Shown: positions 1 through 64,000 of the stretch, in pieces
Numbering within the stretch: position 1 is the stretch's first letter
Layout of the letters: each line of letters opens with the position of its first letter
From: Arcobacteraceae bacterium
GTDB taxonomy: Bacteria; Campylobacterota; Campylobacteria; Campylobacterales; Arcobacteraceae
Reading direction: 5' to 3'
Assembly (NCBI GenBank): GCA_048268245.1
Contig: JBLWVX010000005.1
Location: 42,186 to 106,185, forward strand
DNA: 64,000 nt
The notes under the pieces: generated by a model
Databases searched by the model: none
The model's input: the letters and a program-made list of their open reading frames with translations, nothing else
What the model was told of the DNA's origin: nothing
Position numbers and translations under genes: made by a program

Positions 1-243
1 AAAAGAGAGATTCAAGGTGTAGTGGTAAAAAAATCTGGAGATAAAACAGCATCTATTTTAGTTACTAGATACGTTTTACACCCAAGATATCACAAGACTG
101 TAAAAAGATTTAAAAAATATTTAATTCATGATGAAAGAAATGAGTTAAATGAAGGTGACAAAGTTATCGCTGTTGAGTGTAGACCTTTATCAAAAACTAA
201 GTCTTTCAGATTAAAAACTATTGTTGCTACAGGAGTTAAGTAA
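1..243 (+). CDS. rpsQ: 30S ribosomal protein S17 (5'-truncated by window edge)
   Basis: Frame open from base 1 ([16 protein letters not shown]...[19 protein letters not shown]...ECRPLSKTK), S17 signature, directly upstream of rplN. Confidence 0.97.
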
Positions 244-611
244 TGATTCAAAGTTTTTCAAGATTAAACGTAGCTGATAACACAGGTGCTAAAGAGATCA
301 TGTGTATCAAAGTTCTTGGTGGATCTAAGAGAAGATATGCATCTGTAGGTGATGTAATTGTTGCTTCTGTTAAAAAAGCTTTACCAACTGGAAAAGTTAA
401 AAAAGGTCAAGTAGTTAAAGCAGTAGTTGTTAGAACTCATAAAGAAGTTCAAAGAGAAAATGGTTCATTAATCAGATTTGACGACAATGCAGCAGTAATT
501 TTAGATGCTAAAAAAGACCCAATTGGTACAAGAATCTTTGGACCTGTTGCTAGAGAAGTTAGATATTCAGGTTTCATGAAAATCGTTTCACTTGCACCGG
601 AGGTATTATAA
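243..611 (+). CDS. rplN: 50S ribosomal protein L14
   Basis: MIQ...[24 protein letters not shown]...IRFDDNAAV...[11 protein letters not shown]...SLAPEVL. Confidence 0.99.
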
Positions 612-612
612 T

Positions 613-852
613 ATGGCAATTAAATTAAAAATCAAAAAAGGTGATACTGTAAAAATTATCGCTGGTGATGACAAAGGTAAAACTGGTGAAGTTTTAGCTG
701 TATTACCAAAAGAAATGAAAGTAATCGTTAAAGATTGTAAAGTTGCTAAAAAAACTGTTAAGCCTGATCAAGAAAAAAACCCAGAAGGTGGTTTTGTAAA
801 CAAAGAAATGCCTATTGATATTTCAAATGTAGCAAAAGTAGAAGGTGAGTAA
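613..852 (+). CDS. rplX: 50S ribosomal protein L24
   Basis: [25 protein letters not shown] motif and EMPIDISNV; start moved to ATG 613 just after the rplN stop. Confidence 0.97.
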
Positions 853-853
853 A

Positions 854-1402
854 ATGGCAGCAAGATTATTAGAAAAATACAATGCAGAGATTAAACCAGC
901 ATTAGAAGCTGAGTTCCCAAAAAACAAGATGTTAACTGCTAAGTTAGAAAAAGTAGTTATCTCTGTTGGTGCTGGGGAAGCTATGAAAGATAGTAAATTA
1001 ATGCAAAACATTGAAGATACTATCTCTTTAATTGCTGGTCAAAAATCAGTTAGAGTTATCGCTAAAAAATCAGTTGCTGGTTTTAAAGTAAGAGAAGGTT
1101 ATCCTGTAGGTGTTAAAGTTACACTTAGAGCTGAAAGAATGTATGAATTCTTAGACAAATTATGTTCTATTGCATTACCAAGAGTAAAAGACTTCCAAGG
1201 TTTAAACAGAAATGGTTTTGATGGAAGAGGAAACTTCAACTTCGGTTTAGATGAGCAGTTAATGTTCCCAGAAGTAGTTTATGATGATATTATCAAAACT
1301 CACGGTATGAATATTTCAATTTCTACTAGTGCTGATAATGATGCTGAAGCATTTAGATTATTAGAGTTAGCAGGAATTCCATTTACTAAAGGAAGAGCGT
1401 AA
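854..1402 (+). CDS. rplE: 50S ribosomal protein L5
   Basis: [44 protein letters not shown]; start placed at ATG 854. Confidence 0.98.
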
Positions 1403-1587
1403 TGGCAAAGAAATCTATGATTGCTAAGCAAAAGAGAACTCCTAAGTTCTCTTCAAGAGCATATACAAGATGTTCAGTGTGTGGTAGACCACACTCAGTA
1501 TACAGAGACTTCGGACTTTGTAGAGTTTGTTTAAGAAAAATGGCTAACGAAGGTTTATTACCTGGTGTTAGAAAAGCTAGTTGGTAG
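1402..1587 (+). CDS. rpsN: 30S ribosomal protein S14, zinc-binding (type Z) form
   Basis: 61 aa, [23 protein letters not shown] with four Cys, ends LPGVRKASW. Confidence 0.97.
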
Positions 1588-1601
1588 GGAGAAAATAAGC
1601 T

Positions 1602-2000
1602 ATGATGAATGATATAATCGCAGATGCTTTAACTAGAATTAGAAATGCTGCAATGAGAAAATTAGATGTTGCAACATTATTACATTCGAACACTGTTGTT
1701 GGTATTTTAGAAGTATTACAACAAAAAGAGTATATTGAAAGTTACAAAGTTATTGATGGTGAGAACAACAAAAAAACTGTTCAGGTTACATTAAAATATG
1801 ATGATAATGATAACTCTGTAATTAACGAAATCAAAAGAATTTCTAAACCTGGAAGAAGAGTTTATAAACATTTTGATGAATTAAAAAACTTTAAAAATGG
1901 ATACGGTACAATCATTGTTACAACTAACAAGGGTGTTATTGCTAACGACGAAGCTTACGCTTCTAAAGTTGGTGGTGAAGTACTGTGTACAGTATGGTAG
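1602..2000 (+). CDS. rpsH: 30S ribosomal protein S8
   Basis: [32 protein letters not shown]. Confidence 0.98.
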
Positions 2001-2009
2001 GAGAGTGTA

Positions 2010-2543
2010 ATGTCTAGAATTGGAAAAAAACCTATCGCAATCCCTTCAGGGGTTGAAGTATCAGTTGATGGTACTATCGTAAACGTTAAAAAAGGGAATA
2101 AAACTATTCCTGTTGAAACTCATGGAAGAGTATCTGTAGAAATTGCTGATAACCAAGTTATTTTAGGTAAAGTTGGTGAAGCAAAAGAAGCAGCTGCATT
2201 CTGGGGAACTTATAGAGCATTAATTAACAATGCAGTTGATGGTTTATCTAAAGGTTTCCAAAAATCTTTAGAAATCAACGGTGTTGGTTATAGAGCTGCT
2301 GTAAAAGGTAAAGTTTTAGAGTTACAATTAGGATACTCTCACCCAATTAATTATGATATCCCAGAAGGATTAGAAATTACTGTTGAGAAAAACTTAATTC
2401 ACGTTAAAGGTGCAGACAAACAACAAGTTGGTCAAGCTGCTGCAATTATTAGAGGCTACAGAAAACCAGAACCGTACAAAGGTAAAGGTGTTAAGTATAC
2501 TGACGAGCATATCGTTAGAAAAGCCGGAAAAACTGCTAAGTAA
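2010..2543 (+). CDS. rplF: 50S ribosomal protein L6
   Basis: [34 protein letters not shown]. Confidence 0.99.
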
Positions 2544-2553
2544 GGTGTGAGTA

Positions 2554-2913
2554 ATGAGTAGAGCAAAAGATTTAGCAAAGAAAAATGCATTAAGAGCAAG
2601 AAGAAAAAGAAGAGTTAGAGGATCAATTTTTGGTACAGCTGAAAAGCCAAGAGTAACAATTTTTAAATCTAACAAATATGTAAGCGCTCAAGCGGTTAAC
2701 GATGTTGAAGGTGTAACTTTAGCAGCTGTTAGTTCTCAAAATATGGGACTTAGAGTAAGTAAAGAAAATGCAGTAAAAGTTGCAGCACAATTCGCTGAAA
2801 ACTTAAAGTCTGCTGGTATTGAAACAGTAGTATTTGATAGAAATGGGTACCTTTATCATGGTGTTGTTGCAGCTTTCGCTGACGCATTAAGAGAAAATGG
2901 TATTAAATTATAA
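2554..2913 (+). CDS. rplR: 50S ribosomal protein L18
   Basis: GTAEKPRVTIFKSNKY, VVFDRNGYLYHG. Confidence 0.98.
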   Translation: MSRAKDLAKKNALRARRKRRVRGSIFGTAEKPRVTIFKSNKYVSAQAVNDVEGVTLAAVSSQNMGLRVSKENAVKVAAQFAENLKSAGIETVVFDRNGYLYHGVVAAFADALRENGIKL

Positions 2914-2919
2914 GGGTTA

Positions 2920-3363
2920 ATGATGGCAGTAAATAGAGAAGACTTTCAAGAAGCAATCGTTAAAATCGGAAGAGTAACAAAAGTTGTAAAGGGTGGTAGA
3001 AGATTCAGATTTACAGCTTTAGTTGTTGTTGGAGATAAAAACGGAACAGTTGGATTTGGTACAGGAAAAGCTAAAGAGGTTCCTGATGCAATTAAAAAAG
3101 CTTTAGATGATGCATTTAAATCTTTAGTAAAAGTTAGTATTAATGGTACAACTATTGCACACGATATTGAACACAAATATAACGCATCTAAAATCTTATT
3201 AAAACCAGCATCTGAAGGTACAGGACTTATCGCAGGTGGTGCGGCAAGACCAGTTCTTGAACTTTCTGGAGTTAAAGATATTATTGCAAAATCTTTAGGT
3301 TCAAATAATCCAAATAACCTTGTACAAGCTACAGTTGAAGCTTTAGCAAGAATCAAAGGATAG
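2920..3363 (+). CDS. rpsE: 30S ribosomal protein S5
   Basis: [38 protein letters not shown]. Confidence 0.99.
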
Positions 3364-3367
3364 TAAG

Positions 3368-3766
3368 ATGGCATTAGAAAATTTACAACCAGCTCCTGGT
3401 AGTACAAAAAACAGAAAAAGAGTAGGTAGAGGTCAAGGTTCTGGAACTGGTAAGACTTCTGCTAGAGGACAAAAAGGTCAAAAATCTAGATCTGGTTACA
3501 AGATCAAGAGAGGATTTGAAGGTGGTCAAATGCCAATGCAAAAAAGACTTCCTAAGATTGGATTCTTCTCAAGAACAGTTAAGCCTTACTCTATCAACGT
3601 TGATAAAGTAAAAGCAGTTGCTGAACTTGAAGAGATTACAGTTGAGTCAATCAAATCTGTATACAAATTATCTAAATCAGTTGTTAAAGTTAAATTAATT
3701 GGAGCTGCTGCAAAAGATTTAGTATCTAAAATTAAAGACGAAAACGTAACAACTACTGGAAAATAA
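3368..3766 (+). CDS. rplO: 50S ribosomal protein L15
   Basis: [41 protein letters not shown]. Confidence 0.98.
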
Positions 3767-3768
3767 TT

Positions 3769-5031
3769 ATGAGTAAAGATCTAATAAATAAGATTCTTAT
3801 TACATTAGGTTTTATTTTACTTTACAGGTTACTGGCATACGTGCCAGTACCTGGTGTAAATATAGACGTAGTTAAAGAATTCTTCGATTCAAATGCAAAT
3901 AATGCATTAGGTCTTGTAAATATGTTTAGTGGTAATGCAGTTGAAAGACTGTCTATTATCTCACTAGGAATTATGCCTTACATCACGGCTTCTATTATTA
4001 TGGAACTATTAGCCGCAACTTTCCCTGCACTTGGTAAAATGAAAAAAGAGAGAGATGGTATGCAAAAATATATGCAAATCATCAGATATACAACTATTGT
4101 TATTACATTAATTCAATCTATTGGTGTATCAATGGGATTAAACTCTTTAACAGGACAAAGTGGACAAAGTGCGATTTCAATTGATATGAATACATTTATA
4201 TTTGTGTCTTCTGTATCTATGTTAACAGGTACTATGCTTCTTATGTGGATTGGTGAACAAATCACACAAAAAGGTATAGGTAATGGTATTTCATTAATTA
4301 TCTTCGCTGGTATTGTATCTGCAATCCCAAGTGCAATTGGTGGAACTATTGACTTAGTTAATAATGGACAAATGAACTTCTTAACAGTTATTGCAATTAT
4401 TGTAATTATTTTAGCTACTGTTGGAGCTATTATTTATGTTGAGTTAGGTGAGAGAAGAGTTCCTGTATCATATTCAAGAAAAGTAATGATGCAAAATCAA
4501 AACAAAAGAGTTATGAATTATATTCCTATTAAGGTTAACTTATCAGGTGTAATTCCAGCTATTTTTGCAAGTGCGATTTTAATGTTCCCTGCAACTGTTT
4601 TACAGGGATCACAAAATGAATACTTATTAGTAATTGCTGACTATTTAAGTCCAAGTTCTTATACATTTAATGTATTTATGTTCTTATTTGTAGTTTTCTT
4701 TGCATTCTTCTATGCATCAATTACATTTAATGCAAAAGACATTTCTGAGAACTTAAAAAAACAAGGTGGATTTATTCCAGGTGTAAGACCAGGAGCAAGT
4801 ACAGCTGAGTTTTTAAATGAGACTGCAAGTAGATTAACATTCTGGGGTGCATTATATTTAGGTGCTATCTCAACTGTTCCTTGGCTAATTGTTAAAGGAA
4901 TGGGTGTACCATTCTATTTTGGTGGTGTTGCAGTATTAATTGTTGTTCAAGTTGCAATTGATACAATGAGAAAAATTGAAGCACAACAGTACACTAATAA
5001 ATATCAAACTTTAAGTGCAGTAGGTCTATAA
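3769..5031 (+). CDS. secY: Preprotein translocase subunit SecY
   Basis: Polytopic membrane protein with SIISLGIMPYITASII, GIGNGISLIIFAGI, GGFIPGVRPG; canonical position after rplO. Confidence 0.99.
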   Translation: MSKDLINKILITLGFILLYRLLAYVPVPGVNIDVVKEFFDSNANNALGLVNMFSGNAVERLSIISLGIMPYITASIIMELLAATFPALGKMKKERDGMQKYMQIIRYTTIVITLIQSIGVSMGLNSLTGQSGQSAISIDMNTFIFVSSVSMLTGTMLLMWIGEQITQKGIGNGISLIIFAGIVSAIPSAIGGTIDLVNNGQMNFLTVIAIIVIILATVGAIIYVELGERRVPVSYSRKVMMQNQNKRVMNYIPIKVNLSGVIPAIFASAILMFPATVLQGSQNEYLLVIADYLSPSSYTFNVFMFLFVVFFAFFYASITFNAKDISENLKKQGGFIPGVRPGASTAEFLNETASRLTFWGALYLGAISTVPWLIVKGMGVPFYFGGVAVLIVVQVAIDTMRKIEAQQYTNKYQTLSAVGL

Positions 5032-5033
5032 AA

Positions 5034-5798
5034 ATGGCTATTCCAATTAGAAAACCTAACGAAATAGCTAAACTTAAAGCAGCAAATGAAATTGTTGCTA
5101 AAACACTTAATTATCTTAGAGAAAACGTAAAACCTGGCATGACTTTATTAGAAGTCGATGCCATGGGTGATAAGTTTTTAAGAGACTTAGGGGCAAGACC
5201 ATCTTTCAAAGGTCTTTATGGTTTCCCTAATTCTGTATGTACTTCATTAAATGAAGTAATAATTCACGGAATACCAGATGATACTGTTTTAAAAGAGGGC
5301 GATATTCTTGGCCTTGATATTGGAACAGAACTTGATGGTTGGTATGGTGATTCTGCGATAACAATGCCAATTGGAAAAATATCAAAAGAAGATGAAGAAT
5401 TAATTGCTTGTGCAAAAGACTCTTTATATTATGCTATTGATATTATTCATGAAGGTATGAGATTCAAAGAACTTTCAAAAGCTATTGAAGAATTTATCGT
5501 TGCTAGAGGTTATCAACCACTAGTAAGATTTTGTGGTCATGGAATTGGAAAGAAACCTCATGATGAGCCAGAGATTCCAAACTACTTAGAGAATGGTAGT
5601 CCAAAATCTGGACCAAAAATTAAAAACGGTATGGTATTTTGTTTAGAACCTATGATTTGTCATAAAGATAGAGAACCAGTTATTTTAGAAAATGATTGGG
5701 ATGTTGTATCAAGAGATGGATTAAGAGGTAGCCATTACGAGCATACAGTTGCTGTTGTTGATGGTAAAGCAGTTATTTTAAGTACAGTTGAAAACTAG
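5034..5798 (+). CDS. map: Type I methionine aminopeptidase
   Basis: CTSLNEVIIHGIP, DIG...GDSA, CGHGIG, EPM, HYEHT metal-binding motifs. Confidence 0.97.
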   Translation: MAIPIRKPNEIAKLKAANEIVAKTLNYLRENVKPGMTLLEVDAMGDKFLRDLGARPSFKGLYGFPNSVCTSLNEVIIHGIPDDTVLKEGDILGLDIGTELDGWYGDSAITMPIGKISKEDEELIACAKDSLYYAIDIIHEGMRFKELSKAIEEFIVARGYQPLVRFCGHGIGKKPHDEPEIPNYLENGSPKSGPKIKNGMVFCLEPMICHKDREPVILENDWDVVSRDGLRGSHYEHTVAVVDGKAVILSTVEN

Positions 5799-5812
5799 GG
5801 AGAACATAAAAA

Positions 5813-6031
5813 GTGGCAAAAGATGATGTAATTGTAATTGATGGTAAGGTTATTGAGGCTTTACCTAATGCAATGTTTAGAGTTGAATTAGACAATGGTC
5901 ATGTAGTATTATGTCATATCTCAGGAAAAATGAGAATGCACTACATTAAAATTTTACCAGGTGATAAGGTTAAAGTAGAAATTACTCCTTATTCATTAGA
6001 TAAAGGTAGAATTACTCACAGATATAAATAA
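5813..6031 (+). CDS. infA: Translation initiation factor IF-1
   Basis: GTG start; [44 protein letters not shown]. Confidence 0.99.
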
Positions 6032-6057
6032 GGATTTTTCCTTATTTATATTTTTTT
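6022..6057 (+). terminator. Intrinsic terminator closing the spc operon
   Basis: 13-bp stem ATATAAATAAGGA-TTTT-TCCTTATTTATAT followed by a T run, overlapping the infA stop. Confidence 0.75.
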
Positions 6058-6066
6058 GGTTTCATA

Positions 6067-6157
6067 AAATATACAAAACTATGAAGCCCTAACAATTAAT
6101 ATTTCGCGCACTTTAAAAAGTTTACTAAAGGCTATGGCTTCATAGTTTTATATATTT
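6067..6157. repeat. Long inverted repeat (22-bp arms, 1 mismatch, 47-nt spacer)
   Basis: AAATATACAAAACTATGAAGCC (6067-6088) versus GGCTTCATAGTTTTATATATTT (6136-6157). Confidence 0.8.
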
Positions 6158-6160
6158 ATA

Positions 6161-6370
6161 TTATACTCTTTTCTTGGTTAGACTTATCTCATGTTCAATT
6201 ATTTCTTTTTGTTTTATAAGAATCTCAAGGTTTTTTTTTAGCAGTTCTTTATCTTTATATGAATTAATTATAAATTCATAAAGTTTAGGTCTATTTTTTT
6301 TCCAATTATGCAGGGTTGTTTTATTTACTTCTAAATCTTCTTCTAATCTTCTAAGACTTGGTGATGTCAT
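6161..6370 (-). CDS. Small putative helix-turn-helix DNA-binding protein
   Basis: 69 aa; SLRRLEEDLEVNKTTLHNWKK resembles an HTH, then a coiled-coil-like tail; AGGGA RBS and promoter upstream. Confidence 0.7.
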   Translation of the reverse strand: MTSPSLRRLEEDLEVNKTTLHNWKKNRPKLYEFIINSYKDKELLKKNLEILIKQKEIIEHEISLTKKRV

Positions 6371-6398
6371 TTTTATTTTCCCTAAAAATATTTAGCTT

Positions 6399-6427
6399 AT
6401 TTTATAAAATATTGGAACAAATGTCAA
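6399..6427 (-). promoter_or_regulatory. Sigma70-type promoter for the small HTH gene
   Basis: Minus strand TTGACA (6427-6422), 17 bp, TAAAAT (6404-6399). Confidence 0.65.
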
Positions 6428-6464
6428 GTAATAATATGATTTTATACAAATAATTGGAACAAAT
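6411..6464. repeat. 12-bp direct repeat ATTGGAACAAAT x2, candidate operator
   Basis: Identical copies at 6411-6422 and 6453-6464 in the divergent intergenic region. Confidence 0.6.
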
Positions 6465-6497
6465 AGTTAACAAAGTAAGATTTTTGTACAATTTTGT

Positions 6498-7169
6498 ATG
6501 ACAAAATCAACTAAATATAAATTATTACATCATTTAAAATTTTTAAAATCTATTGGGTATTCTTATCATGAACCAATTAACTTCATATCAAATGAAATTA
6601 ATGGTTTTAATTTACCAAATAATTTAGAATTACTTAAAAATAGTGTTGAAAACTGCTACTTATGTGAATTATCAAAAAGTAGAAAAAATACTGTTTTTGC
6701 TGGTGGTAATATAAATGCTAAGATCATGTTTATCTCAGACTTTCCTGGAAGTTTGGAAGATGAAACAGGAAAAATATTCGTAGGTAAAACAGGTGAATTA
6801 CTTACTAAGATGATTGAAAATGTTTTAAATATAAAAAGAGAAGAAGTTTATATTGCAAATGTTTTAAAATGTAAGCCTATAAATACGACCTCTTTTAGTA
6901 ATGAAGCTAATCTTTGTAAATCCTATTTATTTAAACAAATTGAATTAGTTAAACCAAAAATTATTGTCACTTTAGGAGAAAATGCTTATAAGTATTTAAC
7001 AAATGAGGATGTGAATATAAATATGTTAAGAGGTCAAACAATAAACTATAAAGATATGGTGTTAATACCAACTTTTCATCCTAGCTTTTTATTAAGAAAT
7101 CCTTCTTCTAAAAAAGATGCATATGTTGATATGCTAAAAATCAAAAATCAATTGGAGTCTTTAAATTGA
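6498..7169 (+). CDS. Uracil-DNA glycosylase, family 4 (Fe-S type)
   Basis: CYLC, PG..ED..GKIFVGKTGELL, NVLKCKP, TFHPSFLLRNP. Confidence 0.88.
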   Translation: MTKSTKYKLLHHLKFLKSIGYSYHEPINFISNEINGFNLPNNLELLKNSVENCYLCELSKSRKNTVFAGGNINAKIMFISDFPGSLEDETGKIFVGKTGELLTKMIENVLNIKREEVYIANVLKCKPINTTSFSNEANLCKSYLFKQIELVKPKIIVTLGENAYKYLTNEDVNINMLRGQTINYKDMVLIPTFHPSFLLRNPSSKKDAYVDMLKIKNQLESLN

Positions 7170-8296
7170 AACAGTTATTAAGTATTATATTTGTAGCAGC
7201 TATTTTTATCGGTTGTACACCTAAGCAAGAAGTTGAAATTAATATTCCTCAAAAGGAATTAAATGAGCAATTAGGTAAGCCTATTACAAATAATTTTGAA
7301 TTAGGTCAGAGTGTTGGTGAAGAAGTAGAAGAGTTTGATCCTTTAGGTATTGAAGAGAATGAATTTAGCTTAGAGGGTTCACAAAAGTCAGTTAATATAG
7401 CTGTTGTTTACGCTTCTAGAGTAGTAGGTAACTATGCAAAAAGCTCAGTAAATACAATTTTAGGGTATTTGTCTTTTATGAATGCAAGTTATAATATAAA
7501 AGTTTATGATACTGAAAATGAAAAACCAGAGAATATTACAAAAGCATTTGAAGATTTAAAAACTGATGGATATGAAAAAGTTATTGCTTTATTTACTCCA
7601 AAAGCAGCAAATACACTTCATAGTTTAGATAGCTCTTCACTAAGTGTTTTTCTTCCTTTAAGTAATAAAGAAGACTATGAAACATACAATGATAACTTTA
7701 TCTATGGTGCTATTTCTTATGATAAGCAGATACAAAAACTTTTAGAGTATTCAAATACTAAAAATACTATGTTTTATCAAGAATCATATATTGGTAAAAA
7801 ATTAAAAGAAAAATATGAAAAGCAAGTTCCTAATACTATAATAACAAAACTAATTAAAAATAAAAGAAACTATTTTAAAGCTATAGTAAAAGATTATAAG
7901 TTAAATAATTCCACACTATTTTTAAATACTAAAATTGTTAAGACATCTATTGTTTTATCTCAATTGAGAGCATACGAAACTACACCAAAAGTTATTTTAT
8001 CAACACAGTTAAATTTTAATCCAAAAATTATTGCATTGACTCAAGAAAAGGATAGAAGTAATTTTGTTGTAGCAAGTTCAATTGATAAAGTTGATGACAA
8101 GTTAATTGATACAATTAAAATGTATGGTGGAGATATTGAGTACAATTGGGTGGATTATTCAACACTAGTTGGTGTTCATTATTTATTTGAATCTAATAAA
8201 TCAAATGGAATTAATACATTGATTGAAGATAATAAAGTTGTTTATGAACCAAAACTATACAAAACAACTAGATTTGGTTTTTTAGAAATTAAGTAA
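7166..8296 (+). CDS. Lipoprotein, possible periplasmic-binding-protein-like fold
   Basis: TTG start overlapping the UDG stop; lipobox IFIGC after a hydrophobic signal. Confidence 0.7.
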   Translation: MKQLLSIIFVAAIFIGCTPKQEVEINIPQKELNEQLGKPITNNFELGQSVGEEVEEFDPLGIEENEFSLEGSQKSVNIAVVYASRVVGNYAKSSVNTILGYLSFMNASYNIKVYDTENEKPENITKAFEDLKTDGYEKVIALFTPKAANTLHSLDSSSLSVFLPLSNKEDYETYNDNFIYGAISYDKQIQKLLEYSNTKNTMFYQESYIGKKLKEKYEKQVPNTIITKLIKNKRNYFKAIVKDYKLNNSTLFLNTKIVKTSIVLSQLRAYETTPKVILSTQLNFNPKIIALTQEKDRSNFVVASSIDKVDDKLIDTIKMYGGDIEYNWVDYSTLVGVHYLFESNKSNGINTLIEDNKVVYEPKLYKTTRFGFLEIK

Positions 8297-8340
8297 AAGT
8301 TAGATAAAATCGCGCATATTTATTATTTATGGAGTTTGAA

Positions 8341-10092
8341 TTGAGAACACATTATTGTACAGAAGTAACTGAAAATATCATCGGTGAAAAAGTTACTGTT
8401 GCTGGATGGGTAAACAGTAGAAGAGACCACGGTGGAATTATATTTATTGATTTAAGAGATAAGGGTGGAATAGTTCAACTAGTAGCTGACCCTAAAGAGT
8501 TAGATGTAGCAGAGTCTGTAAGAGATGAGTTTGTTTTAATTGCAACTGGTACTGTAAGACAAAGAGGTGAAGGATTAGAAAATCCAAACTTAATTACTGG
8601 AAAAATCGAAATTGTATTAGATGAATTAGTAATTGAAAATAGATCTAAACCAATGCCATTTGATTTAAATGATGAAAAAGTTAATGATGAGATTAAATTA
8701 AGAAATAGATTCTTAGAGTTAAGATCAGATAAAATGTATGACATTTTCAAGTTAAGATCAAAAGCAACTATTCAAGTTAGAAACACTTTAGATGAATTAG
8801 GTTTCTTAGATGTTGAAACTCCTATATTAACAAAATCAACTCCAGAGGGAGCTAGAGATTATCTTGTACCATCAAGAGTTCACCCAGGTGAGTTTTATGC
8901 ACTACCTCAATCTCCACAATTATTTAAACAATTATTAATGGTATCTGGATTCGATAAGTATTTCCAAATTGCTAAATGTTTTAGAGATGAAGATTTAAGA
9001 GCTGATAGACAGCCTGAATTTACTCAAATAGATGTTGAAATGAGTTTCTGTGATCAAGAAGATGTAATCAAAGTAGCTGAAAAATTAATTTACGATACAT
9101 TTACAGCTTGTGGTAAAGAAGTTCCTACTAAATTCCCAAGAATTACTTATGCAGATGCTATGGAAAAATATGGTTCAGATAAACCTGATTTAAGATTTGA
9201 TATGGCTATGGTAGATGTTATTGATATTTTTGCTAACTCTACAAATGAAATCTTTGCATCAATTGCAAAAGATACAAAAAACAACAGAATCAAAGCTTTA
9301 AGATGTCCAAATGGAGATAATATTTTCTCTAAAAGACAAATGAAAGGTTTTGAAGATTACGTTAGAAAGTTTGGAGCTAAAGGTTTAGGTTACTTCCAAA
9401 TGAAAGAAGATGGATTAAAAGGTCCATTAACTAAGTTCTTCTCAGAAGAGGATTTAGAAGCAATTGTTAAAACAACTGAATTAGAAGTTGGTGATGTTGT
9501 ATTCTTTGGTGCAGGTGATAAAAAGACTGTATGGGATTACATGGGAAGATTTAGACTTTATTTAGCAGAGCAAATGGATATTATTCCTGCTGATGTTTAT
9601 GAGTTTGTATGGGTTGTTGATTTCCCAATGTTTGAAGTTGAAGATGGAAGAACAAAAGCATTACACCATCCATTTACTATGCCAAACTTAGAAAAATGTG
9701 ATTTAGATAATATTGAAGATATCGAAGATATTGAATCAATTGCTTATGACATTGTATTAAATGGTACTGAGCTTGGTGGTGGTTCTATCAGAATTCATAA
9801 AGAAGAAATTCAAGCTAAAGTATTTAAGCTTATGGGAATTTCTGATGAAGAAGCTAAAGAGAAATTTGGATTCTTATTAGATGCACTTCAATATGGTGCA
9901 CCATCTCATGGTGGTTTTGCAATGGGACTTGATAGAATGATTATGTTACTTGCAGGAACTGACTCAATTAGAGATGTTATTGCATTCCCTAAAACTCAAA
10001 AAGCTCAATGTTTATTAACTCAAGCTCCAAGTGAAGTTGATGCTGAGCAATTAAAAGAGTTAAGCTTAAGAATTAGAAAATTAGAACAATAA
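8341..10092 (+). CDS. aspS: Aspartate--tRNA ligase
   Basis: [65 protein letters not shown] start at 8341 downstream of GGAG. Confidence 0.98.
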
Positions 10093-10111
10093 GTTTTATT
10101 AGGTAAGAATT

Positions 10112-10906
10112 GTGAAAAAAACTCTTTTTTTACTAATTCTTCCTTTATTGGCATTTAGTAAGTTTCAAATAACTGTCTATATGCCAATAGAAGAGTTTTT
10201 TATAAAGAAAATAGCTCAAAACTATGTTCGAGCTAAGAAGATAACTTTATACTACACTGACCAAGAAATTGATTTAAAATACTCTGATCTTTCTAGACTA
10301 GCTAATACTAGAGCTTATTTTCATTTTGGATTAAATATTGAAAAATCTTATATTAAAAAATTGAAAGAAATAAATCCTCAACTAAAAATATATGACTTAT
10401 CTGTAGGAATAAATAAATTAAAACTAAAAGATGGAACAGTAAATCCATATATTTGGACTGATCCTTTGATATTAAGAGATGTTGCTACTAATATTTATGA
10501 GTATTTAATTGAACTTGATTCAATAAATCAAGAGCACTACAAAAGAAATTATGAATTACTACTTGCCAAACTTGATAAACTTTTTTTAGATATAAGAAAC
10601 AACTTATATGAAAGTGAAATATACAATATATATGTATTTGATGATTACTGGGATTATTTTGCAAATAGATTTACTCTTAATTTATATAAAAGAGAAAAAA
10701 AGATTATAAAAGCAAATGAATTAGAGGATATTAAAAAGTTTGCAAATCTAAATGAAATAAAAGCAATTTTAATAAAAGATAAAAATGATATTAATTATGC
10801 TAAGTCTCTTGCTGATGAAATGAATATCATTATAAAAGAACATGATATATTCGAAGAATTATTCTTTTTTAACCTAGAAACACTATCTAAAAAATTATCA
10901 AAATAG
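10112..10906 (+). CDS. ZnuA/TroA-like solute-binding protein, degenerate metal site
   Basis: Signal peptide; NPYIWTDP and YKRNYELLLAKL match the cluster A-I SBP pattern DPHxWxDP...Y..N...L..L; no ABC partners adjacent. Confidence 0.7.
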   Translation: MKKTLFLLILPLLAFSKFQITVYMPIEEFFIKKIAQNYVRAKKITLYYTDQEIDLKYSDLSRLANTRAYFHFGLNIEKSYIKKLKEINPQLKIYDLSVGINKLKLKDGTVNPYIWTDPLILRDVATNIYEYLIELDSINQEHYKRNYELLLAKLDKLFLDIRNNLYESEIYNIYVFDDYWDYFANRFTLNLYKREKKIIKANELEDIKKFANLNEIKAILIKDKNDINYAKSLADEMNIIIKEHDIFEELFFFNLETLSKKLSK

Positions 10907-11006
10907 TTATTATAAATTATACAAGAGTATAAAAACTATACACTCTAATAAAAATTATTTCTTCTTTGTAATGTATAATTTATACATACAAATTGGGAGA
11001 ATTTAT

Positions 11007-13586
11007 ATGTCAAAAAAGTTTATTAATTACAAAGGTATAAATGTAAAAAAAGAATTATATCCTATTATTAAGCATATTGAAGATGTTGACAAATATAGAG
11101 AAGAGTTGGGAAGACTTAGCTCTTCTTGGGATATTTTTGCTCTTTTAGGTCAATTAGGAGATATTAATATTGACATTGGAAAAACAAAAGAGAATTTTTT
11201 AAACCTAACATCTACTTTATTAAATCACTTAAGTGAAGAAACTATTAAAAAAGCTACTGCTGAGATGAAATTTAAATCACAAGTTGCTATTGATGTTGTT
11301 ATTAGAAATCTATTTGAAAGAACTGCAGATATTGGATTTTTAGCTACAGATGATGATATTAGAAACTTCATACAAACATATGTTTCAGATTATAATGAAG
11401 AGAGTTTAGAACTAAAAAAACAAATCCAAAAAAGATTTAAAGAGTATGTTGCTAAGTACTCTGTATATTTTGATATTGTACTTGTAAATCCAAATGGAAA
11501 AGTAATTGCAAGATTAGATGAAACAAATAAAATCGATAAAATAGATAATAGTTTTATCCAAGAAGTATTAAATACAAGTGATGAATATGTGGAAACTTAT
11601 AAGCATCATGATTTTATCCCCCAATATAAAAAGACATTAGTATACTCATATAAAGTTACAAAAACAAATAATCCAAATAGTGAAAATCTTGGGGTTTTAT
11701 GTTTATGTTTTAGGTTTACAGATGAAATGAAAGGTATTTTTAAAAACCTAATTGATACAAGAAATAAAGAGGCTTTAAGTATCCTAGATGAAGATGGGAG
11801 AGTAATAGCTTCAAGTGATAGATCATATATTCCTTTAGGAGCTAAATTACCTATTGTTTTAAATGAAGACTATAAAGTTGTAACGTTCTCAGGAAGAGAC
11901 TATATAGCTAAAACTTGTAAAACAAATGGTTACCAAGGCTTTAAAGGTCTTAAATGGTATGGACATATAATGATACCTATTGAGTACGCTTTTTTAAGTG
12001 ATGATTTAAACCCTATTGATACGGATGATAATATTATTGAAGCTATGATGGATAATGAAGAACATTTTTCAAAAGAGCTTAAAGATGTATTTAATAAAAG
12101 TAGAACAATTCAAGATAATTTAAGTCGTGTAATTTGGAATGGTAATATTGCTCAAAGTAAATTAAATTCATCAAATAGAGGTTTTTCAAAGTCACTACTG
12201 AATGAAATTGGTATTACTGGAATTAAAGCAAACTCTTCTTTAGAGAATTTAAATCAAACTATTATCACATCAATTTTAAAAGATAGTGAATTTTTATCTT
12301 TTTTAGCTATTGATATTATGGATAGAAACCTTTATGAAAGAGCAAATGACTGTAGATGGTGGGCTTTAACTTCTTATTTTAGAGAAGCTTTAGATGATAT
12401 GAACTCAATTGCTCACAAAAAAGATGAGATTACATCTATTTTAAAATATATAAATGACTTATATACAGTTTATACAAATTTACTTATTTTTGATAAAGAT
12501 GGAAAAGTAATAGCTGTGTCAAATGATAAAGATGAGTATTTAGTAGGAAAGGTATTATCTCAAGAGTGGGTTGGAAAAACTTTAACTTTAGGTGATACTT
12601 CAAAATATACAGTATCAAAGTTTGAAAAAACAAATCTTTATAACAATGAACCAACATATGTTTATTGTTCTGCAATTAGGTCTTTTAAAAATGAAAAACA
12701 AATAAATGGTGGTATTGCAATTGTTTTTGATTCGACACCTCAGTTTCATGCAATGCTTGAAGAAACACTTCCTTCAAATAAAAGTGGAGTTTTTGCTGTA
12801 TTTACCAATAGGTCAAAGAAGATAATCTCTTCTACAAATAGTAATTTGGAAGTTGATGGTTTCTTAGATATTGATGATAAATTCTTTTCAATAGAGAATG
12901 GTCATAAATATAGTGAAATTATTGAATATAATGGTTGCTATTATGCTATTGGTGCACGATGTTCTATGGGATATAGAGAATATAAAAGTAGAGTTGATGA
13001 TTATAAGAATGATGTTTTATGTTTAGTATTTATTAAAATTGGTGATATTGAAAATAGTAATAAAATACTATCTAATAAAAACAATACATTTACAGATCAA
13101 AATGAAACGAAAAAGTTTACAAAAGATAGTACTGAACTTGCAACATTCAATATTGGAAACAAGTTTTTAGCAGTTGAAGCTCAAAATGTATTAGAATCAA
13201 TTTCTATTGATGAGTTAGAAGAGTCTATTGATATTGATAAAAACAATCCCTTTAAAGGTATGGTTTTATACAAAGATAGGTTGATTTCTGTTTTAGATAT
13301 TAGAGACTTTATAAATGTTGAAGTTGAAGATGATGAGCTTAATAATATCATTTTATTTGAGTATGACAAAGATAATATAGAACATTGTATTGGAATAATG
13401 GTTTCTACTTTACAAAGTATTAGTGTTGTTCAAAGAAGTTCAATTCAACATATAGAAAACCACTTTTTAGGTTCAGGTACATTAGTTCAAAGTTTAGTTG
13501 ATATTACAGACAATAATGAGTCAAAAGTAGCAATGATTTTAGATATTAAGAAAATCGATGATAACCTGACACAAAGGGTAGGGTAG
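11007..13586 (+). CDS. Cytoplasmic double Cache-like sensor with C-terminal CheW domain
   Basis: Two related modules (AIDVVIRNLFERTADIGFLA and AIDIMDRNLYERANDCRWWA), C-terminal ATFNIG..FLAVE..NVLESI...GMVLYKDRLISVLDI typical of CheW; no TM helix seen; start set at ATG 11007 after GGGAG. Confidence 0.75.
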   Translation: MSKKFINYKGINVKKELYPIIKHIEDVDKYREELGRLSSSWDIFALLGQLGDINIDIGKTKENFLNLTSTLLNHLSEETIKKATAEMKFKSQVAIDVVIRNLFERTADIGFLATDDDIRNFIQTYVSDYNEESLELKKQIQKRFKEYVAKYSVYFDIVLVNPNGKVIARLDETNKIDKIDNSFIQEVLNTSDEYVETYKHHDFIPQYKKTLVYSYKVTKTNNPNSENLGVLCLCFRFTDEMKGIFKNLIDTRNKEALSILDEDGRVIASSDRSYIPLGAKLPIVLNEDYKVVTFSGRDYIAKTCKTNGYQGFKGLKWYGHIMIPIEYAFLSDDLNPIDTDDNIIEAMMDNEEHFSKELKDVFNKSRTIQDNLSRVIWNGNIAQSKLNSSNRGFSKSLLNEIGITGIKANSSLENLNQTIITSILKDSEFLSFLAIDIMDRNLYERANDCRWWALTSYFREALDDMNSIAHKKDEITSILKYINDLYTVYTNLLIFDKDGKVIAVSNDKDEYLVGKVLSQEWVGKTLTLGDTSKYTVSKFEKTNLYNNEPTYVYCSAIRSFKNEKQINGGIAIVFDSTPQFHAMLEETLPSNKSGVFAVFTNRSKKIISSTNSNLEVDGFLDIDDKFFSIENGHKYSEIIEYNGCYYAIGARCSMGYREYKSRVDDYKNDVLCLVFIKIGDIENSNKILSNKNNTFTDQNETKKFTKDSTELATFNIGNKFLAVEAQNVLESISIDELEESIDIDKNNPFKGMVLYKDRLISVLDIRDFINVEVEDDELNNIILFEYDKDNIEHCIGIMVSTLQSISVVQRSSIQHIENHFLGSGTLVQSLVDITDNNESKVAMILDIKKIDDNLTQRVG

Positions 13587-13665
13587 AAGCTTTATAGTAT
13601 ATGTTAAAACATATTGTGGCACAATACGAAAAATATAAATACAAATAAATTTAAAAGAATATATA

Positions 13666-15447
13666 ATGAGCCATAATAAAAAACCAAATAAATTTTTACC
13701 AACAACTAAAGAGGAAATGAAACAAAGAGGTTGGGATGAACTAGACGTTGTCCTAATAACAGGAGATGCCTATATAGACTCTCCTTTCATGGGAATTGCA
13801 GTTGTTGGAAGAATATTAGAAGATATAGGATTAAGAGTTGGAATAATAGGGCAACCTGATGTTGATTCTGATGTTGATATCAAAAGATTAGGTGAACCAA
13901 AACTTTTTTGGGGTGTAAGTGGTGGAAGTATTGACTCTATGGTGTCAAACTATACTGCTACAAAGAAGTTTAGAAATTCAGATGATTACACTCCTGGTGG
14001 AAAAAACGATAAAAGACCAGATAGAGCTACTTTAGTATATACAAATCTAATTAGAAGACATTTTAAAAATACAGTTCCTGTTGTTCTTGGAGGAATTGAG
14101 GCAAGTCTTAGAAGATTAACTCACTATGATTACTGGACAAATAAGCTTAGAAAGCCAATACTTTTTGATTCAAAAGCTGACTATATGATTTATGGTATGG
14201 GTGAACAAGCTATTATTGATTTAGGAAATACTTTAAGACAGGGTGGAGATCCAAGAAATATTAGAGGACTTTGCTATATTTCAAAAGAAGCACCTACTGA
14301 TGAAAACTTCAAAGAAATACCATCACATCAAGAGTGTTTAGATGATAAAGAAAAATACATAGACCTTTTTAGAGATTTTTATGATAATAATGACCCAATA
14401 TACTCAAAAGGGCTTTATCAAAAAGTTGATAATCGATATCTAATCCAAAATCCACCAAGTGACCATATGGATGAAGATGAAATGGATAAAATAGCATCTT
14501 TTCCATATCAAAGAGATGCCCATCCCTATCATAAAAAAGATGGAAAAGTTAAGTGTTTAGAGACTATCAAGTTTTCAATTATGACTCACCATGGATGTTG
14601 GGGAGAGTGTAACTTCTGTGCTATTGCTGCTCACCAAGGTAGAACTATTAGAACAAGAAGTGAAAAAAACATCTTAGAAGAAGCAAAATCTTTTACTAAA
14701 ATGAAAGACTTTAAAGGAATTATCTCTGATGTTGGTGGTCCAACTGCTAATATGTACGGTTATGAGTGTAAAAAGAAAATGAAACTTGGAACTTGTGTGG
14801 ATAATAAAAGATGTGTAGATGCAACAAGACTTTGTAGAACAATGAAAGTTGACCATAGTAGAAACATACAACTTTTAAAAGATATTAGAGAAATTCCAGG
14901 AATTAAAAAAGCCTTTGTAGCTTCTGGTGTTAGATATGATTTAATTACTGCTGATAAAAAACATGGGTATGAGTATTTAAAAGAGATGGTTGACCATCAT
15001 ATTTCAGGTCAAATGAAAGTTGCACCTGAACATACTAGTGATGAAGTGCTTCATCATATGGGAAAACCTGGAAAACAAACACTTATTGATTTTAAAAAGA
15101 TGTATGATAGATTAAATAAAGAATCAGGTAAAAAACAGTTCCTAACATACTATTTAATTGCAGCTCATCCTGGGTGTGAAGAGAAGCATATGAAAGAGCT
15201 TAAGGATTTCACTACAAATGAACTTAAGATGAATCCAGAACAAGCACAAGTATTTACCCCAACACCAGGTACTTATTCTGCTGTAATGTATTATACAGGT
15301 CTTGATCCATTTACAAAGAAAAAAATCTTCGTAGAAAAAGATCCAAGAAGAAAAGAGAAGCAAAAAGAGATTGTTATTAAAAAACATAAATTTAACCACT
15401 ATGGTGGAACAAAGAAAAGAGAATTCGGTGCAGGAATGCAAGGGTAA
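13666..15447 (+). CDS. ygiQ: YgiQ family radical SAM protein
   Basis: GWDELDVVLITGDAYIDSP, GCWGECNFC (CxxxCxxC), DVGGPTANMY, QVFTPTP. Confidence 0.92.
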   Translation: MSHNKKPNKFLPTTKEEMKQRGWDELDVVLITGDAYIDSPFMGIAVVGRILEDIGLRVGIIGQPDVDSDVDIKRLGEPKLFWGVSGGSIDSMVSNYTATKKFRNSDDYTPGGKNDKRPDRATLVYTNLIRRHFKNTVPVVLGGIEASLRRLTHYDYWTNKLRKPILFDSKADYMIYGMGEQAIIDLGNTLRQGGDPRNIRGLCYISKEAPTDENFKEIPSHQECLDDKEKYIDLFRDFYDNNDPIYSKGLYQKVDNRYLIQNPPSDHMDEDEMDKIASFPYQRDAHPYHKKDGKVKCLETIKFSIMTHHGCWGECNFCAIAAHQGRTIRTRSEKNILEEAKSFTKMKDFKGIISDVGGPTANMYGYECKKKMKLGTCVDNKRCVDATRLCRTMKVDHSRNIQLLKDIREIPGIKKAFVASGVRYDLITADKKHGYEYLKEMVDHHISGQMKVAPEHTSDEVLHHMGKPGKQTLIDFKKMYDRLNKESGKKQFLTYYLIAAHPGCEEKHMKELKDFTTNELKMNPEQAQVFTPTPGTYSAVMYYTGLDPFTKKKIFVEKDPRRKEKQKEIVIKKHKFNHYGGTKKREFGAGMQG

Positions 15448-15453
15448 CTCTTT

Positions 15454-15485
15454 TTAAATCAAGGTATTCTTTACCTTTGATTTAA
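15454..15485. terminator. Hairpin after ygiQ, probable terminator
   Basis: TTAAATCAAGGTA-TTCTT-TACCTTTGATTTAA with one bulge. Confidence 0.5.
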
Positions 15486-15545
15486 TAACATTTTCGATAA
15501 AATCTCATTATTAAAAACTTAAATATACTCAAGGAAAATCTATAT

Positions 15546-16130
15546 ATGAAAAAACTATTTTTAATCATTGGAGCTCCAGGTTCTGGAAAAACTACTGATG
15601 CTGAACTAATCGCACAAAAACATGAAGATATTACACACTATTCTGCTGGTGGTATGTTTAGAGCTGAGGTTGCAAGTGGTAGTGACAGAGGACAATTAAT
15701 AGACTCTTTTATTTCAAAAGGTCTTATTGTTCCTATTGATATTGCAATTGAAACTATAGTAGATGCTATTAAAAATGCTCCAACAAAAGTAGTAATAATT
15801 GATGGTTATCCAAGATCAAATGAGCAAATGACTGAACTTGATAAATACTTAGAGAATGAAAAAGAAGTTGAATTATCAAGTGTTATTGAAGTTGAAGTAT
15901 CAAAAGATACTGCTTTTAAAAGAGTTTTAGGAAGAGCTGCAGTTGATGAGGTTGTAAGAGCTGATGATAATGAAGAAGTATTTTTAAATAGAATGAGAGT
16001 TTATACTGAGCCATTAAAAGAGATTCAAGAGTTTTATCAAGAGAAAAACTTACATAAGGTAATTTCAGGTGAAGGAACTATTGAGCAGATTGTAAGTGAA
16101 ATGAATGAGTTTATTGAATCTAAAATCTAA
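15546..16130 (+). CDS. adk: Adenylate kinase (short, lid-less type)
   Basis: [10 protein letters not shown]-loop, IDGYPR, RADDNEE. Confidence 0.9.
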
Positions 16131-16885
16131 TGGTAAAAAAAGTTAATTTCTACTCAGTTATTATTGGAACTGAGCTATTAAATGGGCGACGAAAAGATGC
16201 CCATTTTTCCTTTTTGAATGAACAACTATTAAGAAGAGGTTGGGAACATAAAGCCTCTTTTGTAATAGAAGATGACACAGAGCTAATGCTAAATATCTTT
16301 AATCTTATAAAAGCTGATAAAAACTCTGTTATGTTTTGTTTTGGTGGTATTGGTTCAACTCCGGATGATTATACAAGACAAACAGCTGCAAAAGCTTTTA
16401 CTGATTCAAAGATGGAATTTCATAAAGAGTCAAAAAGAAAAATAGAGAATAGATTTAAAGAAGAAGCATATCCTCATAGAATAAATATGGCATATCTTCC
16501 TATAAATGCAAAATTACTTCAAAATGTAGTAAATGACATACCAGGGTTTTATTTAGAAGATAGATTCTTCTTTACACCAGGATTTCCTTCAATGAGTCAA
16601 AGTATGGTAATAGAAGCATTAGATAAGTTGTATCCTAAAAGTACTGCTAAATATAAAAGAGTTTTAACTGCATCTTGCGGTGAAAATGATTTAATTGATA
16701 TTATGAAAAAAATGCCAAGTCATTTAGATTTTGCATCATTACCTAAAATAATAGATGAAAAAAGAAAAGTAGTAATTTTTCTTGCAGGATATGAAAGTGC
16801 TGAGGTTGATGAAAACTTTCAACTTTTTATAGATTATTTAGAAGAAAATGAAGTAGAGTATGTTTTAAAAGATATAAGTTTTTAA
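16130..16885 (+). CDS. CinA-like / molybdopterin-binding domain protein
   Basis: VIIGTELLNGRRKD, GGIGSTPDDYT, PGFP. Confidence 0.85.
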   Translation: MVKKVNFYSVIIGTELLNGRRKDAHFSFLNEQLLRRGWEHKASFVIEDDTELMLNIFNLIKADKNSVMFCFGGIGSTPDDYTRQTAAKAFTDSKMEFHKESKRKIENRFKEEAYPHRINMAYLPINAKLLQNVVNDIPGFYLEDRFFFTPGFPSMSQSMVIEALDKLYPKSTAKYKRVLTASCGENDLIDIMKKMPSHLDFASLPKIIDEKRKVVIFLAGYESAEVDENFQLFIDYLEENEVEYVLKDISF

Positions 16886-16893
16886 ATAGTTAT

Positions 16894-17460
16894 CTACTCT
16901 ACGGGTTTATTATAATCTCCAATTTGCCAACCTTTGTCTTTTGGGTATTTAGCTAAATTATAATCCCTCCAAACTTTTTTACATAGTTTATCACCTTTTT
17001 CATACTGCTTTTTAGCAAAGACATGGGCTCTTCCAAAGTTTGGAAAGGCACCTTTCCCACTTGCATACATATAAGAAATATAGCAATTTGCTTTATACTC
17101 TTTTTGTTTTGAGGCTTCTTTGAAATAGTATAAAGCTTTATCATAGTCTTTAGGTGTTGTTATTCCTTGTAAAAAAAGCCTACCTGCAATTAGTTGTGAT
17201 TTTGCATGACCTTTATTTGCTGCGTATACAAAGCTATTGTATGCTTTTATCTTATCATAGTATTTAGTTTTTTTAGATAGATATATTTTCCCTAAAGTAT
17301 AATAGGCATCTAAGTTTTTGTTCTCTTTTGAAAGTAAAAGTAAAGTATATGCTTTATCAATATCTTTATTTTTTATGTATTTTAAGGCTTCATCATAGTA
17401 GTTTGTTGTTGCAAATAGTAAGTTTGATAAAATACTCAAGGCAACAACAGTTTTTTTCAT
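16894..17460 (-). CDS. Secreted Sel1-repeat (tetratricopeptide-like) protein
   Basis: Signal peptide; [42 protein letters not shown]. Confidence 0.85.
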
Positions 17461-18479
17461 ACTATTTGCCTTGGTATTTGTGTGTTAAGTGTTGTTATGA
17501 TTTCATAAGTAATAGTATCATGAATCTTTGCTAAATCCTTTGCATCATCAAAAATACATACTTCTTTTTCATCACAGTTTAATGATAAGTTATCCATAGA
17601 TACTCTTCCTAAAATTCTATAACCTTTAGGTGTAAAGTATTCAGTTCTTTCATTTATTCTTAAAAATCCATCGCCATAACCTAAGTCATATGTTGAAGCT
17701 ATCATGTCTTCTTTTGCTTTATATGTTCCACCATATCCAATAGTTTGACCTTTAGTTATTTTTCTAGTAGCAATTTTTTTAGCCCAAAGTGATAAAACAG
17801 GTTTTAAAGCTGGTACCTTTAAAGGTTTTTTATTTTCAATATAACCATAAGTGGCTATTCCAACTCTAGCAAAATCTTCATCAAAGTGGTTATGTCTAAA
17901 TAAAGCAGAAGAGTTACAAGAATGGAACTTTGGAAGTGGTAGTGAAAGTTTTTCACATAAATTCACAACTATTCTTTTAACCTCCTTAAAATTCTCATTT
18001 TGCCAATAAAACTCTGTTGATAATTCATCTGCACTTCTATGATGAGTAAATACTCCAGTAATGTTTACATTTTTCTTACATAAGCCTTCAATACATTCTT
18101 CTAGTTCATTTATTGAAATTCCATTTCTATGCATTCCCGTATCAACTTTTATATGAACATTAGCATTTTCTGGCAAATTGCTAATATTTTCTATGGAGTT
18201 TAAGGCTATGTGAAAAGTCTGTGAATAAGTAGGAAAATTTGTTTCAGCTAGGATTAATATATAGTCAAATAATTTTTCTATTTTAATAGCTTCTTCATAG
18301 GTTCTAACCACTGCTTTTTTTATACCAAATTCACTTGCCATAGTGGCTATCTCAACTAATCCATGACCATAAGCATTGTCTTTTAGTACAACGGCTACTT
18401 TTTCTTTACTTCCTGCATACTTTTTGATTATTTCTAGGTTATGAAATAAGTTTTCTTTACTTAATAGGATTTTTGCCAA
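17457..18479 (-). CDS. alr: Alanine racemase
   Basis: [12 protein letters not shown] (PLP lysine), [23 protein letters not shown]. Confidence 0.96.
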
Positions 18480-18483
18480 ACTA

Positions 18484-20334
18484 TTATTCCCCGTTTTCTT
18501 TAAAATAATTATATATTAGGTTTGCATCTTTTTCATTTATAACTTCTTTTAATTCTTCAACTGATGCATTTTTAATTTTTTCAAACTCTCCAAAGTATAA
18601 AAGAAGTTTTTTAACTTTTGCTTCACCAATACCTTTTATTTGAAGTAATGAAATCTGTTTATCTTCTTTTCTTTTTTGTTTTTTGTGAAAGTTGATTACA
18701 AATCTATGGGCTTCATCCCTTTGTCTTTGAACAAATTGAAGTCTTTGGTCACTTGTTTTTAGTTTTATATTTCTAATAGATCCATCTTTATGTTTATAAT
18801 GAACTATATCTTTAGCTGCACCTTTAGCTCTATGGGCTTTTGCATCTACTTTTTCTTTTGCAATAGCTATAATGTCAAGGTTTACACCAACAGATTGAAC
18901 TATATCAAAAGCAAGTTTAAGTAGAGTCTCACCTCCATCAATAACCCATAAATCAGGAGCAGGGTTTTTCTCAAAACTATCAACTCTTCTCATTAGCATT
19001 TCTCTCATTTGAGAGTATTCATCTTTTGATTCTAAGTTATAGTGTCTAAAAGCTTTTCTATCAAAAGAGTTTAACTCTTCATTCCAAACAACCATAGCTC
19101 CAACTGTTGCTTGACCCATCATATGTGAATTATCAAAAGACTCAACTCTATAAGGTAATAAAGATAGGTTAAATAGGTTTTTCAATTCATCATAAATCGT
19201 AGTTTGATTTCTACTTGAAACAATTCTAAGAAGCTCATCACAGTTGCTTAAGGCGATTTCTAAAAGAGTTTTTTTCTTTCCTCTTTGAGGTGTAATTATG
19301 CTTATGTTTCTTTCAAATCTGTTTTTTAAGAACCCTTCTAGCTCTTCTTTATCTTCAACTTCTTGAGCTGTTAATACTTCTTTTGGTAAAAGTGGTATTT
19401 CATTGTCATAGTAGTTAATAATAGCTCTTTTATAGGCTTCATTTAAATCTATGTTTGTATTGTTTTCTAAGAAGTCAAGTTTTACAAAATCGTGGGAAGA
19501 AGAAGTTAGTTTACCATCTCTTATAAACATTCTTACAATCACAGCTTTTTTAGTTCCTGCTTTTATAGCAAATAAGTCTAAATCTTCATTTGTAGCTAAA
19601 TCCATACCTGATTTGATTTGAGATTTTTCTATTGTTTTTATTCTATCTCGAAGTTTCATTGCTTCTTCAAACCTAAACTCTTCTGAGTATTGCATCATTT
19701 TTTCTTCTAGCTTTGAAATTAGCTTTGTTTTATTGTATATAAAATTAAGTGCTTCTTCCACTATTTTTCCATAATCAGCAGTTGAAATTTTACCTTCACA
19801 AGGAGCATGACACTTTTTGATTTGATGGAAAAGACAAGCTTCTTTTCCTTTTACACATGATTTTTTTTGTACAAGAGGAACTATCTCATAAATAGAATCA
19901 AGCATATCTTTTGCCCCTATTGAGTAAGGTCCAAAATATTTAATATTTTTGCCTTTATATACTTTTCTTGTTATTTCAAGTCTAGGAAAAAGCTCATTAT
20001 AATCAACCATAATATAAGGATATGTTTTGTCATCTCTAAGAAGAATATTGTATTTAGGTTTTAACTGTTTTATTAAAGAGTTTTCCAAAATCAAAGCATC
20101 ATGCTCATTTGGAACAACTATCCATTCTAAAGATACAACTTCTGTAATCATTTTATAAATTCTAGGACCTAGTTTATCAGATGGAAGAAGTTTTGGAGTA
20201 AATTTGAAGTATGATCGAACTCTATTTTTAAGTACTTTTGCTTTTCCTATATAAAGTAAATGACCATCTTTATCAAAGTATTGATATACCCCAGCATCAT
20301 TTGGTAGTTGTTTAAGTTTCTCTTCTAATTGCAT
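18484..20334 (-). CDS. uvrC: Excinuclease ABC subunit C
   Basis: GIY-YIG N-terminus ([22 protein letters not shown]), [28 protein letters not shown]-terminal HhH. Confidence 0.98.
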
Positions 20335-20411
20335 TTTGAAATAATATCCAAAAAATGCTTTACAAGAATTATAAGTTTGGTTAAATTTTGTTTAAATAAA
20401 CCTTTAGCTAA

Positions 20412-20957
20412 TTATTTAGCTAAAAGTCCATTTTTTACACTTTGGTAGGTTTCATTTCCACAAAGAGTTTTTACTAATTGTAGAGCAAAAGTTGTAGCAG
20501 TTCCTGGTCCTCTTGAAGTTATAACTTTACCATCTTCTACAACATCTTGCGTTGAACTATATCCTTTATCTCTTATTTTTTGCTCAAAAGAGGGATAACA
20601 AGTATAATTTGTGTTTAAAACATTAGCTTTATGAAGTGCATAGGGTGCTGCACAGATTGCTGCTATATATTTATCACTATTTTTCATAGTTTTTAAAAGT
20701 TCTTGTACTTTTTCATTTTCAGCAAGTGTAAAAGCATTTGGTAGTCCACCAGGAAGTACAATCATATCAAACTCATCAGAGTTAATATCTTCAATCATAC
20801 AATCAGCTATAATTTTTATACTGTTTGCTCCTTGTGTCTGTAAAGATTCAACACCAGCTACGCATACTTCAATACCAGCTCTTCTACATATATCGATAAT
20901 TGATACAGCTTCAATCTCTTCAAATCCATTTGAAATAGGTACTATGATTTTTGCCAT
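20412..20957 (-). CDS. DJ-1/PfpI (YajL/ThiJ) family protein
   Basis: GFEEIEA, VLPGG, AAICAAP nucleophile elbow, ITSRGPGT. Confidence 0.92.
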   Translation of the reverse strand: MAKIIVPISNGFEEIEAVSIIDICRRAGIEVCVAGVESLQTQGANSIKIIADCMIEDINSDEFDMIVLPGGLPNAFTLAENEKVQELLKTMKNSDKYIAAICAAPYALHKANVLNTNYTCYPSFEQKIRDKGYSSTQDVVEDGKVITSRGPGTATTFALQLVKTLCGNETYQSVKNGLLAK

Positions 20958-20999
20958 TATATCTCCTAAGTTTAGTTTATTTATTATATAAAATTATAA

Positions 21000-21902
21000 T
21001 TAATGATAATTTATATAGTAGGGTTGCTCTTCTATTTTTTGACTACCAACATTTTCAAAACCAAGTATTTTTTTTGGTGTCATTAATGGTTTTATATCAT
21101 TGTTATAAAAGATTTTAAATCCACCTATAGCTCTGTTTGTTTGTTCTCTTGCATATAAGGCATTGTAGATTTTAACTTTTACTCCTGCTTGTCCATGTCC
21201 ATCTATATTATAAATTAGTTTTATGTTTTTATAGTTTTTTATATCATCTTTTTGTCTTAACATTCTTTTATGGAACATATGAACTATGATTTTTTTAGCA
21301 GTTTTAATATCATTTTCTTTTAGGTATGAACTTACATACTCTTGAAGTTCATTTAACTCTTTAGCTTTTACATGGCCTACATATTTTCCTGGTGGGTATC
21401 TTCTATGTGTTGGGATTCTAAATTCTGGATCAATAGCTAAGTGTACATTTTCATACTTTAGATATTTAAGAAGTGGTTCTACTGCTTCTTTTGGTGTTTT
21501 TACTGATAATTGAACATCTAAAATTACAGCAAAGTTTTCTTTTCGGGCTCTTTTTATATATTTTAATACTGTTTTTTCACTCATTCCTAAAAGGTAATCA
21601 TTTCTTCTACCTGGGTCTTTTGTTGCAAGGGAGTGAATAATATGAAATGCCATCTTTACTTTAATATTTTTATTAAAAGACTCTAAATCTTTTTTATAGT
21701 ATTTTTGTTTCTCTCTCATTTTAATAACAAGTTCATCAATATTATTTTCTCCTAAAATACCTAAAGATTTACTATTTGGTCTTCCATAAAAGCCAACTAA
21801 AACTTCATTTTTATAGCTTTTTGAATACTCTGTAGTTTTGGCATTTAGTGTATTTAAGAAAAGTAGGGCTATAAGACTTATAAAGCATAGTATTTTATTC
21901 AT
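21000..21902 (-). CDS. Exported conserved hypothetical protein
   Basis: Signal peptide; motifs VGFYGRP..LGILGE, ILDVQ, HLAIDPEF, IDGHG suggest an enzyme-like barrel; function not assignable. Confidence 0.65.
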   Translation of the reverse strand: MNKILCFISLIALLFLNTLNAKTTEYSKSYKNEVLVGFYGRPNSKSLGILGENNIDELVIKMREKQKYYKKDLESFNKNIKVKMAFHIIHSLATKDPGRRNDYLLGMSEKTVLKYIKRARKENFAVILDVQLSVKTPKEAVEPLLKYLKYENVHLAIDPEFRIPTHRRYPPGKYVGHVKAKELNELQEYVSSYLKENDIKTAKKIIVHMFHKRMLRQKDDIKNYKNIKLIYNIDGHGQAGVKVKIYNALYAREQTNRAIGGFKIFYNNDIKPLMTPKKILGFENVGSQKIEEQPYYINYH

Positions 21903-22030
21903 TTTCTGCCTCGAAAAAAATTATTTTACTTTAAAGTATATTCTAATATCTTGAAATAAAATTTAAAATTTTCTAATAAGGCACTTTACAGTTAAATATT
22001 ATTAGTATTTCATTAAAAAAAGGAAAAGTT

Positions 22031-22726
22031 TTGCCAGGAAGATTAGCTGTATTTGATGATAACTCTTTTAAAGAAGACTCAAAATATTTGATAAAAAATG
22101 ATATGGTAGGAGTTTTACAAAAAAGATACAATATCCCACCAACTACACCTATTCCTGCACTTTTAAATAATGGTAACTATTTATATACTCATTTTGGTTT
22201 TTTACCTTCTTGGGCAAGTTCAAAATCTTCTATGAACATAAATGCAAGAAGTGAGAGTATTTATGAAAAAAAGACTTTTAGAGAAGCTTTTAGATTTAAA
22301 AGATGTATTATTCCTATAAATGGTTTTTATGAATGGCAAATAGAAGATAAAGAGAAAACACCTTTTTTTGTAAAAGACATGAAACATGACTATTTAGGTG
22401 TTGCTGGTATTTGGGATGAGTACTTTGAAGAGCAGTTAAATATGAATATTGTAACAGTAGCTTTAATAACTTGTGATGCAAATGATAAATTAGGAAAAAT
22501 TCATCATCGAATGCCAGTGATTTTAGAGAAAAAAGAGTTTTCAACTTGGCTTAAAAGTGATGACTTAAAAGAAGTAAATTCTCTTTTTAAAATCTATGAG
22601 TCAGAAAAACTAGACCTTTATGAAGTATCAAGTGATGTTAATAAAGTTCTATTTGACAAACCTTCATGTATTCAAAAAGTAGAAAAAAAAGAGTTTGAAC
22701 CTACTGGGCAGTTATCACTTTTCTAA
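22031..22726 (+). CDS. SOS response-associated peptidase (SRAP/YedK) family protein, Pro2 variant
   Basis: RYNIPPT, INARSESI.EK.TFR, RCIIPINGFYEW, IHHRMPVIL, VSSDVN; TTG start 6 nt after AAGGA; begins MPGR rather than MCGR. Confidence 0.9.
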   Translation: MPGRLAVFDDNSFKEDSKYLIKNDMVGVLQKRYNIPPTTPIPALLNNGNYLYTHFGFLPSWASSKSSMNINARSESIYEKKTFREAFRFKRCIIPINGFYEWQIEDKEKTPFFVKDMKHDYLGVAGIWDEYFEEQLNMNIVTVALITCDANDKLGKIHHRMPVILEKKEFSTWLKSDDLKEVNSLFKIYESEKLDLYEVSSDVNKVLFDKPSCIQKVEKKEFEPTGQLSLF

Positions 22727-23473
22727 AGCTTTAAACCATAAAATCCAAAGATTAGTGCATATCTTTTTATAAGCTTTTAGTTTTTCTTTGTGCTCCTTTT
22801 TTACGTTTTTAAAATACTCTTTTAATAAATACTTTTCTTGTTTTTTGTTTAGCTTATATTCTATACACAAAGCTGCTAAATCAAAAAATCTGTCATTAAC
22901 ACAAGCAAATTCCCAATCAATTAAAAAAGCTTTATTTCTATGAAAAAGTATATTTTTTAGGTTTAAATCATGGTGACATAAAACTAAATCTTTTTTATAC
23001 TTTTTTAAAGTATATAGTTGTTTTAAAGATTGACTAACAAGAGTTTTTGTTTTTTTATCTTTTAAGAGTTTTTTATAGTTCTTAAAATCTTTTTTTAAAT
23101 CATAAGGCTTTTGTTTTATTTTTATAGTATGAAGCTTTTTAAGAGTTCTTATAACTGCTTTTAAATGAGCTTTTTTAAGTTTTTCTTTGTGCTCACCTTT
23201 TATAAAATCACAGATCATTAATGAGTTTTTTTTATCTAAGATATAGGCTTTCGCACCTATATTTCTTTTGTAAGCTTTATTTTGTATTTTAAACTCAGTT
23301 TCTCTTTTTTTCTTTTCTTTATGGGTGTGTTTAAAAACTCTTATACTATAAGTTTTTTTGCTACTTTCTAGTTTGTATATGGTATTGCATACGCCTTGGT
23401 TTTCTAGAAGCTTTACACTTAAAAGCTCTTCACTTTTAAAAAGTCTATACTCTTTAAGCTTTTTGATCTTCAT
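22715..23473 (-). CDS. Choline/aminoglycoside-kinase-like phosphotransferase, possible thiamine kinase
   Basis: LCHHDLNLKNI and LIDWEFA motifs; overlaps the end of the PnuC-family gene. Confidence 0.8.
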   Translation of the reverse strand: MKIKKLKEYRLFKSEELLSVKLLENQGVCNTIYKLESSKKTYSIRVFKHTHKEKKKRETEFKIQNKAYKRNIGAKAYILDKKNSLMICDFIKGEHKEKLKKAHLKAVIRTLKKLHTIKIKQKPYDLKKDFKNYKKLLKDKKTKTLVSQSLKQLYTLKKYKKDLVLCHHDLNLKNILFHRNKAFLIDWEFACVNDRFFDLAALCIEYKLNKKQEKYLLKEYFKNVKKEHKEKLKAYKKICTNLWILWFKALEK

Positions 23474-24023
23474 AATCTTTTTTCCATTTTAAGTATGCTA
23501 CAAATGCAAGAACTGTATAAATTGCAAATAAAATAGCAGTTAGCTTTAAATCTTTTTGAATATAAATATAAATAGAAATAGTATCTATTACTATCCAATA
23601 AATCCAGTTTTCTAGTACTTTTTTTGCTAGCATGTATGTAGAAAATATTGCAAATACAGTAGTAAAAGAATCAATATAAGCAAAATCAGCATGGGTATAA
23701 GTTGCCATGATAAAGCCAAGTATTGAAGATATGATACTTAAAGCTATAATTATTTGTATGTTTTTCTTTATTCCATAGCTAGTAACTTCTAATTCTTTTT
23801 CTTGTAGTTTATTTCCATATCTCCAAGAATACCAACCATAAAGTGCCATAACTAAATAGTATACATTTAAAGCACTATCCATTAGAAGTGCTACATCAAA
23901 AAATATTATTGCATAAATAAGGGTTGAAAAAAATGCAGCTACCCAACACCATAAATTTTGTTTGATAGCAAGAAGTAGGTAAGCAATAGATAAACTCATA
24001 GCTATTGCTTCCCAATTTGACAT
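23454..24023 (-). CDS. pnuC: PnuC family vitamin transporter (nicotinamide riboside or thiamine)
   Basis: LAIKQNLWCW, YGWYSW, DSFTT, KVLENWIYWIVID; true start may be an in-frame ATC at 24065. Confidence 0.9.
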   Translation of the reverse strand: MSNWEAIAMSLSIAYLLLAIKQNLWCWVAAFFSTLIYAIIFFDVALLMDSALNVYYLVMALYGWYSWRYGNKLQEKELEVTSYGIKKNIQIIIALSIISSILGFIMATYTHADFAYIDSFTTVFAIFSTYMLAKKVLENWIYWIVIDTISIYIYIQKDLKLTAILFAIYTVLAFVAYLKWKKDYEDQKA

Positions 24024-24117
24024 AATTTTTAAATAATCAATTACAGGGGTAATAAAATCTTCGATAATAAATCCTTTTTATAAAAAAGGAAATATATCTA
24101 AAATGTTCTAAAAAAAA

Positions 24118-24666
24118 CTATTTATTTAAAAGCTCTTTTATTTTTGGTTCTATGTCTAAAGGTTTTGTAGTTGAACCATATCTTTCAACAACATTTCCTT
24201 TTTTATCAATAAGAAACTTTGTAAAGTTCCATTTTATGCTTTCAGTTCCAAATACTCCTGCCGCTTCTTTTTTCAGGTGAGTATATAAAGGGTGTTCATT
24301 ATCACCATTTACATCAATCTTAGAAAACATATCAAATTTTACACCAAATGTTAGGGTACAAAACTCTTTTATCTCTTCATTTGTTCCTGGTTCTTGGTTT
24401 GCAAACTGGTTTGAAGGAAAACCTAAAACCATAAAATTTTCATCTTTATATTTAGCATGAAGCTTTTCTAAGCCTTCATATTGAGAAGTAAAACCACATT
24501 TGCTAGCTACATTTACTATTAGAAGAACTTTGTCTTTATATTTTGACATGGAAATCTCTTTTCCCTCTATATCTTTTACTTTAAAATCATAAATACTCAT
24601 ACTATTCTCCTTAGCAAATAAAGTTCCAATTAACAATGAAAGTATTACAGTTAATTTTAATATCAT
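24118..24666 (-). CDS. Glutathione peroxidase family protein with signal peptide
   Basis: LLIVNVASKCGFTSQY, LGFPSNQF..QEPG, IKWNFTKFLID. Confidence 0.93.
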   Translation of the reverse strand: MILKLTVILSLLIGTLFAKENSMSIYDFKVKDIEGKEISMSKYKDKVLLIVNVASKCGFTSQYEGLEKLHAKYKDENFMVLGFPSNQFANQEPGTNEEIKEFCTLTFGVKFDMFSKIDVNGDNEHPLYTHLKKEAAGVFGTESIKWNFTKFLIDKKGNVVERYGSTTKPLDIEPKIKELLNK

Positions 24667-24729
24667 AATATGTTCCTTTATTTTAATAACATATTTTAAC
24701 GCAAATTACTGTTGTTTTGTATGTGTTTT

Positions 24730-25243
24730 TTATAAATTCACATTAACTTGGTTTCTTCCAAGCTCTTTTGATTTGTATAATGCTTTATCTGCTCTTGCAA
24801 TAATAGTGTCTAAGTTTTCATCAATATTTTTAATTTGGGATATTCCTATACTAATAGTTACTGGTATATCAAGCTTTTTATTTTTAAAGTTATTTTCACT
24901 AAAAAAGTTTCTAATATTTTCAGATAGATTTGATGCTCCTTGTATATCTGTATTATTTAAAATAATCATAAATTTTTCCCCACCTGTACGTGCTAGAATA
25001 TCTGACTTTCTAATTCTACTTTTAAGTGAACTTGAAACATACATCAATACTTCATCTCCTATTTGATGACCAAAGTCTAGTATTTACAATATTATTAAAA
25101 AGACTTGATGCTTCTTGAAAAAGTATTTTTTGAGATACTTTAATATAACTTACTTTTGTTTGATTAATATAGTTTACAATGATTACTGTAAATATAAAAA
25201 TTAAAGTGACTATAAAATAAATAATGAAGTTTTTGTTTTTCAT
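24730..25243 (-). pseudogene. Internally deleted membrane-anchored diguanylate cyclase
   Basis: N-terminal TM/sensor start (MKNKNFIIYF...NNIVNTRLW) joins out of frame to the distal half of a GGDEF domain (DFGHQIGDEVL...ARTGGEKF...ARADKALYKSKELGRN) at about 25070-25077. Confidence 0.8.
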
Positions 25244-25391
25244 ACTACTACCTATAATACTTATATAGATGTTGTATCATAAAATAATTTTATTATTTGC
25301 TATTTTGGGATATAAAATATACAACTTTTAGATAATAGATTGTAACTAAGTTGTTATAATAATAGTATATAATCCACTAAAAGGAGAAATT

Positions 25392-25490
25392 ATGGAAATT
25401 ATATATATCACATTTGCATGCATTTTTCTAGTTGGGATTACAGCTTGTTATATAGTAAAATTTTTTGGCAATTATGAAAAAACTATTTAG
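25392..25490 (+). CDS. Small single-TM membrane peptide (32 aa), absent from the ORF track
   Basis: AAGGAG 5 nt before ATG; MEIIYITFACIFLVGITACYIVKFFGNYEKTI; TATAAT hexamers upstream. Confidence 0.55.
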   Translation: MEIIYITFACIFLVGITACYIVKFFGNYEKTI

Positions 25491-26415
25491 CTTTTATAAC
25501 TTTGTTTCTTCCACTAGTTTTTGCTTCATATAAAGCTTCATCAGCTCTTGCAAAAGTTTGCTCTAAATTATCATTGTCCTTTTGCTCATTAAACTCAGCA
25601 ACACCTAAACTAACAGTATATTTTATTTTAGTATCTTCATCTATTTTAACTTCAGTATTTTGTATATATTCTCTAATTTTTTGAGCAACTGCATAAGCAT
25701 CTTCTATATTACAATCTTGAAGAAGTACAACAAATTCTTCTCCTCCAAACCTTGAAATAATATCACTATCTCTTAAGTTTTTTTCTAAAGCTCTTGCAAT
25801 ATGAATAATTACTTCATCTCCCACAAGGTGTCCATAGCTATCATTTATGTTTTTAAATTTATCTATATCTAAGACAATAAGCGAAAGACTTACATTATTT
25901 CTTTTGCTGTAAGATTTTATCTTTTTTGATTGCATTGAGAAGTATCTTCTATTTGAAAGTTTTGTTAATGGATCTCTATGAATCATTTCTACAAGTTCTT
26001 CATTTAGAAGTTCTAGTTTATGATTTGTTTCACAAAGATTTGTTGTATTGTATATAAATAAACAAACAAGCTCTTTATTTTTATCATAAGGTACAATAGT
26101 AATATTTTGTTGCATATATTTATATATACTATTAGTAATAGACTCTACTGGAATTTTTATTAGATATCTATTTGGATTCACATTATAAAAAGAAGGGTTG
26201 TTTGTAACTAAAACAGATTTTACTTTTCTTTTTAACTTTTTTTCATTTATGTAGTTATATAGTTCACAAATATTTTTATTTACAACATCTTCTTCTTTTT
26301 TGTATGTAAGTATTTCAAGCCATCTATTCCAAGCTAAGATATTTAGTTCTTTATCAAGTATTATAATTCCATTATCAACACTATTAAATATTACATCATT
26401 GTTTATATCAATCAT
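25483..26415 (-). CDS. PAS-domain diguanylate cyclase
   Basis: GIIILD..ILAWNRWLE PAS-like start; RDPLTKLSNRR, DIDKFK.IND.YGH..GD, RDSD I-site, GGEEF. Confidence 0.92.
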   Translation of the reverse strand: MIDINNDVIFNSVDNGIIILDKELNILAWNRWLEILTYKKEEDVVNKNICELYNYINEKKLKRKVKSVLVTNNPSFYNVNPNRYLIKIPVESITNSIYKYMQQNITIVPYDKNKELVCLFIYNTTNLCETNHKLELLNEELVEMIHRDPLTKLSNRRYFSMQSKKIKSYSKRNNVSLSLIVLDIDKFKNINDSYGHLVGDEVIIHIARALEKNLRDSDIISRFGGEEFVVLLQDCNIEDAYAVAQKIREYIQNTEVKIDEDTKIKYTVSLGVAEFNEQKDNDNLEQTFARADEALYEAKTSGRNKVIKAK

Positions 26416-26421
26416 TTATAT

Positions 26422-27042
26422 TTATAAATCCTCTAAAAACTGAGAGATTGATTCTCTTAAATATTCAGATGATTCATTTTTCGAAAGTATAATTAATTCA
26501 CCTTTTATATGTTCATCTTCAAAATTAAGCTCTGTAGAGATTATAATGATATTCTCATAACTTTTGTCAAAGCCATCATTGAAGTCTTTTATGTTTGAAA
26601 CTCTTTTTATATTTGGAGCTGAAAATGAAATATTCGCATCAATTAAAGAAGCTAATTTTCCTGATGTTACAGATGAAATGATATTTGTAACTTCTAAAAC
26701 AACATCTTTTATTTCATCATCATCAATTTCATCATCTTCTAAACCAAACTCTTTTGTAAGGTTATAGCTAGATTTTTCATCAATTATAAAAAGATTCTCT
26801 CCTGAAATATTTCCATGGATAAGTTGATTAGCTATAAAGTAAGTTCCATTTTCTACAATTTTTTCATTTAAGTGTTTAAGTAAACCTTCTGAAGTTACTG
26901 TATTAATTATTGGAATATTTAAAGTTGCAAACTTATCAATGATTTTAGATATGGCAGCAGTTGCTTCACCATAAGCAATATTCATTAATTCTTGTAAGCA
27001 GTCTCTTTCCTCTTCATTTAAATCAATAAGATTTTTGCCCAT
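26422..27042 (-). CDS. CheC-like phosphatase
   Basis: Two E-x2-N motifs: DCLQELMNIAYG and DVVLEVTNII. Confidence 0.85.
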   Translation of the reverse strand: MGKNLIDLNEEERDCLQELMNIAYGEATAAISKIIDKFATLNIPIINTVTSEGLLKHLNEKIVENGTYFIANQLIHGNISGENLFIIDEKSSYNLTKEFGLEDDEIDDDEIKDVVLEVTNIISSVTSGKLASLIDANISFSAPNIKRVSNIKDFNDGFDKSYENIIIISTELNFEDEHIKGELIILSKNESSEYLRESISQFLEDL

Positions 27043-27407
27043 TAGATTAATCCAAGTTTTTCAAGCATCTTTTTTAAATTTTCTAAGTTTATAGGTTTTT
27101 TTATAAAACCTAAAGCACCATTATCTTTAGCTTTTTGCATAGCTTGTTCTTGAATGTCAGCACTTACTATAATGATTTTAGAATCTTTATCAAATTCGCT
27201 AATTTGTTTAGTTGCTTCAAATCCATCAACTACTGGCATTGTTAAGTCCATAAAACAAATAGAAGGATTGTGCTCCTTGTAAAGCTCAATAGCTTCTTGG
27301 CCATTTGTAGCTTCTACAATATTTGAGTCATCACTTATTATCTCTTTTAAATTCTTAATTGTCATTTTTCTTGCTAGTTTAGAATCATCAACTACTAAAT
27401 ATGTCAT
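27042..27407 (-). CDS. Single-domain response regulator (CheY-like)
   Basis: LVVDDS, FMDLTMP, VSAD, FIKKP. Confidence 0.92.
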   Translation of the reverse strand: MTYLVVDDSKLARKMTIKNLKEIISDDSNIVEATNGQEAIELYKEHNPSICFMDLTMPVVDGFEATKQISEFDKDSKIIIVSADIQEQAMQKAKDNGALGFIKKPINLENLKKMLEKLGLI

Positions 27408-27516
27408 AAAGTATCCTCAATTAATTTCCAACATTGTAGCATAATAAATTTTGTTTTAATTTGAAAAAAGTGTTAGTTTGTAATGTTTTTTGTGATTTTA
27501 TATTTGTGTACGTAAA

Positions 27517-27594
27517 TGGTCGGGGCGAGAGGATTCGAACCTCCGGCCCCCTGGTCCCAAACCAGGTGCGCTAACCAGACTGCGCTACGCCCCG
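27517..27594 (-). tRNA. tRNA-Pro (anticodon TGG)
   Basis: Minus strand CGGGGCGTAGCGCAGTCTGGTTAGCGCACCTGGTTTGGGACCAGGGGGCCGGAGGTTCGAATCCTCTCGCCCCGACCA: full cloverleaf, TGG anticodon, encoded CCA. Confidence 0.98.
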
Positions 27595-27612
27595 ACGATT
27601 AATAAGGCGGGA

Positions 27613-27641
27613 ATAATACTATGTTTTTTAATAATTGTCAA
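27613..27641 (-). promoter_or_regulatory. Sigma70 promoter of tRNA-Pro
   Basis: TTGACA (27641-27636), 17 bp, TATTAT (27618-27613), then GC-rich discriminator CCCGCC. Confidence 0.8.
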
Positions 27642-27658
27642 GGGTATATGATAAAAAG

Positions 27659-28129
27659 TTACTGAATTTTTGAAATTTCAATATCATTTATGTTTTCTAC
27701 TAGTTTAAATAAGCTATTATCTTTCATTTCTAAATAACCTTTACTTTTAATTCTTCCTTTAGAATTATAAACAAATTTGTAGTTTTTATCAAAACTTACT
27801 GTAATAAACTTATCTTTTTTTACTTCTAATTTTTCAGTTTTCACATCATTTGCCATAGCTTTTTTTAAAATATATATAATTGCGTATTTATCTTTTTTAT
27901 ATTTTGTAGTTTCTTTATTTTTTATACCATTAAAATCTTCGTTATAAAAAACAAACTTGTCTTTTCCAAGTAAAAATCTTGCTATTGAATTTGTTACTTT
28001 TGCTTCTAAATAGTTCTCTTTTAATGAGCCAAAGTTTTCTATTTCGCCTAAAGTAATTCCTTTAAATTTTATAGAGTAGTTAGCAAAAGCAAAGTTTGCT
28101 AGTAGTAGAACTGGTAATAAAAATTTCAT
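27659..28129 (-). CDS. Exported hypothetical protein
   Basis: Signal peptide ending AFA; AAGGAAG RBS. Confidence 0.7.
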   Translation of the reverse strand: MKFLLPVLLLANFAFANYSIKFKGITLGEIENFGSLKENYLEAKVTNSIARFLLGKDKFVFYNEDFNGIKNKETTKYKKDKYAIIYILKKAMANDVKTEKLEVKKDKFITVSFDKNYKFVYNSKGRIKSKGYLEMKDNSLFKLVENINDIEISKIQ

Positions 28130-28181
28130 TTTCTTCCTTTAACATGTATCGTATATCTAAAAAGTGTATTTTTTGTGAGCC

Positions 28182-28685
28182 TTAGTTATTAAAGATACTT
28201 GTTTTTTCAATCAAAATATCATTGTGATTAACAAATCTTTCACATCTAAGTCCATTTATTTTTTTACAAATTAGTTGCCATTTTTTTGTATGTCCTGAAT
28301 TTTCTTTTGAAAAGTCACCTAAAAAAAACATAATAGCATGAGCATACTCATGTGGTAAAACATCATTTATCATATAATTAGAACTTTCTTTAAATCTTTT
28401 TTTGTTTAAATATATTTTTATACTGCCATTTTTTTCATATACTGCCATACCAAATCTATTATCATTCATATCACTTGATACTATAACTGGAAAGTCTTTT
28501 ATCACATTAAAATTAATTTTTGCTAAATATTTAAGTTCTTTTTGTTTTATTTTTATTTGTTGTATATATCTTTTATCTAAGGGGTTTTCAAAAAAAGTAT
28601 AATCTTTATACCAAATAAAAACTAATAGTGCAGCTGCACTAATAGTTATAAATAAAAATATTTTTTGTAGATTTTGAAAAAACAT
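28182..28685 (-). CDS. Membrane-anchored SprT-like zinc metalloprotease domain protein
   Basis: N-terminal TM; VLPHEYAH (HExxH) and GHTKKWQ. Confidence 0.8.
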   Translation of the reverse strand: MFFQNLQKIFLFITISAAALLVFIWYKDYTFFENPLDKRYIQQIKIKQKELKYLAKINFNVIKDFPVIVSSDMNDNRFGMAVYEKNGSIKIYLNKKRFKESSNYMINDVLPHEYAHAIMFFLGDFSKENSGHTKKWQLICKKINGLRCERFVNHNDILIEKTSIFNN

Positions 28686-28690
28686 TTGTT

Positions 28691-29164
28691 TTATCCAATT
28701 GTTTTTATTAAAATATCTCTGTAGTGATTTAACTCTTTCATTTTTGTATCATCTCCACCATTTATATCAGGATGATATTTTCTTGCTAATTCTTTGTATC
28801 TTTTTTTTACCTCTTCTTTTGTAGGCTCACTTGTGAAACCAAAAAAGTCTTTTGCTTGTTGTATTTCATTATATCTTGGCTGGTTTGCAAAATTCTGGAA
28901 ATCATTGGCATTGAAATTTTTAAAATCATTAAAGTTAAAGTTTGGATTTCCTCCTTGAGAAAATTCTTGACCATTAAACTTGAAGTGAAAACTATTTGAA
29001 CGTATTTTCTTTTTTAAATTATAGATAATTATAAATCCTATAATAAAGATAATACCAATTATCATCAAAAATGTTCCAAAGTTTGTAAATATTAAATATA
29101 AAATAAAAAATATTATTGAAAGTCTTACTAGTCTGTTAAATATATAAATAGCTGTATTGTTCAT
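28691..29164 (-). CDS. Membrane protein with C-terminal DnaJ (J) domain
   Basis: Two TM helices, N/F-rich linker, EVKKRYKELARKYHPD. Confidence 0.85.
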   Translation of the reverse strand: MNNTAIYIFNRLVRLSIIFFILYLIFTNFGTFLMIIGIIFIIGFIIIYNLKKKIRSNSFHFKFNGQEFSQGGNPNFNFNDFKNFNANDFQNFANQPRYNEIQQAKDFFGFTSEPTKEEVKKRYKELARKYHPDINGGDDTKMKELNHYRDILIKTIG

Positions 29165-29386
29165 AAAAATCTAAATCCTTTAAAATAAATATGTATTATA
29201 GTATTCTTTTTAAAATAAGTAAATTAAAGGTATTTCTTATATTAAAATTAATTATATTTATTAAATGTGTTACAAAAGTAATCATTAAAACTTTAAAAAT
29301 ATTGCTATTTAAATGCTATGCAAAAATTATCATAAAAATATCACATGCTAGGAATATTCTTTTTGAGTTAAAACAAGGAGGAATAC

Positions 29387-31078
29387 ATGAGTATTGGTTT
29401 ACAAGCATTTTTTGCTGCATTACCTATATTTTTAGCTGGTATTTTACTAGTAGGTTTAAGGGTTTCTGCTAAAAAAGCAATGCCTTTAGTTTATATTGCA
29501 ACAGTTGGTGTTGCATTTGTTGTGTGGGAAGTTTCTTTCAATAGAGTTATGGCTTCAACTATTCAAGGTCTACTTATAACAGTTGCTGTTTTATGGATTA
29601 TTTTTGGTGCGATTTTACTTTTAAATACACTAAAACATTCAGGTGCGATTGCTGTAATTAGACAAGGTTTCAACAATATTAGTCCAGATAGAAGACTTCA
29701 AGTGATTATTATTGCTTGGTTATTTGGCTCATTCATTGAAGGTGCTTCTGGATTTGGTACACCTGCTGCTATTGCTGCACCACTTTTAGTTGCGATTGGT
29801 TTCCCTGCTATGGCTGCTGTAATGGTTGGTATGATGATTCAAAGTACACCTGTATCTTTTGGTGCAGTTGGAACGCCTATTTTAATAGGGGTAAATAAAG
29901 GTTTAGATGCTCAAGGAATAGGGCTAACTTTAGAAACTTTAGGTTCATCTTGGGATGCTTATTTACAAATTATTACTTCTCAAGTTGCTATCACTCATGC
30001 AATAGTTGGTACTTTAATACCTTTATTTATGACAGTAATGCTAACAAGATTTTTTGGTGAAAATAAATCATGGAGTGAAGGTTTAAGTATTTTACCATTT
30101 GCTATTTTTGCTGGACTTGCATTTACTATTCCTTATGCTTTAACAGGAATTTTCTTAGGTGCGGAATTCCCATCATTAATAGGTGCATTAGTTGGACTTC
30201 CAATAGTTATGTTTGCAGCTAAAAAAGGTTTCTTAGTTCCTAAGAAAACTTGGGATTTTGCTCCTAAAGAGAAATGGCCTACATCATGGGTTTCAAAATT
30301 AGAGATTAAATTAGATGCAATGAGTGCAAAAGTTCCAATGTCTTTAACAAAAGCTTGGATTCCATACGTATTAGTTGCTGTAATTTTAGTAATCACAAGA
30401 GTTAGTGATGAAGCAAAAGCTTTTGTTAAATCTTGGGTTATTCCATTTAAAGATATTTTAGGTGAAAACTTAGCTTACTCTATTACGCCACTTTACTTAC
30501 CTGGTGGTATTTTAGTATTTGTGGTATTAGTTACTTATTTCTTACATAAAATGGAATTTAAAGAAATGAAAGAAGCTATTGGTGAGTCTTCTAAAATTAT
30601 GTTAGGTGCTGGATTTGTTCTTGTATTTACAATCCCTTTAGTTAGAGTTTTAATCAATTCAGGTGTAAATGATTCTGGTTTTGATTCAATGCCTGTAGCA
30701 ATGGCTAATTTTGTGGCTGCATCAGTTGGAGATATTTATCCATTATTCGCTCCAATGGTAGGTGCTTTAGGTGCATTTATTGCAGGAAGTAATACTGTTT
30801 CAAATATGATGTTAGCACAATATCAGTTTGGTGTAGCAGATGCTTTAGGAGTATCAACTGCGTTTATGGTTGCACTTCAAGCTGTAGGAGCAGCAGCTGG
30901 TAATATGATTGCAATTCATAATGTTGTTGCAGCAAGTGCAACTGTTGGACTTCTTGATCAAGAAGGACAAACACTAAGAAGAACAATTATTCCTACAATT
31001 TATTATTGTTTATTAGCAGGTATTATAGGACTTGTTGGTATGTATGTATTAGGTGTAGTTGATCCACTTATGAAATAA
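29387..31078 (+). CDS. lctP: L-lactate permease
   Basis: [54 protein letters not shown]. Confidence 0.93.
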
Positions 31079-31104
31079 AGAAAAGAGAATTTCTCTCTTT
31101 TCTT
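31078..31104. terminator. Hairpin terminator after lctP
   Basis: AAGAAAAGAGA-ATTTC-TCTCTTTTCTT, 11-bp stem. Confidence 0.65.
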
Positions 31105-31116
31105 AAACTACTATTT

Positions 31117-31158
31117 TAACCTCTTTATAACCTCTTTTTTGATAATCTAAACTATAAT
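31117..31158 (+). promoter_or_regulatory. 11-bp-period direct repeat plus -10 box upstream of the ankyrin pair
   Basis: TAACCTCTTTA TAACCTCTTTT (31117-31138) and TATAAT at 31153-31158. Confidence 0.45.
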
Positions 31159-31182
31159 TTTTATACATAGGCAACTAATTTT

Positions 31183-33114
31183 ATGTTAAATAAACTTTTA
31201 GAAAAAAAAGAACTATTATTTGGTAAAAAAGAGTCATTAGAAGAACTTGTACTAAAAAAGCCTTTTAATGAAAAAAAACTTCAAAAAGCAATATATTCAT
31301 ATGAATTAGACTTAAATAATCAATATTTATTAAAACTATGTATAGAGAATAACTCTTATGAAGCTTTAACTTTTCTTGTGGAAAAAGCTGGTTTTAAAAT
31401 AGAAAAACTAGATGTAAATAAAGAGAACTTACTATTCTTAGCTATAAAAGAAAAATCCAAAGAGTGTTGTAAAGTTTTATTAGCAAATAATATAGATGTA
31501 AATCAAGCAAACATAAATAAAGTAACCCCCTTACATCTTGTAACAAAAAGTGGAATGCAAGAGATATTTGATATTATCACTGATAGAGTTGATAACCTTG
31601 AAATTGAAGATAAAGATGGAAGAAATATTCTATTTTATGCTATACAATCAAAAAAGTTTGAGATTATAAAAAAAGTATTTCAACTAACTTCTATAAAACT
31701 TAACTTTAAAGATAAGCAAGAAAATACTATCGTTCATTTAAAAGAAATTACTGCAAATCTTGAGTTATTTAAATTCTTTGTAAGTAAAGGATTAAATGTA
31801 GATAATATAAATAAGAATAATGAAGATTTTTTATATTTAAACTGTTTAGATTTAGATATCCCAGAAGAACTTTTTATATCATTTTTACAAAAAAGTAATT
31901 TAAAAGATAGAAAATATGGATTAAATGAAGAATCAATTTTGATGAGAATAGTAAAAAAAATACTCTCAATAGATATTCAAGTTTTAGAAAACAAAGGGCT
32001 GGTTACTAAATATCAAGATAGACTTATTTCATTTATTGAACATGGAGTTGATGCAAATAGTTTAAATAGTGAAAATGAAAACTTTTTATTTGATGTAGTT
32101 AAAGCAAAGAATTATTTAGTTTTAGAGTTTTTAGTAAATAGAACTAAAGTAAATATTAATCAAATCAATAAACATGGTCAAAACTTACTTGATTTAGCAA
32201 TTTTTAATGATAAACCAAATATAGAGTTAATTAAAAAGTTAGTTTATACAAATATAGATTGTAGTGTAAAAGACAAAGATGGTTTTACAATTGTTGAGAA
32301 ACTTGTAGATGTTATTTTAAGTGAAGATATTCCTAATAGAGTACGTAAAATTGGAAAAACAAAAAGTGCTAAGAATGTAAATTATACTCAAGTTTTAACA
32401 TTTATTTTAGACTATACAAAAATTGATACAAATGAAATTATGTTTGAAGGTGAACCAATTGTTTTTGAAATAGGAAAATCTTTTCATGTACCATTATTAG
32501 AAATATTTAAAAAATATGGTGCAAATTTAAATATAGTGGGTAAAAAAGATAAGCTTACAATCTTTTATAAGGTTTTAGAAGCAGGTAAAAATGCTAGGGA
32601 TGAGAGAGCACTTTTTTTAAAAATGTTAAAGTACTTAGTATTGTGTGATGTTGATTTAGACCATAAAGACTCCCATGGTGGAAATGTTATACATAAAGCT
32701 ATTTTAGACCATGATCTACAAGTAGTAAACATTTTAACCTTAAGAGTTAAAAATTTTAAAGCAAGAGATAAAAAAGGAAGAACATATATTCATAATACAG
32801 TTTGGGATAATAAAGCAGATATTTTAAAGAAAATTGCTTTTAAAAATAAAGAATTGATGAATATACCTGATAAATTTGGTTTATTACCTATTAACTATGG
32901 GGTTATTATGGGCAAAAAAGAAGTTGTATTTGCTTTAATAAAAATGGGAGCTTATTTAAATAACCCAAACAAAGTAAATGAGCAATTTAAAGAGCAATTC
33001 TTTTCTAAGCTTGGAAAATTAGAAGATATTTTAAGTTCAACTATGACAGAAAATGAAAGAACTTTAATGACTGAGTTAGTTAGAAGTATGCAAAAAGAAC
33101 TTAATATAGAATAG
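31183..33114 (+). CDS. Ankyrin-repeat protein, paralogue 1
   Basis: Repeated TPLHL / GRNILFYAI / GGNVIHKAI / GRTYIH units; no signal peptide. Confidence 0.88.
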   Translation: MLNKLLEKKELLFGKKESLEELVLKKPFNEKKLQKAIYSYELDLNNQYLLKLCIENNSYEALTFLVEKAGFKIEKLDVNKENLLFLAIKEKSKECCKVLLANNIDVNQANINKVTPLHLVTKSGMQEIFDIITDRVDNLEIEDKDGRNILFYAIQSKKFEIIKKVFQLTSIKLNFKDKQENTIVHLKEITANLELFKFFVSKGLNVDNINKNNEDFLYLNCLDLDIPEELFISFLQKSNLKDRKYGLNEESILMRIVKKILSIDIQVLENKGLVTKYQDRLISFIEHGVDANSLNSENENFLFDVVKAKNYLVLEFLVNRTKVNINQINKHGQNLLDLAIFNDKPNIELIKKLVYTNIDCSVKDKDGFTIVEKLVDVILSEDIPNRVRKIGKTKSAKNVNYTQVLTFILDYTKIDTNEIMFEGEPIVFEIGKSFHVPLLEIFKKYGANLNIVGKKDKLTIFYKVLEAGKNARDERALFLKMLKYLVLCDVDLDHKDSHGGNVIHKAILDHDLQVVNILTLRVKNFKARDKKGRTYIHNTVWDNKADILKKIAFKNKELMNIPDKFGLLPINYGVIMGKKEVVFALIKMGAYLNNPNKVNEQFKEQFFSKLGKLEDILSSTMTENERTLMTELVRSMQKELNIE

Positions 33115-33209
33115 AAATAATTTTTAAAATACCTTAAATTTGGGGTTTTAATTCAAGTATAATAAAAGAATTGGTATTCTTTCTACAATGAAAGAGAAAA
33201 GGTATAATA

Positions 33210-35123
33210 ATGCTAGGTAATTTGTTTGGTAGTAGTGAAACTATCGAAGAGTTAATAATAAAGAAACCTTTTAATGAAAAAGCAGTAGAAAAAAAATTAG
33301 CTAAATCTGATTTTAATAAAAATGATAGTTCTTTACTTCATCATTGTGCTAAGTATGATGCTTTTAATGCAGTTAATTACTTACTAAATATTGGAGTTAA
33401 ACTTAATTCTTTAAATGAATTTAATGAAAATGCACTTTTCACAGCATTAAAAAACTCAAGTTTAGAAACTTCTAAATTATTATTAAAAAAAGGTATAGAT
33501 GTAAATCAAGAAAATTTAGATGGTGAAATCCCTTTACATTTAGCTTTTAAATATGGAGCAATTCAATTAATAGACATAATTGCTTCAAAAACACAAGATA
33601 CAAATAAAAAAAATAAACAAGGTAGAACAGCACTATTTTATGCAATACAGTCAAAAAATAGATTAGCTATTAAAAAAGTTTTAACCTTAAGTAGTGAACT
33701 AGATATAAATCAACAAGATAATAATGGTAATACAATCTGTCATCTAAAAGAGATAACTTCTGATTTAAATATTTTTGATGGATTGATAGACTTAGGATTA
33801 GATTTAAATTCAATAAACAATAATGGAGAAGATTTTTTATATCTAAATTGTTTGGACTTAGATTTAAATAATAACCTTTTTTCTTTTGCTATAAGAAATA
33901 ATGCTTCTTTAAATAGAAGATATGGTACAAAGAAAAATACTTTATTAATGCATTTAGTAAATAAACTATTAACTTATGATATTCAAGTTTATGAAAATAA
34001 AAGTTTTATAAATAAATACCAAGATAGAATAATGACTTTTATTGAAAATGGTGCAAATGTAAATCTTCTAAATTTAGAAGAAGAGAATTTGCTATTTAAT
34101 ATTATAAGAGCAAGAAGTGAGTTTAATTTAGACTTTATTCTTAACTCTACATCTATAAATGTGAACCAAACTAATGCTATTGGAAATACAGTTTTAGATA
34201 TTGCTATTTTTAATGGTAAACCTAATATTGATTTAATTAAAAGACTTCTTTTTTCTAATATTGACTCGAGTTTAAAAGATAAGAATAATCATAGTGTTAT
34301 TGAAAAAGTGGTAGATATTATATTAAGTGAAAATTCTCCAAATAGAGTTAGAAAAGTATCTAATATTAGGGTATATCCTGAGGTTGATTATAATCAGATT
34401 TTAAATTTACTTCTAGAGTTTATAAAAGTTGATATAAATGAAATTTTCTTTGAAAGTGAGCCTATTATTTTTGAAATTGCAAAATATTTTAATGTTCCTT
34501 TACTTGAGACGTTTAAAAAGTATGGGGCAAATTTAGATATTTTAAGTAAAAAAGATAATCTAAATGTATTTTATAGCGTTCTTCAATCAGGAAAAGAACA
34601 AAAGAACCAAAAACAAAACTTCCATAAAACTTTGAATTTTTTAGTTTTAAATAACATAAATATTGATTGTAAAGACTCTTATGGAGGAAATGTAATACAT
34701 AAAGCAATATTAGACCATGATTTACAAGTTATAAATATTCTTACTAAAAGAATAGGGGACTACAGAGCAGTTGATAATAAAGGTAGAAACTACATCCATA
34801 ATACAGTATGGAGTGATAAAATAGATATACTGAAGAAAATTGCTTTAAAAAATAGAGACCTTATTAATAAACCTGATAGATTTGGTATTTTACCAATAAA
34901 CTATGCTGTTATTATGGGAAAAAAAGAGGTTGTATTTTCTTTAATAAAATTAGGAGCTTTTTTAAATAATCATAATAAAATCAATCAGCAGTTTAAAGAG
35001 AGCTTTTTCTCTAAACTAGGAGATTTAGATGATATCTTAAATACTTCTATGACTGTAAATGAAAGAAGTTTAATGACTAAACTTGTATCTAATATGAAAG
35101 AAGAGTTTCACATAAAGAAATAG
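33210..35123 (+). CDS. Ankyrin-repeat protein, paralogue 2
   Basis: GEIPLHLAF, GRTALFYAI, GNTVLDIAI; colinear with paralogue 1. Confidence 0.88.
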   Translation: MLGNLFGSSETIEELIIKKPFNEKAVEKKLAKSDFNKNDSSLLHHCAKYDAFNAVNYLLNIGVKLNSLNEFNENALFTALKNSSLETSKLLLKKGIDVNQENLDGEIPLHLAFKYGAIQLIDIIASKTQDTNKKNKQGRTALFYAIQSKNRLAIKKVLTLSSELDINQQDNNGNTICHLKEITSDLNIFDGLIDLGLDLNSINNNGEDFLYLNCLDLDLNNNLFSFAIRNNASLNRRYGTKKNTLLMHLVNKLLTYDIQVYENKSFINKYQDRIMTFIENGANVNLLNLEEENLLFNIIRARSEFNLDFILNSTSINVNQTNAIGNTVLDIAIFNGKPNIDLIKRLLFSNIDSSLKDKNNHSVIEKVVDIILSENSPNRVRKVSNIRVYPEVDYNQILNLLLEFIKVDINEIFFESEPIIFEIAKYFNVPLLETFKKYGANLDILSKKDNLNVFYSVLQSGKEQKNQKQNFHKTLNFLVLNNINIDCKDSYGGNVIHKAILDHDLQVINILTKRIGDYRAVDNKGRNYIHNTVWSDKIDILKKIALKNRDLINKPDRFGILPINYAVIMGKKEVVFSLIKLGAFLNNHNKINQQFKESFFSKLGDLDDILNTSMTVNERSLMTKLVSNMKEEFHIKK

Positions 35124-35128
35124 CTTTA

Positions 35129-35399
35129 TTAGTTTTTTACTGTTTGCGCTATCTTCTTTAACTCTTCTTTTAGTTTTATAAAAACATCAATAATTTCAGG
35201 ATCAAAGTGTTTACCTTTTCCTTCAAGAATTATATTTTCTGCATCTTTGTATGTAAATGATGGCAGAGTCTTGGTATATATCTTTTGTATTTACATTGGC
35301 ATTGTTTTAATTAGTAGTTTAGCTACTTCAAGTTCATTAAGTCTAACTGCTAAATGTAATAGTTGATATGAATATTGATAGTAAAAATAATTTCTTCAT
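35129..35399 (-). pseudogene. Chimeric remnant: signal peptide + ankyrin repeat fragment + HD-GYP C-terminus
   Basis: AAGGA-ATG MKKLFLLSIFISTITFSS*; overlapping frames give LHLAVRLNELEVAKLLIK/NNANVNTKD (ankyrin) and PSFTYKDAENIILEGKGKHFDPEIIDVF...* (HD-GYP tail). Confidence 0.7.
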
Positions 35400-35452
35400 G
35401 GATAGTTCCTTAGATTTTATTTTATAAAAAATAGCTTAATAAAAGAATTATT

Positions 35453-37384
35453 TTATTTAGTGTCACTTTCTATTGGTAACATTAGAATAAATTTTGCTCC
35501 ATTGAAATTATTACCCTTATATTCATAAGATACATTCTCAGCAAAAAGTTTTCCTTTTAAACTTTGAGTTATTATATTTTTTGACATATAAAGTCCTATA
35601 CCTGTACCTTCTCCTTTTGTAGTAAAGTAAGGGTTAAATACATTTTTTATAATATTTTTATTTATACCTTGTGCATTATCATATATTTCTAAGTTTAAAT
35701 AATTGTCTTTTTTTGATGTTTTGATAAATATAAATTTATTTTCTTTAAGTTCTTCTTTACATTCAAGTGCTTCAGTTGCATTTTTAATTATATTTACTAA
35801 AACTTGCAATAGTTCATTTTCATTACTTTTAATAGTAACATCTATATCTTCTCTGATTATTTTAATATTACTACTTTTAAAAGAACTTTCTAAAAGTTTT
35901 AGTGTTCTATTTATTGTGTCTGTTACTTTAAACTCATTAAATTGCTTATGAGGTGAAAAGAAGTTTTTAAAATCATCAATAGTTTCTGATAAATATTTTG
36001 TCGATTTTGTAATTTTATCCATTTGTGAATTTATATCTTCAAGATTTAGATGGTCTAATGCATTTTGCATTTTTATTCCAGAAGAAATTGTTGTAATTTG
36101 ACTTAAAGGTTGTTTCCATTGGTGTGCGATATTAGCTATCATTTCTCCCATCGTTGCCATTTTAGCTTGTTGTGACATTAAGTCATCTTTCTCTTTATTT
36201 TCAATGATTTTACTTTCAATCTCTTTTTTATAAAGCTTTAATCTATTTTCTAAAATTCTTGAAATAAAAAAAGATATTATAAGAAGAATTAAAGTTGTTA
36301 AAATACTTATTTTTGTAATTGTTTCAATATTGTCTTGTTTTTTCTTTTCAAGAAGTTCTTTTTTCTCTTCAATTTTTTTATTTAAATTTTCAGTATAAAA
36401 ACCAGTTCCTATAACCCATCTATATGCATCAAATTTTCTGATATAAGAGATCTTTTTATTACTTAGTGCATTTTTATCTGTATTTATAGTAGCTACATAA
36501 GTCATATACTTGCCATCATTATTCTTCGCAAAATTAATAATATCTTGTACTAAATATTTACCTGCATTGTTCTTATAATTTATTCTATTCTTGCCAATAA
36601 GGTTTGTTTTATAATGAGCTAAGTATTTCCCATCAAAATCAATTATAAAAATGTAGGCATTATCTGCATATCTTATTTTTTTTACATACTCTAAAATCTT
36701 AGTTTTTAGTTTTGCTTCAAAATCAACTATATACTCACCTGTTCCTATTATAATATCATAAGGTTCAAAGTATTTATAAAATGAAATTTTTTCAAAGGCT
36801 TCATTTGAGTTATGATTTTTATACCAAAAATATGAATCAAAACTTTCACTTTTATTTTTTATTGTTTCAATCATTTTTCTAACAGGATAATTGCCTTTTT
36901 TATCTTTTAAGTTTATAAAGTTTTTACCTTCAATAGACTTATTTAATGGTTGAAGCACATTATTTCCATATTTGTCATTTATAAAGAAATATCCTCTTCC
37001 ATCGTTAAAGATTATACTTTCTAATGTAGTTTTTATTAAAGAAAAGATTTCTTCTTTTGATTTTGTATCTTTATTTTTTTCATAGATTTTTGTAGCAATA
37101 TTATGAGCAAGATAAACTTTTTCTTTAATAAAAAGTTTTAGCTCTTTTTCTGTATTCTTTTTCTCGTTTTCTATGTAGTTATAAACTCTTTGTACTTCTT
37201 CATATACTCTTTTTTTATTTTGTTGATAGTACTCTTTTTCTAATTCAGTAATCTCATTTTTGTAAGCTGTTTCTTTTTCATTTAGAATTATTTTAGTTGC
37301 AATAAGTGAGAAGATAATAACAAATATAATAGGTGCATACTTTATAAAAACTATTATAAACTTGTCATTATTTGATTTAATCAT
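35453..37384 (-). CDS. Cache-domain sensor histidine kinase
   Basis: Two TMs flanking tandem Cache-type domains (GYFFI, YIFII, WVIGTGFY); GEMIANIAHQWKQPL H-box; FNPYFTTK.EGTGIGLY; start at ATG 37384. Confidence 0.92.
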   Translation of the reverse strand: MIKSNNDKFIIVFIKYAPIIFVIIFSLIATKIILNEKETAYKNEITELEKEYYQQNKKRVYEEVQRVYNYIENEKKNTEKELKLFIKEKVYLAHNIATKIYEKNKDTKSKEEIFSLIKTTLESIIFNDGRGYFFINDKYGNNVLQPLNKSIEGKNFINLKDKKGNYPVRKMIETIKNKSESFDSYFWYKNHNSNEAFEKISFYKYFEPYDIIIGTGEYIVDFEAKLKTKILEYVKKIRYADNAYIFIIDFDGKYLAHYKTNLIGKNRINYKNNAGKYLVQDIINFAKNNDGKYMTYVATINTDKNALSNKKISYIRKFDAYRWVIGTGFYTENLNKKIEEKKELLEKKKQDNIETITKISILTTLILLIISFFISRILENRLKLYKKEIESKIIENKEKDDLMSQQAKMATMGEMIANIAHQWKQPLSQITTISSGIKMQNALDHLNLEDINSQMDKITKSTKYLSETIDDFKNFFSPHKQFNEFKVTDTINRTLKLLESSFKSSNIKIIREDIDVTIKSNENELLQVLVNIIKNATEALECKEELKENKFIFIKTSKKDNYLNLEIYDNAQGINKNIIKNVFNPYFTTKGEGTGIGLYMSKNIITQSLKGKLFAENVSYEYKGNNFNGAKFILMLPIESDTK

Positions 37385-37484
37385 TACTTGCCTTTTTAAT
37401 GTATTTTTTATTATATAATATATGTTATTAAATATAATAAAAAAATACATTAAAAAAGCTTTAAAAAAGGAGTTTAATCCTTTT

Positions 37485-38108
37485 TTAAAAATAAATATTT
37501 TGTGTTAAATCAACAATTTGCTTTAGCATACTTGTATGATCGTTATATTTTATATTTATTGGATAAAGCTCTTTTTTATATTTTAGAACAAGAGAAGGGA
37601 ATACTCTAACTTTAAGTGACCTTCTTAAGTTTAACTCTTCTTGTAAGTCTTCTTCTATTTTTTGACTTTTTAAATCTTCTTCAAATTTTTTTTCATTTAG
37701 GCCAATTTCTTTTGCAAGAGCAATTAAAGTAGAAGCATCACTTGGATTTTTTGCTTCTAGATAATAAGCATTTTGAATAGCTTCTATCATTTCATCTTCT
37801 TTATTTTCATATCTAGCAAGCATAGTAGCTTGGCATGCAAGATAAGTTGAACGTCTTGGCTCACATTTTTTCCAGAAATCGTGATTGAATTTTGTCCCAA
37901 CTTCTTTATTTATTTGGTACCAAATATTTTCAATTATCTCTTGTTGTTCCTTAGGCATAGGTTCATTACTATGTTTAGCTAAACCTCCTACAACATGAAC
38001 AAGTTCCACATTTGAAGGCAGTTCTTTTTTTAAGTTATCAAGGGTTGGTTTAAATGCATAACACCATGAACACATTGGATCATGAACATGGTAAAGTGTT
38101 GATTTCAT
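37485..38108 (-). CDS. DsbA family (thioredoxin-fold) protein
   Basis: HDPMCSWCYAF CxxC motif, VRVFPSL cis-Pro loop. Confidence 0.88.
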   Translation of the reverse strand: MKSTLYHVHDPMCSWCYAFKPTLDNLKKELPSNVELVHVVGGLAKHSNEPMPKEQQEIIENIWYQINKEVGTKFNHDFWKKCEPRRSTYLACQATMLARYENKEDEMIEAIQNAYYLEAKNPSDASTLIALAKEIGLNEKKFEEDLKSQKIEEDLQEELNLRRSLKVRVFPSLVLKYKKELYPINIKYNDHTSMLKQIVDLTQNIYF

Positions 38109-38203
38109 ATATTCTCCTAAAATTTATATTATACTTGTAGTATACTATATTCATTTAAAAAAAATATTGTAGAATATAATTGATTATATAATTAGGGAAA
38201 AAT

Positions 38204-38470
38204 ATGGACTATGAAGAGTTTGAAAAAGCAGTTGATACTTTAGGAGTTTTAACAAAAACTTCAAGAAAAGATTTGAAAAAAAAATATTTAAAACTCTCAA
38301 AAAGATATCATCCAGATATGCCAGAAGGTAGTCATGAAAAGTTTCAAGAAATAAAAGACTCATATGATTTACTTTGTGCATATATGGATTCTTATTGTTT
38401 TTTATTTGATGAAAAAGAGTTTAAAGAGCAGTTCCCCGCTTTTACAAATTATAAAAACTGGAATAAATAA
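38204..38470 (+). CDS. Small J-domain protein
   Basis: LKKKYLKLSKRYHPD...KFQEIKDSY. Confidence 0.85.
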   Translation: MDYEEFEKAVDTLGVLTKTSRKDLKKKYLKLSKRYHPDMPEGSHEKFQEIKDSYDLLCAYMDSYCFLFDEKEFKEQFPAFTNYKNWNK

Positions 38471-38481
38471 AAGGAGAAATA

Positions 38482-39342
38482 ATGTTTGAACAAAAAAAAG
38501 TTAAAGAATTAGTATTAACTTCACTAGTTACAGATGCGTATTGTTTAGGTACACATTGGGTTTATGATGAGAAACAATTATTAGATAATTCAATAGACTT
38601 TGAAAAGTTAAATAAGCCTCTTTCTATTTGGCATAAAGAAAAAGTTGCAGGAGAGTTTACTCATTATGGTGATCAAACTTACTGGCTTTACGAATTTTTA
38701 AAAGATAAAGAAATTTTTGATGAAAAAGAGTATTTGAAGTTTTGGGTATTAAAAATGAGTAGCTACAATGGTTATATTGATGGTGCTTCAAGAAATACTT
38801 TACAAAATATAGAAGATGGGGTGACTCCAAGTGGTTCTAATTCTACAGATTTATCTATTGTAGGAAGAATTGCACCTTTATTAAAAGTTTCAAAGACAAA
38901 AGAAGAGTTTTTAGAAAATGTAGAAAAATTTGTAAAGCTAACGCATAATTCATCTAAGGCTTTAAATGCTTCAAGGTTTTTTGCAAAAGTTTTATTAAAA
39001 GTTTTAGATAAGAAAGATATAAAAGAGGCGATTCTAATATTGAAAGATGAATTTGATATATCAATTCAAAAGCATATTGAAAAAGCAATTGCATCAAAAA
39101 ATAAAGATACTTTCCATGTAATTAGAGAGTTTGGCCCTGCTTGTGATGTAGACCAAGGTTTTGCAGGAACAATACATTTACTTTTAAAATATGATAGTTT
39201 AAAAGAAATGTTAATTGAAAACTCAAAGGCTGGTGGAGATTCTAGTGCTAGAGCCATGATAGCTTCTATAATATTTATGGCAAACAATTCAATAAAGCAA
39301 ATACCAAATGATTGGTTAGCAATTAAAGTGGTAGTAGACTAG
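38482..39342 (+). CDS. ADP-ribosylglycohydrolase family protein
   Basis: DAYCLGTHWVYD, GEFTHYGDQ, KLTH, AGGDSSARA. Confidence 0.8.
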   Translation: MFEQKKVKELVLTSLVTDAYCLGTHWVYDEKQLLDNSIDFEKLNKPLSIWHKEKVAGEFTHYGDQTYWLYEFLKDKEIFDEKEYLKFWVLKMSSYNGYIDGASRNTLQNIEDGVTPSGSNSTDLSIVGRIAPLLKVSKTKEEFLENVEKFVKLTHNSSKALNASRFFAKVLLKVLDKKDIKEAILILKDEFDISIQKHIEKAIASKNKDTFHVIREFGPACDVDQGFAGTIHLLLKYDSLKEMLIENSKAGGDSSARAMIASIIFMANNSIKQIPNDWLAIKVVVD

Positions 39343-39349
39343 GAGATTT

Positions 39350-39781
39350 ATGAAAAAAACAGTACTAAATTTTTTCTCTGATAAATTATATATAGAATTA
39401 GCTATTGCTTCAGTTTTGTTTATTATAGCTTTGTCTTTAGATATGTTAATGGATTTTATTATCTACATGCTTTATTTTATAATCTTTTTAGAGATTGTTA
39501 GAGCTGTAATTAACTATATAAGGGAACAAAGAGTTGCTTTAACACTTTTAGTTGATGCTTTCATAATTCTTGCATTAAGAGAGTTTATTGTAAATGTTGT
39601 GAAGGTTAATAAAGAAGAGTTAAATACAATAGAAGCAATATTTAGCAGTTCGGTTAATTATAATCTTCTTATTTTATCAGGAGTAATAGTGTTTTTACTT
39701 GTTGTCAGATACTTCTCTATTAAAACTTCTCAAAAATATTTATTTTCTAGAAAGTTAAAAGAGGATAAAAAAAACGATTAA
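39350..39781 (+). CDS. PsiE family membrane protein
   Basis: Four hydrophobic segments; FLEIVR..YI, LVDAFIILALRE. Confidence 0.72.
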   Translation: MKKTVLNFFSDKLYIELAIASVLFIIALSLDMLMDFIIYMLYFIIFLEIVRAVINYIREQRVALTLLVDAFIILALREFIVNVVKVNKEELNTIEAIFSSSVNYNLLILSGVIVFLLVVRYFSIKTSQKYLFSRKLKEDKKND

Positions 39782-39969
39782 TGTAACTTATCGTAGGATA
39801 TAGAATAATTAGTAAATGTTATTCAATTATACTTAAATATTAAAGTTATTTTAATTGAAAACAGAATATTATTTAGCAAGAGTAATGATTCTTTGAGGGG
39901 TTTAATAAGAATTATTAGAAAATAGGAATTATTATTAAAGAATTTCTATTAAAGAATAAAGGGGTAATT

Positions 39970-42519
39970 ATGTTTAAATCTATATCCATTAAAGCAAAAC
40001 TACTAATGATTGTAATCACGTCGATTGTTGTAGTTTCTGTTGCAATGATTATTCAATCAATTGTATCATTGCAAGAGACATCTGAAACTGTAATTGAAAA
40101 GTTTAAAGCAGATGCTTACGATTCTAAAGAAAAAGAGTTAGAAAACTATATTTCTTTAGCAATGAAAACTGTTGAATCTTATCATGCAAGAACTTCGAAA
40201 GATAAGGTAAAAGCTGAAGTTCAAAGTTATCTAAAAGAACAAACAGGTTTTATGTTATCAGTTATGGAAGGAACTTACGAAAAGTACAAAGATAAAGTTT
40301 CAGAAGAAGAGTTAAGAGAACTAGTAAAAACAGCAGTTAAATCTACTAGATATGGTAAAACTGGATATTTCTGGATGAATGACTTAGATGCAAATATTGT
40401 TATGCATCCAATTAAACCACAACTTGATGGAAAAGATTTATCTCAATATAAAGATAAAGGTGGAAAGAGAATATTCTTTGAGTTTGCAAAAGTAGCAAAA
40501 CAAAATGGTGAAGGTTTCGTTGATTATGTATGGCCTAAACCAGGATTTGAAAAACCACAAGATAAAGTATCTTTTGTAAAACTATTTAAACCATTTGGTT
40601 GGGTAGTTGGAACTGGTGAATATGTTGATGATGTTACTTCAAGATTACAAGAAGAAGCATATAAAGCAATTGCAGATATGAGATATGGAAAGGATGGAAG
40701 TGGATATTTTTGGATTAATGATTCAAATCATGTTGTAAAAATGCACCCGATTAAACCATCTTTAAATGGTAAAAATATGTATGATTTACAGGACCCAAAT
40801 GGAAAATATCTATATAGAGAAATCGTAAAAATTGCTAATGAAAAAGCAGAAGGTGGATTCTTAGATTATATATGGGAAAAACCTGGATTCTCAAAGCCAC
40901 AACCTAAAATATCTTTTGTTCAAAAGTTTGAAGAGTGGGATTGGATAATAGGAACTGGTGTATATGTAGATGATATTGAAGTAAAAATTGCAGAGATGGA
41001 AGCAAAGACTCAAGAACAGATTTTAGATGTAATTATTAGAAACTGTATTATTATTTTTGTAATTATGATTATTTTAGCATTTGTAATGGCTGTATTATCT
41101 AATAAAGCAATCTTTAAACCTTTACAAGATTTCCAAGATGGCTTATTAAACTTCTTTAAATATATCAATAAAGAGAAAGATGATGTTGATCATTTAGATG
41201 ATAGTGCAGATGATGAAATTGGTAGAATGGCTAAAATTATCAATCAAAATGTTGTTAAAACTAAATCATTAATTGAACAAGATGCAGCACTTATTGAAGA
41301 TGTTACAAGAGTAGTTGCGCATATTAAAGATGGATATTTAGATAGTAGAGTTGAAAAAAATACGCAAACAGAAGCACTACAAATCTTACAAACTCAAATT
41401 AATGAGATGTTAGATAATTTAGAAACAAACATTGGTAGAGATACAAATGTAATTTTAGATGTATTAGCTAAATATGGTCAACTTGACTTTAGAGAAAATA
41501 TTAAAAATGCTAATGGTAAAGTAGAAGTTGCAATCAATGACTTATCTAAAATCATTAACGATATGCTAGCAGAGAATAAACAAAATGGTTTAACTCTTGA
41601 TTCAAGTTCAGATGTATTACTTGAAAATGTTGATAAATTAAATAAAAACTCTACAACAACAGCAACAGCCTTAGAAGAAACAGCAGCAGCTTTAGAAGAA
41701 ATTACTAGCACAATTATTAATAATACAGATAGTATTACTACTATGGCAGCAAATTCTGAAGAGTTATCTCGGTCTATTAAAATTGGACAACAATTAGCAA
41801 CAGGAACTGTTAAATCTATGGATGAAATTAATGACCAAACACAAGATATTGCAGAAGCAATTACAGTTATTGATCAAATTGCATTCCAAACTAATATCCT
41901 TTCATTAAATGCAGCAGTTGAAGCAGCAACAGCTGGTGAAGCAGGTAAAGGATTCGCTGTTGTAGCGCAAGAAGTAAGAAACCTTGCAGCAAGATCTGCA
42001 GAAGCTGCTAAAGAAATTAAAGATATTGTTGAAAAAGCAACTGAAAAAGCAAATGCTGGTAAAGATGGTGCTGATAAAATGATTAAAGGTTATGAATCAT
42101 TAAATGAAAGCATCTTAAAAACTACAGAATTAATTGCTACGATTTCAGAAGCTTCAAAAGAGCAAAGAGCAGGTATTGAGCAAATTAATGATGCTGTAAC
42201 TCAGCTTGATCAGCAAACACAACAAAATGTTATTATTTCAAATACAACTCATAGTATTGCTTCTCAAACTGATGAAATAGCTAAACTTATTGTTCAACAA
42301 GCAGATGAAAAAGAGTTTATTGGAAAAGATAGTATTAAAAGTGAAGCTGTAAAATTAAACGAAAAAAGTTCAGAAGAGATTTTAGCAGAACTTAGAAATC
42401 AAACAAATGCTAAGATTTCATCTAAACCAAAACAAGCACAAACTCACACAGCACCTACATCAAGTGCAAAACAATCATTTACTGACACAAGTAGTGATGA
42501 TGAATGGGAAAGCTTCTAA
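39970..42519 (+). CDS. Methyl-accepting chemotaxis protein with tandem Cache domains
   Basis: Two TMs, repeated GYFW.ND..MHPIKP.L.GK Cache units, [42 protein letters not shown]-terminal EWESF pentapeptide. Confidence 0.96.
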
Positions 42520-42538
42520 AAGAAGCTTTTCTCTCATC

Positions 42539-43201
42539 TCATTTAATTAATTTATATCCTACACCTCTTAAATTTATAATCATTCCACTTTTTAGTTTTT
42601 GTTTCAATTTATGAATAATACTTCTCATACTTACAGTTTGCATTTCTTTTGAACTCCATACATACTCATGAATCATTTCATTTGTTACTGTTTTATTTAT
42701 ATTTTTAGAAAAGAGTGTAAGAAGAAGTTTCTCTTTTACTGTTAAGTCTATTTCATGTTTATGTTTATAAAGCCTTTGCTCTATTAAATCAAAAGAGAAG
42801 TTGTTTCCTAAATCTTTTTGTAATTCACTGTTTTTTTCTAAGTTTAAGTGGGATAAATGGTACTCAATTCTAAGATAAAGTTCCTCAAAATCAAAAGGTT
42901 TTTTTATATAATCATTACAACCAAGATTGTATGATTTTTTGATATTTTCAATATCAATTTTAGCACTAATCATAATAACAGGGGTATTAATATCTTTTTG
43001 TCTAATAAATTCTAAGGTTTTATGTCCATCAAAACCTAAAACATTTACATCTAAGATATATAAATCATAACTATCATTTAGTATTTTATCAATAGCTTTG
43101 TATCCATCAATAAAACTATCAATAAAAAAGCCTTTTTTTTCTAAAGATATTTTTATAATTTTATTTAAATTATGATCATCTTCAAGTAATAATATTTTCA
43201 T
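42539..43201 (-). CDS. OmpR/PhoB family response regulator
   Basis: LLLEDD, ILDVN, DYIKKPF receiver; winged helix ending INLRGVGYKL. Confidence 0.93.
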   Translation of the reverse strand: MKILLLEDDHNLNKIIKISLEKKGFFIDSFIDGYKAIDKILNDSYDLYILDVNVLGFDGHKTLEFIRQKDINTPVIMISAKIDIENIKKSYNLGCNDYIKKPFDFEELYLRIEYHLSHLNLEKNSELQKDLGNNFSFDLIEQRLYKHKHEIDLTVKEKLLLTLFSKNINKTVTNEMIHEYVWSSKEMQTVSMRSIIHKLKQKLKSGMIINLRGVGYKLIK

Positions 43202-44253
43202 TAAACTTCCTTAGTTTTATTTGTTGGAAAAATATATGAGAAGCTAGTTTGTTGTTTATTAGATTCTATATTTATTTTTATATCATTACTTTGACAAATC
43301 TCTTTTACAATACTAAGACCTAAACCTAAGCCAATGTTTTTATCTTTTTGTTGATAATAAGCTTCAAAAATAGAATCTTTATTTTTAATAATAATTCCTT
43401 TATTTCTTACCTCTATTATTCCTTGATTTTTATAATCTAAAATAATTTCAATATCCTCTTTTTCAAAAGAGTATTTTATTGCATTAGATATTGTATTATC
43501 TATTACTCTTTCAAGTTCATAACTATCCATATAAAGCTCAAACTCTTTATAAATTTCTAAATGAATATGTATATCTTTTACTTTTGCAATCTCATCAAAA
43601 AATTGAATTCTTGAAGATAAAAAGGAAACTATATCTATTTTTTCACAAGTTGTTTCTCTTACTTGTTTTTTTGTTAAAAAATATAAATCATTATAGATTG
43701 AAGAGAGTGATTTTGATGAAGCTTTTATAACTTCAAGTTGCTCTTTTTGTCCTATTTGCTCTTCTAAATTATCCACATTTAAAGAGATCACACTTAAAGG
43801 TGTGTTTATTTCATGAATTATTTTTTTTAAGAAAAAGTCTTGTTGATTTAGTAGTTTTGAGATTGTTTGTTTGCTTTCATAAATTTGAAGTTGGGTCTTT
43901 ATTCTAGCTTTTACTTCTTCTTGCTCAAAGGGTTTTGTAATATAATCAACTCCACCTTGTTCAAAAGCTTTAACTTTAATAGATATATCATCTAATGCAC
44001 TAATAAAAATTATGGGGATATCTTTAATCTTTTCATTTTGTTTTACCATTTTACACACTTCAAACCCATCAATATCTGGCATTTTTATATCAAGTAGTAT
44101 TAGATTTGGCGGGTTTTCTTTTGCTGAGTTTATAGCAAACAGTGCATCAGGTGTAGCTTTTAATTCATAAGGTTCCTCTTTTAAAATTTCTTTTAGGTAT
44201 TTTAGGTTTTCGATTTTATCATCTATTATAAGTACTGTATATTTTTTATTCAT
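43201..44253 (-). CDS. Cytoplasmic receiver-histidine kinase hybrid (REC-HisKA-HATPase)
   Basis: LIIDD, LLDIKMP, DYITKPF; IHEINTPL; NAIKYS; GLGLGL; start at ATG 44253. Confidence 0.9.
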   Translation of the reverse strand: MNKKYTVLIIDDKIENLKYLKEILKEEPYELKATPDALFAINSAKENPPNLILLDIKMPDIDGFEVCKMVKQNEKIKDIPIIFISALDDISIKVKAFEQGGVDYITKPFEQEEVKARIKTQLQIYESKQTISKLLNQQDFFLKKIIHEINTPLSVISLNVDNLEEQIGQKEQLEVIKASSKSLSSIYNDLYFLTKKQVRETTCEKIDIVSFLSSRIQFFDEIAKVKDIHIHLEIYKEFELYMDSYELERVIDNTISNAIKYSFEKEDIEIILDYKNQGIIEVRNKGIIIKNKDSIFEAYYQQKDKNIGLGLGLSIVKEICQSNDIKINIESNKQQTSFSYIFPTNKTKEV

Positions 44254-44328
44254 TATGTTTACTCTTTTTTCTTTTGCTATTGTTACAATTATAAGCAAAT
44301 AGATATAAAGATAGATTTAGGATTTTAG

Positions 44329-46617
44329 GTGAAATTGAAGAAACTTTTTATGTTGCTGTTTATTTTTAATACAGTTGCTTTTATAAGTATGGCAATTGTG
44401 ATTAATAAATATCAAAAAGCAACTATTGATTTAGAAGATGCATATGAAATGCAATATAAGTCACTTATTTTAGCCCATGAATTAAGACAAAGTAGTGATG
44501 ATTTAACTAGAATGGCTAGAACTTATGTAATTACAGGTAATCCTATGTTTGAACAGCAGTATAAAACTGTTTTAGATATTAGAAATGGATTAAAGCCTAG
44601 ACCTAAAAGATACAATGGTATTTTTTGGGATTTTCTTACAATTGATGGAAGTAAAGCTAAATTAGATGGCAAAAAAATACCTTTACGTGAATTAATGAAA
44701 GAGGTAAACTTTCCAGATGAAGAGCTGAACTTACTTTTTACTTCACAAAATGAATCAGATGAATTAACAAGACTAGAGCATAAAGCAATGAATGCAGTTA
44801 AAGGTATTTTTGAAGATAAAAATGGAAACTATACTATAAAAACAGAACCTAACTTTAAATTAGCTAGACAAATTATGCACTCAAAGCAGTATCATGAAGC
44901 AAAGATACGAATAATGAAGCCTTTAGATACCTTCTATAAAGCTTTTGAAAAAAGAACAAAACAAAAAGTTATTGAAGCAGCAAGTATAGTAAAACAACAA
45001 GAGTTAAATGTAAATGTAATTGTAGTTTTATCTATTCTTATATTTTTAACTTCCTTTTTTATTATTCTTTTTAGAATAGTATATCCACTTGATTTACTTA
45101 GAAAAATAATGTTAAGACTATCAAAAAATGATATGAGTGTAGAGTTAGAGAAAAATAAATATGAAGATGAAATAGGTGATATGATAGGTGCTGTTGAGAT
45201 TTTTAAAGATAATACAACAAAGCTTATAAGTAGTGAGTCAAAATTAAGAGTTGCTATTAGTGAAGCAAAAAGTGCAAATAAGGCAAAATCAATATTTCTA
45301 GCTAGAATGAGTCATGAATTAAGGACACCTTTAAACGCAATATTAGGTTTTTCAAGTCTCCTTCAAAAATCAAAAAATATAAATAAGGATGAGTTAGAAA
45401 ATCTAAGTATTATTCATAAAAGTGGTAAGCATCTTTTAAATATCATAAATGAAATATTAGAACTTTCAAAAATTGAAGCAGGAAAAATTGAAATACGACC
45501 AACAAACTTTGATTTTTATGAACTAATAAAAGAAATAGATTCAATTTTTAGCTTTAGATGTAAGGCTAAAACTATTGAGTTTAATATAAATCATTTATCA
45601 ACTCTTCCAAAGTATATAAAAGCTGATGAACAAAGGTTGAAACAAATACTTATAAATTTACTTGGAAATTCATTAAAGTTTACAGAAAAAAAAGGCTCTA
45701 TTTTAGTGAATATCTATGAAAAAAATAAAAAGCTTTTCTTTGAAGTCAAAGATAGTGGTAAAGGTATAAAAAAAGAGGACTTGGAAAAAATATTTAAACC
45801 CTTTGAACAAGTAAGTGATGAAGAGTTTAAGCAAAAAGGTACAGGACTTGGTTTATCTATTACTAAAGAGTTAGTAAGTTTAATGGGTGGAGATATTTAT
45901 GTAAAGAGTCAAGCAAATATTGGAAGTGAATTTTACTTTAGTATAAATTATGAAGAGAGTTTTGAAGAGAAATCAAAATCAAAGAGTTTACAGCTTTTCT
46001 CGAACCAAGAGATAAAAGGTGAAAACAAAACTATTTTGGTTGTTGATGATATAAAAATAAATAGAGATTTGATTTGTAAGATATTGCAAGAGTATGATTT
46101 TAAAACTTACGAAGCAAATAGTGGGAAAGAAGCTTTAGAGTTAATCTCAAAATATGATATAGATTTAATTTGTATGGATATTTTGATGAAAGATTTAAAT
46201 GGCTTAGAAACTATGAAAATACTAAGAAAAGATTTAAATAAAAAAATGCCTATTATTGCAATATCTGCAAACGTGTATGAAGAAGATATATCTAAAGCCT
46301 TAGCTTGTGGAGCAAATGACTTTATATGTAAACCAATAGATGAAAATGAACTAATCTCTAAAATCTCTAAATATCTAGCTTTAAAGACACAAACTAGTGA
46401 CTTATCAAATGAAAATATAGAAGATAGCTTTAGTTCTCAAAGTAGTACTTTTTTTGAATTACTAAAAAAACACAGTTTAGATATGAATGAAGATAAGATA
46501 CTTGAACTTCTTGAAACATATAAACTCTCAAAAAATCAAAAGGCTTATATAAAAGCACTACTTGATGATTTTAATTACACTAAAATAAATGAACTATGTA
46601 TAAAATATATACACTAG
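44329..46617 (+). CDS. Membrane hybrid sensor histidine kinase (periplasmic sensor-HAMP-HisKA-HATPase-REC)
   Basis: Two TMs; FLARMSHELRTPLNAILGF; GTGLGLSI; ILVVDD...MDILM...KP receiver. Confidence 0.93.
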   Translation: MKLKKLFMLLFIFNTVAFISMAIVINKYQKATIDLEDAYEMQYKSLILAHELRQSSDDLTRMARTYVITGNPMFEQQYKTVLDIRNGLKPRPKRYNGIFWDFLTIDGSKAKLDGKKIPLRELMKEVNFPDEELNLLFTSQNESDELTRLEHKAMNAVKGIFEDKNGNYTIKTEPNFKLARQIMHSKQYHEAKIRIMKPLDTFYKAFEKRTKQKVIEAASIVKQQELNVNVIVVLSILIFLTSFFIILFRIVYPLDLLRKIMLRLSKNDMSVELEKNKYEDEIGDMIGAVEIFKDNTTKLISSESKLRVAISEAKSANKAKSIFLARMSHELRTPLNAILGFSSLLQKSKNINKDELENLSIIHKSGKHLLNIINEILELSKIEAGKIEIRPTNFDFYELIKEIDSIFSFRCKAKTIEFNINHLSTLPKYIKADEQRLKQILINLLGNSLKFTEKKGSILVNIYEKNKKLFFEVKDSGKGIKKEDLEKIFKPFEQVSDEEFKQKGTGLGLSITKELVSLMGGDIYVKSQANIGSEFYFSINYEESFEEKSKSKSLQLFSNQEIKGENKTILVVDDIKINRDLICKILQEYDFKTYEANSGKEALELISKYDIDLICMDILMKDLNGLETMKILRKDLNKKMPIIAISANVYEEDISKALACGANDFICKPIDENELISKISKYLALKTQTSDLSNENIEDSFSSQSSTFFELLKKHSLDMNEDKILELLETYKLSKNQKAYIKALLDDFNYTKINELCIKYIH

Positions 46618-46636
46618 GTCTTTGTTTAGAACTTAA

Positions 46637-46671
46637 AAAACAACACTAAAACAACACTTCTTTTTTATACT
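46637..46671 (+). promoter_or_regulatory. Perfect 11-bp tandem repeat (OmpR-type box) and -10 element of the urtA promoter
   Basis: AAAACAACACT x2 at 46637-46658, TATACT at 46666-46671. Confidence 0.6.
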
Positions 46672-46714
46672 TCTTTTTAGAAGTCAAGATGACTTGAATT
46701 AAAAAGGAGAATTC

Positions 46715-47992
46715 ATGAAGAAAAGATTTGCAAAAGCCTTAGCTGCTTCGGCGTTGGTTAGTATGAGTTTAATGGCACAAGCTACTGATACAATTAAAGT
46801 TGGTGTTTTACACTCTTTATCAGGAACTATGGCTATTAGTGAAACAACACTTAAAGATACAGTTTTAATGCTAATAGAAGAGCAAAATAAAAAAGGTGGA
46901 CTATTAGGTAAAAAATTAGAGCCTGTAGTTGTTGACCCTGCATCAAACTGGCCTTTATTTGCAGAAAAAATGAGAGGTTTATTAACTAAAGATAAGGTAG
47001 ATGTTACTTTTGGATGTTGGACATCAGTATCTAGAAAATCTGTTTTACCTGTGGTTGAAGAGTTAAATGGTTTACTATTCTATCCTGTTCAATATGAAGG
47101 GGAAGAGTCTTCTAAAAATGTATTTTATACAGGAGCTGCACCAAACCAGCAAGCAATTCCAGCAGTTGATTACTTAATGAATGAAGTTGGTGTTAAAAGA
47201 TGGGTTTTAGCAGGAACTGACTATGTATATCCAAGAACTACAAACAAAATTTTAGAAGCTTATTTAAAATCAAAAGGTGTTGCTGCATCAGATATTATGG
47301 TTAATTATACACCTTTTGGTCACTCTGATTGGCAAAGTATTGTAAGTGATGTTAAGAAATTTGGTAGTGCTGGAAAGAAAACAGCTGTTGTATCTACAAT
47401 CAATGGTGATGCAAATGTACCATTTTATAAAGAGTTAGGAAATCAAGGTATTACATCTGAGAATATTCCAGTTGTTGCTTTCTCTGTTGGGGAAGAAGAG
47501 TTATCAGGAATTGATACTAAGCCTTTAGTTGGTCACTTAGCTGCATGGAATTACTTCCAAAGTGCCCAGACTCAAGTAAATGATGAGTTTATTGCTAAGT
47601 GGAAGAAGTTTATCAAAAATGATAAAAGAGTTACAAATGACCCAATGGAAGCAACTTATATTGGATTTAATATGTGGGTAAAAGCAGTACAAAAAGCTGG
47701 AACTACTGATGTTGATAAAGTAAGTGATGCGATGATTGGAATTGAAGTACCAAATCTTACAGGTGGAACTGCAAAAATGCTTAAAAATCACCACTTAACA
47801 AAACCTGTTTTAATTGGTGAAATTCAAGAAAATGGTCAGTTTGAAACTGTATGGGAAACTGACGGTGAAGTTGCAGGTGATGCTTGGTCTGACTTTTTAC
47901 CAGGAAGTAAAGATTTAGTTTCTGATTGGACTAAACCTATCAATTGTGGAAACTACAACACAAAAACTAAAAAATGTATAGGTGCAAATTAA
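46715..47992 (+). CDS. urtA: Urea ABC transporter substrate-binding protein
   Basis: IKVGVLHSLSGTMAISE, FGCWTSVSRK, FYPVQYEGEE, GAAPNQQ, GTDYVYPRT. Confidence 0.95.
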   Translation: MKKRFAKALAASALVSMSLMAQATDTIKVGVLHSLSGTMAISETTLKDTVLMLIEEQNKKGGLLGKKLEPVVVDPASNWPLFAEKMRGLLTKDKVDVTFGCWTSVSRKSVLPVVEELNGLLFYPVQYEGEESSKNVFYTGAAPNQQAIPAVDYLMNEVGVKRWVLAGTDYVYPRTTNKILEAYLKSKGVAASDIMVNYTPFGHSDWQSIVSDVKKFGSAGKKTAVVSTINGDANVPFYKELGNQGITSENIPVVAFSVGEEELSGIDTKPLVGHLAAWNYFQSAQTQVNDEFIAKWKKFIKNDKRVTNDPMEATYIGFNMWVKAVQKAGTTDVDKVSDAMIGIEVPNLTGGTAKMLKNHHLTKPVLIGEIQENGQFETVWETDGEVAGDAWSDFLPGSKDLVSDWTKPINCGNYNTKTKKCIGAN

Positions 47993-47997
47993 TAAAG

Positions 47998-48024
47998 GTA
48001 TGGAAGATTTTCTTCCGTACTTTT
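47998..48024 (+). terminator. Hairpin after urtA (partial terminator or mRNA stabiliser)
   Basis: GTATGGAAGA-TTT-TCTTCCGTAC followed by TTTT. Confidence 0.6.
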
Positions 48025-48040
48025 ATAAAGAAAGGTTAAT

Positions 48041-49639
48041 ATGAATATTTTAAAAATAATATTACTTAATTTATTGCTAGTAGGTTTTACTTATGCAAAT
48101 ACTTTAAAAGAAGATGTAAACTCCTTGATGTCAAAAAGTTTTAAAAAGAAAGAAAAAGCTATTGAAGCTTTATCTGCTAAATATTCACAAGATAATAATT
48201 TAGAGTTTCTTCTTCAAAGAATGTTAGAGGGAAAACTTTACTATATAAAAAAAGATAAAACTTTTGTTTTCTTAAAAGAGAAAATAAAAAATGAATATCT
48301 AACTGTTGAGGTTTTCTCAAAAAAAACTTTAGAAAAGAAATCAAAGTATGATTTAAAAAAAATAAAAATAAACAATAAATTAAGAAGTGTTATCAAAGAA
48401 TCACTTGCAAAGTTAAATCTTTTCTCTAAAAACAAAGAAAAAAGACTTAATTCAGCAAAAAATCTACTTGAAAATTTAGATATAAAAAGTCAAGCTTTAG
48501 TTTTAGAAGCTTTAGATAAAGAAAAAGATAGTGATATAAAAGAGGTTTTAGAAGAGATAAAAACAAATCTTGATGCAAAGTATGCTTCTTCTTTAGAACA
48601 GAAAATTCAAGCTACAAAAAAATTAGGTGAGTATTTGTCTTCTAAATCACTTCAAACATTAAAAGAAATAGAAACTAGCAGTGAAGATAAAGTTTTAGTT
48701 CAAACTGCACAAAAATCAATAAAAAGTATTGAATCAAGTAAATCTTTTTACTCTTTTATTGAAACTGCATTTTTTGGTTTAAGTATGGGATCTGTTTTAC
48801 TTTTAGCTGCTATTGGTTTAGCGATTACTTTTGGTGTTATGAAAGTTATCAATATGGCTCATGGAGAGCTTATTATGATAGGAGCATACACAACTTATAC
48901 TATTCAGCAAATTATGCCAGGGCTTATTGAATATTCAGTTCTTATTGCTATTCCAGTTGCCTTTATTGTAAGTGGTATTGTTGGGATTCTAATTGAAAGA
49001 TTGGTTATTAGACATCTTTATGGAAGACCTCTTGAAACACTTTTAGCAACTTTTGGGGTTAGTTTAATTTTACAACAATTAGTTAGAACTATTTACTCTC
49101 CTTTAAATCAAGAAGTAAAAACACCATCTTGGATGAGTGGAGCTTGGGAAGTAAATAGTACGCTGTTTTTAACATACAACAGACTTTATATCATCATATT
49201 TGCCTTTGCTGTATTTTTAGCAATTTTATTTGTGATGAAAAAAACTTCACTTGGATTGAAAGTTAGAGCTGTTTCTCAAAACAGACCAATAGCAAGAGCT
49301 ATGGGGATAAAATCAAACTATATTGATGCCTTAACATTTGGTATTGGTTCTGGCATTGCAGGTGTTGCAGGTGTTGCTTTATCGCAACTTACAAATGTAG
49401 GACCAAATTTAGGTCAAGCTTATATAGTTGATAGTTTTATGGTAGTTGTATTTGGTGGAGTTGGTAACTTATGGGGTACATTTATAGCCGCCCTTACACT
49501 AGGTGAGATAAACAAATTTATAGAACCAATCTCAGGAGCAGTTCTTGCTAAGGTTATTATTCTAGTGTTTATTATCTTATTTATACAAAAAAAGCCTAGA
49601 GGATTATTTCCTCAAAAGGGCAGAGATGTTGAGGATTAA
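48041..49639 (+). CDS. urtB: Urea ABC transporter permease with long periplasmic N-terminus
   Basis: LAAIGLAITFGVMKVINMAHGE, LYGRPLETLLATFG. Confidence 0.94.
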   Translation: MNILKIILLNLLLVGFTYANTLKEDVNSLMSKSFKKKEKAIEALSAKYSQDNNLEFLLQRMLEGKLYYIKKDKTFVFLKEKIKNEYLTVEVFSKKTLEKKSKYDLKKIKINNKLRSVIKESLAKLNLFSKNKEKRLNSAKNLLENLDIKSQALVLEALDKEKDSDIKEVLEEIKTNLDAKYASSLEQKIQATKKLGEYLSSKSLQTLKEIETSSEDKVLVQTAQKSIKSIESSKSFYSFIETAFFGLSMGSVLLLAAIGLAITFGVMKVINMAHGELIMIGAYTTYTIQQIMPGLIEYSVLIAIPVAFIVSGIVGILIERLVIRHLYGRPLETLLATFGVSLILQQLVRTIYSPLNQEVKTPSWMSGAWEVNSTLFLTYNRLYIIIFAFAVFLAILFVMKKTSLGLKVRAVSQNRPIARAMGIKSNYIDALTFGIGSGIAGVAGVALSQLTNVGPNLGQAYIVDSFMVVVFGGVGNLWGTFIAALTLGEINKFIEPISGAVLAKVIILVFIILFIQKKPRGLFPQKGRDVED

Positions 49640-49643
49640 TTAG

Positions 49644-50753
49644 ATGGAAAGAAAAGCATTAATATTAAAAATATTAGAAAATGACAAAGGAGGAAAGATA
49701 GTTCTTTCTTCTTTAGCTGTAGTAGTTTTTGTAGTTGCTTTTTGTAATTTATTTGTTCCAAGTGATTCAATATTTTACATCTCGACTTTTACAGTAACTA
49801 TTTTAGGAAAGTATTTAGCTTTTGCATTATTGGCATTGGCTTTAGATTTGGTTTGGGGATATTTAGGAGTATTAAGTCTTGGTCATGGAGCATTTTTTGC
49901 CCTTGGTGGTTATGCTTGGGCTATGTATCTTATGAGACAAATAGGTGATAGAGGTGTTTATGGAAATCCTGATTTACCTGATTTTATGGTTTTTATGAAC
50001 TTAAAAGAGTTGCCTTGGTTTTGGCAAGGTTTTGATAATCCACTATTTACTTTTTTAATGGTGATGTTAATTCCAGGTATCTTAGCTTTTGTATTTGGAT
50101 ACTTGGCTTTTAAAAGTAGGGTTACAGGAGTTTATTTATCAATCATAACTCAAGCTTTAACTTATGCTTTAATGCTAGCATTTTTTAGAAATGATATGGG
50201 ATTTGGTGGAAACAATGGACTTACAGACTTTAAAGATATTTTAGGTTTTGATTTATCAAGTGATACAACAAGAGTTGCACTTTTAATTATCACTTTTTTA
50301 GCTTTAGTTATGGGATATTTAGTATGTAGATTTATTATAAATTCAAGACTAGGAAGAGTTGTTATATCAATCAGAGATGCTGAAAGTAGAGTTAGATTTC
50401 TAGGATATAAAGTTGAACAATATAAACTTTTTATATTTGTAGTGTCAGCTGTTTTAGCTGCAATTGCAGGAGCTTTATATGTACCTCAAGTTGGAATTAT
50501 AAACCCAGGTGTATTTTCACCTTTATTTTCTATTGAACTTGTGATTTGGGTTGCTATTGGTGGAAGAGGTACTTTATATGGAGCAATTATTGGAGCTATT
50601 GTTGTAAGTTTCGCAAGTACATACTTTACATCAGCTCTTCCAGAGGTTTGGTTATATGCTTTAGGTGCTTTATTTGTAATTGTAACTTTATATTTACCAA
50701 AGGGAGTTGTGGGAGTATTTGCACAACTTAGCTCAAAACTAAAAAAGGCTTAA
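49644..50753 (+). CDS. urtC: Urea ABC transporter permease
   Basis: LDLVWGYLGVLSLGHGAFFALGGY, GVYLSIITQAL, IRDAESRVRFLGY. Confidence 0.94.
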   Translation: MERKALILKILENDKGGKIVLSSLAVVVFVVAFCNLFVPSDSIFYISTFTVTILGKYLAFALLALALDLVWGYLGVLSLGHGAFFALGGYAWAMYLMRQIGDRGVYGNPDLPDFMVFMNLKELPWFWQGFDNPLFTFLMVMLIPGILAFVFGYLAFKSRVTGVYLSIITQALTYALMLAFFRNDMGFGGNNGLTDFKDILGFDLSSDTTRVALLIITFLALVMGYLVCRFIINSRLGRVVISIRDAESRVRFLGYKVEQYKLFIFVVSAVLAAIAGALYVPQVGIINPGVFSPLFSIELVIWVAIGGRGTLYGAIIGAIVVSFASTYFTSALPEVWLYALGALFVIVTLYLPKGVVGVFAQLSSKLKKA

Positions 50754-50754
50754 A

Positions 50755-51543
50755 ATGAAACTATTAAAACATGAAAATGAACAAAATGTAGGTGATTTAA
50801 AAAAAGGAGATAGAATCCTTTTAGTTGATGGTGTAAGTGTTAGTTTTGATGGATTTAAGGCTTTAAATAATCTAAGTTTTTCCATAAATTATGGTGAGCT
50901 TAGATGTATTATTGGTGCAAATGGTGCTGGAAAATCAACTATGATGGATGTAGTAACAGGAAAAACAAGACCAGATGAGGGTCATGTTGTTTTTGGTGAA
51001 GCTGTTGATTTACTAGGCCTTGATGAGCCAACTATTGCTCAAATAGGAATAGGTAGAAAGTTTCAAAAGCCAACTGTTTTTCAAAACAATACAGTTTTTG
51101 AGAATCTAGAACTTGCTATGAAAGAAGATAAAAGGTTTTTTAAAACTCTATTTTCAAAATTAAGTGGTGAGCAAAAAGATAAAATTGATGAGACTTTAGG
51201 ACTTATTGGACTTAAAGATTTAGTTCATAAGCAAGCAGGTATTTTATCCCATGGACAAAAACAATGGTTAGAGATAGGAATGTTAATCATGCAAGAACCA
51301 AAACTTCTCCTTGTAGATGAACCAGTTGCAGGAATGACTCCTCAAGAAGTGGAAAATACAGCCCAGATTCTAACAAATCTAGCAAAAGATAATGCAGTTG
51401 TTGTAGTTGAGCATGATATGGAGTTTATTAGAAGTATTGCTAAAAAAGTTACAGTTTTACATGAAGGTTCTGTTTTAGCTGAGGGAAGTATGGATGCTAT
51501 AAAGAACAATGAGAAAGTAAGACAAGTATATTTAGGAGAGTAA
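50755..51543 (+). CDS. urtD: Urea ABC transporter ATP-binding protein
   Basis: VSFDGFKAL, GANGAGKST, IGRKFQKP, LSHGQKQWLEIG. Confidence 0.94.
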   Translation: MKLLKHENEQNVGDLKKGDRILLVDGVSVSFDGFKALNNLSFSINYGELRCIIGANGAGKSTMMDVVTGKTRPDEGHVVFGEAVDLLGLDEPTIAQIGIGRKFQKPTVFQNNTVFENLELAMKEDKRFFKTLFSKLSGEQKDKIDETLGLIGLKDLVHKQAGILSHGQKQWLEIGMLIMQEPKLLLVDEPVAGMTPQEVENTAQILTNLAKDNAVVVVEHDMEFIRSIAKKVTVLHEGSVLAEGSMDAIKNNEKVRQVYLGE

Positions 51544-51550
51544 AAACAAT

Positions 51551-52246
51551 ATGTTAAAAATAGAAAAAATAAACCAATACTATGGACAAAGTCATACTCT
51601 TTGGGATTTAAGTTTAGAGCTTAAAAGAGGTAGATGTACTTGTATTATGGGAAGAAATGGTGTTGGTAAAACAACACTAAGTAAAGTAATTATGGGATTA
51701 CTTCATATAAAAGATGGACAACTTTTATATGATGGAAAAGATATCTCAAACTTAAGTGACCATAAAAGAGCAGGTATTGCTATAGGCTATGTACCACAAG
51801 GAAGAGAGATATTTTCACAACTTACAGTTTTAGAAAACCTTCAAATAGGAGTGCTAGCAAATAGAAATAAAATCAAAAAAGTACCTGAAAAAATTTATGA
51901 GCTTTTTCCTGTTTTAAAAGATATGCAAAAAAGAAAAGGTGGAGATTTAAGTGGAGGTCAGCAACAACAACTTGCAATTGCAAGGGCTTTATGTATAGAC
52001 CCAAAGTTTTTAATCTTAGATGAACCAAGTGAGGGAATACAACCAAACATCGTAGCTCAAATAGGTGAGGTTATTGACTATCTTACAAAAGAAGAGGATA
52101 TGACAGTAATGCTTGTAGAGCAAAAACTTCCTTTTGCAAGACGACATGGGGATGATTTTTATGTGTTAGATAGGGGAAGTGTTGTTGCAAATGGGGAAAT
52201 AAATGAACTAAGTGATGATATTGTAAATAAATATATGTCTGTATGA
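51551..52246 (+). CDS. urtE: Urea ABC transporter ATP-binding protein
   Basis: YGQSHTL, GRNGVGKTT, YVPQGREIF, LSGGQQQQL, DEPSEGIQP. Confidence 0.94.
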   Translation: MLKIEKINQYYGQSHTLWDLSLELKRGRCTCIMGRNGVGKTTLSKVIMGLLHIKDGQLLYDGKDISNLSDHKRAGIAIGYVPQGREIFSQLTVLENLQIGVLANRNKIKKVPEKIYELFPVLKDMQKRKGGDLSGGQQQQLAIARALCIDPKFLILDEPSEGIQPNIVAQIGEVIDYLTKEEDMTVMLVEQKLPFARRHGDDFYVLDRGSVVANGEINELSDDIVNKYMSV

Positions 52247-52329
52247 TTGTTTTATATACAAGTGTAGAAAAAATAATGGTGGCTTTTTAGTTAGAATTAT
52301 TTGAGATTAAAAGAGAATAAAGAGGTTTT

Positions 52330-53082
52330 ATGAGCATAAAGTTTGATTTTAAAGAGGATGTTTTTAGTTTAGATAAACTACTTTTACCTTCAAGATATTA
52401 CTATTTTAACGAAGATGAAAACTATATAAAGCTTCTAAATATAGGTGAGGGGATATTTCCAAAAGATAGGATAAAACTTCATGTATCTTTGAATAAATCA
52501 AATTTAGTTCTTACAACTGAATCAGCTACAAAAATCTATAAATCTAAAAAAGAGTATGGAATCAACTATATCAATATCAAACTTCAAGAGTGCGCGAACT
52601 TGGAGTTTATAAATGATGAGTTGATTTTGTACGAACAATCAAAATATATACAACTTTTTAGACTAAGTTTTGATGAGACTTGTACGTTTTTTTATACTGA
52701 TATTTTAAGTCGTGGAAGAAGTTATGAAAACTTTGATTTTACTTCTATGCTTATGAAAAACTCTTTTTATGAAAACAATAACTTAGAGTATCAAGAAAAG
52801 TTTGATGTAAGTGGTGTTCAACTAAAAGACTATATGAAAAGAAAAAAAAGTAAACAAAACTTTTTTGCCAAAATTTATATGAAAACAAAAAACAATGAAG
52901 AGTTTATAAATGAGGTTTACAAAAGTAGTTTTGAAAGTATAACTTACTCTTCAAATCAAAAAATGCTTATAGCTGTAATATCCCATGAAAACATGAATAG
53001 CTTAAGAAAAGAAATCTTTTTTATTTGGAGTTTATATAGAAAAAGTCTAAATAAAAAAGATTTTAATTTAGGAAAACAATAA
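52330..53082 (+). CDS. ureD: Urease accessory protein UreD/UreH
   Basis: [25 protein letters not shown]; first gene of the urease cluster. Confidence 0.85.
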
Positions 53083-53093
53083 AAGGAGAAAGT

Positions 53094-53771
53094 GTGTTTC
53101 TTACAAATCGTGAATCAGAAAAACTGCAAATTTATACAGCAGCAAAATTAGCCCTTGAGAGAAAAGATAGAGGCTTAAAGCTTAACTATCCAGAAGCTGT
53201 AGCAATTATTACTTCATATATTATAGAAGGTGCAAGAGATGGAAAAAGTGTAGCACAGCTTATGGTTGATGCAACAAAAGTTTTAAAACAAGATGATGTT
53301 ATACCAGAGGTTGCTTCTATGATTTCTATGGTTCAAGTAGAAGCTACTTTTGATGATGGAACTAAGTTAGTAACAGTTCATAATCCTATACCAACTTCAA
53401 AAGATATAGAAGTTCCTGGAGAGTATTTAGTAGATGATGAAGAACTTATATTAAATAAAAATGCTCAAATTACTACAATAGAAGTAGAAAACAAAGGGGA
53501 TAGACCTGTTCAAATTGGTTCACACTATCACTTTTTTGAAGTAAATAAAGAGCTTGATTTTGAAAGATCTGAGGCTTATGGAAAAAGACTTGATGTACCT
53601 GCTGGAACATCTGTAAGGTTTGAGCCAGGTTCTAAAAAACAAGTTGATTTAGTTGCTTATACTGGAAAAAGATATATGAGTGGTTTTAATGGTTTAGTTG
53701 AAGGTTTTTTAGATGATGAATCAACTGAAGAAAAAGCTATGCAAAATTTATCAAAGTTTTTAGGAGAATAG
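53094..53771 (+). CDS. ureA: Urease subunit gamma/beta fusion
   Basis: [11 protein letters not shown]...[18 protein letters not shown] (gamma) fused to PGEY...[15 protein letters not shown]...[15 protein letters not shown] (beta); GTG start after AAGGAG. Confidence 0.96.
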
Positions 53772-53773
53772 TT

Positions 53774-55474
53774 ATGAAAATTTCAAAACAAAAATATGCT
53801 TCGATGTATGGTCCAACAACTGGTGATAGATTTAGATTAGCTGATACTTCATTAATAGCAAAAATTGAAAAAGATTATACTACTTATGGCGAAGAGGTTA
53901 AGTTTGGTGGTGGAAAGACTATTAGAGACGGAATGGCTCAAAGCCCAACAGCTACAAATACGTGTGATTTGATTATTACAAATGCTACTATTATTGACTA
54001 TACAGGAATTTATAAAGCTGATATAGGAATAAAAGATGGCTTAATTAGTGCTATTGGAAAAGCAGGAAATCCAAATCTTTGTGATGGTATTAGTGAAGGT
54101 TTAGAAATTGGTGCAAATACAGAAATACTTTCAGCTGAGGGAAAAATTATTACAGCAGGGGGAATTGACTCTCATATTCACTTTATCTCTCCTGGGCAAA
54201 TTGATGAAGCACTAGCTAGTGGTGTTACTTCTATGCTTGGAGGTGGAACTGGACCAAATACTGGAACAAATGCTACAACTTGTACACCTGGTGAGTGGAA
54301 TATATCAAAGATGATTCAAAGTGTTGATGATATACCTATGAACTTTGGATTTATGGGTAAGGGAAATAGCTCAAGTTACGAAGCTTTAAAAATGCAAATA
54401 GAAGCTGGTGCTATGGGTCTTAAACTTCACGAAGACTGGGGAAGTACACCTAAAGCTATTGATACTTGTTTAAGTGTTGCAGATGATTTTGATATACAAG
54501 TTGCAATTCATACAGATACTTTAAATGAATCAGGTTTTGTAGATAATACAGTTGATAGTTTTAAAGATAGAACAATTCATACTTTTCATAGTGAGGGAGC
54601 AGGTGGTGGTCATGCCCCTGATATTATGAAAGTGGCTGGTTTAGAAAATATTTTGCCTTCAAGTACAAACCCAACACTTCCATATACAAAAAACACAATT
54701 GAAGAACACCTTGATATGCTTATGGTTTGTCATCACTTAAGCCCTAAAATTCCTGAGGATGTAAGCTTTGCTGAAAGTAGAATCAGAGGAAATACAATCG
54801 CAGCTGAGGATGTACTTCAAGACTTAGGAGCTATTTCTATTACTAGTTCTGATTCACAAGCTATGGGAAGAGTAGGTGAAGTAATAATAAGAACTTGGCA
54901 AGTTGCTGACTCTATGAAAAAACAAAGGGGAGCTCTTGAGGGTGATGATGAAAAAAGTGATAATGAAAGAATCAAAAGATATATAGCAAAATATACAATA
55001 AACCCTGCAATTGCTTGTGGGATTGATGAGTATGTGGGAAGTGTTGAAGTTGGAAAGATGGCTGATTTAGTTTTATGGAATAGGGCATTTTTTGGAGTAA
55101 AACCTGAGCTTGTTCTAAAAGGTGGATTTATAGCCCTTGCAATGATGGGAGATAGTAATGCTTCTATTCCTACACCTGAACCAAATATGTATAGACCTAT
55201 GTTTGGAAGTTTAGGAAAGGCTAGTGCTAAAACAAGTGCAATTTTTACTTCAAAAGTAGCAAGTGAAAATCTAGCTAGTAAACTTGGGATTAATAAACAA
55301 GTTTTAAGTGTAAAAAACACAAGAAACATAGGTAAAAAAGATATGAAACTAAATGATTTCATAGGTGATGTACAAGTTGATCCAGAAACTTATGATGTAA
55401 GAGTTGATGGAAAACTAATAGAGTCAAACTATGTAGAAGAAGTACCAATGGCTAAGAAATACTTCTTATTTTAA
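53774..55474 (+). CDS. ureC: Urease subunit alpha (catalytic; ureB in Helicobacter nomenclature)
   Basis: [41 protein letters not shown]. Confidence 0.98.
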
Positions 55475-55497
55475 AATGAACACTTTAAGGAATATAA

Positions 55498-55932
55498 ATG
55501 ATAAAAAAAATAGTTGAGATAAAAAAAGATATTTCATTTGATGATGAGGTTGAGTTGTCATGGTTTGATATGCAAAAGCCAAATTTAACAGCAGTAAGTA
55601 AAAATGGTGTTGATTTTATAATAAAAGCCAAGTTTACTCACTTGCATGAAAATGATATTTTAGTTGATGAAGAAAAGTATGCCATCAAGGTTCTAAGAAG
55701 TGAAGATATGATTTATATCTTAGAGTTTAAAGATGCTCTTAGTTTTGCAAAAACTGCTTATGAGATAGGAAATAGGCATCAGCCAGTACAAATAAGTGAG
55801 TCAAAAATAGTAGTTTTAGATGATATATCTATTGAAGATATTATCAAAGATTGCTATAAAAATGAGTCAATAAAAGTAGAAAAGACAAGAGGGTATTTTA
55901 AACCAAATGGAAAAGCACACCACTCACACTAA
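55498..55932 (+). CDS. ureE: Urease accessory protein UreE
   Basis: AYEIGNRHQP motif; short HHSH tail. Confidence 0.9.
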   Translation: MIKKIVEIKKDISFDDEVELSWFDMQKPNLTAVSKNGVDFIIKAKFTHLHENDILVDEEKYAIKVLRSEDMIYILEFKDALSFAKTAYEIGNRHQPVQISESKIVVLDDISIEDIIKDCYKNESIKVEKTRGYFKPNGKAHHSH

Positions 55933-56608
55933 GGCTTTAAAAAGCTTAAGTAGGTTTTTACAAATACTTGATGGAAGTTTTCCTTCAGGTGTTTTTGTTC
56001 ACTCTTTTGGGTTAGAACCTCACATGGTTTTAGATGAAGTGAAAGATATAGATACTCTAAGAGAGTATCTTAAAAACTTTATTTATGACCAATACGCAAA
56101 ACAAGAGTTTGTTTATATCAAAAAAGTGTATGAGGCTTTAAGTAGTGAAAACCTAGGTATATTAAAAAAGCTTGATAAAAATCTAGGAGCATACCTGACT
56201 TTCGAGTATGCAAAAGCTTCAAAACATATAGGTGAAAACTATTTTGCTCAAACAAAAACTTTGCCCCAAAAGCAAATAGTAAAAGAGTATTTTTCAAAAA
56301 TAGAAAATAAACAGTGTATAGGAAATGAACTTTTAGTTTTAAGCTCACTAGCCTTTGACATGGATATAAAAATAGAAGATTTTATAGTTATGTGGACTAA
56401 AAAAAATTTAATAAACATCTGTGCAGCAACACTTAAAATATCAAGAATAAAACCCTCACAAATTCAACAGCTTTTATTTGAGTTTGATGAGTTTTTAGAA
56501 GAGTTTGATTATAAAAACATTGATACAAAAATCACAAACTTTAATCCACTTTTTGAAGAAGTGATATTTAAACATAAGAACTTAGAACCCAAACTATTTA
56601 TTACATAA
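55907..56608 (+). CDS. ureF: Urease accessory protein UreF
   Basis: LQILDGSFPSGVFVHSFGLE; C-terminal H...KLFIT. Confidence 0.9.
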   Translation: MEKHTTHTKALKSLSRFLQILDGSFPSGVFVHSFGLEPHMVLDEVKDIDTLREYLKNFIYDQYAKQEFVYIKKVYEALSSENLGILKKLDKNLGAYLTFEYAKASKHIGENYFAQTKTLPQKQIVKEYFSKIENKQCIGNELLVLSSLAFDMDIKIEDFIVMWTKKNLINICAATLKISRIKPSQIQQLLFEFDEFLEEFDYKNIDTKITNFNPLFEEVIFKHKNLEPKLFIT

Positions 56609-56630
56609 AAATTAGTCAGCAGGAGAAAAA

Positions 56631-57218
56631 ATGGCATTAAAAATTGGAATAGCAGGACCAGTAGGAAGTGGTAAGACTTCTTTGATTGAAAGTCTTACAA
56701 ATGTTTTGAAAGATAAATATAGCTTAGGAATAGTAACAAATGATATTTATACAACAGAAGATGCAAACTATCTCAAAAAAACACTTGATTTAGATGAAAA
56801 TAGAATCTTAGGAGTTGAAACAGGAGGATGCCCTCACACAGCAATCAGAGATGATATATCTATGAATCAAAAAGCAGTAGTAGAATTAGAAGAGAAGTTT
56901 AATCCTGATATTATTTTTGTAGAAAGTGGTGGAGATAATCTAAGTGCTACTTTTTCTTATGAATTAATAGATTATTATTTATATGTGATTGATGTGGCTC
57001 AAGGTGCTGATATTCCTAGAAAAAAGGGTGCTGGTTTGCTTTTTAGTGATTTGCTTGTGGTAAATAAAACAGATTTAGCCCCTTATGTTGGTGTAGATTT
57101 AGAGCAAATGAAAGAAGATGTATCAAATAACAGAAAAAACAAACCCTCACTTTTTATCACTAATAAAGATGAAAAAAGTTTAGAAAAACTAGTAGAGTGG
57201 TTAGAGGTTTTACTTTGA
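56631..57218 (+). CDS. ureG: Urease accessory GTPase UreG
   Basis: GPVGSGKT, VETGGCPHTAIR, ESGGDNL, NKTD. Confidence 0.97.
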   Translation: MALKIGIAGPVGSGKTSLIESLTNVLKDKYSLGIVTNDIYTTEDANYLKKTLDLDENRILGVETGGCPHTAIRDDISMNQKAVVELEEKFNPDIIFVESGGDNLSATFSYELIDYYLYVIDVAQGADIPRKKGAGLLFSDLLVVNKTDLAPYVGVDLEQMKEDVSNNRKNKPSLFITNKDEKSLEKLVEWLEVLL

Positions 57219-57278
57219 TATAAGTATTTAAAAAGAGCAAAAGGATATAATTTCATAAATTTTAAAAAGAGAAAATAC

Positions 57279-58370
57279 ATGATAAAAAAACTTTTTGTTC
57301 TAAGCTTTTTAGTTAGTTCTTTATTTGCAAATGAGAACTATACAAAAAAACAAGTAGAAAATATGATAGCTAAGATGGTAGTCTTAGGTTTTCATGGTAC
57401 AGATGTATCTGTAAATGATAAAATATATAAGGATATAAAAAACTATAATCTAGGTGGTGTTATACTCTTTGATAAAGACCCAAATGATAAAAGTAAAAGA
57501 AAAAATATAGTAAATCCTACACAACTTAAGAACCTAACATCTAAACTTCAAAGTATTAAAGCTGAGAAACTTCTAATCTCTATTGATCAAGAGGGTGGAG
57601 TAGTGCAAAGACTAAAACCTGCTTATGGTTTTAAGTATACATCATCAGCTCAAAAAATCTCTTCAATGGGTGAAAATTTTGCAAGACAAGAGTATCAAAC
57701 TCTTGCAAAACAGCTAAAAGAAAATGGTATAAATCTAAACTTTGCACCAGTAGTTGACCTAGCTATAAACCCTAAAAATAAGGTGATCTATAAACTTAAA
57801 AGATCATATGGAAAAGATCCTAAACAAGTTATAAAGTATGCTTCTATTTTTGTAGAAGAATCAAGAAAGCAAGGTGTTATATCTGTACTTAAACACTTTC
57901 CTGGACATGGTTCATCTTATGGAGACTCTCATAAAGGCTTTGTAGATGTAACAAAAACTTGGAAACAAGAAGAGATGAAACCATATGAATATCTAATAAA
58001 AAACAATAAAGTTGATATGATTATGAGTGCTCATGTTTTTAACAAAGAGATGGATAGAAACTATCCTGCAACACTTTCATATGATATAAACACGATTATT
58101 TTAAGAGATATGCTTAACTATAAAGGTGTTTTAATAAGTGATGACTTACAAATGAAAGCTATCTCTTCACACTATAGCTTAGAAGATACAGTAACTTTAG
58201 CTATAAATTCGGGTGTAAATATCTTGCTTTTTGCAAATCAACTTGCAAAACCTGTAAAACTTGAAACTATCATAAATACAGTTTACACACAAATACAAAA
58301 AGGAAAAATATCTCTTGAGAGAATAGTTGATTCAAATAAAAAGATAGAAACACTACTGCAAAAGATATAA
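57279..58370 (+). CDS. Exported glycoside hydrolase family 3 (NagZ-like beta-N-acetylhexosaminidase)
   Basis: Signal peptide; IDQEGGVVQRL, NFAPVVD, KHFPGHG, SDDLQMKAI. Confidence 0.9.
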   Translation: MIKKLFVLSFLVSSLFANENYTKKQVENMIAKMVVLGFHGTDVSVNDKIYKDIKNYNLGGVILFDKDPNDKSKRKNIVNPTQLKNLTSKLQSIKAEKLLISIDQEGGVVQRLKPAYGFKYTSSAQKISSMGENFARQEYQTLAKQLKENGINLNFAPVVDLAINPKNKVIYKLKRSYGKDPKQVIKYASIFVEESRKQGVISVLKHFPGHGSSYGDSHKGFVDVTKTWKQEEMKPYEYLIKNNKVDMIMSAHVFNKEMDRNYPATLSYDINTIILRDMLNYKGVLISDDLQMKAISSHYSLEDTVTLAINSGVNILLFANQLAKPVKLETIINTVYTQIQKGKISLERIVDSNKKIETLLQKI

Positions 58371-58378
58371 AAATAACA

Positions 58379-58978
58379 ATGTTTAAATTTGAAGATAAAA
58401 CTATCGAAACTTTAAATCTAAACCATAAAAACCTAAAAGAAATCCCTAAAGAGGTCTTTGAAATGAGCTCTTTAAGGAAACTCTACTTATGGAGCAATGC
58501 TATTTCGATGCTACCAAATGAAATAGCTAGCTTAAACTTGCTAGAATGTCTTGATATTAGAAATAATACTTTGGAAACTTTGCCTTTTGAGATTTCTAAG
58601 CTTGAAAACTTAAAAACACTTTATCTCTCATCAAATAAGCTAAAAGAGTTGCCACTAGGTTTTTCTAAGCTAAAAAACTTAGAAAAAATAGTCTTAAATG
58701 ATAACTGTTTTGAAGTGTTTCCAACGCAACTTTTAAAAATGCCAAAGCTTCAAAGAGTGATAATAAGAAACAATAATATAAAAGAAGTCCCAAAAGAAAT
58801 AACAAATATGAAAGGTTTGAAAAACTTAGATATAAGTGGAAATTTATTAGAAGTTTTACCCCAAGAATTAAAAGAGTTGAAGAATTTAAAAAGACTAGAT
58901 GTAAGCAAAAATAAAATAAAAGAAAATGAACTTAAAATAGAAGAGTTTGAAAGCCTAAAAGTCTTTCAAAACTCTTGA
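58379..58978 (+). CDS. Leucine-rich repeat-only protein
   Basis: About eight 23-residue LxxLxLxxNxLxxLP repeats; no signal peptide. Confidence 0.9.
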   Translation: MFKFEDKTIETLNLNHKNLKEIPKEVFEMSSLRKLYLWSNAISMLPNEIASLNLLECLDIRNNTLETLPFEISKLENLKTLYLSSNKLKELPLGFSKLKNLEKIVLNDNCFEVFPTQLLKMPKLQRVIIRNNNIKEVPKEITNMKGLKNLDISGNLLEVLPQELKELKNLKRLDVSKNKIKENELKIEEFESLKVFQNS

Positions 58979-59119
58979 TTTTTTGAGAGTGTTTAGAGTT
59001 TTGTGTCAGTAACTTATAGTTCCTAGAATTTTAGAATAGGTAATCTTACTAATCCTAATTTACGCCAAAAAGTACAGGTTTTGAATCAGAATTTAACAAT
59101 CAATATTTATTCATAAAAT

Positions 59120-60082
59120 TTAAAAATCCAATGGTGATTTAATATCACCTTTATTTAATTCTTTTACTACATGTGTATATATCATCGTAGTTTCTATAGA
59201 TTTATGTCCTAAAAGTTCTTGAATGCTTCGTATATCTGTACCATTCTGCAAAAGATGAGTTGCATAAGAGTGTCTAAAAATATGAGAGGTTACTCTTTTA
59301 TCTATATTGGATTTTTCAACTGCATTTTTTATATTTCTACTTAAAGTCACATCTAAAATATGATGTCGTCTTTGTTCACCACTTCTTGGGTCTTTCGAGA
59401 TTTTATTCATAGGAAAAACATATTGCCATTTGGTTTCAAATTTTGCTTTTGGAAATTTTCGTTCAAGTGCATAAGGTATATATACACTTCCATATCCATT
59501 TTCTAAATCTTTTTGGTGTATTTCTTTTACTTTCTCAACTTGAATTTTAAGTTCATCTTTTATTTTTAGTGGAAGTGGTAAAGTTCTATCTTTAAGTGAC
59601 TTACTATCCCAAATATAGATTTTATCGTATCCGAAATCAATATCTTTTATACGTATATTTTGTGCTTCTTTCATTCTTAATCCACACCCATACATAAGTT
59701 TAACTATGAGTTGATAAATACCTGTCATATTTAATATAATACTTCTTACTTCATTTATAGTTAAAACTACAGGAATATGCTTTCTCTCTTTTGCTCTTAA
59801 AGCTTGAATGTTCTCATCTTTTAATGATATATTCAAAACTTGTTCATATAAAAATAATATTGCATTAAAGGCTTGGTTCTGCGTTGTAGGAGAGACATTA
59901 AACTCAGTGGCAAGATGGGTTAGGAATTGTTCAATTTCAACTTTACCCATATATTTAGGATGCTTTTTGTTATGGTATAGTATATATTTTTTAGCCCAAT
60001 AGATATAGACTCTTTCTGTGCTCATACTATAATGTTTAAACCTTATCTTATCTCTCATAATATCAAGTAATTTTTTAGCCAT
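59120..60082 (-). CDS. intI: Integron integrase
   Basis: Tyrosine recombinase residues [29 protein letters not shown] plus the integron-specific insert [12 protein letters not shown]...WQYVFP...[11 protein letters not shown]. Confidence 0.97.
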
Positions 60083-60207
60083 ATGTGTCTCCTAAAATGT
60101 AGTATTATTATGTTTTTTTCTAATTAACATACATAATGTATTTTTATTACCTTCATCTAGACAAAAAATATATATTTAAATTATAATTAAAAATAAAAAA
60201 TCAATTC

Positions 60208-60232
60208 AAAATATTACATTTTGTAATATTTT
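60208..60232. promoter_or_regulatory. Perfect palindrome between intI and attI, candidate operator
   Basis: AAAATATTACA-TTT-TGTAATATTTT. Confidence 0.5.
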
Positions 60233-60299
60233 TTCATTAAATACCTATTTTAAGGATATTTTATATGAATGTTTAGTTATTGAGATAATTAAGTAATAA

Positions 60300-60333
60300 A
60301 TATATATAATGTATTGTTATTAAATAGTTAGCT
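60300..60333 (+). other. attI site (crossover G/TT at 60327-60328); upstream boundary approximate
   Basis: GTTAGCT at 60327-60333 complements R'' AGCTAAC of attC1; lies between the intI start and the first cassette gene. Confidence 0.75.
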
Positions 60334-60403
60334 CACAGAAGGTACTCTTAAGAAAAATATAGTAAACTTACATATTATATACTATTTTACCAAAAGGCAT
60401 TTA

Positions 60404-60853
60404 ATGGAAATAAAAAATAATTTTAAAATACCCAAAGAACAAAGTTCTGGTTTTTTATTATGGCAAATTACAACAATTTGGCAAAGAAAAATTAAAATAG
60501 CATTAGAAAGTGTAAATCTTAGTCATTCAGGATTTGTAATTTTAGCTTCTTTGGTTTGGTTCAAAGAACAAAACCAAGAAGTTACACAAACAACAATTAT
60601 TGAACATTCAAAACTAGACAAAATGACAGTATCAAAAAGTTTAAAAACTTTGGAAAAAGATAATTTTATTTTACGAACTGAAAATGAAAAAGATACAAGA
60701 GCAAAAACTATTATTCTTACAGATAAAGGATTTACCTTAGCACTTAACTCTATCAAAATAGTTGAAGACATAGATATCCAATTTTTTTCAAAGTTGAATA
60801 TAGAAGAAAAAAAGAATTTGAATAAAATATTTAGTAAATTAAAGGAATTATAA
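60404..60853 (+). CDS. MarR family transcriptional regulator (cassette 1)
   Basis: SSGFLLWQ, LDKMTVSKSLKTLEK, DTRAKTIILTDKG. Confidence 0.92.
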   Translation: MEIKNNFKIPKEQSSGFLLWQITTIWQRKIKIALESVNLSHSGFVILASLVWFKEQNQEVTQTTIIEHSKLDKMTVSKSLKTLEKDNFILRTENEKDTRAKTIILTDKGFTLALNSIKIVEDIDIQFFSKLNIEEKKNLNKIFSKLKEL

Positions 60854-60854
60854 A

Positions 60855-61331
60855 ATGGAATTTAGTCATTCAATACAAATAAAAGCAACACCACAAACAA
60901 TTTTTAATATTTATGCAGATGTGAATAACTGGTCAATATGGGATAAAGATGTTGAGTTATCCTCAATTCAAGGGGAATTTAAAACTGGTGTTAATGGTGA
61001 ATTAAAACCAAAAGGTGCTCCTAGATCAAAAATATTTTTTACAGAAGTTATAAAAGATAAATCTTTTACAACATTAGGAAAATTACCATTATGTAAAATG
61101 TATTTTGAACATACTATAAATACAATAAATGAGAATATAACAGAAGTCACTCATACAATTAAATTTATAGGGTTTTTATCCCCAGTATTTGGAAAATTAA
61201 TTGGAAATGGTATTAAAAAAAGTCTACCTGATGTACTTGAAGGACTGAAATTGCATGCAGAAGCTAACAAAACCTTGGAAGAAAAACAAGGGTGTACTTG
61301 CGATAGTTTAAAGCTTTATCTTGTAAACTAA
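60855..61331 (+). CDS. SRPBCC / polyketide-cyclase-like protein (cassette 1)
   Basis: IKATPQTIFNIYADVNNWSIWD; ends inside attC1. Confidence 0.85.
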   Translation: MEFSHSIQIKATPQTIFNIYADVNNWSIWDKDVELSSIQGEFKTGVNGELKPKGAPRSKIFFTEVIKDKSFTTLGKLPLCKMYFEHTINTINENITEVTHTIKFIGFLSPVFGKLIGNGIKKSLPDVLEGLKLHAEANKTLEEKQGCTCDSLKLYLVN

Positions 61332-61394
61332 GAAAAAAATAGATTTGAACTATCAAGTATAAAACACCCTTGTTTTTCAAGTCCAACGTTATGC
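61262..61394 (+). other. attC site 1 (133 bp)
   Basis: R'' AGCTAAC, arms TTGGAAGAAAAACAAGGGTGT...ACACCCTTGTTTTTCAAGTCCAA, R' GTTATGC. Confidence 0.9.
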
Positions 61395-61410
61395 TATGAT
61401 ATGAAAATTA

Positions 61411-61419
61411 TGGTATAAT
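61411..61419 (+). promoter_or_regulatory. Extended -10 promoter inside cassette 2
   Basis: TGGTATAAT matches TGnTATAAT, the typical Campylobacterota housekeeping element. Confidence 0.6.
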
Positions 61420-61530
61420 ACCGTTAAATAATTTAGGGGAGCCGTAAAAGGTCTGGAGCAACACCTTGCAGTAAATAAAAGTCTAAAGTGTACATCTGTA
61501 CTAACTAATAAATATAATAAGGATAATATT

Positions 61531-61680
61531 ATGCAAGACAAAAAAAACAACAGAAAAAAAACTCCATCCAATAAAGTCCTAACAGGAATAAAATACAACT
61601 TAGCATTCGCACTAGCATTTAATGCAAATGTAGAACTAAGTACCAATGTAACAATAAATACTGATAGGGTGTTGCCCTAA
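61531..61680 (+). CDS. Putative 49-aa peptide in cassette 2, absent from the ORF track
   Basis: AAGGA 7 nt before ATG; MQDKKNNRKKTPSNKVLTGIKYNLAFALAFNANVELSTNVTINTDRVLP. Confidence 0.5.
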   Translation: MQDKKNNRKKTPSNKVLTGIKYNLAFALAFNANVELSTNVTINTDRVLP

Positions 61681-61713
61681 GTTATTTACTTAAATATACA
61701 ATCAAACTTAAAA

Positions 61714-61845
61714 GCATAACAAATCCTTGGAAGAAGAACAAGTGAAAACGGCGATTTTTCAATCTTCAAAGATTCAATTAGATAAGATATTAAATCAAAA
61801 GTGACAAGTTATTAGTTCACTTGTCCTTCAAGTCAGTCGTTAGAA
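61714..61845 (+). other. attC site 2 (132 bp)
   Basis: R'' GCATAAC, arms CCTTGGAAGAAGAACAAGTGAA...TTCACTTGTCCTTCAAGTC, R' GTTAGAA; outer arms resemble attC1. Confidence 0.88.
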
Positions 61846-61994
61846 CTCCTATAAACTCTAAATTTTGGAAGAAAATCAGAAAATCTTACTTATCGACTTT
61901 ATAAGCTTTATGTAGAGATATAATTTCTTCCAAAAAGTGTTCAAGAAGTAAAATTTATAGATTCTCTAAAATCAGACTTTTTGAACAATAAAAA

Positions 61995-62684
61995 CTACTT
62001 TTTGTAAACTGCAAAGAAATGTGGTACACTTGGTACTTGGTCATCATCATAAGCTAAAAAACTTTGCTCTTTTAGATTTTGTACTGTTATGAACTCATCT
62101 ATTTCTGATTTACTTAAAGGTTTTGGTATTTCATCTTCTTTTTCATGTTCACCTCTACTTCTACATGAAACTAAAATATATCCACTTTTTGAAAGAAGTG
62201 AAGTCATAGAAGTTCTTGCTTTTTTTCTATACGCATCTGGCAAAACTTGAATAGTATTACACTCATAAACTACATCAAAACTCTCAACCCATTCCTTTGG
62301 ATAGTCAAACAAATCAGCTACTACAAACTGAACTTTTGTATTTGGGTATCTGTTTTTACAAAGCTCTATAGCTTTTGGTGAAATATCAAAAGCAACAACT
62401 TCAAAACCAAACTCACTTAAAGCCTGAGCATCATCACCAACTCCACAGCCAATAACACAAGCTTTTTTGTTTGGCTTGTTTATAGAATTTTCTTTTAGCC
62501 AGGATACAAGATAAGGACTTGGTTCTAAATCAGCCCAAAATACCTTCGTATAGTCACCTTTGGCACTCTCATAAATATGGTCAAACCATTGAGTTGGTTT
62601 GTCTTCTTCATAATAAGACTTAACCATATCTTTGTACTTATCTGCTTCAAAAGTATCTTTGTTTAGAAAATCAAATTCATTCAT
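61995..62684 (-). CDS. Class I SAM-dependent methyltransferase (TPMT/TehB-like)
   Basis: ACVIGCGVGDDA motif I, AFDISPKAI, FVVADLF; start moved to MNEF at 62684 for RBS spacing. Confidence 0.88.
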   Translation of the reverse strand: MNEFDFLNKDTFEADKYKDMVKSYYEEDKPTQWFDHIYESAKGDYTKVFWADLEPSPYLVSWLKENSINKPNKKACVIGCGVGDDAQALSEFGFEVVAFDISPKAIELCKNRYPNTKVQFVVADLFDYPKEWVESFDVVYECNTIQVLPDAYRKKARTSMTSLLSKSGYILVSCRSRGEHEKEDEIPKPLSKSEIDEFITVQNLKEQSFLAYDDDQVPSVPHFFAVYKK

Positions 62685-62761
62685 AATCATATACCTTTTG
62701 TTTTTGAGTGATTTTAGCAGTAGTTTTCTTAATGGTGCTATGTATTGACCCGTACAGTCGA

Positions 62762-62790
62762 TTGACAATAGTTCTATAATGCTATATAAT
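62762..62790 (+). promoter_or_regulatory. Consensus sigma70 promoter of the toxin-antitoxin operon
   Basis: TTGACA (62762-62767), 17 bp, TATAAT (62785-62790). Confidence 0.8.
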
Positions 62791-62818
62791 TAATAAAGTA
62801 ATCACAGAAGGTTAAAAA

Positions 62819-63028
62819 ATGGGAAGAAATGAAATTTTTGAGGAAGCATTAGATTTACATGTTACTGAAAAGTTTTTACTTATAGAAGAACTTTTAAAAA
62901 GTCTTGACAAACCTGATATTGAAATAAATAAAGTTTGGGAAGAAGAAGCTCAAAAAAGACTTGATTTATATAAACAAGGAAAAATAGAAGCTTTATCTGA
63001 AGAAGAGTTCTTTTCAAATGAACATTAA
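62819..63028 (+). CDS. Addiction-module antitoxin
   Basis: Acidic 69 aa; EALDL...LIEELLKSLD...WEEEAQKRL..YKQGK pattern; overlaps the toxin start. Confidence 0.85.
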   Translation: MGRNEIFEEALDLHVTEKFLLIEELLKSLDKPDIEINKVWEEEAQKRLDLYKQGKIEALSEEEFFSNEH

Positions 63029-63308
63029 ATACCTAAAACTAGCAAAATTAGAATTTGATGACTCAAAATCTTATTATGAATTGCAACAAAAAGGTTTGGG
63101 AAAAAGCTTTGAAAATGAAGTGAGAAATTCTATAAACAGAATAAAAAGATTTCCTAACTCATATCAAAAAATCTTCAATGAAATAAGAAGATGTACACTA
63201 CATAAATTTCCTCACAATATATTATATACACAACAAAAAGATTATATTTTAATAATTGCGATTGCACATCAACATAGAAAACCTGATTATTGGGTTGGTA
63301 GATTATAA
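63018..63308 (+). CDS. RelE/ParE family type II toxin
   Basis: YYELQQKGLGKSF, IRRCTLHKFPHNILY, IIAIAHQHRKPDYW. Confidence 0.9.
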   Translation: MNIKYLKLAKLEFDDSKSYYELQQKGLGKSFENEVRNSINRIKRFPNSYQKIFNEIRRCTLHKFPHNILYTQQKDYILIIAIAHQHRKPDYWVGRL

Positions 63309-63429
63309 AAGTATTGATTCATTGAAAGCATTATTTAATATAATTTAATATTAAAATGATTTATTATCTAAAAATAATATATTTTATACTAAAATTCCAT
63401 TAATAATAATAAAATATTGAGAGTTTGAT

Positions 63430-63699
63430 ATGTCTATAAAAAATGATGATAATCTTTTAGAAGAGTTAAAAGAGATAATTTTACTATTAAAGAGTTCTAC
63501 TGAAAAAGAAACTACAAATAGTAAAGCTTTTGAAATGAAGGTTATTGAAGAATACTTTAATTATAAAAGAGAAGTATTGGAGTATGATCTAAAAGAAAAA
63601 TGGTACAATAAGTATAAAAGTTATATTTTTACTATTACTATACTTTCTTCATTTATTTTAATTCCGTATATTTTAAAGTTATTAAATGTCATCAAATAA
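63430..63699 (+). CDS. Hypothetical protein with C-terminal TM helix
   Basis: 89-aa ORF with weak GAG RBS and hydrophobic C-terminus. Confidence 0.55.
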   Translation: MSIKNDDNLLEELKEIILLLKSSTEKETTNSKAFEMKVIEEYFNYKREVLEYDLKEKWYNKYKSYIFTITILSSFILIPYILKLLNVIK

Positions 63700-63997
63700 A
63701 GAAATATTTATTAATTACTTAAATAAATCAATTGAAAAGCAGATTGATAAATCTTTAGATATTTATCTTTGTATTGGTTCAAGTTATTTTGAAGATGAGT
63801 TAAAAGAGTATATTATAAACTATGATACGATAGATTTTGAAATTAATTTTTATGAAGAAATATTTGAAAATTTAGATTTGAATTATCACAAAATTCATTT
63901 ATTTTTCAGAAACGTCTTATTTGAAAAAACAGCTTCTTTTAAAAATTTAACTCTTGAAAAATTAGAATTTAGAGAAGTTACTTTCAGAAAAATGTAG
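63686..63997 (+). CDS. Hypothetical acidic protein
   Basis: 103-aa ORF overlapping the previous ORF by 14 nt; no recognisable motif. Confidence 0.5.
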   Translation: MSSNKEIFINYLNKSIEKQIDKSLDIYLCIGSSYFEDELKEYIINYDTIDFEINFYEEIFENLDLNYHKIHLFFRNVLFEKTASFKNLTLEKLEFREVTFRKM

Positions 63998-64000
63998 GCA

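Follow-up and report, generated by a model that had tools for sequence, protein, structure and literature searches.

Sedentary chromosomal integrons, such as those of Vibrio, hold type II toxin-antitoxin cassettes with their own promoters, many cassettes of chromosomal integrons carry a promoter of their own, and integron arrays are thought to be stabilized by protein-antitoxin pairs. Among short leader peptides, TnaC is known to stall the ribosome at its C-terminal Pro-stop. The key features of type I toxin mRNAs are long-distance pairing between the 5' and 3' ends, stem-loops at the 5' end, and Shine-Dalgarno (SD) and anti-SD elements (T1TAdb paper, PMC8594479). The word "Arcobacter" occurs 0 times in that paper (PMC8594479), and the excerpts returned by full-text searches of the literature contain no type I module carried by an integron cassette or described from Arcobacter. 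Within the literature searched, RNA-controlled small-protein modules appear not to have been described as integron cassettes or in Arcobacteraceae.

Here we describe an integron cassette that holds a conserved small gene within an end-paired RNA, and which we tentatively read, with a probability of about 0.38, as a type I toxin-antitoxin-like module. The cassette lies in a 64,000-nucleotide stretch (hereafter the window; G000:C5:42186-106185) of the draft genome of an Arcobacteraceae bacterium (2.68 Mb, G+C content of 28 per cent). The features of the locus are listed in Table 1. Downstream of the integron integrase gene intI is a two-gene cassette (cassette 1, 60404-61331), which encodes MarR-like and SRPBCC/polyketide-cyclase-like proteins. 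The two attC sites that follow have TAACAAAnCCTTGGAAGAA and CTTGTnnTTCAAGTC..CGTTA in common, in both box regions, and the R' box of each is one position off the consensus GTTRRRY. For attC1, the fold of the bottom strand has an energy of -25.4 kcal/mol (z = -6.6 against shuffles); in attC2 the L stem folds, and the overall fold is weak (z = -0.95).

A DNA contig from public reads of another strain (X1, 4520 nt) has 1 difference from positions 61388-61842 (455 nt), and its flanks are unlike the window on both sides, beginning exactly at the attC crossover points. Because the match ends at these unlike flanks, the breakpoints are the G|TT crossover points of both R' boxes, and the crossover point of attC2 is thereby confirmed. 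Together with the adjacent intI and the two attC sites, the contig confirms that 61389-61839 is an integron cassette, mobile between array contexts, with exactly the coordinates that the first-pass annotation had given it. A ParE pair lies 1 kb downstream of the cassette.

Table 1. Features of the integron locus and of the module within the cassette (positions in the window).
Feature	Position	Strand	Description
intI, integron integrase gene	59120..60082	-	320 aa; TIGR02249 407.3 bits (cut-off 265); Pfam Phage_integrase and SAM_4
attC1	61264..61394	+	R' = GTTATGC (61388-94); 5' part overlaps the end of the SRPBCC ORF of cassette 1
attC2	61716..61845	+	R' = GTTAGAA (61839-45)
Cassette, 451 bp	61389..61839	+	from TT of the attC1 R' box to G of the attC2 R' box
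Extended -10-like TGGTATAAT	61411..61419	+	predicted start near 61426; no -35
Conserved module, 263 nt	61426..61688	+	presumed mRNA body; homology starts at 61426 in G150, L038 and L039 and ends at 61688 in G150 and L038
Helix 1, 5' arm	61426..61437	+	pairs with 61676-61687; 12 pairs, 87.5% of cells paired
Side hairpin Pa	61438..61454	+	61438-44 with 61449-54; 6 pairs; loop variable
Helix 2, 5' arm	61458..61473	+	pairs with 61659-61675; 16 pairs, 13 invariant; in 4/4 copies
Leader hairpin Pb	61488..61501	+	5 pairs; in an otherwise variable part of the leader; columns 68:77 are A-U, G-C or G-U
Promoter-like TTGTCT-16-TATTAT	61514..61541	-	antisense RNA could start near 61507, over the leader
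Shine-Dalgarno AAGGA	61519..61523	+	7 nt ahead of the ATG at 61531
49-aa ORF MQDKKNNRKKTPSNKVLTGIKYNLAFALAFNANVELSTNVTINTDRVLP	61531..61680	+	22 distinct homologous peptides
A8 run, codons 4-6	61540..61547	+	length varies among homologues; sets the reading frame
ORF-internal hairpin UCCU-AAC-AGGA	61577..61587	+	4 pairs; C-G to U-A double change in L039
3' arms of helix 2 and helix 1	61659..61687	+	last 7 codons, stop codon and 7 nt past the stop
Terminator-like hairpin	61665..61679	+	local, U-rich tail; competes with helix 2 (shared 61665-61675)

In a DNA search of 184 species-representative genomes of the family, the genome of the window included, the module was found in two, that of the window (G000) and G150, each with a single copy, and a peptide profile search of the family genomes again returned 2/184. 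The G150 copy is 81 per cent identical over 267 nt, with blastn covering positions 35-297 of the query (61392-61715). The other 22 of the 23 family DNA "matches" were merely A/T-rich fragments of 26-68 nt. In samples of 400 other genomes each, four genomes of the phylum matched only through A-rich fragments of 33-45 nt, and nine genomes of the order matched the peptide profile only at the noise level of 17-19 bits. A metagenome scan yielded two further loci, L038 and L039. Back-translated scans of genome contigs, with an 85-aa minus-strand frame and with the peptide alignment, returned no relative, although their reach was limited, as G150 was missed as well; viral contigs yielded nothing, whether searched with the peptide alignment or with an exact 22-nt pattern, and plasmid and phage collections gave no blastn match. 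In G150, L038, and L039 alike, the sequence becomes homologous to the window at 61426, and in G150 and L038 the homology ends at 61688, so that in the latter two it spans the first to the last paired base of the RNA structure described below.

The first-pass annotation had seen no conventional gene in the cassette, which is too strong a statement: the 49-aa ORF, which it had placed correctly at 61531-61680 together with the AAGGA at 61519-23, is a conserved and annotated small gene. Collecting homologues, the check that it had suggested, brought together 22 peptides. Protein searches gave three close relatives and six representatives at E <= 0.001, whose clusters hold 21 distinct sequences; one cluster member is an NCBI "hypothetical protein" of Aliarcobacter butzleri, and one cluster sequence is present on 42 contigs. 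In the alignment of 22 sequences, the start MQ falls in the same column in 21, and 19 of the peptides end in ...NVTI(N/D)TARVLP-stop, the remaining three being of the L039 type with a deletion. The N-terminal ~15 residues are variable and basic. LSTNVTI(N/D)TARVLP, the final ~14 residues, hardly varies. Over the last 36 codons, pN/pS is 0.33-0.65, which reads as mild constraint, but the synonymous sites are themselves constrained by RNA structure. An RNA-library contig that covers the ORF (X17) differs from it, as read by eye, at five positions (three synonymous and two replacement changes) without an indel.

The A-run near the start of the ORF is A7 in L038, and G150 and L039 differ by one A. 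In G150, the 49-codon frame is kept open, but one A in the run shifts it off the ATG, and another homologue (P0002) apparently has an upstream ATG in a different frame. These frame changes imply that the run 61540-61547 is either a slippage hotspot or a weak point of sequencing. We do not regard the 85-aa minus-strand ORF as a gene, since it matches no family and its frame is broken in L038 and G150. To judge from its conservation, the small plus-strand ORF is a real conserved gene of a new orphan family.

The peptide has no match in Pfam, NCBIfam, PADLOC, PHROGs, or, by profile search, the PDB; the ESM Atlas gave no usable match, and nine members searched against Pfam, its type I toxin families included, gave 0 relevant families at E <= 10. 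A basic N-terminus and an apolar core had been proposed for it. The basic head is borne out, and the core is not clearly a transmembrane one. The best 19-residue Kyte-Doolittle mean is 1.10 in the window copy and at most 1.56 in the relatives, and the hydrophobic pattern has a period of 2 (moment of 2.13 at 180 degrees versus 0.27 at 100 degrees). AlphaFold2 predicts a single helix at residues 13-39 with low confidence (mean pLDDT of 59). The peptide is thus predicted to be only borderline hydrophobic, lacking a clear transmembrane helix.

The ORF is enclosed by an RNA structure in which the 5' 48 nt of the module pair with its last 30 nt, an arrangement that we refer to as the clamp. As had been described from the first reading, TAAATAATTTAGGG (61425-61438) faces CCCTAAGTTATTTA (61675-61688) with one G-U pair, GCAACACCTTGCAGTA (61458-61473) pairs with TACTGATAGGGTGTTGC (61659-61675) around one bulge, two of the pairs being G-U, and the 19-nt insert between the two 5' arms (61439-57) contains a small hairpin. 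Positions 61424-61690 fold at -54.6 kcal/mol (z = -3.8) with both ends closed, and none of 200 shuffles folds as well. The duplex of the 5' 50 nt and the 3' 36 nt has an energy of -32.8 kcal/mol, and none of 5000 segment pairs drawn at random from this genome with the same geometry reaches it (mean -8.4, standard deviation 3.3, best -26.7). The end pairing is far beyond chance, and it is kept in relatives.

RNAalifold, applied to the four DNA copies (window, G150, L038, and L039, which represent two lineages), predicts 58 pairs, among them a longer stem within the ORF, and 95.3 per cent of the cells pair. Helix 1 is kept in three of the four copies, its 3' arm being deleted in L039, and three helix pairs are broken in G150. 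At the end of helix 2, pair 61473:61659 reads A-U, A-U, G-C, and A.C across the copies, and columns 19:24 of hairpin Pa change on both sides. In total, four compensatory pairs are observed, compared with 1.5 +/- 0.9 in shuffles (7 of 500 reach four) and with 0-1 in controls in which the partners were slid by one to three columns. Some of the covariation that the first-pass annotation had proposed to look for is seen, which, with four sequences in two lineages, is suggestive but no proof. Among copies that are ~81 per cent identical overall, hardly any change is found in the first ~50 nt of the leader, and their conservation exceeds that of the coding region. A retron-like msr/msd reading of the paired ends was considered and dropped, as there is no reverse transcriptase among the annotated neighbouring genes.

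The module could instead be a non-coding structured RNA or a MITE-like transposable element in which the ORF is incidental. Its homology blocks set in at the inverted repeats and in most cases also stop there, copies are found inside and outside integrons, and nucleotide conservation is strong at the synonymous sites of codons 14-24. Nevertheless, 22 peptides preserve the plus-strand frame with its start and stop, and the minus-strand ORF is not kept, being broken in two of the copies. A MITE, which the first-pass annotation had itself named as an alternative, would have copies elsewhere, but the module is single copy per genome and no target-site duplication was seen in its flanks. All four copies share several G-U pairs, which on the other strand would turn into A.C mismatches; this points to a structure of the plus-strand RNA and not of DNA terminal repeats. 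Rfam has no family at gathering score in the cassette, the best sub-threshold match (E = 0.19) lying within attC2. This alternative is very improbable and can be regarded as largely excluded.

Signals for transcription are less distinct. The extended -10-like TGGTATAAT, a putative promoter element, is where it had been reported, and in L038 a TGATATAAT box lies equally far from the first paired base. Promoter-like matches occur at chance frequency here. A consensus scan of 61200-62100 gave four such matches, versus 4.2 expected from shuffles, and the plus-strand TGGTATAAT is absent from them. On the minus strand, the previously noted CATAAT lies over 61528-33, and hexamers similar to those of the promoter-like site of Table 1 are readable in all four copies. 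However, this site overlaps the ribosome-binding site and the start codon, and its conservation is therefore uninformative. On the strength of this promoter-like match, an antisense RNA could be made.

Predicted pairing of the SD is low in the window copy, and in L038 and G150 its GGA is paired, with an upstream UCC, at a probability of 0.8-0.9. Masking of the SD is accordingly predicted to be inconsistent across copies, and the clamp leaves the SD uncovered. Three RNA libraries from three studies contain the module: a 212-nt contig (X5) is 100 per cent identical to 61460-61671, the 249-nt contig X17 spans 61451-61699, and X18 holds a diverged copy from 61426 on, with an attC end before it. 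The location of two of these contigs wholly inside the module is a weak hint of a discrete transcript, given that such contigs carry neither strand nor ends and may stem from DNA carry-over. Gaps in the coverage by these contigs are given no weight here.

These data also bear on a plainer account, in which the ORF would encode an ordinary, non-toxic small accessory protein, perhaps of the membrane or envelope, expressed from its own promoter, with the end pairing protecting the mRNA from exonucleases. We regard this account as somewhat doubtful. It would fit an ORF that recurs in 22 sequences and is annotated as hypothetical in A. butzleri, a good ribosome-binding site that is predicted to be free in the window copy, and a conserved structure present in the RNA libraries of three studies, and the toxin reading has no toxin-specific feature to set against it. 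On the other hand, plain mRNA stabilization needs neither a leader conserved above the coding part nor compensatory changes in small internal hairpins, and the linkage to defence and addiction genes and the one frameshifted copy also weigh against it.

The genomic contexts of the four copies differ. L038 is an integron cassette with the same cassette start, located after another attC with the same GTTATGCTA...; in it, a co-oriented 197-aa ORF with hydrophobic ends begins 35 nt past the stop codon and is followed by the next attC. No homologue of this partner gene was found in G000. G150 has no integron integrase, and its module is situated 38 nt upstream of a co-oriented SIR2-like gene, with HerA next in line. 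The surrounding Tn7-like defence island also contains TniB/TniQ, a UvrD-like helicase, endonuclease I, a tyrosine recombinase, GmrSD, an EcoRI-type methylase, and Mrr. L039 resembles G150, but has lost the SIR2 gene save its first bases, has no co-oriented downstream gene, and also lacks the stop codon of the small ORF. The module therefore occurs in integrons and, elsewhere, in defence islands.

Such contexts raise the question of whether the module is a portable regulatory leader, in which the invariant ...RVLP-stop would stall the ribosome on the stop codon inside the clamp and set read-through into the gene downstream, the position of the ribosome deciding which of two structures forms, the clamp (helix 2) or the terminator-like hairpin at 61665-61679. 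The co-oriented genes of L038 and G150 would be the regulated ones, and L039 retains the first bases of the junction with such a gene. Conservation of the peptide peaks in its last ~14 residues, and Pro-stop is found in 19 of 22 peptides, but the bases concerned also pair in the RNA, so that the two kinds of constraint are confounded. Positions 61665-61675 belong both to helix 2 and to the terminator-like hairpin, but the U-tract of the hairpin is poor, and the G150 copy breaks it. A candidate target gene downstream in the same transcription unit is present in L038 and G150 and absent in L039 and in the window cassette; the window and X1 cassettes hold only attC downstream, yet their ORF and helices are intact. 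We consider a regulatory leader unlikely. A broader version, decidedly unlikely in our view, is a portable translation-sensing switch, in which promoter, clamp, and RVLP-stop leader peptide would gate transcription or translation of whichever gene follows. Integrons and defence islands would then shuffle the switch before effectors, for example SIR2-HerA or a two-transmembrane protein, and the window copy would be a switch caught as a free-standing cassette.

The reading that we prefer is a type I toxin-antitoxin-like module, self-contained and horizontally mobile. The putative extended -10 promoter would drive an mRNA of ~265 nt, in which, according to folding and comparison, the first 48 nt clamp the last 30 nt and enclose a structured 105-nt leader and the 49-codon ORF. 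The small protein, basic-headed and weakly hydrophobic, would be harmful when made. The 5'-3' clamp and the leader hairpins would stabilize the mRNA and restrain its translation, and a cis-antisense RNA from the minus-strand promoter-like site (61541-61514) would pair with the nearly invariant leader. Slippage between A8 and A7 in codons 4-6 would yield off-switch variants, and the module as a whole would stabilize its host cassette array or defence island.

Several observations favour the type I-like reading. The cassette is mobile, lies beside intI and between attC sites, and recurs in a second array context; its ends pair beyond chance, its helices are conserved with four compensatory pairs, and its ORF of under 60 aa is conserved in 22 sequences. 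The near-invariance of the first ~50 nt of the leader is what would be expected if both strands were constrained. The module is alone in this cassette, and the genome lacks a homologue of the L038 partner. Its neighbours include addiction and defence genes (the ParE pair; the SIR2-HerA, GmrSD, and Mrr island of G150), it occurs sporadically, in 2 of 184 family genomes, and one copy, that of G150, is decayed, with a frameshift and three helix mismatches. The 5'-3' pairing and the stem-loops of the leader are also among the type I mRNA features listed in the T1TAdb paper (PMC8594479).

Other observations count against the same reading. The peptide lacks a clear transmembrane helix (pLDDT of 59) and has no Pfam similarity, type I toxin families included; the clamp leaves the SD uncovered, and pairing of the SD is low in this copy; promoter-like matches are at chance frequency; and pN/pS of 0.33-0.65 indicates mild constraint only. 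In two of the four contexts, a co-oriented gene begins 35-38 nt past the stop, as would rather be expected of an operon leader or of two paired genes, and the type I reading does not foresee the presence of the module outside cassettes and directly before other genes. Since the hydrophobicity is borderline, the SD masking inconsistent, a profile match absent, and both toxicity and the antisense RNA conjectural, membership in type I cannot be claimed. Of the interpretation given in the first-pass annotation, the cassette, the end-paired RNA, and the small ORF have held up, the absence of a gene from the cassette has not, and the antisense RNA is a candidate; the peptide shows no clear transmembrane core, and masking of the SD is inconsistent.

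Sequence comparison shows these peptides to form a new orphan family, whose mRNA structure is well defined and covaries in part, and for which the mechanism outlined above is a proposal. The locus illustrates that "empty" cassettes can contain real genes of under 50 codons. It offers a tractable case for studying how mobile arrays regulate and retain small genes, and whether addiction, defence, or the control of neighbouring genes is the role of such modules.

Among described systems, the module resembles hok/Sok and the Helicobacter aapA1/IsoA1 in having an ORF of <60 aa in an mRNA of ~250 nt, a long stem-loop leader, and 5'-3' pairing, features that the T1TAdb paper lists (PMC8594479), and its host belongs to the same phylum as Helicobacter. 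Unlike them, it has no Pfam toxin similarity, a borderline-hydrophobic peptide, an SD outside the clamp, and a candidate antisense RNA only, and it is carried as an integron cassette. With the type II cassettes of chromosomal integrons it shares a promoter-like element of its own, an array adjoining intI, and a ParE-type pair nearby; it differs from them in having a single small ORF and no protein antitoxin gene, the cassette being filled by RNA structure. Similar to tnaC attenuators, it has a short upstream ORF, a conserved C-terminal Pro and stop, competing helices around the stop, and, in two of four contexts, a downstream gene close by. In contrast to tnaC, the module stands alone in the window cassette, has its entire ORF enclosed by the clamp, and is found to move from one downstream gene to another that is unrelated.

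The 49-aa ORF enclosed by the end-paired RNA contains a run of eight adenines at codons 4-6, and the length of this run varies among homologues. The counterpart in L038, a metagenome locus with the module, is A7, and a one-A difference between G150, another genome of the family, and the metagenome locus L039 shifts the G150 frame off its ATG. In P0002, one of the 22 homologous peptides, an upstream ATG in a different frame seems to be used. Such variation could represent either phase variation or homopolymer sequencing error.

The cassette preceding attC1 carries two genes, one MarR-like and one SRPBCC-like, and the final ~22 codons of the latter contain the 5' half of attC1. Immediately 3' of attC2 is a third, short attC-like site, which would delimit an "empty" cassette of ~100 bp. 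Its folding is weak (z = -2.0), and portions of it are also found in three other contigs of X1, the public sequencing run with a contig carrying the cassette under study. The attC sites are followed by the methyltransferase gene and the putative antitoxin/ParE-toxin pair, past which no attC was recognised. Located 12 kb past the window end, a further attC-like palindrome, also short, and a pair of attC-left-like motifs may constitute a second group of sites. Elsewhere in the window, an Rfam match lies antisense inside a ureB-sized ORF.

Features in and beyond the window and at related loci (window positions unless prefixed)
Feature	Position	Strand	Detail
5_ureB_sRNA (Rfam match)	53919-54209	-	70.6 bits; gathering score 40
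ureB-sized ORF	53774-55474		
SRPBCC-like ORF	60855-61331		attC1 5' half at 61264-61331
A8 run	61540-61547		
Third attC-like site	61851-61946		TATAAAC..TTTTGGAAGAAAAT ... ATTTCTTCCAAAA..GTTCAAG
SAM-dependent methyltransferase	61995-62768	opposite	
Putative antitoxin/ParE-toxin pair	62819-63308		
attC-like palindrome and motifs	G000:C5:118391-118453, about 118569-118620	-	
Defence island (L050)	G150:C1:2183500-2203400		
162-aa ORF	L039:5641-6129	-	PADLOC "Upx" C-terminal end, E = 1.3e-35

In G150, the module is positioned at the 5' edge of SIR2-HerA within a defence island that encodes TniB/TniQ, a UvrD-like helicase, HerA, SIR2, endonuclease I and a tyrosine recombinase, together with GmrSD-HNH, an EcoRI-type methylase and Mrr. 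L039 includes an ORF matching a PADLOC model; in place of the SIR2-HerA of the G150-type locus, it has unrelated genes on the opposite strand.
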